Assembly: GCA_043228905.1 (NCBI GenBank)
Contig: JBHGNT010000007.1
Coordinates: 7,998,001-8,062,000 of the forward strand
Length of the DNA stretch: 64,000 bases
Direction of reading: 5' to 3'
Source: Azolla caroliniana
Taxonomy: Eukaryota > Plantae > Polypodiophyta
This document shows positions 1 to 64,000 of this stretch, in pieces. Both the position numbers and the translations under genes were made by a program. Under the pieces are notes generated by a model. That model was not told the origin of the DNA and made no database searches. It saw nothing but the letters and a program-made list of their open reading frames with translations. Positions within the stretch are counted from its first letter, which is position 1, and each line of letters starts with the position of its first letter.

Positions 1-95
1 GGTTTTTTCCCTATTAGGGTTTTCCACGTAAACATCACGTGTCCTCTCTGTTGTCTGTGTAAGTGTATTAATCTCCATTTCTGTTTTGTTTTCAA
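1..95 (+). repeat. Probable 3' (U5) end of a Copia-type LTR fragment
   Basis: GGTTTTTTCC...TAGGGTTTTCCACGTAAAC is shared with the LTR-like segment at ~42441-42480. Confidence 0.4.
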
Positions 96-520
96 TTGAG
101 TTTAAGACTCGGCCTTGAGTGCACATGCACCTTTTTAGGCGCCGCCTTTATCGGGGAAGGTAAGCGCTCCTTTAACGAGACATGGCCCTGTATGTATGGT
201 CATAGTGTTGTGATCAAATTATTGGATTGGTCAATCGCTAATCTGAATGATTCAGGACCGCACGAGTCCTTCACTAATAAGTCTTCGCACACCCACATCT
301 TGCAAACTCCCTTTGACCATTCAATTATAAGAACTAGGTTTTCGGAGTCGGGGTCTTCATAGTCCAATCTCAATATTCGGTCATAACCAAAGGGTCGGTC
401 CTTGGATAACGGCCCTTGACCTTTTTACGAGACATTATGAGTACATCCTTCTTATTTGAGTCGACATACTACATGGCCCACTCGTGTTCAATTATGTCTC
501 TATTGGCCAAGGCTTCCCCT

Positions 521-1035
521 TGTAAAGAATCAGGTATGATTCTTGTGTAGCGGAAGAGATATGTGTTATGTGTATGTGTGAGAGGAAAGAGGAGAGGAGA
601 GAAACACAAGATGGATAAGAGACAAAATGAAGTACTCAAGAAGAAGGAGATGTATATTAACAAGGAGAATATGATAAATGAAAATGTAGCATTACAAGGA
701 GTCACAACCGACTTAGTATGAAGTATGAGGAGGGTGCTTTATATAGAGTCACCCTCTCTCTTCATTAACTTACAACAACCAGTCTCTCTCTTGGGGAATG
801 TGAAGACTCATAGTCACGGGGAATATGTAACTTGTTAGTTATGTGTCATAGAATATGATTCTATGACACATAGTTAATGTGTAGAGAGTAGTGGTGTGAC
901 TCGTGACCTTTGAGTAATCGTAGATTCTCAAAAGGTGTGTTCACACGTTATGCTATGTTGAGTTTGATTGTAAACACCCCTCCATTAGTAGCCACCATCT
1001 TTTCTTGACTCACTTTGTCAGATGGCTGCCTAACA
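521..1035 (-). repeat. LTR-like remnant (Copia-type), reverse orientation
   Basis: TG...CA termini (tgtaaag...cctaaca); on the minus strand a TATA (ctatataaag), CT-rich R region and TTCCGC motif; no TSD found. Confidence 0.4.
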
Positions 1036-1078
1036 AGGTCATCTTCAAATATAATTTCTTCCATTTCTGCTTTAACGT

Positions 1079-1708
1079 TGTCGTGAAGAAAACCGTCCAC
1101 AAGCGGAATCGGTGCACAGGAGCGTAGGAACCGGCTCTTCTCGAATGTTGTCCATAGAAGATCCTAGGCAGGTAGATTTAGTGGGTAGGAAGTAAATGGG
1201 AAAACGGCTCCTTCCTTGCCTATAAAAAGGAGGGAGACGAGAAGGGGGAGGGGATCGCGGAGAGTCGAGGAGGAAGTGTTGTCGGTTTACGTGCGAAGGC
1301 TTCTCTCTCTCTCTCTAGTTCGCAAACTCCATAGCTTCCTTCTGCGCAGGTTTCGGGAGGCTCGCGCTGCTCTGAGGAATGCCCGAGTGCTTCCGGTAGC
1401 ACCTCCAACCTGCTCCTGTCTTTCTGTGCGTTTACGAACATGCATCGGCATCTGTTCGCCGGCCTGTTCGGTTGTAACCGACTTCGTGTTTTGTTGCTTC
1501 CGTGTTCTTGTTGTTGTCCTTGTTAATACACACATACATTCGTGTCTCTCTGTGTCGTTGTCCCACTCGCGTCTTTGTGTCGAAGGGCCGTGTCCCTGTG
1601 AATCTACGTTTGCACGTAGTGGGTCTCTTGTCCTTTCTCTCTTGCTCTTCGGTACAGGACCCCTGAGGTCCCACCTCATTCCACGCATCCGCGAGGAAAA
1701 CCTCGACA
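1079..1708 (+). repeat. 5' LTR of outer Gypsy element
   Basis: Direct repeat of 17255-17884 with about 9 substitutions by eye; TATA cctataaaa at ~1219. Confidence 0.97.
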
Positions 1709-1711
1709 TCT

Positions 1712-1729
1712 TGGTGAACCCGACGTGAA
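1712..1729 (+). promoter_or_regulatory. Primer binding site complementary to tRNA-Trp 3' end
   Basis: TGGTGAACCCGACGTGAA 3 nt after the LTR; complement of plant cytosolic tRNA-Trp ...UUCACGUCGGGUUCACCA as recalled. Confidence 0.85.
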
Positions 1730-3870
1730 GGAGGCGGCAGAAGAGCAGAAGATGAAGGGGTCGGATCCTGCAGAGGCCATGGCTTCGGCCGTGGATCGGA
1801 TATTGAGTGCACGTGAGGGCACCGACGCCCTCGACAGAGCCATTGAGGCGGTCGTCGGTACGATCGGCCGGTTCAGCGGAAAGGATGCCACGAAGTATTT
1901 GGCGTCCTACGGAGCAGAAATGTTGATGCGGGACATTCCGGAAGAGAGGCGTCTTGCCGGGTTTCCTCGAGTGGCGATGCCGAGCATCCATGCGGAGGTG
2001 CTCGAGGTGCGGGCGGAGAGCCGTACCTGGGAGGAGTTCAAAGGCCGACTCCTAGAAAAGTACGGGCTGGACGACGCGCTCCGGCTTTCGAAACGGGACT
2101 TCATGGAATGGGTGGAGTCCCCCGGTAAGGGAAGAAACGCGTCGGCACTCCTCCGGGAGTTCGAAGAACGCTTTGCACGCCTTTCGGCGCTTGACCGAAC
2201 CGTTCTGGATACGAGCCGGGTCCTATTGTTCATCAAGTCGGTGGACGAGCAGGACAGAGATCAAGTCGGCTCCTTGCTGGAAACCGAAGACGGGCTGACA
2301 ACCGACTGGGCTGCGGTTAAGAGAGTCTATGGCCGTTTCGACAAATGGCGAGAATGGGCTGACAACGGGGCGGCCGGTGCGGGCTCTGTCACAGCAAGGA
2401 GGCTTGAACCGGCACTGCAAGTGCGAAGGGAAGAAACCCGGGAATGGCCCGAAACCGGTCCGGCTTCGACCGGCATGGTCAATAGCTCGTCCGGAGGAGC
2501 AGTGCTGGAGGAATTGACGCGGGCGATAAAGGATCTCCAGATCGCCCAGACTCGAAGGGAAGGCGGCGAACCGGCTCGTGACCGACGGCCGGCAGCGGGG
2601 AACAGGTGCATGTGGTGCAACGAGGTCGGCCACATTCGGAAGGACTGCGGCGATTTCGCAGAGGCGTTGAGGAACCGGGTGGTGTACCTGTGGGAAGGCC
2701 GGGTGCACGCCGGCGACACCATGAGGGCCCTGAACCGAAACGACGGGCAAGGAGGTATGAAGAGACTGATGGAAGAGGCAACGGCCCGACACGTAGAGGC
2801 CATCCACTACTCGGCGTCGGCCGGAATTCGGGTCGGGGGTAGCGAGGCCCGAACAGAGGGCAAAGACTGATTCTGGTCGGCAATGCTGGAAGGTCTTGCC
2901 GGCGCACGGCTAAGGAAAGACGAAACGGACCCCGCTGAGAGACGGGTCCGGGAAATAACCAGGTGGAGCGATCCGGTCCAAGAGAAGACGGGCTTTGTAG
3001 AAGCCGCCTGCCGGAACTACGAGGCTCTGGTAGAAGACAAACGAGTGGGGAAAGCCGAAGCGGTCGGGCCCTCACAACGGTACGAGACCCGATTCGGGCA
3101 ACGAGGAACGATGCCGGCGGGTCCAGCTCGCAAGATAACCCCAGGAAGGGCGGATACCGACTGGGGACGGAGATAGAAAGGACTACGGACCTACGAAAGG
3201 TCCTAGAAGAACGGATCCTCGACAGCAAAGTGGAGCTGTCATTGCGAGAGGTGTTAGGGATCGCCAAGAAGGAGTTCCACGACTCCATTGTAGACCTGGT
3301 GACACGGAAGAGGCTGTCGACGGAGACGGAACCGGAAAGACCGGTGGAGGTGCGGACGATGCACATCGACGACATGGCGCTGGAAGATGAGTGGGCGGAG
3401 AGCCACTATTCAAGGCCGCACTGGGCCCGCGCAACCACGGAGACCCCGGTGAAGATCGGAGATGTTCAGGAGCCGGTGGTGGCATTGGTGGACCACGGTT
3501 CGGAAATAAACCTGATGTCAATGGACTTCTATAAGAAGGGAAAGTGGTCGATCAACACCAAGCACGGGTGGAAGATACGGGCGGCGACGCGCGCCATCGA
3601 GGAACTGCATGGGGCCTGCCCGAACGCAAGATCGGCGGCGTCAAGATTGACCAGCACTTCTTCGTATAGGAGACGTCCTCGCACCCGGTCATATTAGGGG
3701 AACCGTACATCACGGCGGCGTGAATGGAGACCAAGGTGCTGGACAACGGTTCGGCCTACGCGAGGGTCAAAAGCCAGGACGGGCGCCATTCAGTTCAATT
3801 ACTGACGGTGCGGCCGAACCACGAGAGAAACCCCGAATCCCTCGGTGGCGGGAACCGGGAGGATTTTTAG
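1725..3870 (+). pseudogene. gag (zinc knuckle) + aspartic protease of outer Gypsy, with stops and frameshifts
   Basis: CMWCNEVGHIRKDC knuckle; protease ALVDHGSEIN; broken across ORFs 1725-2870, 2883-3176, 2963-3697; protease frame ends at TAG 3868-3870. Confidence 0.88.
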
Positions 3871-3904
3871 AGAGGGCTGCCAAGGCGTGGGGCCGAGACA
3901 GCCC
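3861..3904 (+). promoter_or_regulatory. Putative -1 ribosomal frameshift signal (G GAT TTT plus hairpin)
   Basis: GGATTTT directly before TAG; pol continues in the -1 frame; GGGCTG(3874-79)/CAGCCC(3899-3904) stem 6 nt downstream. Confidence 0.65.
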
Positions 3905-4449
3905 GGACACTCGGGAAAGACCCCACGACTGTACGATAGAACCGAAACCGAAGGAACCTTGTACGATAAGTAGGAAATTCTGCTTCTCCAACAACGGAGG
4001 GTGCATGATAGTCGGCATCGTCGGCCGAGAAAAGACAAGGGCGGAAGTGCGACTTCGAGCGTGCGGAGTTCTCGGCCCGGACGAGGAAATCAGCGGAGCC
4101 GTGGAGGCGGTCTCCTTCGACGACACCTTGGGAATGCTGGGGGAGGTAGCTGGAGAAGACCTTAATGAAGACCGGACGATTCCGGTATGTTCCGAACAGA
4201 TGTACAAAGTCATCGCAAACTTCAGTCGGGGGCTCGGGTCGGATCGGATGGCCCGGGTTAGCACGAAGTACAAGACTGTGGACCGGAAGGTAAGGCCCGT
4301 CGCGGCACCCTTACCGGAGGGCAGCGAGTCCCGAATCAGAGGGGTTGCATCGGACCCCAGTTTACGAGATCCGGCCTGCATAGGACACACCTTCACCGAC
4401 GGGACGCTCTAGGAGCTCAAGATCGGTGGGGGCGGGTTCCTACTACCGG
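3861..4449 (+). pseudogene. N-terminal part of outer pol, before the nested insertion
   Basis: KYKTVDRKVRPV pre-RT motif; reads GFLLP|AEENRFRRML across the insertion; stop at 4410-4412. Confidence 0.8.
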
Positions 4450-4868
4450 TGTTATTCTCTGACCGGACAAGGCCTAACACAAGGTGTCACGGAGACACTT
4501 CACCAAAGGGTGATTACGGCATAGGATTAAGATTCAACGATTACACCGACTTACGTAGGTTACACGATTAGAGTGCTTTGGTTAATTACACGCGTAAGAT
4601 ATAACAGTAAGTACAGAACGGAAATCAACACAGAAGTATAAACACCATACGCTCTATTAATTATCCGCTGCGATTACAATGGGGTCCGGGCCTTTAAATA
4701 GGTTTCCGGCCCGTAGTACAAAACGGTGCCTATCGCACCTATTCGGGATCCGTCCGGATCTGGAACGGCATACCGTTTCCAGTCCGTCCGTCCACACTAT
4801 GCTTATTTACAACCATACTTAATTAATTCCTTCACTCCGTATTTTGGACTCCTTGCCGGCCGGTAACA
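4450..4868 (-). repeat. 3' LTR of nested element
   Basis: No difference found by eye versus 13845-14263; minus-strand TATA-like cctatttaaagg. Confidence 0.96.
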
Positions 4869-4870
4869 CA

Positions 4871-4887
4871 TGGCACGCCTGTGGGAC
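4871..4887 (+). promoter_or_regulatory. PBS-like (tRNA-Arg-like) motif at the expected PPT position
   Basis: TGGCACGCCTGTGGGAC 2 nt from the LTR edge; resembles tRNA-Arg PBS TGGCACGCCCAGTGGGAC with one indel; no purine tract on the element sense strand. Confidence 0.6.
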
Positions 4888-4920
4888 AGTACCTTGTACG
4901 TCGAACCCTTCTCGGCCCCT

Positions 4921-7890
4921 TCATTGTTCACCCAACTTGTCCAAAATACTTTGTTCCAGAGTTTCCAATTGTTCTTCCGGTTGTGGTTGTTGCGACTGTG
5001 CTTGCTGCTGCTGTTGTGGTTGCGGTTGGGGCTGAGACTGCTCCGGCTGCTCTATAGGCGGCTGCTCCGTTTGTTTCTCTGACTCCGGCATCCCCGTTTG
5101 ACTGCTTCCGGTCCGGTCTCCTTCCAGTAACGGTTCCTCATCACTGAGGTTGACCGTTACTGGTTCTCGTGCTTTCTCTTCCCGGATCCGGGACCTCTCG
5201 TAGCTTTCAAACTGGATCTGCGCCTCCAGCCTGTCGTCGTCCAGCTGAGCTACAAGTTGCCGGACTTGCCCTAGTTGGTCCTCTGCCAAGGCTTGAAAGT
5301 CTTTGGCCAGCTCATCTCTTATGCCGGTGAAGTCTTCGGAAGTCAGCATATAGCAATCATCTCCCTCCTTCCGCCGGTTCTCTACGTCGGCCCGGAGCAA
5401 TTGGAGTTCCGCCGCGTTCGTGGCCCACTTGGTCCACCATTTGACGGAACCGTTGTCAATCAAGCTCTTGGTCTGGTTCAACCAGGCCCGCATGATATCC
5501 TGGATGCGACTTGCTCCCATTTGCGCTCTACTTTCCACAACTTGTCGTTCCTCCTTCAACTGCTTGATGAGATTAGCCGTATCCTCCGCCTGCTCTCTGT
5601 AGCGCGTCAGCTGCCCTTGATATGTTGTTTGCAGCCTCTGCAATACCTCCGCCGCTCTTTCTTTTTCCGCCTGCTGTTGCCTGAGGAGCTCTGTCCGAAC
5701 CTTCTCCGCCTCTTCCAACCGTCTTCTGGTTTCCGCTTGTTCCTTAGCGTATGCCGTTGCGGTCCGATCAACTGCTTGCCGGAGCTCATATGTCCGTTCC
5801 TTGTGCTCCGTTTGCAACCGTTTATACTCCCAGTGCAAGTGCTCAAATTCCTCCGTTTTTTGTTTGAGCTTGCCGTTGATCTGGCGATGGTTCCGGTCCT
5901 CCCGGTCCTTTAGCTGCCGGAGTTCCTCTTTCAGGCGCTCTACTTCTGTTTCGGCGTTTCTCCAGAGCCTGTCCTTCTCTTGCAACATTTTCTCCTTCTC
6001 CTCCTTGAGCCGGTCGTACGCTTGGTGGCCTTTTCGTAAGCTCTCCTCGGCCCAGCGTAGATTCTCAGCAGTCTTTTTGAGTTCTGCCTCCGCTGCCGTC
6101 TTCAACTCTCTTTCGCGGCTCCTCAGCGCTTCTTGGGCAGCTAGCTCATCCTTTAAGTCCGCAAGCTCTTGGGCTTGTGCCGCATTTCTCTCCGGAACGG
6201 TTTCCGTTGCCGGGGTCTGATTGCTATGTACAGGTTGATCTGACGCTTTATTCTGTACATTGCCCGGAGTCACCGGTGCTTGGACTTGTGTTGTCAAAGC
6301 CAATTGAGCCATTTCCCTTGTGACCCTGTCCAAGTCTTGTTCAAGGCTCCGGATTCTGGACCGGGCCGTCTCTAGATCTACGGTTGTGACGAGCAACCGT
6401 TCGTGGTGCGCTCTCTCCTCCGCCTCTATGTACTCGACCGCTCCGGCGATTTGCTCGCCTACCCACCGTAGCCACATGCTACTGGTGCCTTGCTGCTGTA
6501 CTGGTTGGGTCGGCTCGTTCACTGTGGAATTGTCTGGCCTGAGTGCCTGTATCTGCCGTTCTGGTTCTACTCCTTGGCCGCCGTGTGTGCTGGCTGGGCT
6601 CGCCGGCTGTTGGGTTCCAGTTCTCGCCGTCTCCAGAGCCGTTGGAATGACTTCTTGTATAGAAGTCGACAAGGCCGGTTCTATACGCACCGGTTCCGGT
6701 TCCTCCCTTGCGGTTTGCTCAGGTTGAGTTGAGGGCGTTTCTTCCTTTTGCGGGTCCGAACACTCCCCCGCTGTCCCGGCGGTCCTACTTCTTGACCGTC
6801 GTTGGAGGTGCTCTACTGGCTCCTCCGTTTCCTCTTCCTGGGTAACGGCATGTATCTGTGCCGTCAAGGGTTCCGGTTCCTTCTGTCCCGGTCGCCGTAT
6901 GGTTATCTTAACGGGTGGGACCGGTGACACCTCCTCCGGTTCTGGGAGCCGTTTCTTCCCTTTCATCGCCTTCGACGCCAGCAGCTGCTGTCGTTTGGAC
7001 GCCGGCTTCGAGGTGCTTCCTTCCGATAATCTTGGCCGCTTCTTTGGCTGAACGGTCTCGACCGGCGGCACGAGCAATGTTATCCACTGAGCTATGGCAT
7101 GCCACAGCTTCCGGCCCTCCTTGCCGTCCTTTCCTCGTACCATGTCGATTGCCGCGCACAAACCGTCTGCAATCAACACCGGCCAGTCCACCCTGATCCC
7201 TTCATAGGTGGCTATGATCATCCCTGCCCGATTTTTTGGCATGACAGGGGGTCGGGGGTACACGTGGCCGTACTCATGGAGCACTCGAGCCATCTCCCTG
7301 AATAGCAGATCTTCGCCGCCCTGCGTTCGATAGCCTTTGCCGGCTACAGAGTACTCACCGAAATGTCGGATGAGTTGCTCCGAGGTTGGGTTATCAATCT
7401 GAAAAATACCTCCCTCCGGAAGGCCTGTTAGCGCACGGATCGCTTCCTCGGTGATGACTTCTGTGTCGAGCTCCTTGATGACCCAGTCGGCTTCTTTGTG
7501 CGGTGGTGCCTCCATGATGGTCAGGAACCCATCCAGTCCGTGTTGCCTGAGCCATTTCCTGGCCGCTTCCGACAGCGTTTGTGGTTCCATGTCTGCTTCG
7601 AGGTCGAGGAAAGATGGCGAGGTAGAGTGGTGATGAGAGTGAGAGCGAGAGAGAGAGCGTTCCGAACGTGAGGGTTCTCTGAGTGCAGGTTCGCGTTTGC
7701 TAAGCTTCCACTGCCTTGGTGCTTCTGTGCTTCTTGGCTCGCGAAAAAAAAAGGTCTCCATGCGTTCTTCTTTTTCTCTGTGCGTCTTGGCGCCTTTTTC
7801 GAGCATGCGCACGTCGTGTACCAATTTAGTATTAAGTAATGTGGCGGCTCTTAAATGCCCACTACGTACCTTTTCGCTCCTTGCTTTCAC
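4921..7890 (-). CDS. Intact accessory ORF of nested retrotransposon: N-terminal globular domain, Pro/Glu-rich linker, long coiled coil, Gln-rich tail (likely ATG at 7590)
   Basis: 989-aa open frame between integrase and 3' LTR, same sense as pol; ITEEAIRALTGLP...VDWP resembles plant retrotransposon accessory proteins. Confidence 0.75.
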   Translation of the reverse strand: MKARSEKVRSGHLRAATLLNTKLVHDVRMLEKGAKTHREKEERMETFFFREPRSTEAPRQWKLSKREPALREPSRSERSLSRSHSHHHSTSPSFLDLEADMEPQTLSEAARKWLRQHGLDGFLTIMEAPPHKEADWVIKELDTEVITEEAIRALTGLPEGGIFQIDNPTSEQLIRHFGEYSVAGKGYRTQGGEDLLFREMARVLHEYGHVYPRPPVMPKNRAGMIIATYEGIRVDWPVLIADGLCAAIDMVRGKDGKEGRKLWHAIAQWITLLVPPVETVQPKKRPRLSEGSTSKPASKRQQLLASKAMKGKKRLPEPEEVSPVPPVKITIRRPGQKEPEPLTAQIHAVTQEEETEEPVEHLQRRSRSRTAGTAGECSDPQKEETPSTQPEQTAREEPEPVRIEPALSTSIQEVIPTALETARTGTQQPASPASTHGGQGVEPERQIQALRPDNSTVNEPTQPVQQQGTSSMWLRWVGEQIAGAVEYIEAEERAHHERLLVTTVDLETARSRIRSLEQDLDRVTREMAQLALTTQVQAPVTPGNVQNKASDQPVHSNQTPATETVPERNAAQAQELADLKDELAAQEALRSRERELKTAAEAELKKTAENLRWAEESLRKGHQAYDRLKEEKEKMLQEKDRLWRNAETEVERLKEELRQLKDREDRNHRQINGKLKQKTEEFEHLHWEYKRLQTEHKERTYELRQAVDRTATAYAKEQAETRRRLEEAEKVRTELLRQQQAEKERAAEVLQRLQTTYQGQLTRYREQAEDTANLIKQLKEERQVVESRAQMGASRIQDIMRAWLNQTKSLIDNGSVKWWTKWATNAAELQLLRADVENRRKEGDDCYMLTSEDFTGIRDELAKDFQALAEDQLGQVRQLVAQLDDDRLEAQIQFESYERSRIREEKAREPVTVNLSDEEPLLEGDRTGSSQTGMPESEKQTEQPPIEQPEQSQPQPQPQQQQQAQSQQPQPEEQLETLEQSILDKLGEQ

Positions 7891-7976
7891 GTCCGTTCAT
7901 ACCTCGATTTTTAATGATTTTTTTTTTAATTTTTTAATTTTTTTTTCTTTTCTCTTTTTAATGACGGTATGTGATC

Positions 7977-10900
7977 TTACACATCCGTAGGTCCCTTTGG
8001 ACCCTTACCGTTTTCCTTACGGGTTGCCGTGTCTTCCTTCGCCTCTGCTACGGGTTCCCCGTCGTCTTTTTCTTCCATCCGTACCGTTCCCGGTATAGTG
8101 CCGGTGGGCTGCATAAACGGGTTACTTGGCATCGGTCCTTTATAGGGCTTTAGTCTAAATCCGTTGACCCACTTGCCTAGCACTTCACCGGCAAGTGTCC
8201 CTAACTGATAGGACCCGTTGTATTCCCGTGTCAGCCAATACGGGCATGTCCATCTAAACCGGAGTTTACCCGGCATCTTGCCCATCCTCATTTGGAATAC
8301 TAGCATCGGCTTTCCGATTTCGAACATCTTCTCATTACCTTTCCGGTGACGGTCAACGAATGCTTTCCGTCGTCGTTGCTCCAGTTCCATGTGTAGGATG
8401 TTGGCCAGCCGTTGCTCCTCCAATTCGCATAGTGCTGCTAGCCGCATTTCCTCCGACTCCTTTTCATTCAGTCGTTCCCGTAGTTGGATCCGTAAGCTTG
8501 GTACCTGAAATTCCACCGGCATGACCGCCTCTAAGCCGAACGCTAACCGGAACGGCGTTGTCCGGATACTTGTTTTGTATGCCGTTCGGTACGCCCATAG
8601 CGCGCTATGGAGCTTTGTATCCCAGTCCGTTCGGTTTTCATTGACGATTTTGCGGAGAATGTTCTGGAGCGTTTTGTTGGTTGACTCTGCTAACCCGTTC
8701 GCTTGTGGGTAGTACGGTGTGCTCCGTTTATGGACCACGGCATAGAACGTTGTTAAGCTTTCAACTACCTGGCCGAGGAAGTGCCCTCCTTGGTCGCTGA
8801 TTAATTCAATCGGACATCCATATCGGCACCAAATGTTCTCGTACAGGAATTTTGCTGTGGATGACGCGATGTTGTCTCTCAAGGCCTTAGCCTCCACCCA
8901 TTTAGTGCAATAATCTGTTGCCACGATGACATAACGATTACCCGTTCTCATTGCCGGTGGCTTGAACGGTCCGACAAAATCCAACCCCCACTTCTGGAAT
9001 GGCTCTAGTGGAAGTACCGGTTGGTGTGGCATCCGTGCTTGCTCCGTAGGCTGGCCCATTCATTGGCATAGGTCACATTCCTTAGCGTACTTGACGGCGT
9101 CTTTTAACGTCGTGGGCCACCATAAGCTGCTCTGCCATACTTTCCTTGTCGTCGCTTCCCCGGCATAGTGTCCTCCGGCAACCCCACAGTGTGCTTCTCG
9201 TAAGATGACTTGTTTCTCGTCACTACGGACTGCCCGTCTCCATATTCCATCCGCTCCCTTGTGGTAGAGAGTGTCCCGTAACAGACAGAAATTGCGGCTC
9301 TGCACTGCCAGTCGTTTCCTCTCGTCCCGGTTCATTTCCTCCGGTGGCAGGCCTGTGCTTAGGAACTGGTGCATGTTTGTCAGCCACCTATCTTCTGATG
9401 CCACCGTGTCGTCCGCTGCCGTTTCCGGGGTGATACGGAATAACTCTGCGTCCGGGAATTCATCCGATACTCCGTTGCCTGATTCTCCGGACTCTAACCG
9501 GCTCAGGTAGTCTGCTACGGCATGCTGGATACCGGGCCGGTGGAAGATCTCGAATTCAAACTCCTGCAACAGCAAGGTCCAACGGGCCAACTTACCGGTC
9601 AGGGACGCCTTGGACACTAAGTACAGGAGCGCCGAGTGATCCACATGAAAGGAGAACTTCCTTCCCAATAGGTAATGACGAAACTTTGTGACACTTTAGA
9701 TCCGTCGTCGAATAGTTCTTCTCCGCTTGGGACAGCTTCCGGCTGGCGTAATATACCGGCCGGTACCATTTTGGCTCCGTCAGTTGCATTAAGGCGCTGC
9801 CGATAGCGATGTCGGAAGCGTCAACGAACACATGAAATTCCTTGCTCCAATCTGGAGGCTGCACGACGGGTGCTTGCGACAAAAGTACCTTCAGGGCATT
9901 CTATGCCTTATCCTCTGTATCCGTCCATTGGAACGGTGTCCGATGTACCGCGGTGTGTAATGGTGTAGCCAAGTCAGCCAAGTGACGGAGCATCCGGCTG
10001 TGCCACCGGATCTGTCCTAAGAATCGGCTTAGTGCTTTGGCCGTTTTCGGCGCCGGTGCCCCTAGTATCGCGTTTACTTTGTCCGGGTCGACCGCAATGC
10101 CCTCCTTACTTACAATGTGTCCCAGTAAGATTCCACTTGAAACCCCAAAGATGCATTTTGCTGGGTTTAAGCTTAGTCGGTATAACCTACACTTTTCAAG
10201 GCATAACCGTAGGTGCTGCAAATGGTCTTTTCCCCGGCTATAGACTGCAAAATCATCCAGGAAAACCTGCATGAAGGCAGGAATGTATTCGCCGAAGATC
10301 TCCATGATGATTTGCTGGAACGTTGCTGGTGCCGTTTTTAGGCCGAACATCATTACTTCGGCCACAAACACCCCCCATTCGGTGACGAACGCTGTCTTCT
10401 CCTGGTCGTCAGGGTGCATCCGGATTTGATTGTATCCGCTGAACCCGTCTAAAAAACTATAAACTTCATGGCCGGCGACGGCATCCAGTACTCCATCCGT
10501 GAACGGAAGAGGGAATGCATCCGTAATTGTGGCTGCATTTAGTTTCCTGTAATCTACACACACGCGGATTTTACCGTTCTTCTTTGGGACGACGACGATG
10601 GGGCTCAGCCACATCGCTTTCTTTACCGGCCGGATGAAGCCCACTCTTAGGAGTTTGTCGATTTCCTCCTTCACTTTGGCGGCGTAGTTGGGGTTCATTC
10701 GGTAACGTCTTTGTGCCACTGGTTTCGCGTCCTTGCCTAAGTGGATCTGATGCTGATATAATTGAGGGTCCAACCCTTGCATGTCTTCGTATGACCATGC
10801 GAATACGTCGCGAAACTCCGTGAGAAGTTTGATCATCGCCGCTTTATCTTCCGGCTTCATTTCTTTGGCGATGTGTACCGGCTTTGATTCGTCCTTGCTT

Positions 10901-13791
10901 CCTAGGTTCACTTCGTCGAGCTGGGATGTTTTTACCCGTTGGGAAACGGCCATTTCCCGTTCCAATGCTTCCTGTGCTTGCCGTAATTCCCGAATCGAAT
11001 CTTTGTCTGGTTCGGCTTCGGTTTCGTCCCGCTGTGGCAAGTATGGCGCTACGGCTTCAGCTACGTCAATCTCGAAGAGTGGTACGATCTTCGGGTGTTC
11101 CTCCAAGTACTGGGCTTCTTCGTCGTTTGCCAACCCTTCAAGCATGTTCACACATTCCGCATACAGCGGTGTGCATTCCTTACCGTTGCTCGTCCGTGGT
11201 TGTGTCGGTACCCAGACCTTGGCTTTTCCGCGCCGGAAGGTAATCATATTTTTCCGCCAATTTTGCTTGATGTGTGCTGTTTTCAACCATGGTCTGCCCA
11301 GCAACAGTGGGTACGCGCCTTGCGCCTGTAGCTGCAGCACGACAGCCGAGATGTGAAATGTGTGACCTCCTATGGTGACTTCCAATTTCCGTATTAAGCC
11401 CGTCGGCCGTACAGAGCTCGTATCCGCCATTCGTAGCCAGAACGGACATGGCTCCCATTCATGTATACCCAAGGCATCACACGTGCGGAGGCTTATTACG
11501 TTCACCCCGGAACCTCCATCGATTACTGTGCCGGGAAGTTCGTGCCCTTTGACAAAAGCTGTAATCACCGGACTACTAGTGTCCACCACCGTCGGTCCCT
11601 CCTCCGGATTCGAGAAGAGGACTGGTGCCGGTGGGGTTATACCGTCTGTCATGACCGTTTTTAGTCCTTCCGTAAATCGCGGCACGAGCTGCAAGAGTCT
11701 TCCTAATGGCAACGTGATCTGACATTCTTGCAGTGCTTGCCATGTCTCGTTTTCTGGGTGGCTACCGCCGGCACTCCCTATGGTATTCGCCTTTTGTCGT
11801 TCCGCGTCTGCGACGTTCCTTTCATTGGCTTCCTTCACCCATTCCGTCACCTGTTTTCGTATGGCCTCTTGTGTTTCCCACTCTTTGGCCATGCCTTTCG
11901 ACCGTGTGGTTACTTGCTGTAAATTCGCCACTTCCGGAACCACCATATTAACTGCTGGTCGTTTATCGTAGCTCTTTGCCGGGCACTGGTTACTGTAGTG
12001 GCCTTCCTGCCTGCAGTAATAGCAGTACTCTTTACGGGTATTGCTGGATTCAGCATTGCTGGTATCCGGAGTCGGTCCCGTAGTGAGTGGTGCGTTCTGT
12101 GCCGGTTGACTCCTTGGGGTTCCATGTTCCGGGTCCCTAGTGTGACCACCTTTCTTGAAATTACGTTTCTTATTATTCTTATTTTTATTTCGGTAGTCCG
12201 GTCGTGGTGGATCGTAAAATCGGCCGTAGTCCTCCTGGTGCCTTCGGTAACCAGGGGAATGGTCTCTGTCGTATTGCTCGTGTCGTCTGTTGGACTCCCG
12301 ATAACGGTCCGATCGCTCATACCGGTCGTAGTTATCATGCCGATTCCCGTACCGGCCATCATTCTCTTGTCTGTCTCCGTACCGGACATCCTGTGCCGGT
12401 CGGTACCGGTTCATTCTTTGCCAACGATCGTCATCTTCGTCTCGGCTGCTTCTTGGCTCGATCCGTCGGACGGGTGGTGCTTGTCAGTTTAACAGGTTAT
12501 ACTCGCACTGGTCCGTTGTATGACTCTTGGATTGACAAATCACACTCTGGGTTTGCATGGTGCACTCCACTGCCGAGTGTCCGGCATTCAAGCAGATTGT
12601 GCATTGAATTGTCTGCCGGAACCGGAGATCTTCATCTGTGGGTAACGCTCGTTGCAGTGCTCCCAGTGTAAGCCATGAGCTTGACTTTTCCATTTCTCTG
12701 ACCCGGTCAATGACCTGGTCAATGGTGCTTCCTCGAAAGTCGATCACCGTACACACCGTGCGTAACGGTTCCCGGAGTGCGTTTAAAAATATCGTCCGTA
12801 ATTCCTCCTCCGGGGGTGCACGGGCAAGCTGGCTATGCATTCGTTGGAAACGGATGACGAATTGGGGAATGCTTTCCCCTGCCTCCTGTCGGATCGTATA
12901 AAACAGGCCCACCATTGTCGTCTGGTCGACCTCCTTGTGGAAAAAATGCAAGAATTTTGCTTTTAATTCTGCAAAGGTTGTGATGGTCGCCGGGTCCTGC
13001 GTCCGCCGCCATCGTGTCGCTGGTCCTTCCAACGTGACCCCGAATTCCGCTATCTTCGAGCGTTCTTCTTCCTCCGGTGTCATTCGCTGGGACGTGTGAT
13101 TTGCTTCCCATGTCTGCTCGAAGGCATGAACATGCGCTTCCGCGTCCGGATCATCGCGATACTTTGAGTATTGGAACGGCATGTCGTCGTCCAGTATTAG
13201 GCCGCGGTTTAGTGGCGTTTGTTGATATCTTTTCGGTTCTCTCTCCGGTTCCACTTCCGGTTCTTTTGCCGGTGCTTTTTCTGGTTCCTCTTCCGGTTCC
13301 TTCACCGGCTCTTTCGTTGGTGTCGGTGGCTTTGCTTCTTCCACTTCCGGTGTTGGTGGGTTGACGGCTTCCGTTTGCGGTTCCGGATAGCCCTGGTCGA
13401 GCGGTTCCGGTTCTGGAGTCGGGACGGTATCCGACCCGTCGTCCTCCGGGCCGCCGGGGGTATCGTTGCTGCTCCGGTAGTTCGTGTGCACGCTGTATCC
13501 CCCTTCGGAATCCGATTCGTAGGCTGAAAAGGCTTCTGCCTCGTTCTCTCCGCTTGCCAGCGCCTCGAGGAGGCGTTCGGTTTCCCGGAGACTACTTAGA
13601 CTGCTTCCGCCGTCCTGGTCGCGAGTTTGCTGTAACCGAAGAGATTCCTCCGCGACTCTTCGGATCTCGTTGGAGAACGAACGATCCGAGCGAATTTCCT
13701 GCGCTGCTTGCTGGAAAGTCTCACGCCGTCTTTGCCGTTCGGCGAGGCGTCGAGCTCGGTCTGTAACCAGGTCGTGCGTTGGTCTCGTCAT
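7977..13791 (-). pseudogene. gag-pol of nested element (three Zn-knuckle-like motifs, PR, RT, RNase H, integrase), disrupted
   Basis: PR VIDGGSGVN; RT FLDGFSGYNQI...VFLDDF; RH FVDASDIAIG; INT KWGLDFVGP...YYPQANGLAE; in-frame stops at 12484, 9901, 9060 and a small deletion near 9700. Confidence 0.93.
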
Positions 13792-13828
13792 CCATTAAGC
13801 CGTCGTTCGCTGCGAGAAAGCAGGAATC

Positions 13829-13838
13829 GTGGTCGCCA
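13829..13838 (-). promoter_or_regulatory. Primer binding site of nested element (tRNA-Arg-like)
   Basis: Minus strand: LTR end, CAGTTT, TGGCGACCAC; about 10-nt complement of a tRNA-Arg(UCG)-type 3' end as recalled. Confidence 0.6.
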
Positions 13839-13844
13839 AAACTG

Positions 13845-14263
13845 TGTTATTCTCTGACCGGACAAGGCCTAACACAAGGTGTCACGGAGACACTTCACCA
13901 AAGGGTGATTACGGCATAGGATTAAGATTCAACGATTACACCGACTTACGTAGGTTACACGATTAGAGTGCTTTGGTTAATTACACGCGTAAGATATAAC
14001 AGTAAGTACAGAACGGAAATCAACACAGAAGTATAAACACCATACGCTCTATTAATTATCCGCTGCGATTACAATGGGGTCCGGGCCTTTAAATAGGTTT
14101 CCGGCCCGTAGTACAAAACGGTGCCTATCGCACCTATTCGGGATCCGTCCGGATCTGGAACGGCATACCGTTTCCAGTCCGTCCGTCCACACTATGCTTA
14201 TTTACAACCATACTTAATTAATTCCTTCACTCCGTATTTTGGACTCCTTGCCGGCCGGTAACA
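13845..14263 (-). repeat. 5' LTR of nested element
   Basis: Direct repeat of 4450-4868. Confidence 0.96.
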
Positions 14264-14268
14264 ACCGG

Positions 14269-17190
14269 CGGAGGAAAACCGGTTTCGGAGAATGCTCGGA
14301 AGGCACGGGAAAGCCTTCGCATTTTCACCGGAAGAGATCGGGTGCGTAGACCCGACGATTGTGGAGCCGATGGTGATATTCACGGTACCACATGTGCCGT
14401 GGAACCTCAAGCCGATTCCAGTACCGAGAGCCCACATCCCGAGGTTGATGGAGCTATTGAGGCAAAAAGTCGATATGGGCATTCTCGAACCGTCGAGTGC
14501 CCCATACTCGAACCGATGGTTTACCGTACCAAAGAAAAACGGAACATTGCGCTTCATTCAGGACCTGCAGCCGGTCAACAAAGTGACCATTCGGAACGCA
14601 GGAATCGGACCAACCATAGACGAGTTCGCAAAGGCCTTCGCCGGAAGGTCGATTTACTCGGTCAGTGATCTGTACTCGGGGTACGACCAGTTCCAGCTAG
14701 CCGTGGAGAGCAGAGACATTACGACGATGCGAACCCCCCTCGGCCTAGTGCGAATGTGTACCCTGCCACAAGGAGGGACCAACTCGGTAGCCCACATGGT
14801 GAATGCGATGAACAAGGTACTGAGGGATTGCATCCCGGACATCACCATGCCGTTTCTAGACGACATCCCGATAAAGGGGTGCCCGGTGAAGGAGAAGGAC
14901 GAGACAGTCGGGCCGGACGGATGCCGGCGATTCGTGGCGACACACATCGACGACTGCGAGAAGGTGCTACAGAGGCTAGAGGATGCGAGGCTCACCTTCT
15001 CCGGGGAGAAATCGGCCTTCGGGCAATCGGAAATCCTAGTGGTCGGACACCTATGTGGACCTTATGGCCGGAAGCCGTCTCCGGCAAAGGTAGAAGCCAT
15101 CTCCGTGATGAAGACCGATTGTAGCTCGGTTACGGAAGTTCGGAGGTTCCTGGGGGCATGCGCATTCTACCACATATGGATCCCGCATTACGCCCACGTT
15201 GCGGAGCCGCTATACGGGTTGCTGAAGAAAGGGCGAAAATTCGAGTGGCGAGATGAGCACACGGAGTCGGTCCGGAAGCTGAAGGAAGCTCTTGCGGCAG
15301 CATCGGCGCTCCGGAAGGCTGTCTACGGGAAGGGTACCCCGGTATACATAACAGTGGATACGAGTCCGACCGGGATCGGATGGGTCGTCAACCAAGAGGA
15401 CAAGAACGGCATTCGGTTCCCGATCCGATTCGGCGCGAAGGTTCTCAGTGAACGACAGCGAGGGTACGCCCAAGTTAAACGCGAACTCTGGGGTATCGTT
15501 TCGGCAGAAAAGGCCGACAAAGACTACTTGATCGGGACAGAAGTGGTTATAGAGACGGATTGCCTGCCGATTCTCGGCATGGTTTCCGGATGCGCGACAC
15601 CGGACCTGGCGATGCTCCGGTGGATAGCGTACATCAAGTCCCTGGACCCGGAAATACGGCACATTTCCGGAAAGGACAACGCCATGGCCGACATGCTTTC
15701 GAGGGCGAGGTTTGATGACGAGGGCGGGCATGGTTTCGGAGGACGAAGAAGTCGGCGTGGACTTCTTCGAGGCAGCGTAGGTGACGACGATGGGACGAGC
15801 ACTCCGGCACTTAACGACTTCGACGAGAGCAAGTCGACGGCGAGTGGCTCCAGATCGGTGGATTTTTGAGGACGATGACGCCGGATGCGTCGTGGACGAA
15901 GGACGAGGCCAACCGGATCCGAAAGAAAGCTTACCGATTCTTTCTCCGGGACGGATACTTATGGAAGCACCCGAAGAAGAGGAACGGCGTCCCGCTCCGG
16001 GTGGTGGCGATGAAGGAAGAACAGGAGGAGCTGCTGACAGGCTACCACGACAGCCCTTGGGCCGGACACCGTGGAACGTGGGCCACGTTCGAGAAGATAA
16101 AGGGGAAGTACTGGTGGTCGGGACTGTACCGGGACGTGCATCGGTTCGTGACAACTTGCGAGAGCTGTCAGATGCACTCCATAGTCCGGCATCGGGACGA
16201 GCTTCACCCTACGTACCCTCCGACCATCCACTTCAAATGGATGGTAGATCTGGTGACGATGCCGATGGGCGTAGGACAGATGCGGTATCTGGTCCTGGCT
16301 CGGGAAGATCTGACGAACCAGGTGGAAGGCCGAGCCCTTCAGAACAAAACGACCGCGTTCGTATGTCGGTTCCTGATCGAGGACGTGATATGCCAGTACG
16401 GGTGCGTCGGGAAGATCGTGGCTGATCGCAGGGAGTTGGACGCCGAAGAGGCCGAGGAGCTGTTTAACCGGCTAGGAGTCAAGCTCTCGCTTACCATTGC
16501 GTACAATCCGGAGGCTAATGGGAAGGTGGAGCGCGGACACGGACCGATCGTCAAGGCGTTAGTTCGGGCATGCGGAGGTCAAGTCGGGAACTGGCCGCGG
16601 CTGTTGCCTTACGCGTTGTGGGCGGACCGAACTACGCACAGTTCGGTAACCGGATTCATGCCGGCAGAACTCATGTTTGGGCAGAAGCCGGTCATGCCGA
16701 TGGAACGTACGATCTCCTCGTGGGCAACCGTGGACTGGAGAGACGAGATGAGCCGGGAGGAGCTACTGGCGGCGCGTATACGACAGCTCGAGCGAAGACC
16801 GGAGGACGTGGAGCAGGCTGCGGAAAAGCTTCGGGAAGCAAGGATGAGGAACAAAGCCCGGTTCGACCGAACGCACCGGCTCCGACCAAAGAAGATCGAG
16901 GAAGGCGACTGGGTGCTAGTCTATGACAGCAGCCTTGACAACCAGCACCGAGCGACACGGAAGTTCGCAAGAAGGTGGTTCGGGCCTTACGTGGTACAAA
17001 GCGCCAACGACAACGGGACGTACCATCTGGCGGAACTCGACGGTACGAGAATGGCGATACCGGTAGCGGGGAAGCGGATCAAAGCGTTCAAGAAGCGTCA
17101 CGACGACAAGCCGGATCCGGTTGGCTTGGACCGCGACGACGAACGATCCGAAACCGAGGAAGAACCGACGGGGGGGAATGAAGGCTGGAC
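14269..17190 (+). pseudogene. RT-RNase H-integrase of outer Gypsy element (frameshifted near 15730-15860)
   Basis: RT DLYSGYDQ, LPQGGTNS, FLDDIPIKG; RH VDTSPTGIG; INT H-H-C-C and YNPEANGKVE; WFGPY; no chromodomain seen. Confidence 0.93.
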
Positions 17191-17241
17191 CGGTTTTCTC
17201 CGTCCCGACTCAATTTGGCGCATGCCGGTGGATGCGCGGTT

Positions 17242-17254
17242 AGGTGGGGGCGGA
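17242..17254 (+). promoter_or_regulatory. Polypurine tract of outer element
   Basis: AGGTGGGGGCGGA directly before the 3' LTR. Confidence 0.8.
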
Positions 17255-17884
17255 TGTCGTGAAGAAAACCGTCCACAAGCGGAATCGGTGCACAGGAGCG
17301 TAGGAACCGGCTCTTCTCGAATGTTGTCCATAGAAGATCCTAGGCAGGTAGATTTAGTGGGTAGGAAGTAAAGGGGAAAACGGCTCCTTCCTTGCCTATA
17401 AAAAGGAGGGAGACGAGAAGGGGGAGGGGATCGCGGAGAGTCGAGGAGGAAGTGCTGTCGGTTTACGTGTGAAGGCTTCTCTCTCTCTCTCTAGTTCGCA
17501 AACTCCATAGCTTCCTTCTGCGCAGGTTTCGGGAGGCTCGCGCTGCTCTGAGGAATGCCCGAGTGCTTCCGGCAGCACCTCCAACCTGCTCCTGTCTTTT
17601 TGTGCGTTTACGAACAGGCATCGGCATCTGTTCGCCGGCCTGTTCGGTTGTAACCGACTTCGTGTTTTGTTGCTTCCGTGTTCTTGTTGTTGTCCTTGTT
17701 AATACACACATACATTCGTGTCTCTCTGTGTCGTTGTCCCACTCGCGTCTTTGTGTCAAAGGGCCGTGTCCCTGTGAATCTACGTTCGCACGTAGTGGGT
17801 CTCTTGTCCTTTCTCTCTTGCTCTTCGGTACAGGACCCCTGAGGTCCCGCCTCATTCCACGCATCCGCGAGGAAAACCTCGACA
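17255..17884 (+). repeat. 3' LTR of outer Gypsy element
   Basis: Direct repeat of 1079-1708, followed by ACGT. Confidence 0.97.
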
Positions 17885-18039
17885 ACGTGAGAAGGGGGAC
17901 TTTGGACGTTTCTATTGGAGAGCTTTGATATTTTGGTCAAATGATCTTCATAGGGCACTCATCCTTAGGATCCGTAGACCTGATGACATAATAAAATAGG
18001 GAGACTCAGGAAATGGGCACTAAGAGTTTTAGAAAGATG

Positions 18040-19759
18040 GCTGACTCATAACTAAGGGGCGGAGAGATAGTCGAATGTTCATCCTCGATTCGAACAAGGT
18101 GAAATCGACAATGTACGCTAAAGGTCTCAAAACCGAGACAAGCATCAAGTTGTGGCACGAGAGAATCGCCCATATAAACCTCCAACGGCTCCGAGCTATG
18201 CAATCAAAGGGAGTCATCATCCGACTTCCGACATTCGAGTCGAAACGAGTCGATTGAGTATGCGAAGCGTGTCAACTCGGCAAACAACATCGACTCCCAT
18301 TCCCGAAGGAGAGCCACATGAGCAAAGGCCTCCTCGACATCATACACTCGGATGTATGGGGACCGGCTGAAACGCCGACGATCGGTGGATGCCGATTCTG
18401 CGTCACCTTCATCGACGACTATTCGCGCTACGCATGGATCTTCCCGATGAAGAAGAAGAGTGAAGTGTTCTCCCACTTCCAAAAGCTCAAGGGCCAAGTC
18501 GAAAAAGAAACCAGTCGGCACATTCGATGCCTACGATCGGATGGAGGCAAGGAGTACTTCTCTGATGAATTCACCTCCTACCTCCAAAGTGAAGGCATTC
18601 GGAGAGAATTCTCGTGTCGACACACACCCCAACAAAATGGAGTAGCCGAAAGGAAGAATCGGCAAATACTCGAGGTAGCACGTGTCATGATGCATGAGAA
18701 GCACATGTCGAACTTCTATTAGGCCGACGTGGCATCCATAACCGTCTATCTCATGAACCAGTGCACCACCAATGGAGTCCATGAGCCAACTCCCTACGAG
18801 CTCCTCGTCGAAAGGAAGCCGATCCTGTCGCACCTCAAGGTGTTTGGAAGCATTGCGAATGTACGCATCCCGAACGAACAACAACAGAAGCCCGACCGAA
18901 GTCAGAGGAATGTATCCTCATAGGATACTCATCCAAGAAGAAGGCATACAAGTGCTACAACCCTTCTACCCGAGCGGTTCGGGTAAGTCAAGACGTAGTC
19001 TTCGACGAGTCTGCATCTTGGTATGCACTAGAGACAACTTCGACTCCAACTCCGCTCGACCCGGAATCCGCCGAACAAGAGGTAGAAGATGGAGATCGCT
19101 TTGAACACATGTTCAAAGAAAGTCCGATTACGGCAAGGCCTAGTGGGCACGACAAGCCTTCATCACAGGCTTGAGGGGGAGGAACCGAAACTACCACAAA
19201 AACGTCGACGCCAAAAGAAACAATATCAGTCATCCAAAGCCGAAGCCGATTCAACCGAATCGAAGATTTGAACGTCGAAAGCTAAAGCGGACATCGGATG
19301 CCCCGTACTTGAGCTTGAGGGGGCATGTTGATAGATCAAGCTCAACTTAGTTTAGTTAGTTAGTCAACCATGTAACTTCGTAGTTACCTAGATAGAATCT
19401 AGTTAGAAGTGTTGACTATAATGCCTTAAATAGGACCTTGTACTTAAGTGGGATATTCTAGACCCTCCACTCCCAAGTACATTTAATATAGGACTTACAC
19501 TTTTGTACCTATATTCTACTCACACATGTGCACCTTTGCACATGAGATCTATATATACCTCATTGATGGTATTTTTTTATTTTGATGATGATGTTTTATA
19601 ATATACACTCTAGTTTATCATCCCCCATCTTGTCTTTGTGTTCATAAGTGTAACTTCCTCTCTCTCTTCCTCTCACACACATATCACTTGATCTTCCGCT
19701 TAACTTAATCACATAATTAGGTATTAATTAACCCTTGATTACTTACCTAATTCTTAACA
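18040..19759 (+). mobile_element. Truncated Ty1/Copia element: GAG-pre-integrase and integrase, RT/RH missing, PPT and 3' LTR (19326-19759)
   Basis: LWHERIAH, IHSDVWGP, FIDDYSR, LRSDGGKEY, PQQNGVAER; PPT AGCTTGAGGGGGCA then TGTTG...TAACA. Confidence 0.88.
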
Positions 19760-19894
19760 AACAATTTAGTGGTTTTTTATTTTTTTTTAAATTTTAAACA
19801 ATCTTTTCATTTGTAGACCTTATTCTCACATTTTAGGAAAATCTTTAAATTTTAAAATTTTAAAAATAATGAAATATTAAAAATTAAAAATTTG

Positions 19895-19985
19895 ACCTAA
19901 GCTGAAAACCGAAACCGAACCACAAAATCACGGTTTTAATGGTTTAACAGTTCAGTTTTGACCCTCTCAAACCGAACCATTGCCA
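19895..19985. repeat. AAACCG-repeat remnant related to the hAT MITE at 43926-44523
   Basis: aaaccgaaaccgaacc and tggtttaacagtt shared with the MITE subterminal region. Confidence 0.4.
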
Positions 19986-20429
19986 ATTGTTATTTATAGG
20001 TATGTGTTTAGCTTCAGTCATTTGTTATATGCTCTCTTATATTGTACAAGAGCACCTCATTTGAACAATAGTGAGTCGTTTGAGAGGATCTTTCGAGTTT
20101 GAGAGAATGAGCCAAAACTCACCAGTTTTAGTGGATGAATATCCTATGTCGATAGGATCACCTTTTTTGTCGAAGAATATTGCGAGTGGACACCAGATAC
20201 TCAATCACCATCAACTATTGCCCTAAGTCATGAGTTCTTGATTGATGAGTACAACTACAATGAGGATCTAACCTATGATGAGAATGACAATCATGCTGCC
20301 GCAAGTGTGGCTGGTGTTGCACATTCCGAAGTAAATGAACAAAATGAGCCAACAAATGTATGTGTAGAAGAAATCCAGTTAGCAAGACCTATGCATTTAA
20401 TGAGGGTTCCACGTTGAAACAATTGAGAT

Positions 20430-21835
20430 ATGTTTGCCCTTGTGACATCTGAGAACCAACTTAGAGTAGATATCGGCAAAGATTGTTGTGCACATGGGCG
20501 CATGTCTACTATTGGAAAGGATAAGTTACGATCATTAAGGCGATATTATTTCTCACTCACTGGTGATGAGCAAGACACTTATCTTGCAACGGAGATGTAA
20601 ATGGCAACGAACATATTATTAGACATTAAGATCTGAATATTATATCTTCTATGGACTACAATGTTGTAGACTGGCATTCAAGATTTCGTTACATGTTAGC
20701 AACATGAGATTACATAGAGTGCAACAACCTCAATGGTGATCTCAATGTCAATGGCGGAGATGTTCCAAGTATGAAGGGTGCATCCAGAAGAAATGCAATC
20801 CGTTGGATGAAGAACTACTTCGACCTTAATTGTGAAGTAATGCCAACTACCGGTAGGTTGCATCTTTCAGATAATTACACACGACGAGAAGTATATGATG
20901 CCTACAAATTGGATATGTTAACGTCAAGTGATAAACATTTCACCTATAGTCAATTCACAAGATTGTGGTCAACACAATTCACTAATGTCGTCATACCTTG
21001 GAAAGTACGCAGTGGGTATTGTTCTATTTGTGGAAACTTGAAGAGCATGAATAAAGGTGTTAAAACAACAAAGGAGAAGGACATCAATAAACAATTGTTA
21101 TAGGACCATTGAGAAGCGCAAGCACTAGAGCGGAAAAAAACAATGCACCACAAAGAGAAGTCATTGAAGAAACCAGAACAATATACGTGTCTAATGGTTG
21201 ATGGTAGGGACCAGAAGAATATGTATCTACCTCGCCTTAGGAGGCTTCCAAAAGACGTCAATGACGAATGTCTTGTTCAGATGCACTTGGTGGGTTGTTT
21301 GGCTTATAATGGGACAGTTAAACCTCACGTCTTCATTACTTACCCGAATGTCCACAACGACCCCAACCTAACAATTACTGTGATTCAAAGGATTCTAATG
21401 AATGGGGGGCATCCATTGCCCCCTATTCTCTACATGCAATTGGACAACACTGCTCGGGAGAACAAAAAGTCATCTGTCTTCGGATATTTGAGCATGTTGG
21501 TTAAAAGGGGAGTGTTTAGGAAAGTTAAAGTTAACTTCCTTATGGTTGGTCACACACATGACCATATTGATCAAATGACATTCTCTAGGCAGTTGTCTCA
21601 ATATGATGCTTTCACATTACCGAAGTTATTTGATGTCATTTGTGATGCATATACGCCACGTCTGAATGTGCTCCACTTAAAGGAGGTATACGACTTTAAG
21701 ATATGCATAGCAGATGGTGGGGAGGAGAATGTGAAAGTGTTAGCCCAATTAAACAATATTAGCTTCAATCACATGTTCTTGATAACACATGTTCGTGTTC
21801 ACAAGTGGAAGGATCGCACACAAATAGAAGGATAA
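20430..21835 (+). pseudogene. Decayed DDE DNA transposase (Sola1-like / DUF7869-type)
   Basis: CSIC, LMVDGRDQ, QLDNTARENK, FLMVGHTHDHIDQ motifs; stops and frameshifts; TIRs not identified. Confidence 0.65.
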
Positions 21836-22360
21836 GGAATATTCAGTCTGATTTTGGGGCCTTTTTTGCCATTTCACAAAACACCTTGATACTAGAATCA
21901 CATGTTCTTGAAAACTTGATGAAAATGCTGAAAATTTCACCATTTAAGAATTAGGGTTTAGAAAGTTAGAAATCAGACAGTTAGAAGTTAGACATTAGAA
22001 ATTGAAAGTTGACAGAGAGACTGACAAGAAACCACATGCAACATACTGTTGAGTGACGAGAGAGAGAAGGATAGAGAGAGAGCTTGCATAATGGACACTA
22101 AGCGGCAAGCCTATGAATTGCCAATTTTTTTTTCCTTCCAGATCTACATTGATCCGATGGTGCACATTTAACATGGATCCTGAAGCAAGCAAGCATGTTG
22201 CTGCTACTCGAAACTTACCTTTGCACACACATCACCGTACTACCCTTCATATTTGGCAGCAGATCGACACACACGAGCAGGCCAACCCAAAGTAATGCAT
22301 ACATACATACGTACATACAAGGATCAAAACAAAAATGTGGAGGCCTTCTTCTTCTTCTTC

Positions 22361-22408
22361 TTTTTTGGCGCCAAAAAAAAGAGGCACGTTTTCAAAATGG
22401 CGCCAAAA
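22361..22408. promoter_or_regulatory. Two E2F-type sites upstream of the CHD gene
   Basis: Palindrome TTTTTTGGCGCCAAAAAA (22361-22378) and TGGCGCCAAAA (22398-22408) fit TTTSSCGS, about 250 bp before the ATG. Confidence 0.55.
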
Positions 22409-22631
22409 CCCCGCCATTTGTTGACGCTTCCACTCCCCTTCTCCTTCTCCTGCTTCTCCTTCTTCTTTTGCTGCCAGACTGCCTGATCAGAGATCAGAGA
22501 AGAGATCAGAGATCAGATCAGAGAGAGAGAGAGAGAGAGAGCAGCATTCGCTCTTCACTTATCTCTCTCTGCTCCCATTCCCCTCCTCTTACCGAGGCGA
22601 GTCTCCGGTTCTTCCTTCTTCACCTCCATCC

Positions 22632-32065
<9,434 letters not shown>

Positions 32066-32801
32066 GAGGGCAATCACTGGCGAACACAGATTAAACTTTC
32101 TTACGAATCAGTTAATATTTATGACAACTATATATGCATATGTATGTAAATACTTCTAATCAGGATTTTGTTTTTGTGATACAAAGAACTTCTTTGTATG
32201 CATTCAATGTAAATGTTATGTATAATTGATGTTTTGTGATATAAATGTAATTTTTCAGTTTTGTTGCAAAGAGCAAGTTTTTTGTATGGATTATTCTATA
32301 CCCCGAATGAGTCTACTGTGGTGCCGTTTATCATTTAATAACATTGCACACTATGCACACTATGTCAATCATGATAGTAACTTTTTTGGGAAAAAAAAAT
32401 CATGATAGAACATAACAAAAGAAATTCTTCTGTTTATGTGGAGATTGTTGTTCTTGCTGTATAGCTTTAGGAAACTATACGCATGCAATTTTTGTACAAA
32501 TTTATACTGCATTTATCATTTCACTCTATTTATGTGATCTAACAACACTGCCAAAAGCCCAAATTTATAAAGCCCTTCTGCAAATTTTCAGTAATGCATG
32601 CAGAAAGTAGCCCAAGCACTCTAGGAAGATCACAAAAAAACTCTAAACTCTTCAACTGAAAGTCCTTTCCCAACCGCAGCAAAATCTTTCAAATGTTGCA
32701 CTTAAGAAAAAAGTAACGCTACATTATTGCAGTTGGGCAAACGGGAAGTGGTGCCAAGAAACCATATTCCTGCACTAGGTGAACTGGTTGAATTCTTGCA
32801 C

Positions 32802-35800
32802 TCAGTGGGGAAGCCAAATCTTGTTCTTAGTGCCAAGAATCCAGTTCTGGCATGCATCCCTAGTAACTAATATTGGGTTACTGTTATTAGTCAGTTGTCT
32901 CTGTTCATTGATGTTGAGAACTAGGCTATCCAGAACAGCATCTATGGTATGGCTCATACTCAGTCCTAATTGGAGAGCCAAGTGAAGGCTTCTCACCTCA
33001 TGGGCTCTCTCGGGGTTATCTTGAAGAATGGCATTTTTTCGAAGTGATGAGAAGCTATCAGGTGTTTGATCGTCCACCTGTGAGAGGCATTGCTGATGAT
33101 GATATCGGTCTTCATGCTCATTATGCATATATATTTTACCGCTTTCTACAATCAATACCACTCCTTCGTCTATTCTTTCGAGACACATATAAACCATTGT
33201 GTTTGCAATCTCGTCCTGATGTTGACCTCCATTCTCTCCAGAGTATTCATAAAAGAACCTTGACATCACATTCAACACGGTATTATGCTTTGGATTCTTG
33301 ATTGTTGTGCTGCAAAAGAAAATCAGCTATCTATTAACTTATTCTATCTATGCGAGTGGCTCATGTTACAGTGGGATTAAATGAAGATACAAACCATGCT
33401 TTAGGTTGTATTGAATCACTAATAGAGATAGACTCATACACAAAACGGTCCAGCATAGCACTTAAGAGGCATTCTACCTCTTCAGGAAAGCAGTTAAAGA
33501 GAAGAAATCTCCCTGTATCAAATTGAATAGTCATTAACTAACAAGATCTTCTTGAACTCAATAAAATTGAAGTAAAAAATGAACTATGAGAAGTTCCCAT
33601 TAGACTTAGACATGAAATCCTTAGAGCTTTGAGGCCAAAAACTAAAATATGAGTTTGATCTTTCCAACCTTACCGCAACCTATGATAGCTGCTAGTTGCA
33701 GGTTCACAGTAGGAGCATACAAGAATGGAAAGATGAGGTGTGAAACATTCCCGAATGTGATCTTATCATGATGCATATAGATCATATCCATTAAAGCTGA
33801 AAGCATATACTCTCTAAAGCTGAAATCTTCAAGGTAGAGTGATGTCTCGAAGAGCTGAAAGAGCTTGGAAAAGACATAGTGAGAATGGAAGCTACAAGCT
33901 ACGGCAAGTTTGAGAGCTTGAAGACGAGCCTCTTTAGTGGGAGATTGTAGACCTCTTCTTATGAAACAAGACAATCTGCTTTCTTCCGCATTATCTTGTC
34001 CATTAGAATCCATATGGTTGTTTGCTCCTTCTAGTATATACTGCTGGGTCAAGAAACCTGTTAGACTAAATTAATCTAAAAACTGGAGTCCATATATCAG
34101 TAGCCTAATTTTCCTAATTAATTTTGTGAGATAAAAGAACTGTTCATATCTTAGCCTAATCAAGTGTTGTATCCTAACAAATAAAAAACATATGCACGTC
34201 CGCTTCTATAAATCTTCAGAAATACAAAAAACTGTTGATATCTTAAATAGAGCATCCTTCAGTATGTATTTCAACAGATCAAGAACATACCATCTCAGCT
34301 TTATTTTTGCAAATTCAAATTGTCTGAGGTAAAATAACTGTTCATATTCTAAATAGATTGCATTGATAGCCCTTCATCGTGTGAACTACTAAACGACATG
34401 CCTCATCTTGGTTTTCTATGAGGATCATATATTGCTGAACTGCATTCTCTGCAAAATACTTGAGATATTGTTCTCAACTCATCTTTGTTCTCTATTATGA
34501 AGCATAGACTGTGCACCATTTTTCTCAAACATTTCTGTAATCTGAGAAAACTATGTAAGCTTAAATTTCCCATTAAATGTTTCTGTCATCGCTACAGGAA
34601 CTGTAAGGTCTTATTCAGTGCTTATTTTTTGTAACCTCAGCGTTATTTAAGCTTACTTTTCCAATAAATGTGTTGACCATTTGTCTCGAGGCTTATTTCT
34701 CTTTTATTTTTTTGCATTCTCTTTCTTCCGTTATCTAAGTGAGCATGATTTCCGTTTCATTTTCTCAATTGCACACTGAAAATACTGATCAATCAAGAAT
34801 GTGCATTATCTGATCAAGAGAGTTTTTTTCCCACAGTGAACGTGCAGGATATGCAACATTTGATCTCAAAAGATCAAGAAGAAAATGAGCTCAGCATGAT
34901 TTTATGAATGACGGTGCAGAAAATTCTCCAACGTATCTCTAAAAGTCTATTCAATGGATCAAGAAAGCTTCTGTTCCTCTCAAACGTGCAGGTTTTGCAA
35001 CATTATCTCAATAAATAAAGGACTTGTCTTGATTTGACAAATAACGTGCAGACAAATCTAGCGTATCAGGAAGAATAGATCAAATGTGCAGGAGATGCAA
35101 CAACACATCTCAGATGAAGAAGAATACTCAAAGATGTAAGTACACCATCATTCTCCAGGATCGTATCCCATGAAGAACTTCCAGAGGAAAGGTCTCCGAT
35201 TCCAGAATTATAGGAAATCATATAAACGTAATTTATAGCCACGCCTCAAAGAGTTTTGCTTTTCTAACATTAAATGTGCAGTAAATGCAGCAAAACCCCA
35301 GTTAGCCAAGAAGAATATATAAAACACATCTGATTTCTGGAAAACTTGCAGAGAAATGATGTATAATTCTCCCATTCGAGTATTGCATCATCAACGCTTA
35401 ATCACCATACCTCTAAGAGATGTTTTTCATCGCAAATATTCCAGCAAATCTCTTGTTCCAACACACAAACCTTCGCCTGTATACAGGAATTCTGATCCAT
35501 CTCATGATTGTTACAGCGTATATTACAGGCAAAAAGCTTCTTCATAGCTTCATCTATGGCGTTTCTGAGGAGGTGAAAGCTATGTTCCAATGATTCTTTA
35601 GCGAATTCAAAGGCAGAACGAACAGCTAAAAGCTCGGAGGACATCATTTTATTCTCCACATCTTCCAAATCCGGAGAAAGATCAGACGGTAAGAGAGAGT
35701 GGAGGATGAGATCGGAAGAGAGAAAGAATCTGGTGGTACGGAGAGGAAGCTCAAAACCGGAATCTCTAAGCGTGAGGAGAATGGAACGGAGGGAAGGAAC

Positions 35801-36013
35801 GTCTCTGCAGCGAGAGATGAAGCCGAAGCGATGGAGTAGAGGCAAGATGTGTGGCTCAACAATGGAACTCGTGACTTCGGCAGAGGAGGATGGTGCAGAG
35901 ACAAGGTTGTGAATATAGAGAGAGAAGAGGCGCCAGAAGTATATAGACGGAGTCGAGGCTTCCACGGCGTCTGCAGAAGGAGGAGGAGGAGAAGTGGAGA
36001 CGGCAGCTTCCAT
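32802..36013 (-). CDS. Multi-exon HEAT-like protein resembling the condensin CAP-G (Cnd3) C-terminal domain; exons approx 36013-35411, 34059-33672, 33511-33395, 33310-32802
   Basis: ARLQALKLAVAC...MLSALMDMIYMH...LQLAAIIGCGK resembles the Cnd3 pattern; GT/AG junctions; exon structure only partly resolved. Confidence 0.5.
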
Positions 36014-36440
36014 GGCAGCAGTAACAACAAACAAACAAACAAACAAACAGGAGGAGATTTCCCACCGACGACTGACTGCAGGTTCATGAAATCCCTAAGA
36101 TTGTTGTTGTCACAGCAGCAGGAATAATGCAGGAGATCATCATCATCATCATCACCATGATCCACTCCCATGGAATGGAATGGGAAGAAGAATCACATGA
36201 GCTCGGACATGGATGTTGGGGAAACAAATTTCTTTTATTATCAAGACACATTTCGCGAACTCTGTAAACATGTATCATGTTAAACCATATGATTTTTTTC
36301 AATTTATTACACATATGTGGTAAATCCCTATTCGAATTTGGTTGATCTATCTTACAGGTTCACTCTGATGTAATACTCAACTTTTGCCGAACATATTTCA
36401 TGACATTCTTGGTCATAAACCCTAAACCGAACAATTTAAA

Positions 36441-36456
36441 CCGTTAAGCCGTTTGG
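36441..36456 (-). promoter_or_regulatory. Paired AACGG (MSA-like) motifs upstream of the CAP-G-like gene
   Basis: Minus strand CCAAACGG-CTTAACGG about 430 bp upstream of the ATG; telo-box AAACCCTAA at ~36417. Confidence 0.3.
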
Positions 36457-36904
36457 TTTCACGTTGATTGTTATTCGCAACTACAATCACATAGGCTTAA
36501 AAACACCTTATCCCATTCAGCTATATATATGGTCCCGTAGACTACCATATTACACATGTAAGTATAGACTCAATACATCATGATGTATAGTCGATATATG
36601 ACAATAACCTATGACAATCTAGTCTAATATTGTTTTCAATGGGTAAATGTGATTTGGGTTTCATTTGGGGAATTTAAGAGTGAAAACCACTTTTGTGGGC
36701 ACAATGATTGCATTTCATTCGTGTATTTGTATTTGCAAACAATGCCTCCAAGATGACAACATGGTTAAGCCTTAGGGATTTGCTATGAATATTCAAAATA
36801 GAGATCATGTATTGTAAAGACATTTTATGTCACCCCAGTGGTTTTTAAAGCATCTTAATGTTGTAACAATACCTTGATTCTCAGAATGTATCGATGAGGT
36901 AAAA

Positions 36905-39235
36905 AAAAACAACTTAAATTGTATATTCACAAGAACAAGAATGACCACCAACATTACAAAGAGAGAGAGGAGGGTGCTTATAAGATCACCCTCTCTCTAC
37001 ATTCTCTCACTAAAACCACCTCTCCGGAAAAGGGGGAAACTTAACTTAACTCAATAAGGTGGTGTGTTCACACACTTCTATATCTTTAGAGTGTGTTCAC
37101 ACACTAGGTCGACATCGTTTGAAGATTCGTACTGAAATGTTGAAGGTCGACATCCCTCGCAATGACACGTTCCCGGATGAAGTGGTAGTGCACATCCATG
37201 TGCTTTGTCTGAGCATGGGAGACCGGGTTTCGAGCAAGGTGGATATTGATGAGATTGTCACAGTAAATCAAGATTGGATCGTTGATTGAAACATCTAGAT
37301 CTTTCAAGATCATCTTAAGCCATACGGCTTCACATGCAACAATGGTCGGCCCCCCAATATTCAGCCTATGTGCTTGACAATGCAACAACCAACTACTTCT
37401 TACTGCTCCATGATATGGCTCCACTTCTAAGAGAGACCGCGAACCCCGAGGTGGAGTGTTGGTCCACATTGTAGTTGGCCTAGTCCACATCGGTGTACCC
37501 TTTGAGCCAAATCAGCATCGCTGACGTGTAGAGAATGTCGTAATCCATAGTGCCACTCAATTATCGTAATACTCGCTTAGCACAATCTAGAATATGAATA
37601 TCGTGTGACATTTGCATGAATTGACTAAGGAGGCGGACCGGATCTAGTTGAGATCGGGTTGGGTGATATTGAGGTAGATTAGGCTTCCTACTAGTTGTCG
37701 ATAGCTTGTCGGCTCACATTTTGAGGTGTCGTAGTCAACATCCAATTTCAATTTTTGATCGAGATGGGTCAACACATGCTTGCATTCGGTCATTTGAACT
37801 TGAATAATAGGTTTAGGATGTAGTATCATTGGGAGATCATGATGTCGTTAGGAGTCCGAATCACTTCAACACCCAGGAAATAATGAAGCTCTTTCATGTC
37901 CTTCATCTCGAAATTGCCGGAGAGGAGGATCTTGATGTTGTTGATGTCGGTTAAATGTTCTCCTCCAATCACCAAGTCATTGACATAGATGATGATGAAT
38001 ATTTGACCACTTGAGTCGCTTCAGATGACTAAGGAATTGTCGAACTTTGAACATCTGAAAGCCTATTCAGTGAATATATTGTGTTATCTTCGAATGCCAA
38101 GCTCATGGCGCTTGCTTAAGGCTGTAGAGAGGTTCTTTGAGTCGGCATACCACATGTGGATGTGTGCTCGACTTGAATCCGGGTGGTTGTACCATGTAGA
38201 CCTCCTTTTCTAGCTCGCCTTAAGGAACACATTCTTCACGTCCATTTGATGGAGATGCCATCCTTTCATCGTTGCAAGTGCAAGTATAGTCCAAATAGTT
38301 GTCATCTTTGCCATGGGAGCAAATGTCTCCTCATATTCGACACCATGTGTCTATGCGTAGACTTTTGCTACAAGTTAGGCTTTGTACCGATTGACCGTAT
38401 CGTGGGCATTGTATGTCACCTTGTACATCCATTGGTAGCCTATGCTTTCTTTCGAGGTGAGGGTGGAACAAGGTCCCAGGTTTTGTTCTTGCTGAGGGCT
38501 TGCATTTCCTCGTTCATCGCTTCTATCCATCATGGATTTTGAGCAGCTTCAACAAAGCTTTATGGCTCACGTACGGTTGCTATTTTCATCATAAAGGCAT
38601 AATAGTATTGCCATGTAACCGTTGTAGCCGAACCAAGTGACTAAGTTCTTTTCTCTACTCGAGCATTAGAGTTTCTCATTTGTTGATACAAGAGCTTTCT
38701 TTACTTTGGGTGTCCTCATGATAGGGACACCAAAGTCATGCTTGACTAAGTGTGTCGAGCCATCCGCATCACTCTCGTTGGAGTGGTCAACCTCATATTT
38801 TGGCAGCTTAGCCTTTCCTCTATTCGATGCAGTACTTGTTCGAAATGTGCTTTGGTTGCTCAGAGGCTCTTGTGGTCCACTCGACATGGTTGAGATAACA
38901 CTTTCCTTTGGTATCTATTGAGAGATCAAGCTCAACTTAGTTTAGTTATTTAGTCAACCATGTAACTTCGTAGTTACCTAGATAGAATCTAGTTAGAAGT
39001 GTTGACTATAACGCCTTAAATAAGACCTTGTACTTAAGTGAGATATTCTAGATCCTCCACTCCCAAGTACATTTAATACAGGACTTACACCATTGTACCT
39101 ATATTCTCCTCACACATGTGCACACTTGCACATGAGATCTATATATACCTCATTGTGGGTATTTTTGTATTTGATGATGATAATGCTAATTTAATATAGT
39201 TACTCATCCCCCATCTTCTGTTGTTCATAAGTGTA

Positions 39236-39315
<80 letters not shown>

Positions 39316-39480
39316 ACACATACACATAATCTTCCGCTTAACTTAATCACATAATTAGGTACTAATTAACCCTTGCTTAATTACCTAGTTATTAACAGTA
39401 TCAAACTTGGCCGAATGTCATCCTCCGAGTGTATGTCCACCGCTTCCTCAATCGGTTCGGATGGAGCTGAGATGGGTTCA
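36905..39480 (-). mobile_element. Degenerate Ty1/Copia element (RT-RNase H and 3' LTR remnant), interrupted by a solo LTR
   Basis: YCDNL...NPVSHAQTKHMDVHYHFIRE; YRQLVGSLIYL; many stops. Confidence 0.85.
38916..39397 (+). repeat. Solo LTR of the same family as 19326-19759, with TSD GTATC and expanded (CT)n(CA)n
   Basis: Clear alignment with 19326-19759; GTATC at 38911-38915 and 39398-39402. Confidence 0.92.
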
Positions 39481-41897
39481 TACCATATGTTGTTTTGTCA
39501 AATACAACATCCCGACTCACACAAACCTTTCGGGTGGAGGGGTTGAATCACTTGTTACCCCTTTTGCTCAAGTGAGTACGCCACGCGAATGCATTTTCCT
39601 GATTTCAGGTCAAGCTTTTGTTGGCGTTTGAGACCGTCAGTGCGGAAACAAGAACATCTATGCTTAGAAGATCACCAAGTTAGCATGGTAGAGGAAGATC
39701 AAGGAGAGAGAGAGAGAGAGAGAGAGAGAGACAACAATAACACACGATATGGAACTTAGAGTTACAATAAAATGGAGACAGCCACCTTAGGTTAGGTTAC
39801 AAAGCCAATTATATACTAATTGGGCTAGGGAAACTACCCTTTGACATATTTACAGAGTTGTCCTAAACCTAGTTTGTCCACGAGACTGTGTGAAAACGAC
39901 CATTATACACCCGTATTCGACACCCCCCCGTAACGAGTGTATACATTATGGAGAAACCTGTAATATAAAATAAGATGTTCAGGTTATACAAAGAGATGCT
40001 TGAGTGGATCAACATGTAGCCGAATCGATGACGATCGAGAGAAAAACACAGACTGAATCAGTTGGTTCAAGTGCAGAAGCTGATTCAGTTGTCAAGACCG
40101 AGTGCTCGAAGCTATCTCTGTTGGCCAACTCGATCAGATTGAATACTCCTTAAGTCCATCTGGTGACCAAGTAACTGAGACACTTGGTCACCCTGTATGA
40201 CACGTTGTCGATCGTGGAGATCTTCTCAAGGCCGAGATTCCCTAAAGTTACACAATCTCGAACAAAGTGATACTGAATGTGGGTATTCTTGGAGGCTTTG
40301 TGATGAATCGGATTCTTCGACAAAGCAACAACACCCTGACTGTCACTTTAGAAAATTGGAGCCGAATCGGGGTCGACTTGTCGAAACGTACACACCGACC
40401 GACCGACCCATAGAGCCTCTTTCACCACATTGGACGCGGCTACGTATTCAACCTCGGTCTTTGAAGTCGTCGTTCACTCTTGAAGTTTCGACTTCCACGA
40501 AATTGCTCCATTGCCGAATTTGAAGCAATATTCGGTTGTTGACTTTTGAATATCCACACAACCGACAAAGTCTGAGTTGGTGTAACCGACTACGCCTAGG
40601 TTATTGTTCGAACTGAAGAGGATGCCAAGGTCTTGTGTGCCCACTAGGTATCCGAGTACATTCTTGACTGTATTCCAATGCGATTGGCCTGGGTGTGCAT
40701 GAATTTGTTGATGACTCCTATTGCGTGAGCAATGTCAGGCTGTGTCGCAACCATCGCATACATCAAGGAGCCAATTGCCGGTGCATACGGTACCAATTTC
40801 ATATCTTCCCCCCTGACTAGATGTCAGACAGTCTCACTGAGATAGCCGAAGGTTGATGGGAGTGTGGTCGAAGCATATTTGGCCGATTGCATGTTGAAGC
40901 GCCCCAATACACGTTTGATGTAGTCGGCTTGAGAGTTGATTCCGGAGCCGACTGATCTTCATTTTGAGTATGTGTTGAGGGGAACCTAGGTCCTTCATTG
41001 CGAACTTCAACTACAGTTGCCGAACAAGATCGACAAGCTCGCAGGCATGACAGGCAGAGAGTAGCATGTCATCCACATATAAGATGAGGAAGATAGGAGA
41101 CCCATCTTGAGTTGTTTTCGTGAAGAGGTAGTTATCCTCATCGCTCTTTGAGAAGCTGATTGATTGGATAAAATCGTCGAACTTCTTATACCACTGTCGG
41201 GGTGCCTAATTTAGGCCATAAAGACTCTTTCTAAGTCGACAGACTAGATGCTCTTGGCCAACTGCAACGAAGCCTTTCGGTTGCTCCATGTAAATTTCCT
41301 CTTCTAGGTCGCCATGGAGGAAGGTCGTCTTCACATCTAACTATATAAGCTCCAAGTCCTCCGCTGCCATTACGATGAGTAGGAATCTAAAGGTGGTTAT
41401 TTTCATCACTAGTGAAAAAATGTCATCAAAGTCGACGCCATATTGCTATCAAAAAACCTTCACGACTAATATGGCCTTATACTTGGGACAAACAGAATAC
41501 GACGTCTCTTTGAGTCGATAGACCCATTTGCACAGAAGAGCACGTCGGTTGTTCGGTAGTTCGACTAAGTCCCATATTTTTTTGTGCTAGATGGAGTTAA
41601 TCTCTGACGCCATCGTTAAGTGCCAGGTGGCGGAATCGGCGCATGTCGATGTTTCTGTTAGGAATATGTCCCTCCTATGGGAGGAGCCGACGAGTTGGAC
41701 CGAGAGCCGACAATCGAAAACAAGGAGTGGTTGAGAACCAACAATCGATGTCATAAAGAGTCGACTACAAACGATCCAAGTCGAAGACAAGACCGACTAG
41801 TCGGGCCGACCAGAGTGTCGACGACAAGGCGGACTAATCATGCCGACTAGACAGTCGACACTAAAGTCGACTAGTCAATTTGTCGGTTGATCAAGTA

Positions 41898-42550
41898 CTA
41901 TTATTATTAGATGGAAAACTACATGGATAAACAATGAGAAACTACAGTTCATCTTTTATGCCAAGGAGCACATGAGATGGAAAGAAGATTCCTATATGTT
42001 TTCTACTTTGAGTCTTTGAGTTTGTTTATTGGCCTATCATGGCTACAACGTTGTCAAACTAATCATTTTGTCATGTATGTAGAATTTCTACTAATGAAGA
42101 ATATTTTTTTGGAGAAAAAACCCTGCTATTAATATTAGTATAATAATTGAAGTGAGAGTAGTAGGGACTACATTTGTAAATAGCCCATAAGGTGTATAAG
42201 TATAAATACACTTAAGGCACAACTTTAGATGTAGAGCAGAGTGTAGCAGAACTAAAAGTGTAGAGTTCTTGTAGCAAAATATAGTTATAGAGAGAGAGGT
42301 TAGTGAGTGCGTGAGAGAGAGCGGCAACAGAGTTTAACGAACTTGCCAAGAACCCTAAGTGGTTATTCTCTGAGATTCAGAGAAGAGTTGTAACCGTTCT
42401 TTGTACTCTTTTGTGTATAGTGGAAGATATGTTCTCCCATGGTTTTTTCCTTGTTTAGGGTTTCCACGTAAACACTGTGTATTCTATGTGCATTTTTTGT
42501 TTTTCCAAATTGTTGCATATTTCCTAGTTGGTCTTTCTCACGAATCATAA
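41898..42550 (+). repeat. LTR-like insertion within the Copia relic
   Basis: AT-rich block interrupting coding sequence; TATA and GGGTTTCCACGTAAAC motif as at 1-40; ends uncertain. Confidence 0.5.
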
Positions 42551-42824
42551 GGATTGAATCCCGTCAGCTTCTTCGTATGACGTGGGCTTGCCGGCGTCCG
42601 TGAAGAAGATTATGGGAGAGTATCTCTCCGGTGGTTGAGACAATCATTCAGACTGTCTAGGGACGACTAGGCTCGTTGGATCATCGTTGAGGATCATCTC
42701 TTGGGTAATTGATCCACTATGTGGATCGCAACATAGGCTGCTCTCTGAGTTAGCGGGTCTTGGGGAGGAGGCGCCTTGCCGTGTTGCTGCTCGAGTGTGG
42801 AGTGTTGGGCCATCAGGAGGAGTC

Positions 42825-42916
42825 TGTCAGGAATAGTACTGAGACAGAGAAGAAATTAGTACTAAGAGAGGAATATTAGTACTAAGAGGAATAGAGGGTG
42901 TAGAACACTCGAGAGA

Positions 42917-42952
<36 letters not shown>

Positions 42953-43271
42953 GTGAGAGATCGAGGGAGAGAAAATGATGATGACAACGATATATTATGT
43001 GATAAGAATATAAAATGAAGGCTAAGAGGCCTAAGACTGACGTTGAACCGATTTGGTTTGAAATAATGCCTTGTGCCTCCTTTTATAGTGTTCTCAAGAG
43101 TAATCCTGAAGCTTCTAGAATGTTCCAGAGAAATCTGAAATATACATTAATTTTCTATAGTAAAACGTAAATAAAAATAATATCCTATGTATTATAATAG
43201 ATAGTGTAATGGTCAAGAGCTCGACCCATGTAACATAGGGTCATGGGTTTGAGTCTTGCCATATCATGACA
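42825..43271 (-). repeat. Solo LTR (TGTCA...TGACA, TSD GAGTC) containing a tRNA-like segment
   Basis: GAGTC at 42820-42824 and 43272-43276; host Copia sequence resumes on both sides; A/B-box-like motifs at 43202-43255. Confidence 0.8.
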
Positions 43272-43925
43272 GAGTCAAGGCGTTTGAAAATGTGACTCTT
43301 CTTACTTCAATCGGCCTTTCAGCCAGCTTGTGCATTTTCGACTCATTGAAAACGACGTCCGAACTTCGGATGATTTGTCTATTTTCTGAATCCCAGATTC
43401 GGTAGCTGAATTCTCCTTTTGATCCATAACCAAGGAAAATACATTTCTGGGATCGTGGCTCAAGCTTTCGGCGATCATCCTTAGGCAAAAGTGTGAATCG
43501 GTCCAAAGCTCTGCAGGGATTTGAAGTCCTCGGGGCCTACTCGGTGACATGTTGATTATGTCCACTACAATGAGTGGCACCTTGATCTAGAAACCATTCG
43601 TTAGTCCGACATGTTACATCATGGCGACAATTCGCTCCTGAATTATCCAATTCATTCTTTCTGCAATGTCTTTTTGTTCCAAACTATATGAAGTTGTCGA
43701 CTCTCATCTGATGTCGTGTTGTCGGCAATATTTTACGAATTCGTCCGATTGGAATTCTCCACCATTATCCGATCTTAAGCATTTTAGCGTTCGACTTGAT
43801 TGGTTTTCGACCATTGCAAGCCACTGTTGAAAGATTGTGAGCACCCGATCTTTGGTTCTTATTAGATACACCCACACTTTTCTTGTCGAGTCGTCAATGA
43901 ACGTGATGAAGTATGAGGACCTATT

Positions 43926-44523
43926 TAGCAATGGGCCCAGTTCGGTTTCGGTGCCTTGAAACCAAACCTAACCCTTTATATAAAACAAAAACCAAACCAA
44001 ACCATTTATGAACATTCGAACATTTAAACCAAACCATTTTAAAAAAAGGTTAACTAAACCATTTAAACCAAAACATTTTAGGGAAAAGTTAAAACCAAAC
44101 CGAACCATTTAATAAAGAGTTTAAACCTAACCACATTTAAGTCGAGCTAATTAAAAAATTAATTAAATAAAAATACACAAAATTAAATAAGCATTTATGT
44201 TAAAATAAATAAATAAGATTAATTGAGCCATTAGATTAAATAAACAATTAAGTTAAACCATTAAGTTAAGACATTTATGTTAAGTGAATTAAATCAATGG
44301 AAAACATTAATTAAACCATTAAATTACATAAACATTTAATGGATAAAAAAAGATAGCCCAAAAACCTATAAACCCTAGTTTCAAAACCAAACTGAATTGA
44401 AACCGAACCGTTTATTATTAATTAAAGCCAAACCAAACCATTTAATTATTTTGGAACTTATAAACCTTTAAACCATGGTTTAACAGTTTGGTTCGGTTTA
44501 AGCCGAAACCGGGCCCATTGCTA
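43926..44523. mobile_element. hAT-type MITE
   Basis: TIR TAGCAATGGGCCC/GGGCCCATTGCTA; 8-bp TSD GACCTATT/GACCTGTT; many subterminal AAACC(G) repeats; AT-rich core. Confidence 0.88.
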
Positions 44524-46085
44524 GACCTGTTGAGAGACTGATGTGGTATCGGGGCACAAACGTCTGAATGGACCAAGTTGAGGGGACTCGACTCTCTCAA
44601 CTCTCTAGTCGGGTGTGAGGTGACTTTCTATTTGTCGTATTGGTAATGCTCACAGAACTGGTGGTCGGAGAATGATAGCTTGGGGATGTATCCGACTCTA
44701 GATAGATGTGTTATGCCGACCTTGAGGAGGTGTTTGAGTCGTCCATGTCATAGTGATGACATAAGAATGTCGACAAGGAACAAGTCATGCTCTTTGAGTG
44801 TGACATATAGGGGGTAGAAGGAATGTACTTTCGGACCTTGAGCAAGCAGGAGGTTCCCTTTGTGGAGTGTCCACCCTCCTGGAGAGAAGCCAACACGAAT
44901 GTCGTCTTCGTCAACTTGTCCAACCGAAATAAGTGGTCTGGAGAGCTCTAGGACGTGTCAGACATTGTGTAGTACTAATGTAGAGCCACTTGGAAGGTTG
45001 AGCTCTACAATGCCAATTGTGCCAGGCTGAATATTGTTGAAACTGCGATCAATGAGGGGTCACGTGGTAGGATGCGCCTGAATCCAAGAGCCATGTGCTC
45101 GACTCTTCAGTCGTAAGCATAACTTCTGATTCAATTGAGTTCTTTATGAAGAGGATGTTTGGGTTGTTTGTCAATACTTCGGCTGATGAGCCGACGTAGT
45201 TGACCTCCTCATGCTGGCCACCCTTCTGATCAACTCGTTGAGGTTTATCATTCTTTGCTTTGAGGGCGCCACAACCGGCCTTGATGTGTTTGGGTTTCTT
45301 GCAATAATTGCATGTTCGATTATCCTGGGACTTGCTCCGGCTTCACGTATTGCTCAGCGATCAGGAAGAACTTCTTCCTCGGTTGTTCGATCGATCAGTC
45401 GAACCTTGTACTACGTAGGCGTCAATGGTTGAATCGTTTGTAAACGATTTCCTCCGAGCAGCTTCTGTCAGGATTGACCCATGTATGATGTGACTTTGAA
45501 GTATTTCATGGTGGCAATCGACGCTTTGCACATTGTTGTAACGAAAGTTTCCCACGAAGGGGGGAGACTGCTCATTAAAAGCATAACTTTTAGCTAATCC
45601 TCCATCATCGTCCCACTCGTTTAGGTGTGTTTGGACCGAGTGAGAGTCTTTCATCTAAAGGTTGTAAATGTGTCGAATCAAATATATCCTTGTGGCGGCA
45701 ACCTTCTTTTCATAGGTATCCGAAAGGCAGTCAAACACGATTGCAATGTGAAGTATTCTGTCTCCGACAAGTGCATCCGAATTGTGACGCGGACGATTCT
45801 GTCAAGCTTCTACCACTCATTCAGCTTGTATCCTTCTAAAGCGTTTTCAGTCTCGATTGGATCGATCTGACCCTTGACTATATAGATAGTCCTGCATATG
45901 CTCCTTCCAGAAGTTGAAGTTCGATCCATTGAACTTCCTTAGACTCATCTCTGATGAGCCGCATGTTGATGCCATCTGTGTTGGCCTTGGGAGGTTCTAT
46001 CCAGAATTGACTACGAACAATGGAAGGGTGCAACCGATTAGCTCACCTGAATTCGTTCTAGCCGGATCTGGACATGAGTTTGCCG

Positions 46086-47296
46086 GATGAGCCTTGGAAA
46101 AAGAAGGATCCTTTACATAAAGTGACCGACTGATCAGTAAACAACATACATCTCTTAGGAGGCCATGTAAAGCATCAACAAGAAACTCTTCAGACGCTTG
46201 GAAATAGGGTCTCTTCGAACACTTGGAGATTAGGGTCTCTTTAGATGCTTGAAAACTAACTAGGGTTTCATCACCTTAATTGGGCAAACCCTCTCAAGTT
46301 AAAAAAGGAATGAACGTTTCTTTTCTTGTTTGTGACGGTTGAAGCTCTACTTACCCTAATTAAGCCTATATACATACATATAGCCTCATCACCTCTACCT
46401 TCATTTGGACACCCCCAGCATTTTCCCGCCTTCTATTAAAACAAAAGCGCGCGAAAAGAGACCCTTCTCATCCCTGCTTTTTCTCTGTTCCTCTACTGAT
46501 CTCTCTCTCTCTCTCTCTGTATAATTTTTCTTCTTCTTCAATCTCTGTCTTCCTCTACCATATCTTTTGTTTACAATACAATACAATCCCCCTCCCTCTC
46601 TTTCTCTGTATCTTATTCATAAACAGATGGACAGAGGAAGAAGACATGGCATTGTTGACACAGAGCCTCAAAGAAAAGGAATCCTCAAATTTCGTAGCTC
46701 TAAACAACACCAATTCTCGTCTGTTAGTGAAGATATAAAGAAACAACGTAACCCATCGTCATCATCAAGGTAGTTCATCTCTTTGGTTTCTATACACATT
46801 TCTAAGAATCCGTTGGAATTCATATTTATTTCGTCAATATTTTTATGCCATAGAGCTGAAGATAAGAGCTTGCAATGGCCATCTACATATTGAGATCCCA
46901 TCAAAAGGATCAAGAAGTTACTCTTCCTGAGAGGTTAGTACTCTGTTATCGTTCTTTCTCAAAGACCCTTCCATTTCATTTGTTGTTATGCCATTCTTCA
47001 CTTTATTATGTGAATTCTTTGATTTTGTCTAGATGTAGATTTGTTTTTTTGCACTATCGTGATATGATGTGCACTATCTAGAAATTACAGAGAGGAGAAA
47101 GAGAGAGAGAGAGGAGAGATAGAGAGGAGACAGAGAGATGAAAGAGAGAGAGAGAAAGAGGAAAGAGGTGATTAGGCTATATAGGCTAATTAGGGTAAGT
47201 AGAGCTTCAACGGGCCGTAATTTTTCATGCGTCTAAAGAGTCCCCTACTAATGTTTCATGTTGTCTATTGATCCTTCTTTTTCCAAAGGCTCATCA
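46086..47296. mobile_element. Fold-back element with long imperfect TIRs enclosing a Myb/SANT-like fragment
   Basis: gatgagcc..ggaaaaagaaggatc (46086) and gaagctctacttaccctaatta (46341) are inverted at ~47270-47296 and ~47187-47210; (CT)n and (AG)n mirror each other; NRWTEEEDMALL at ~46622-46657. Confidence 0.65.
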
Positions 47297-47714
47297 TTCA
47301 TAGACATTTCCTTCTTTTTTTTGTCTTCTTTATGTCCTCTCTCTAGCAAAGTAGTTGAGACCAAATGAGATTTCGTATATGAACAAATTATCAAGGTGCA
47401 TGACTCAGGAGTAGCATTGCTCTAAGATTTTAACATCTCGAAAAAGTTGTTCTTTGATGACTCTTTTTTTCCTATCAAACTTTTGAATATGAAGCTCAGA
47501 CCAAGATAGACCAAAAACAAATGTATGTTCATGAATTAAGACCCCCTTCACAATCCCCTTCAATTCTCCACCTCCATAAACCTCTCAATTGTTAAGTATA
47601 AGCTAAATGTCTCGTATTAAGAAGCAAGCCCAGAGAGAGAGAGAGAGAGATTACCATTGTAAATCTTTAGACCCTCCAAAGTTTGAAAGGGACATACATA
47701 GTAGAGGCTTAGTT

Positions 47715-47890
47715 GGATGCATAGACAATGTTTGTACATGTTTTGCATAGAGAGGTGGCAGTCTTTCATGCTCTACCTTTTGCATACTTGGGATATACAT
47801 ATAGGGGGTAAAATAACAAAGGCAAGGTGCCTTGGATGCATAGATAAAGTTTGTTGCATGTTCTGCATAGAGAGGTGACAATCTTTCATG
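47715..47890. repeat. Imperfect duplication with ~119-bp period
   Basis: ggatgcataga...gcatagagaggtg.ca.tctttcatgc at ~47715 and ~47834. Confidence 0.6.
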
Positions 47891-48781
47891 CCCACCTTAG
47901 TTGTCCTTTAGAAGATTGATATCAATTGTTGTGTGTATTGAGTTCAATCTATATCTAGCGACTTGTGTACGTTGAGTGTATTGGGCTGATATAAGTTATT
48001 GGGTATATTGAGTTAATGATTTGATCTAGCAATCTGTGCACACTGAATGTAATCACACCTTTGATGAATCATTGTATTCAATTTATAGAATAAAAAGCAT
48101 TTTGTCATATTGTTAATTAATTGTGTGCGTGTGCGTGTGACAATGGATATATCTGTGTGTGGGTGCAGATACAATTGTATGTAGCATGTATGGGTTTGTA
48201 TTGAGTTGTGTGTGCCACTCAAGTGCTAACTTGTTGTAGCCTCTTTGTCCTTAGAAACATTTTGAGGTACACTAAACTTACACTCTCAAAGAGTCTTGGG
48301 CCTATGACATAAACCTAGGCATGGAAGGGTTATTCTACATCATAAACCCCAAATACTTGGAACCTCGGCAACCACCTTTGCAATGTGTTTCCGACTTGGT
48401 TCATGATTTTCACCCCATAATCCCCCTCCATCTAGAAGTTGGCAATAAAGGAGAGGATATCACAACGACATGATGTTAGACATCTATATATTAGAGTTTA
48501 TATTTCTTAACAATCATGGCCCATCTTTTGCATACTTTAGTTCTCCAGAAGGCCAAAACTAGTTATTGAGTGTATTGGGTTCTATCTGAATCTAATATCA
48601 ACTTCCTTGCCATTGCGATTGTTTCTACATGTCTGTCTTTTCTGTCCTATATTATCTATAACTCATATCATGTGTTGGTCATCACCTAACATCCGCGACA
48701 AAAACCTCGTTTTAAAAATTTTTAGTTTCTTATTCTTGTTTTCTATTGAAATATTCTTTAGCAAATCATGATAAGTAAATA

Positions 48782-49060
48782 GTGTTCATCTACATGGAAA
48801 ATCAGTGCTTCATCGGGAGCTCGACTTCGTGGAGCTCACATCGAGATTCTGGTGCAATTCAGCTCATTCCAATGGAGGTCACACAAAAGATAGTGAGCCT
48901 GAGGTGTGCTAGAGAGCGAAGCTGTCCAGAATATCTTGTATTGCCAGCGTTTAACCATGGAGATGATGTACAAAATGATATAGCTAATTCATTGGAGCAG
49001 AAGGGTGTGTTAGGACAGGAAAGTCCTACAGATTATCTCAATTTCTTTTGCTCTAGGGTA
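48782..49060 (+). pseudogene. Phospholipase D gene fragment
   Basis: FIYMENQCFIGSS...LIPMEVTQKIVS and MEMMY..DIA...PTDYLNFFC match plant PLD motifs (FIYIENQYF, DYLNFYC); internal deletion and frameshift. Confidence 0.8.
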
Positions 49061-50364
49061 CCCAGATTCCAAATGTTTCTCCCCCAGAAGTCCCACTAGA
49101 AAACTATCGACATTAATGGTCCTGTCATGGGTAAACTCTCAAGGACACTTCCTTCTCTACTTACTGTGTAACTCAAGAGATCCAAGGCTCTTGTATTGCA
49201 GTATAGTAGCATTTGCAAAAAAGACTTGTCACATGTAATAAATTAGCGCTGAGGGCTAAACATGGGGATTAATTATGATTAATGAAACAATATTTAAATT
49301 GTAACTAAGTCTTGGGCTAGGCCATTGGAAAACCAAAGCAACCATTTATTTATTGGAAATTCAGAATATATGTGGTTGGGAACTATGACAAGTCATGATT
49401 TAAAGAACCCGTTGAAGATTTCATACCCAATCTATGTCAATAGGTGTGTGTCACTATTCTTTGAAGAATCTTTCTAAACCAACCTACACCCATTTCGCTT
49501 TTTTCCATTTTTCTATATATAGCAGTATATTATACCCACAAAAAGGATGCATAAAAGTGGCATTGGCACATGACTAGGGCATTATGCTCCATTTTGCCCT
49601 CCACCTAGAAAAAAGAAATTGTCTCATAAACAATGGACTCTCTCTCTCTCTTATATTTCTTTTCTTTTCATATTATTTACTTTTATATTTACAGTGTAAT
49701 ATTTAGTTTATTTTGATTTGTTCTCAAAGACGAGACAACACTTACGATGTAATCTCTTATTTGGTGTTATAGGCCATTTTGGCCTCTTAAAAGATGTTAA
49801 TATATCTTTCTTTCTTTCTTTTCTATAGGAACCAGGTTCGATCCTCGCCATGGGCTAGGCCTATCTAAGATTGCAATTGGTCTCTTGTGGACGTTATATA
49901 TATATATATATATATATATGATGTCATTTGCATATATTGCAGTTAAGAAAACGTTCCCCACCATTGTCATCCATTGTACCCGCCTCCTACAATATAGCCA
50001 AACGTTTATTAGGTGCACACATATGTTTCAACAAAACTAACCTCCCTGCATGATTCTCCATGGACCCTCAAAACAAATGAGAACAAGGAATTGTGGCATG
50101 GCCAATGGGGGTGTCTCTCTCTATGTAGCCCAATTAGGTTTTTAATTGATGACTTTTTAATGTTATTGGCAAAATATTCTAACCAATTGAGCTTGCACGC
50201 TCTCTCTAATTGTGACTTTTCTCCTAGGTTGATTTTGGCCTCTACATGTTTTTCTTTCTCTCACTCCCCTCCACGCCTTCGAATAATGATGGCAAAAAAA
50301 TTGTGCCGCTACTAAAAAAAAAGGTTATTTCTACCATTGATCAACTTTTGTATCAGCCTACCAA

Positions 50365-51792
50365 ATGATAAACACTTCGACCAATCTAAAACAGTTAGTT
50401 CGCAAGAGGCGAGTTAAAGCAAAACCAGCCATGGAGATGAAACACTCATCACCCTCATCCTTTGTTATCGAATCAAAAGATCTTGAAGATATGCAAGCCA
50501 AATCAGCCATGGAGATGAAACTCTCATCGCCCTCATCCTTTGTTATCGAATCAAAAGATCTGGAAGATATGCAAACCAAATCAGGGCAATCAATGGACAC
50601 CTTATTAAACAATTTGGTGTGGCCGACAAGAACCCTAGCGCGACCCCTTATCTCTGGTTTCTTCGTAGGAGCGGTCGCCTTGGGTGCGAGTGGACGTGTC
50701 TTTCGAGGTGTAAACCTCGAGTTCCCGGGCCTCCCACTTAATAACTCTGTTCACGCGGAGCAATTTCTTGTCATCAACGCTGCCCAACATGGCGAACAAC
50801 AACTTAGGGTTTTGGCTGTATCGGCCGCCCCTTGTGGACACTGTCGACAATTCCTTCAAGAACTTAGGGGAGCCCCTGAGCTTCGTATCCTAATTGCTGA
50901 TGATCCCGTCCCCGCCCGTGTGAATAACCCTCAGCCACAAACACTTGCTTATTTCTTGCCGCATCGATTTGGACCTAGTGATGTTCTTGAAGGCGATTTC
51001 CCTCTTCTTCTCGAGCCGCATGCAAATGGGTTGAAAATTGCATGCCATGATGATGGTGATGGTGATGCTCAAGATGATACCCATGAGAATGGGGAATTTT
51101 TGAGTGGGGACAAACCTGAATGCCACTATCCAAGAGTTGATCCTACCGGTGATCTTCTTGTTGATAATGCTACCCACGAGAAGGGACATCTAATGAGTGT
51201 GAACAGACCCACCGAATTTGAAGAAGATCCTAGAGATTCTACCCTCCATGTGGATGCCTCCAATGGATCTCATGTTGGCGATGGTGTTCCTTGTGATGGG
51301 TCTCATGCAGATTATACCCATCACAACGAACAACTCATGAGGCCAAATAAATGTTCCGAAGGAACTTCTTTCGATAATGCTAGGAATGACCTTCAAACCC
51401 ATCATAATTCCCATGATAAGGAACAAATCACAACGGCGAATGAACCCAAACTCAAAGACCTAAGGAATGCAGCCCTCAATGCTGCAAATGGATCTCATGC
51501 TCCTTATACGAATTCACCGGCGGGGGTCGCCCTCCTCACCAAGCACGGAAAGATATATAGTGGGTCTTATGTGGAATCTGTGGCTTATAATCCTGGTCTG
51601 CCCCCTCTGCAATCCGCCTTGGTGGCTTTTGTTGCAAGAGATGGAGGTAGTTATGAAGATCTCGAACATGCTATCCTTGTCGAGAAGAAAGAAGCCCCGG
51701 TGCAGTTCTTTGAAATGGTTGAGCTTTTGCTCAAGAAGATCTCTCCCAAATGCAAACTTCATGTCTATCATGCAACAGTGAGTAGAACTTAA
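50365..51792 (+). CDS. CDA: Cytidine deaminase (two-domain plant/E. coli cdd type), intronless; start may be 50431 or 50509
   Basis: GVNLEF, HAEQF and PCGHCRQF zinc motifs; C-terminal SHAPY...GSYVESVAYNPGLPPLQ; uninterrupted 475-aa ORF. Confidence 0.92.
   Translation: MINTSTNLKQLVRKRRVKAKPAMEMKHSSPSSFVIESKDLEDMQAKSAMEMKLSSPSSFVIESKDLEDMQTKSGQSMDTLLNNLVWPTRTLARPLISGFFVGAVALGASGRVFRGVNLEFPGLPLNNSVHAEQFLVINAAQHGEQQLRVLAVSAAPCGHCRQFLQELRGAPELRILIADDPVPARVNNPQPQTLAYFLPHRFGPSDVLEGDFPLLLEPHANGLKIACHDDGDGDAQDDTHENGEFLSGDKPECHYPRVDPTGDLLVDNATHEKGHLMSVNRPTEFEEDPRDSTLHVDASNGSHVGDGVPCDGSHADYTHHNEQLMRPNKCSEGTSFDNARNDLQTHHNSHDKEQITTANEPKLKDLRNAALNAANGSHAPYTNSPAGVALLTKHGKIYSGSYVESVAYNPGLPPLQSALVAFVARDGGSYEDLEHAILVEKKEAPVQFFEMVELLLKKISPKCKLHVYHATVSRT
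50426..50583 (+). repeat. 78-bp in-frame tandem duplication including an ATG
   Basis: AMEMKxSSPSSFVIESKDLEDMQxKS twice. Confidence 0.95.
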
Positions 51793-51944
51793 ATCAATGG
51801 CTCGATCTCTTTCTTGACGTCTATTCTTTTGGACATATTTTTCCTCAAACAAACACCACATTATGTTTACTTAAATCAATGGCTTGATCTCTTTCTTGAC
51901 TTCTATTCTTTTGGACATATTTTTCCTCAAACAAACACCACATT
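51787..51944 (+). repeat. 82-bp tandem duplication starting at the CDA stop codon
   Basis: acttaaatcaatggct...caaacaccacatt at 51787 and 51869. Confidence 0.95.
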
Positions 51945-52633
51945 GTAAACTTACTTCCCAGAAAATAAATGGTCAATATAGATGGTAGAGAATGACACTA
52001 TTAAACATCATTAGTGTTTGCTCGAAGAGGAATTGTATCACTTTGATCCTAAATGAATTCTTTGGAATAAATAGTGTACAGGATCTATCTACACACTATT
52101 GGATGGTGTTATGTTTGCTCAACTAATGAATGTACTGCATTTAAATTTTGAACAACATTCATGTTTCCTTCATCAGAAAGAATGTCGCTATGGAATGGCT
52201 TTCATTCTTGTTTATTCTTGATACGGAGCATCTACTATGGAGAAATACAATACGACTTGGACAACTTACTATGTGCAATATTTGTGTTTGCTTCTCAAAT
52301 AGGTTTGATTATGTATATTATGAAGGGCATTCATGTTTTTGCTTCTGAGATAGATTAGTTACTATGTACTCTATGTGAAGGCCATTGCGTGTTTCATGCT
52401 CTGAGATAGGTCACTCAACCAACACCCAAAATTGCATGCAGCCACCATGCGGATTCTGGAATGAATCTCATTTCAGTATCTTGTCACTTGCGGAATGATG
52501 GACATTGTTCCTGATAAGGAAATTTATGAATATTCATGTTCGAGTATATAGGATTGATCTATAAATACACCATGATTGATATACATCATGGTCATTTCAT
52601 CTATAGAACCAATATAAGGAGTTGTGGTCATAT

Positions 52634-52912
52634 ATTGGAGGTAACGAACATTGTAGACAAACTACCCTTTTTTCTTAAGGTACCTTTGTTCTTCCCTTGC
52701 CTGGGTTGCAAGATACATATTTGTTCATGGCAGATAGGTGGAATTCTCATGATTTGAGGGATTCAAGATATTTTTGGCTTCCTCTTACAATGGATGGTCC
52801 AGCTGATGAACCGTTGAATGATAATTTTGAATTTTCCCTTATGAGGGTGTCTATACATTGGCACAAAAGATGGAAACTTCCTGATGGATGGAAAACTACT
52901 ATTAGAACATGA
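52634..52912 (+). pseudogene. C-terminal fragment of a plant glycoside hydrolase family 43 protein
   Basis: IGGN...TTLFS*GTFVLPLPG...FMADRWN..DLRDSRYFWLPL...RVSIHWHKRWKLP; internal stop; upstream exons not found. Confidence 0.8.
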
Positions 52913-53935
52913 TAGTGAAGAAAATGTAAAACGTGAAAAATCAAATTCAGCAATAATTTTCTTTGATGTTCCTGAAATTTGAGAACTACGTTTCTAAAAC
53001 AGGCGGCTATTTGAAGCAGGACGAAATTTACTATGTGCTTGATTCTGGTTATTGTTTTATTCCATGAAAGCAGGTGTGTTTGATTGGCAGTTATTATGTG
53101 ATGATGAGTTAAGAAGAATTCCAACATTTTGGAACCTGGATCAAAGGTTAAATAAGTACAAGCAGACATGGTTTATGTATGCTCTAAATTTATAGCTCTT
53201 TCATTTTGCTAAACAAATTGTGGCTTGTCTATAGATTAAACTGACAGTGTACAAAAATCAACCTGCAAGTACATTGTGTACTCTCCTCTGGATCAATGGT
53301 GTAGATTTCACTAATGGAAAATGGAGTTAGATTATCTCCTTCTACTTGGTCACAATTTGTAGTAGCTTTTTGCAGTAGAGCTTTTCATTGTTTTTCCTTT
53401 TTATTTATATGTTATATGTTAATCAAGTATGTGAAAGTGTTGTACAACATGTTTAATCCAAATGTACATTTCATAATGGGTACCTTAGAACTACATGCAA
53501 AATAAGCATCTTCTTATACAGATGGACATTTTGAGCAAAACTGGATATCTCAAAGATTAAGCATTTGTGCACTAAGAACTCAATGGTAGACCATTAGAAC
53601 TCATAATATATGTTGTATTTATATATGAACTCTGTTTAAATTGATTGATTCATGTAATATATTATGTTTGAATTATCTGACATGATTATTCTGTAATCTA
53701 CTTCAGAATATGCCAAGAACAGCAGGCATCACAGCAAAGGAACAGTATGGTTCAATTTATGTTGCACAGTAACACAGTATAGTAATTACTGATTCAGTTA
53801 ATAGTTACCCAAACCATCATTTCAAATATGAGACCAAATATATATAAATATTTAAATGAGGTTTTCTCACAACCATATTGGCAATTAACAATACAATATG
53901 GTCTTATTCAATTTTTTATTTGTTACTTCTGAACG

Positions 53936-54162
53936 TTATACAAATGCACTCGAGGATGATCCTATACATGACCAAGATGGGGAGGCATCATCATGGTTGC
54001 TAAGGCGATTGGCAAGCTCAAGGTCATGGAGAATGTCACTAATTGAAGGTCTATCATAGCTCTGAGCTTGCACACAACCATATGCCACTTTCGCAATTAT
54101 ATGCGCTGCATGAGCAGGGTACAGGCCACCAAATCGTGGATCCATTAACTTCCCTCTCATTA
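53936..54162 (-). CDS. Terminal exon of a receptor-like kinase (possibly orphan or pseudogenic)
   Basis: LMDPRFGGLYP...KVAYGCVQ...DRPSISDILHDLE (subdomain XI); minus-strand acceptor tttacag. Confidence 0.65.
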
Positions 54163-55171
54163 CTGTAAATGTCTGACATATATATATATTGTCAATTGAG
54201 CAAATATCACAGTAATAACAATAGAACAGTAATAAGAATCTTGTTATTCTTGTGGTTAATTTACAATCAAATGTACTTGTTGAAGTAAATCATGCCATGG
54301 GCAACATGTCTAATTTATTTATTTATTATTCTATGATAAGTGTTTTCTCACCACAATGAACTCTGCTTTGCCATTGTTCATATGTACCTTTCTGAGTGCC
54401 CTACTAAATTCTAATGTCCTTTAAAGTTTTGAGTTGTTTTAGATCTCAAGACTGTGCCTACTTTAGATGGTATAATAGACAACAAATTTACCCTTGCCTC
54501 GTTCTTTTCAACGTAATAAAGTATTGAGTGGCAATGACCACAACTACGGCATTTACTCTCTCGTTGGAACTAAGCAACTAACTAAGTCTTGCACAATGTT
54601 TCCATATGACATAAATGATCTATTGGCCCTTCTATAGTCCTATTTGGTGAGACACAACCTAGCGATGTGGGGGGTCTTTGCAATTAAAGCACCATGACCT
54701 AGATTGCATGATATGAGATCACTTCATCATTGTGTTCATTATCTTCCTTGTCATAGTTCCTATGACCTAGATATTGCATGACTCCCCCTTTGATATGTGA
54801 CTTGTGTGGTGTAATCTATTTCTATGTGACGTGTAACACTTGATCCTCATGTTTACTATCTTCGTTATCATAGATCTTGTTACCTAGATATTGTGGGACT
54901 CCTTGCCCATTTGACCCAAGGCTCTACAAGGAAACAATTGCTAGGGTAAGATAGTTGGTGGGATTGTTATTGGGAACCTAGAACATGACATAGGGTGTGT
55001 GTTCTCATTGTCGATTGCGTATTTGGAGGGTTGTTCTACCTTTTTAGTATGGTGAGTGGTCAAAAGGAGTTATGTGATTTTCCCACCAAGATTCATGGTT
55101 TCCTCATTGAGTATTTGTAAACTCATAATTAAATACTTGAACCTCAAAAGTATTGTGCATGCATAGGTTTG

Positions 55172-56525
55172 ATATTAGTTAATTGAAAAGGAAAATATGT
55201 AGAAGCTGTAACATATCACAATCGGCTCGGCCGGATAGAAACAGAGAAACAATGGAGATACACAGAGAGCAAGACAATGAATCTCTATTTCAAAAAGCTT
55301 TGTAAAAAACTCTGTACATAGAATGTGTTCAGATAGCACTTTTATACAAGTCCTTAAAAGGACTGACAGAAGTACTGACAAGTACTTCAATGCTCATAAT
55401 TGAGCTCTGACATTAGCTCCTAAAAATATGCCTATCTACTAGGCTAGGATCGTAGGCCTCTAACGTCCTACCGGTTACATACGGATTTAGCTCCCTATTC
55501 TGGACATTGATCCACCTCTGGCTTATTTAGTCGATCTGGATCATGTTGAGCTTGTCTGCTCAACACTCCCTCTCAAGCTCAACTTGAGTTCGGATCATGG
55601 TGTCCGACTTTGCCAGCCCCTACTTCCGGCTTCTCCTGGCGTCTTCACGCCTCACTCGCGCTCCTCGATTGGCCCGTTTTCACATTTTGACCCCTATGGT
55701 CCAACACTATTTGGCCCCTCCGGTTTCTCGCTCCTCGACCATTATGGTCGGTTTGTCTGTTCTCCAAGCTCTTCCTAGCTTCGTTGTTGTCTCGGCACTC
55801 ACGCCCCTTGATCCGTCAATTCTTCCGTATCGGTGTCGGCTTCGACCACCTTCTTGTCTGCCTGGCCTTCACAGGATCCGTCTCATCCCAATCATTCTTT
55901 CCTCCTAATCAGTTGTCTCTGATTCGTCTTCTTCAAAGCCCTTAACCACATCTAACCATGTATTGGTCCTAGCCTTCCTGCCCTTCTTGACATTACCTCC
56001 CCCTTGTTCGGTCGTCTTCAGCTTAGGCTCGCTCCTTTGGCCGCTCCCCCTAGATGTGTCCTCAGCTTCTTCAGTCGTCCCAAAGTCGAATTCTTCATCC
56101 GATTCGGATTTCCAGACTTCTTCTTCCACTCCCTTCGTCTTCTTCTACCCTTCCACTCCTTCTCCCCCTCAAGATCAGCATGTCAAGGTGCTGCAAACCA
56201 AGCGCTCCCAAGAATTGCCGCAACTTGTCTAAGCCAAGTGGTTTCGTGAAGATATCGGAAGTTTGCCAATTCGTCAGAACATACACAAGTTCCACTTCAC
56301 TAGAACGGACTCAATTGCAAACAAAATGATAGTGCACCTCAATGTGCTTGGTTCGGGCGTGGAAGACGGGGTTTTTCGTCAACTGGATGATGTTGAGGTT
56401 GTCGCAATAGATCGTCGTCGGATCAGACACCTCCATCTGTCGATCCTTAAATAGCCTCTTGAGCCATATGGCTTCGCATGTCGCGATAGCCACTCCTCGA
56501 TATTCGGCCTCCGTGGTTGACAAAA
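55172..56525 (-). mobile_element. 3' end of a Copia element: RNase H, 3' spacer, PPT and LTR (55172-55565)
   Basis: STTEAEY...YCDNL...NPVFHARTKHIEVHYHFV, DIFTKPL; PPT AGCTTGAGAGGGAG then TGTTGAGC. Confidence 0.8.
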
Positions 56526-56574
56526 TGACAATTGATTGACGAAATAGTACGATCGATCGTCCGAATACACCTGG

Positions 56575-59357
56575 GTGAAAATGTCTATTTTAACATGGCA
56601 AAGGAGACAACAACATTCTCTTTGTAGGAGAAACTTTAGGCCATGTACGAGAAAAACTCCTCATCCAAACTCATTGGTTCGAGAGTTATTCAATATGAAG
56701 ATGAGAGTTACGGATCCGACGACCTCCCACATCAACGCCTTCAGCTGGGTGTTGTTTGAGCTCCCAAGGGATTAACTTCAAAGAAGAAGTTAAAGCCCTT
56801 GCCCTCCTTTCGAGCTTGCCGGCGAGTTGGGAGGTATCCTGTCTTACGTTCGCCAACAGTTGTCCAAATTTGAATCTGGACGAAACAATTGGACAAGTCC
56901 TCACTGAGGATATTCGACAAAAATCAATGGGTCTCACCATCGATGAATCGGTAAAAGCCCACCACTCAATCAAGATAGCAAAAGGAACCAACTGAAGTAC
57001 CAGTCAACCGAGGAAGAGGGAAGATCAACATCAATCAAAGTCGAGGAATAATTGGTCAAACGCCTTTTGCACACATTGTAGAAAGGACGGCTAGAAACTT
57101 TCCGGCTACTGGTCTATTAAAAGAAAGGAGAACAATCGACGATTCGATCGAACACAAGGACAATCCGATTCAAACCGCTCTCTACCGACAATGAAGTCAA
57201 TGTTGTTGAATCCCAGTCCGGAGAAATCCTCTCCTTGGAAAACGCCTCGACCGAAGAACTCCTCTACAGCGCCCAAGACGTGCGAACGTGGTTGCCTGAC
57301 TCCAGCGCCACATTTCACGTGACCCCCGACATCGAATGGTTTTTAGACTTTAGTCGGAGCCAGCGGCAAAGTCTGACTTGGCAATGGGCAAGAGTGTGTA
57401 ATCGTAGGGATCGACGAGGTCCCCATTCAATTGCGAAACGACAATACTATCACCCTGCACCGAGTCCAACACGTACCCGAGCTAAGGAGTCTTATCTCCA
57501 TTGGCATGCTAGCCGAAGCCAGGTACCGAACCAGTCTCAGTAGTGAGTCGTCATGGATAATCAACCGAGGAAGTATGGCCGTTGGTTGTCCGGCCTTCGC
57601 CGCTGCTTTAGGATTTTCGGCCATTCTTACAGCCACGCCTGTTCTGCCGTCGCAATCTGGTTGGATCCAGTTGCTGGTTATTCTTGGCCACTGATTGTTT
57701 GTTGTCTGGCCATTGCAACTTCGGCCATTGCTCCATCGCCATCCGTCAATCTAGCCCTTACGGCCATCTCTCTAGCGCTCTATCTGGCTTGTTTGGCAGC
57801 TGTCCCGGCCGCCTTTCTCTCCATCTCTATCATCTGTATTCTGTCGTTGTTCGGTGTTTCGGTTGCCATCGCTTATCTTTATCTCTTGTCCATCTTCATC
57901 CGGCCTCTGTTCGGACGCTTGTCCGACCGCGACAGTTCCAGCCATGTCTTGTCGTTATTTCAGTCGTCGCTCAGCCCGGCCGCTTTCGTCCTTGCGTCGT
58001 TCGGCCACTCCGACTGCTCTTCGGTCGTGTCTTTTTGGCTTACGAGCCGTCATTTCCAGTCGTGCGTCCCGTCCGTCATCCCGACGGCATGTTTGCTTCC
58101 CCGGCCTTGACCAGCCCTCTGGCCGCTTCGGCTACTCCAGCCACTGTCCGGATATTTCCACCGATTTCCGGCCCTTTTGGCCGCTCTCCAACCACTTCGG
58201 TCGCTCCGGTTGCTCCTGTCCGGTCACTCTCCGGCCTATCCGACCGCTCGAACTATTGTCCGGTCGTCTCCATCTTCGTTGTTTTTCGGCACGAACGGCC
58301 ATGTCTTTCCGGTTGTATCCATCCGGTTCATTCCAGTTTTTATTTTCCGTTTCTTCTATTCGGACCATTCCATCGTGTTTATGTGTTTTTCTCTAGCCCT
58401 CGTCTGTGGTTTTCTGCATCACGTCGTCTCATCTGACTTCTCCGTTTCTGGCTATGTCGTGTGTCCCTTTGGCATGTTTGGTCGTCCCTTTGTTGTCTAG
58501 CCCGTCCGTTGTCCGCCTTTGTCTAGTGTGTATCTGGCCATCTTCATCTCCGTTCTGGCTACGGTTCGGTTGTGTCTCGGCCGCCTCTGCAACCTTCTGA
58601 TCATCGTTGCTATTCTGGCCGTCGTCCGTCCGGTGCTGTTGGTTCTTTGGTCGTCAATGTCTGGTTTGCGTTTGCATCTCTTCTCTGTCTTCTTTGGTCC
58701 TTCGGTGTTAACCAACTCTGGTTCTTGTTCCGATTCCGGTTCCAACTCTCTCCGCGCTGTTTCTTTTGGAACCATTGCCCGTGCATTCTCAGCACATCTT
58801 GCCGGTCTCCGCTCCACACACTACGACTTTCTCCGCAGTCTCCTGGTGGGCTTCTCTTTCCGGTCGTGCTAGCACCAGTTCCCTCTGCGTTGTTGTTTGT
58901 CCAGCCGTGCATCTTGCACCACGCTTTTGAGAACATGCACATTGTTGCTAACCGCTTTCGGAAACACGCACATGGACAGTAATCGCAACCTCACACAAAC
59001 ATTGTTGCCATTCATGCATTCCTCCATAGACTTCTTCCAACATCTTCACCGTCATTTTCACGTTTTGCCATTTCTTGCACTTAATCGCTATGGCTTGCAC
59101 ATCCGCGTATCATTCTTTGACTCCGTCTCCAAAGGGGGGTCGCCTTAGTGGTTTTAGGGTCAGGGTTAAGGACGATGATAATCATGATAAAGATAGACAT
59201 GGTGGTTATGATGATGATGGAGAGTATGGGATTGATGGCGAGAGAGATCATGTGCATTGAGAAGCATTGCGGGGTGGGGGGGGGATGCCTAGAATGGCTC
59301 CACCCCCCTCCCAAGGGGGTTCAACGTAAGGGGAGAGAGAGAGAGAGAGAAATATGT

Positions 59358-59393
<36 letters not shown>

Positions 59394-60420
59394 AATGGTT
59401 ATTCATGTTTCATTCATTCCCCATAAGGGGTTAAATAGTACAAGAGGGGGTAGATACATTGGGGTGTAAGCCCCATTGAGCATTCATACTGGACAGTTAC
59501 TCACACCTCCTCGTATCCATCCACATGCACACACGTGTGCATGTGTTCACATACGTATAGACTCACAACGACATTTATACCCCCTACACATACACAACCT
59601 CATGATAGATAACATTCGACCCTCGCTCATAACACTTGACTCTCCGTACATCTCGTACGGGGTAACAACCCCCGACATCGAATGGTTTTTAGACTTTAGC
59701 CGGAGCCAGCGGCAAAGTCTGACTTGGCAATGGGCAAGAGTGCGTAATCGTAGGGATCGACGAGGTCCCCATTCAATTGCGGAACGACAATACTATCACC
59801 CTGCACCGAGTCCAACACGTACCCGAGCTAAGGAGTCTTATCTCCATTGGCATGCTAGCCGAAGCCAGGTACCGAACCAGTCTCAGTAGTGAGTCGTCAT
59901 GGATAATCAGTCGAGGAAACATGAACATCGGGTGCAGATGCAAGTACAATAACCTGTATCCGCTAATGGCAATAAATCCAAAGGGCATAGTGAATGTAGT
60001 TGAATCGTCTTATTCAAACTTATGACATGGTTGACTCAACCATATGTCCCAAGTCAGATTGAACCGGCTGATGGCGATTGGTTGCCTCTCAAAACTCCAA
60101 TAGAAGATGGACTTCTGCGAGCATCGTCGTTACGAGAAACAACCCGAAGTCCGCACTCTCTCCACGACGAGACGATACAACAACCCCTAGAACTGGTCCA
60201 GACGAACATATATGGGCCAATGCCCGAACGATCACTAGGAGGCTCTCGATACTTCATCACGTTCGTAGATGATTGTACACAGAAGGTTGGGGCTTACTCA
60301 ATTAAGTCCAAAGATGAAGCACTCAAGGTCTTCTCTCGGTGGTTAGCCGAAGTGGAAAACCGATCAGGACACCGAGTGAAGACACTCCAGTCCAACTACG
60401 AAGGTGAATACACCTCCCAA
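56575..60420 (+). mobile_element. Degenerate Copia gag-protease-integrase, split by an insertion flanked by a ~250-bp duplication
   Basis: ALALLSSLPASWE (gag); WLPDSSATFH (protease); LELVQTNIYGP...YFITFVDD (INT); duplicate at 57322-57572 and 59668-59918. Confidence 0.8.
57573..59667 (+). mobile_element. Partial retroelement: CCG-rich internal region and a probable 3' LTR (~59146-59667)
   Basis: Purine tract aaagggggg at ~59131; (GA)n; ends GGGGTAACA; no recognisable enzyme domain. Confidence 0.45.
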
Positions 60421-60453
60421 GCCTCAAACTATCATGAACATCAACTCGAACCT

Positions 60454-60486
<33 letters not shown>

Positions 60487-60764
60487 CTCCTAGGCAAACT
60501 TTATACTTTAATCTTTGTATAAAGGGTAACTTGTATGTAAGACTCAATATGTATGACTTGACATGCAAGTATGAGCATAATTAGCATGCATCACTTCATG
60601 TATAAAAAGGGTTTATCTCTCTTGTTAACATCAAGGAGATCAGCACCAATCATGGAATAGATATTCTCACTCGTTGTCATCAACTTCCCCATCTCCCTAT
60701 CTTCCAATTGTTCATTCGTAACAGATTGATCTCCGTCCTTTTTCTTCTTTCTCAATACACTATC

Positions 60765-62220
60765 ATGTCAGATTCATCTAGTAACCTTGAGCAAATTTTG
60801 GCGACCCTACAACAACTCAAACATGAGAATGCAAACTTGCAAAACTCTGTCTAAGAACTTTAGGCGGCCACAACGGTCATATCTCACCCAATTGTTGACT
60901 TTTCTGCCATAGACCCCAATGTCAACTTGGTAGATAAATTCAATGGAACAAGGTCATAGTTAAGAGGCACCATCAACTAGATTCGCCTTATTATTTGCCT
61001 TCAACCTCGACGTTATTTTGATGACTTTTGACGAGTTGGGCTCATCGACACGTTGCTAATAGGACAAGCCCAAGCTTGGTTTGCTCCTCTGGTGGAGACC
61101 TCTTCACCCCTCTTGACTTACTTCCAAGCATTTCTTACCGAATTTGAGGCAACTTTTGAGGAGACCGACAAACGACGAGCCACACTCAACAAACTATATG
61201 TGTTACAACAAGGAGAACATGCAGCATCAATCTATGCATCTAAATTTTGTCAACTCACATGCGATGTCGATTGGGACGAACAAGCCCTCCTCGATCAATT
61301 CCATCAAGGATTACAACGTGAGATAAAAAATCTTTTGCTTAACTTTCTTGAGCCCACATCTTTAAATGAGGCTAAGCTATGCACTGCGACAACCGTCTCT
61401 TTGAGTTCCGGCAAGAGGAACGTTGTCGTGAAGAAAACCGTCCACAAGCGGAATCGGTGCACCGGAGCGTAGGAACCGGCTCTTCATGCACGTACGTCTT
61501 ATGTTGTACAAAGAGAGAATTAGGTACATAGAAGATCCTAGGTAGGTAGATTCGGTAGGTAGGAAGTTAATGGAAAATGGCTCCTTTCTTGCCTATAAAA
61601 GGAGGGAGACAGGGAAGAGGAAAGGGATCGCGGTTAGAGAGGACGAAGTGTTATCGGGTTGTCGGCGGAAGGCTTCTCTCTCTTCCATACTCCGTAGCTT
61701 CTTTCGGTGCAGGTTTCGGGAGGCTCGCGCTGCTCTAAGGAATGCCCGAGTGCTTCCAGCAGCACCTCCAACCTACTCCTTTCCTTCTGAGCGTTTACGA
61801 ACAGGCATCGACATCTGTTCGCCGACCTGTTCGGTTGTAACCGACTTCGTGCTTCTTGTTGTTTGTCCTTGTTAATATATATAAACGTACATTCGTGTCT
61901 CTCTGCGTCGGTGTCCCACTCGCGTCTTTGTGTCGAAGGGTCGTGCCCCCTGTGAATCTACGCCCACACGTAGTGGGTCCCTTCCCTTCTCCTTTGTCTC
62001 TTGCTCTTCGGTACAAGACCCCCGAGGCCCCGCCTCATTCCACGCATCCGCGAGGAAAACCTCGACAACGTCCTCATCGAATCCATCCACCTTGGTTAGC
62101 CACTACACGAAATCACCTACCGTGGTTGACGGCCCCAACTCCCATGTCATCCTCCACTTCATCTTCAACTCCCGCTATAGATTCTAGCTCCCCAATGGAG
62201 ATTGATCGAATTTGCTACTA
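60765..62220 (+). pseudogene. Decayed Ty3/Gypsy chromovirus-type (Tcn1/PEG10-like) gag, interrupted by a solo LTR
   Basis: DKFNGTRS, LLIGQAQAWF, LQQG..ASIYASKF, WDEQAL..QF..GL, PMEID. Confidence 0.78.
61424..62067 (+). repeat. Solo LTR of the same family as the outer Gypsy element, TSD ACGT
   Basis: TGTCGTGAAGAAAACC...GGAAAACCTCGACA, a diverged copy of 1079-1708; ACGT at 61420-61423 and 62068-62071. Confidence 0.95.
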
Positions 62221-62319
62221 ACCGTTGACTAGTACTCTGCGTTGATACCACTGCATGTCTCTATTGTGACGGGCCAACTTGTGAGATCAAGTGCAAAGTA
62301 GTGTGAGGGCTCTGTACCA

Positions 62320-62621
62320 CTAATATTGGTAATGAGATAAGGTTGGATACAATCAATAGGCATTCTTGCCTTATATTGAGACCAATATTTAAGGTTGACA
62401 TTTGCAATGTAGTATTCTAGCTTTGTTCTCTTAGAATCTTCCCACTTCATCCTTAATAATTCCACTAACCTTTGCTCTATCATTACAAAATACATAGTAT
62501 CACCCAAAAGCTCAAAAAGATCATCCACACCCCATCTTTTGAACCATTTTCTTATGTCAACAATCCAACCGAATGAGAAGGAGAATGGATTTGGGAAAAA
62601 GGGTGGACGAAACAAATCCAA
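62320..62621 (-). mobile_element. Probable LINE (non-LTR) ORF2 C-terminal fragment
   Basis: WIVDIRKWFKRWG...KLEYY...QPYL resembles the post-RT region of LINEs. Confidence 0.4.
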
Positions 62622-63882
62622 TTGTTAGTGACAAAAGAGACAAGGGAACAGAAGGGAGGTGAAGGGAGCAAGTTTGAAGCATGAGAAAAATGATAAAGCT
62701 TATATTAGCAAGCCAATTTAATTAATGTCCAAGATGGATGTTGATCTAATTGAATCTAGTGCCTCTTTTTAGTTAAGTATGGTCACCTACCTTTTCTTGC
62801 ATTACATATGTATGTCAAATGAGCATAAACAATGTCTTATTTTAGTTAGAAATAAAGAATCTATAGTATAATGTGAGCAGATAAAAAATAGGGAAATTAT
62901 GTGAGTTTAGGGTTTACTTTTATCCTCAAAATATAGGTTTTATGAGGAAGAGCCACAATGTTTTCCTAAAATTAGAGAATTTGTTTGAGCAATGACCTAT
63001 GTTTTTGTATTGAAATGGGAGAAGCACCATGGAGCATTTCTTGACTAAATAAACTATACAATATAACTCTCAATTGACTATTTCCAAAACCACAAGCTTG
63101 TTTGTTGGGCATAACACTTCGGGCTATTAGGATTTCGGGTTTGGAAGTTGGGATACATTACACTCTTTTTTCATGGTGCCTTCATAGATTCTTGGGTAAT
63201 TAATTGAGGCATCTTCACAAAGCCAATGTGTCACAAGGGAAAGTTGTGGAAACTCCCACTTTAGCAACTAATCATCTGAATTGTGGAAATTCATCAAGTA
63301 CTTTTATGAAGGATGAAGAGAAAATTAAGCATAAAATAATCAGAATTTATCAGAGTTTTGGAGATTGGCCAAGCTTCAGTACTTAATTTATCCAAAAACA
63401 CAACAATTGTGCCTGTATTATATATCAAATTTTTGACACAATATTGCTTGATGTTGAACGCTTTTGCACTATACATATATAGAGAAACAATAGTGAAAAT
63501 GAGCTGCTATACATCCATAAAAACATCTTCAGTGTGTCTCTAATAACAGAGACAATTCATCCAGTAACAAAAAAACTATAGAAGAAGACAGAAAAGAAAA
63601 CTAAAGAACAGCCATTCTGTAGTCTTCATCAAGTAGCAACTTCTCAAATAGATTTTGAGACTGTTTTTTTTCATTACATATATAACTCTAAAGTATCTAT
63701 CTACCTATCTACCTACTACCCCTACATATCGTTTCTCTTAATCTTTGTAACAAAAAACTATAGAAAAGAACAGAAGAAGAAAACACAAGAGTATGTATGG
63801 ATATCTATCTATCTATCTATCTATATATATATATAATTATTTATATGTAGATGTATATGTAGAAGATGTATATAAAAACTAC

Positions 63883-63983
63883 CTTTTCGCACAAAAGAGT
63901 AGAAGTGCAGCTGATAAAGAAGCTAATAGTCTGAACTTTGGGTTTAACCATATGGCTCCTTTTCCTCCATTCTTCTGTGCCAT
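63883..63983 (-). CDS. Possible first exon encoding a signal peptide
   Basis: MAQKNGGKGAIWLNPKFRLLASLSAALLLFCAK followed by AG|GTAGT donor. Confidence 0.3.
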
Positions 63984-64000
63984 ACCACTAGGAGATGTTG

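What the first reader, a model, noticed from the sequence alone, without database searches (positions are those of the whole stretch)
4861..13850. LTR retrotransposon with tRNA-PBS-like motifs at both inner LTR edges and no PPT: possible tRNA priming of both DNA strands
Seen: after the 5' LTR the sense (minus) strand reads TAACA-CAGTTT-TGGCGACCAC, a normal PBS. Where the PPT should be there is no purine run. The opposite strand there reads TAACA-CA-TGGCACGCCTGTGGGAC (4871-4887), so the element RNA carries GUCCCACAGGCGUGCCA, a tRNA-3'-end mimic ending in CCA, 2 nt before U3. Known: LTR elements prime minus-strand DNA with a tRNA and plus-strand DNA with an RNase-H-resistant PPT; TGGCACGCCCAGTGGGAC is a tRNA-Arg-type PBS (recalled). 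Inference: a tRNA annealed to minus-strand cDNA at this motif would extend into U3 with PPT geometry and a 2-nt overhang. This could be second-strand priming by a second tRNA or by a tRNA-mimic fragment. The identical LTRs and perfect TSD show that the configuration transposed recently. I do not know a described case, but cannot check the literature.
Basis: partly seen in the sequence, partly recalled or inferred. Interest (0 to 1): 0.8.

Follow-up and report, generated by a model that had tools for sequence, protein, structure and literature searches.

The report
Retrotransposon swaps purine tract for tRNA-site
A group of plant jumping genes lacks the purine-rich patch that normally starts their second DNA strand and carries, at exactly that spot, a conserved copy of a tRNA's tail, so a second host tRNA likely primes that strand, a route we did not find described.

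Summary
Confirmed and larger than reported. A 9.8-kb Ty3/gypsy element (identical 419-bp LTRs, 5-bp TSD) has a tRNA-Arg(UCG) PBS at its 5' end and no polypurine tract. Two bases before U3 sits a 38-nt cassette matching plant tRNA-Arg(UCU) in two parts: the 3' 18 nt (17 of 18), a 13-nt insert, then 8 nt of the T arm. It is not private: 10 of 11 related metagenome copies that reach the LTR keep it, as a conservation island (0.86-1.0 against 0.35-0.54 around it), and a distant family (L021: no LTR similarity, different 5' tRNA) ends the same way. The LTR TATA box points along gag-pol. Best reading: tRNA-Arg(UCU) anneals to minus-strand cDNA and primes the plus strand (about 55%); main rival: the element's own tRNA-like RNA fragment is the primer (20%). 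Nothing biochemical is shown, host tRNAs were not available, and a tRNA:DNA hybrid should be RNase H-sensitive. Ten searches of an open-access library found no description. The scan noted the same family three times before on other pieces of this genome (unreviewed).

The parts
4445..4449 (.). Target site duplication ACCGG, left copy
   Evidence: matches 14264-14268
4450..4868 (-). 3' LTR (419 bp, TG...CA, identical to the 5' LTR)
4869..4870 (-). 2-nt spacer between the CCA end of the cassette and U3; PPT-like geometry
   Evidence: 2 nt in all 11 metagenome copies that reach the LTR and in L021
4871..4887 (+). Complement of the 3' 18 nt of tRNA-Arg(UCU) with one base missing (17 of 18); reads as the tRNA tail ending in CCA on the element RNA
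   Evidence: plant ArgTCT fragments in PMC8482286 supplement file 3; identity 0.90 across 9 relatives
4888..4900 (+). 13-nt insert with a short inverted repeat, placed at the tRNA 58/59 boundary; would loop out of a tRNA:cDNA duplex
   Evidence: identity 0.97 across 9 relatives; hairpin weak, z -1.0; looped out in duplex model
4901..4908 (+). Complement of the tRNA T-arm stretch (positions about 51-58): second half of a bipartite site
   Evidence: 42-55 contigs per run diverge right behind 4908 in 3 of 4 runs
4921..7896 (-). Extra ORF (991 aa stop to stop) between integrase and 3' LTR; helical N-terminal domain plus coiled coil, function not assigned
   Evidence: no Pfam hit; weak Atlas leads to ATHILA/Transposase_32 clusters at 0.85; fold searches uninformative
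7977..12483 (-). pol: protease region, RT, RNase H, integrase; interrupted by two stops and one frameshift; no second (archaeal-type) RNase H, no chromodomain
12484..13794 (-). gag; ends in a stop where relatives L009 and L015 read on into pol
13829..13838 (-). 5' PBS, 10 nt complementary to tRNA-Arg(UCG), 6 nt from the LTR
   Evidence: ArgTCG fragments in PMC8482286 supplements; same PBS, 7-nt spacer, in L001, L007, L009, L015
13845..14263 (-). 5' LTR; TATA-like box on the gag-pol strand about 170 nt from its start
14264..14268 (.). Target site duplication ACCGG, right copy

Best explanation
This Ty3/gypsy clade has no polypurine tract and carries a conserved two-part tRNA-Arg(UCU) site 2 nt before U3, which likely lets a second host tRNA anneal to the minus-strand cDNA and prime the plus strand. 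Steps: (1, known scheme, inferred here) tRNA-Arg(UCG) at the 5' PBS primes minus-strand DNA, which jumps to the 3' end and copies U3 and the cassette; (2, inferred) RNase H clears the RNA over the cassette; (3, complementarity shown, binding inferred) tRNA-Arg(UCU) pairs by its 3' 17-18 nt and again by its T arm, with the 13-nt insert looped out; (4, geometry shown, priming inferred) RT extends from CCA through 2 nt into U3-R-U5; (5, inferred) the tRNA is removed and integrase trims the 2 nt, giving TG...CA ends and a 5-bp TSD (shown).
For: No purine tract and the same CCA + 2 nt + TG geometry in the window, in 10 of 11 metagenome copies that reach the LTR and in distant L021 (RT 66%, integrase 58-63%, LTRs not alignable). 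The cassette is a conservation island: 0.86-1.0 against 0.54 for the adjacent coding end and 0.35 for inner U3 (9 relatives); contig depth peaks over it in 4 of 4 runs and many contigs diverge right behind 4908. The 3' site stays Arg(UCU) while the 5' primer differs (Arg(UCG) here, Arg(ACG) in L021), which fits a dedicated second tRNA better than a copy of the first primer's end. The positions that vary between families (A or G at one site, C or T at another) also vary among plant ArgTCT isodecoders. The match extends to the T arm across a loop, like the bipartite PBS of Ty1 (PMC5371799), and L021 has an unrelated 8-bp hairpin at the same place (z -4.4). Duplex model with a phage tRNA-Arg(TCT) end as proxy: -46.2 against shuffle mean -21.0, minimum -34.3 of 500; best site on either strand of the element.
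Against: No experiment and no raw reads. Host tRNAs were not available; matches are to angiosperm fragments and phage proxies. A tRNA on cDNA is an RNA:DNA hybrid, a substrate for RNase H, whereas PPT primers survive because they resist it (established knowledge; PMC5371799). The fixed one-base gap and m1A58, which cannot base-pair (PMC13191261), weaken the duplex. The window's own hairpin is not significant (z -1.0), the 13-nt insert is conserved in sequence (0.97) more than a passive loop needs, and L021 with the proxy tRNAs does not beat the best shuffles (-29.2 against minimum -32.8). The metagenome copies look like one family from one set of assemblies, so independent families number three, not twelve. 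L014 has lost most of the tRNA-end part yet is joined to an LTR.
Confidence: 0.55

Rival explanations
1. Cis mimic: the element's own RNA over the cassette survives as a fragment that RNase H cuts after CCA, as it does when it removes a tRNA primer, and this fragment primes the plus strand in place of a PPT.
For: Needs no second tRNA; same geometry. In the metagenome family the RNA can fold a T-arm-like stem. Sequence conservation of the insert (0.97) may point to protein recognition.
Against: Folding is not better than shuffles (z 0.6 to -0.7) and the stem is lost in the window copy. A mimic of primer removal should track the family's own 5' tRNA, but it stays Arg(UCU) while the 5' primer differs. 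Mixed-sequence RNA in a hybrid is not expected to resist RNase H.
Confidence: 0.2
2. The cassette is functional but not the plus-strand primer site (for example tRNA or tRNA-fragment binding on antisense RNA or cDNA, packaging or strand transfer), and the plus strand starts from an internal purine tract or random RNA fragments.
For: Thirteen purine runs of 11 nt or more lie on the coding strand, one of 22 nt in the integrase-to-extra-ORF spacer. Central PPTs exist in plant elements (PMC7197481).
Against: That tract is not kept in L001, L007 or L021. An internal primer cannot set the U3 end, yet the element has exact TG...CA ends and a 5-bp TSD, and the CCA sits a fixed 2 nt from U3 in three families.
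Confidence: 0.12
3. The genomic RNA is the + strand: the cassette is the true first-strand PBS and gag-pol is expressed antisense, or both strands serve as templates.
For: In the window family the cassette is a better PBS (17 + 8 nt, 2-nt spacer) than the 5' site (10 nt, 6-7-nt spacer). L021's LTR has TATA-like words on both strands.
Against: The TATA-like box lies on the gag-pol strand only in the window and in 4 of 4 close relatives tested. L021 has a canonical 16-nt PBS with a 2-nt spacer on the coding strand. The other end would still lack a PPT, so two tRNA sites remain.
Confidence: 0.06
4. Relic: a tRNA end was copied into an ancestor by accident and has no function.
For: RT does copy tRNA ends; decayed (L002) and deleted (L014) versions exist.
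Against: More conserved than neighbouring coding DNA, kept in a family whose LTR and extra ORF are no longer alignable, and it leaves the missing PPT unexplained.
Confidence: 0.04

Closest known systems
Canonical LTR retroelement priming (Ty3, Ty1, HIV-1): tRNA at the PBS, RNase H-resistant PPT
   Same: LTRs with TG...CA ends, TSD, gag-PR-RT-RH-INT order, 5' tRNA PBS; RT best matches Ty3 RT among solved structures (E 1e-51); the second primer site abuts U3.
   Different: No PPT; a tRNA-complementary site on the minus-strand cDNA takes its place. PMC5371799 (passages and section 2.1) and PMC13191261 (passages) give the PPT as the plus-strand primer.
Bipartite PBS of Ty1 and Ty3 (PMC5371799)
   Same: Acceptor end and T arm of a tRNA pair with two separated segments; in Ty1 the segments are split by a small loop.
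   Different: Those sites are on the genomic RNA and serve the minus-strand primer; in Ty3 the 3' segment binds the same tRNA. Here the site has the opposite polarity and matches a different tRNA from the 5' PBS.
Plant non-chromovirus Ty3/gypsy, Athila clade of the OTA superclade (PMC6317226; FIDEL, PMC2844528)
   Same: 5-bp TSD, no archaeal RNase H, no chromodomain, extra forward ORF after integrase, PBS displaced from the LTR (FIDEL: LTR ends 1531, PBS listed at 1541).
   Different: Athila use tRNA-Asp mostly (72%), have long LTRs and a PPT core; here tRNA-Arg, 419-bp LTRs, no PPT. tRNA-Arg priming is typical of Ogre and TatIII, which need the extra RNase H that is absent here.
Helenus TRIMs (PMC10886601)
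   Same: tRNA-like sequence in an LTR retroelement.
   Different: Helenus has the tRNA-like sequence inside the LTR as a promoter and keeps PBS and PPT (passages); here only the 3' part of a tRNA, outside the LTR, replacing the PPT.

Membership tests
Ty3/gypsy LTR retrotransposon | Direct LTRs with TG...CA ends and a TSD | tested here: met
Ty3/gypsy LTR retrotransposon | Domain order gag-RT-RH-INT | tested here: met
   Pfam hits in that order on the minus strand
Ty3/gypsy LTR retrotransposon | tRNA PBS after the 5' LTR | tested here: met
   10 nt complementary to plant tRNA-Arg(UCG); short and displaced by 6 nt
Ty3/gypsy LTR retrotransposon | Polypurine tract before the 3' LTR | tested here: not met
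   9-12 purines of 22, in window, 11 metagenome copies and L021; the outer element in the same window has 15 of 22 with a G-rich end
Athila (OTA) | Groups with Athila in RT/RH/INT trees | not testable with these tools
   No named Athila or Tat reference sequences could be fetched; the tree holds none
Athila (OTA) | No archaeal RNase H, no chromodomain, 5-bp TSD | tested here: met
   (domain spacing in L021's open frame)
Athila (OTA) | tRNA-Asp PBS (dominant type) | tested here: not met
   tRNA-Arg types in window and L021; types per lineage
Athila (OTA) | Extra 3' ORF of the Athila ORF-1 / env-like type | tested here: inconclusive
   Extra ORF present; no Pfam hit; Atlas rows at 0.85 only
Tat/Ogre/Retand | Additional archaeal-type RNase H | tested here: not met
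   One RNase H region, no room for a second
Phygy / Selgy | 4-bp TSD, tRNA-Trp or tRNA-Ala PBS, no extra ORF | tested here: not met
   5-bp TSD, tRNA-Arg, 991-aa extra ORF
Helenus | tRNA-like promoter inside the LTR, non-coding interior with PBS and PPT | tested here: not met
   No tRNA gene called in the window; cassette is outside the LTR; element is coding

The most novel reading that the evidence does not exclude
A whole clade of Ty3/gypsy retrotransposons of seedless plants has replaced the polypurine tract with a second, bipartite primer-binding site on the cDNA, so both DNA strands are primed by host tRNAs: the first LTR retroelements known to do without a PPT-type primer, with an RT/RNase H that must spare a tRNA:DNA hybrid.
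Probability: 0.55. Interest if true: 0.88.

Novelty: new variant of a known kind. Interest (0 to 1): 0.78.

Why it matters
PPT priming of the plus strand is treated as general for LTR retrotransposons and retroviruses. An abundant, recently mobile clade that does without it would show a second way to set the left end of the cDNA and give a direct test of how RNase H tells primers from substrates. Either of the two leading mechanisms (second tRNA, or own tRNA-like fragment) would be new. It also makes the element depend on two tRNA species, and annotation tools that score PPTs or infer strand from the best PBS would misread these families.

Tried and rejected
No whole genome is held, so copies in the host assembly and host tRNA genes could not be collected. 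No RNA holder listed among 24 runs; all laid runs were contigs, so no start, end or strand of RNA. Only the 3' junction (4400-5400) was laid. Viral contigs: no relatives by integrase, none by the bipartite pattern; 61 hits to a looser pattern plus one bacterial-genome hit had no retroelement protein nearby (0 of 62). Pattern search in four contaminated MAGs found only L021's own site as a cassette (1 of 11 matches). L022/L023 (integrase 47-48%) end before any 3' junction, so the edge of the clade is unknown. 19 tRNA loci from G002 looked bacterial; 30 viral loci gave tRNA-Arg with other acceptor ends. Self-priming from the LTR: longest complement 7 nt, rejected. Pairing of the cassette with the 5' PBS: 5 bp only, by inspection, rejected. 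Programmed read-through between gag and pol: rejected, relatives have a sense codon there. tRNA-like fold of the cassette RNA: not significant. Extra-ORF structure: low-confidence model (pLDDT 60), no informative match. Careful tree did not finish; only the quick tree is used. Paper searches listed no description of tRNA priming of the plus strand; supplements of PMC5389709 and PMC11700998 had no matching tRNA ends (four files of the latter not searched); the element table and FASTA of PMC6317226 were too large to read and could hold members of this clade.
Full report
Observation. The element spans 4450-14263 with two identical 419-bp LTRs and the TSD ACCGG. It is inserted in another Gypsy element. 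gag, RT, RNase H, integrase (Pfam) and a 991-aa extra ORF lie on the minus strand. The 5' PBS is 10 nt long and 6 nt from the LTR.

Which tRNAs. No host genome or host tRNA was available. Supplement file 3 of PMC8482286 (rows found by term search; angiosperm tRNA fragments) labels the ends: the 5' PBS is the complement of the last 10 nt of ArgTCG; the 3' motif equals the last 18 nt of an ArgTCT isodecoder with one C missing. Beyond a 13-nt insert (4888-4900) the match resumes for 8 nt (4901-4908) with the T arm. The insert falls at the 58/59 boundary, the end of a standard 18-nt PBS (PMC13191261, passages; tRNA numbering recalled). The feature is therefore a 38-nt bipartite tRNA-Arg(UCU) site with the polarity of the minus-strand cDNA. 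These alignments were made by eye. With a phage tRNA-Arg(TCT) end as proxy (L018, called by ARAGORN) and RNA:RNA energies, the predicted duplex loops out exactly the 13 nt and scores -46.2 against a mean of -21.0 and a minimum of -34.3 in 500 shuffles; for an 18-mer of a second proxy (L017, not called by ARAGORN) it is the best site on either strand of the element.

Is it private? No. Laid on 4400-5400, contigs of four runs (organism codes A, A, B, C; X1 may be the source sample) peak over 4842-4909 in 4 of 4 runs, and 55, 42 and 44 contigs run on into diverse sequence right behind 4908 in X1, X13 and X17 (none listed for X12; 481 rows not shown). None of the 40 listed differences falls in 4828-4967, but 97 were not shown. 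Three end before the ORF stop, one (L008) switches to unrelated sequence at the start of the cassette, and 11 reach the LTR: 10 carry the full-length cassette (L002 decayed) and L014 has an internal deletion; all 11 keep the 2-nt spacer and none has a PPT. In L003 and L006 the LTR is followed by unrelated flank, so it is a true 3' LTR; L001, L007, L009 and L015 are collapsed or tandem and show the same 5' PBS. Identity to the window across 9 of these loci (L004 and L014 left out): extra-ORF end 0.54, T-arm part 0.86, insert 0.97, tRNA-end part 0.90, first 20 nt of U3 0.89, inner U3 0.35. These loci probably represent one family. A diverged protein, P0213, reads through the same cassette in translation.

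A distant family. L021, plant-type DNA in a chimeric bacterial MAG contig, is a complete element with 1.64-kb LTRs (95% identical; TSD not clear), RT 66% and integrase 58-63% identical to the window, an LTR with no blastn match and an extra ORF that barely aligns. Its 5' PBS matches 16 nt of ArgACG at a 2-nt spacer. Its 3' end again has no PPT and reads as 15 nt of an ArgTCT end (14 of 15 against a listed isodecoder), CCA, 2 nt, TG, preceded by an unrelated 8-bp hairpin (z -4.4). With the phage proxies its duplex has the same two-part shape but does not beat the best shuffles. In a quick integrase tree (83 rows; 75 of 120 search hits kept for length; careful search unfinished) the window group, L021 and three Adiantum nelumboides integrases form one clade with SH-aLRT 98, so the cassette is probably ancestral to that clade and is predicted in those fern elements. 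The nearest named relatives are fern proteins at about 52%; the host is a seedless land plant by this evidence only.

Direction of transcription. A TATA-like box lies on the gag-pol strand and not on the other in the window and in 4 of 4 close relatives; L021 has candidates on both strands. With L021's canonical PBS this makes the gag-pol strand the likely genomic RNA. The A-rich purine tract between integrase and the extra ORF is not kept in L001, L007 or L021. As a control, the outer element has a G-rich tract at its 3' LTR (15 of 22 purines, though its longest run is only 5).

Mechanism. Something must set the U3 end, since the insertion has exact ends and a TSD. The only conserved feature there ends in CCA two bases from U3. 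A second tRNA on the cDNA (0.55) explains the polarity, the geometry, the T-arm segment across a loop as in Ty1's bipartite PBS (PMC5371799, section 2.1 read), the constancy of Arg(UCU) while the 5' primer differs, and variation that stays within isodecoder space. Against it: RNase H should attack a tRNA:DNA hybrid, the duplex has a gap and an unpairable m1A58, and the insert is conserved in sequence. The cis-mimic fragment (0.20) avoids a second tRNA but has no significant fold and does not track the first primer. A non-priming role (0.12), reversed polarity (0.06) and a relic (0.04) fit worse. No step of priming is shown.

Known systems and novelty. It is a Ty3/gypsy element that resembles Athila in layout but fails the tRNA-Asp and PPT features; membership could not be tested by tree (PMC6317226: passages and supplement table 5; PMC2844528: passages; PMC2864245: passages noting Athila-like RT clones in ferns). 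Helenus keeps its PPT (PMC10886601, passages). PMC7197481 (passages) describes central PPTs. Ten searches (listings seen, most papers not opened) gave no description of tRNA priming of the plus strand; the library lacks most subscription journals and Repbase reports, and the large supplements of PMC6317226 could not be read. My reading was written before I saw earlier notes; searches then showed three unreviewed notes with the same idea on other pieces of this genome and one on a fungal copy. They are not independent support.

Verdict. Real, conserved across at least three families, unexplained by the standard model; mechanism inferred. New variant of a known kind, interest 0.78.

Noticed in passing
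window 1079-1708 and 17255-17884: The outer Gypsy element has 630-bp LTRs (621 of 630 identical), a 4-bp TSD ACGT, a PBS of tRNA-Trp type (label recalled) and a G-rich PPT; these fit the Phygy description in PMC6317226. A third, more diverged copy of its LTR lies near 61419-62071.
   Followed up: partly
window 7977-13794: gag-pol of the inner element is broken at four places although its LTRs are identical, suggesting mobilisation in trans.
   Followed up: partly
window 13839-13844; L001, L007, L009, L015: The 5' PBS is displaced from the LTR by 6-7 nt that begin with CA, so both LTR ends are followed by CA; how integrase trims the longer U5 overhang is open.
   Followed up: no
L021 1-20804 (G001:C10): A complete plant-type retrotransposon and part of a second one sit in a Chloroflexia MAG contig whose first 2.8 kb encode bacterial ABC-transporter-like genes: probably a chimeric assembly. 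The TSD is ambiguous. Its extra ORF is in frame with pol (2444-aa ORF).
   Followed up: partly
L022, L023, L061 (G002): Related plant-type retrotransposon fragments contaminate a Stigonema MAG.
   Followed up: partly
window 4921-7896: The extra ORF is open over 991 codons and conserved at 50-90% in metagenome relatives, with no family or fold assigned.
   Followed up: partly
window 22425-31411 and 50341-51792: Host genes: exons resembling a CHD-type chromatin remodeller, and an ORF resembling cytidine deaminase (both by inspection translations).
   Followed up: no
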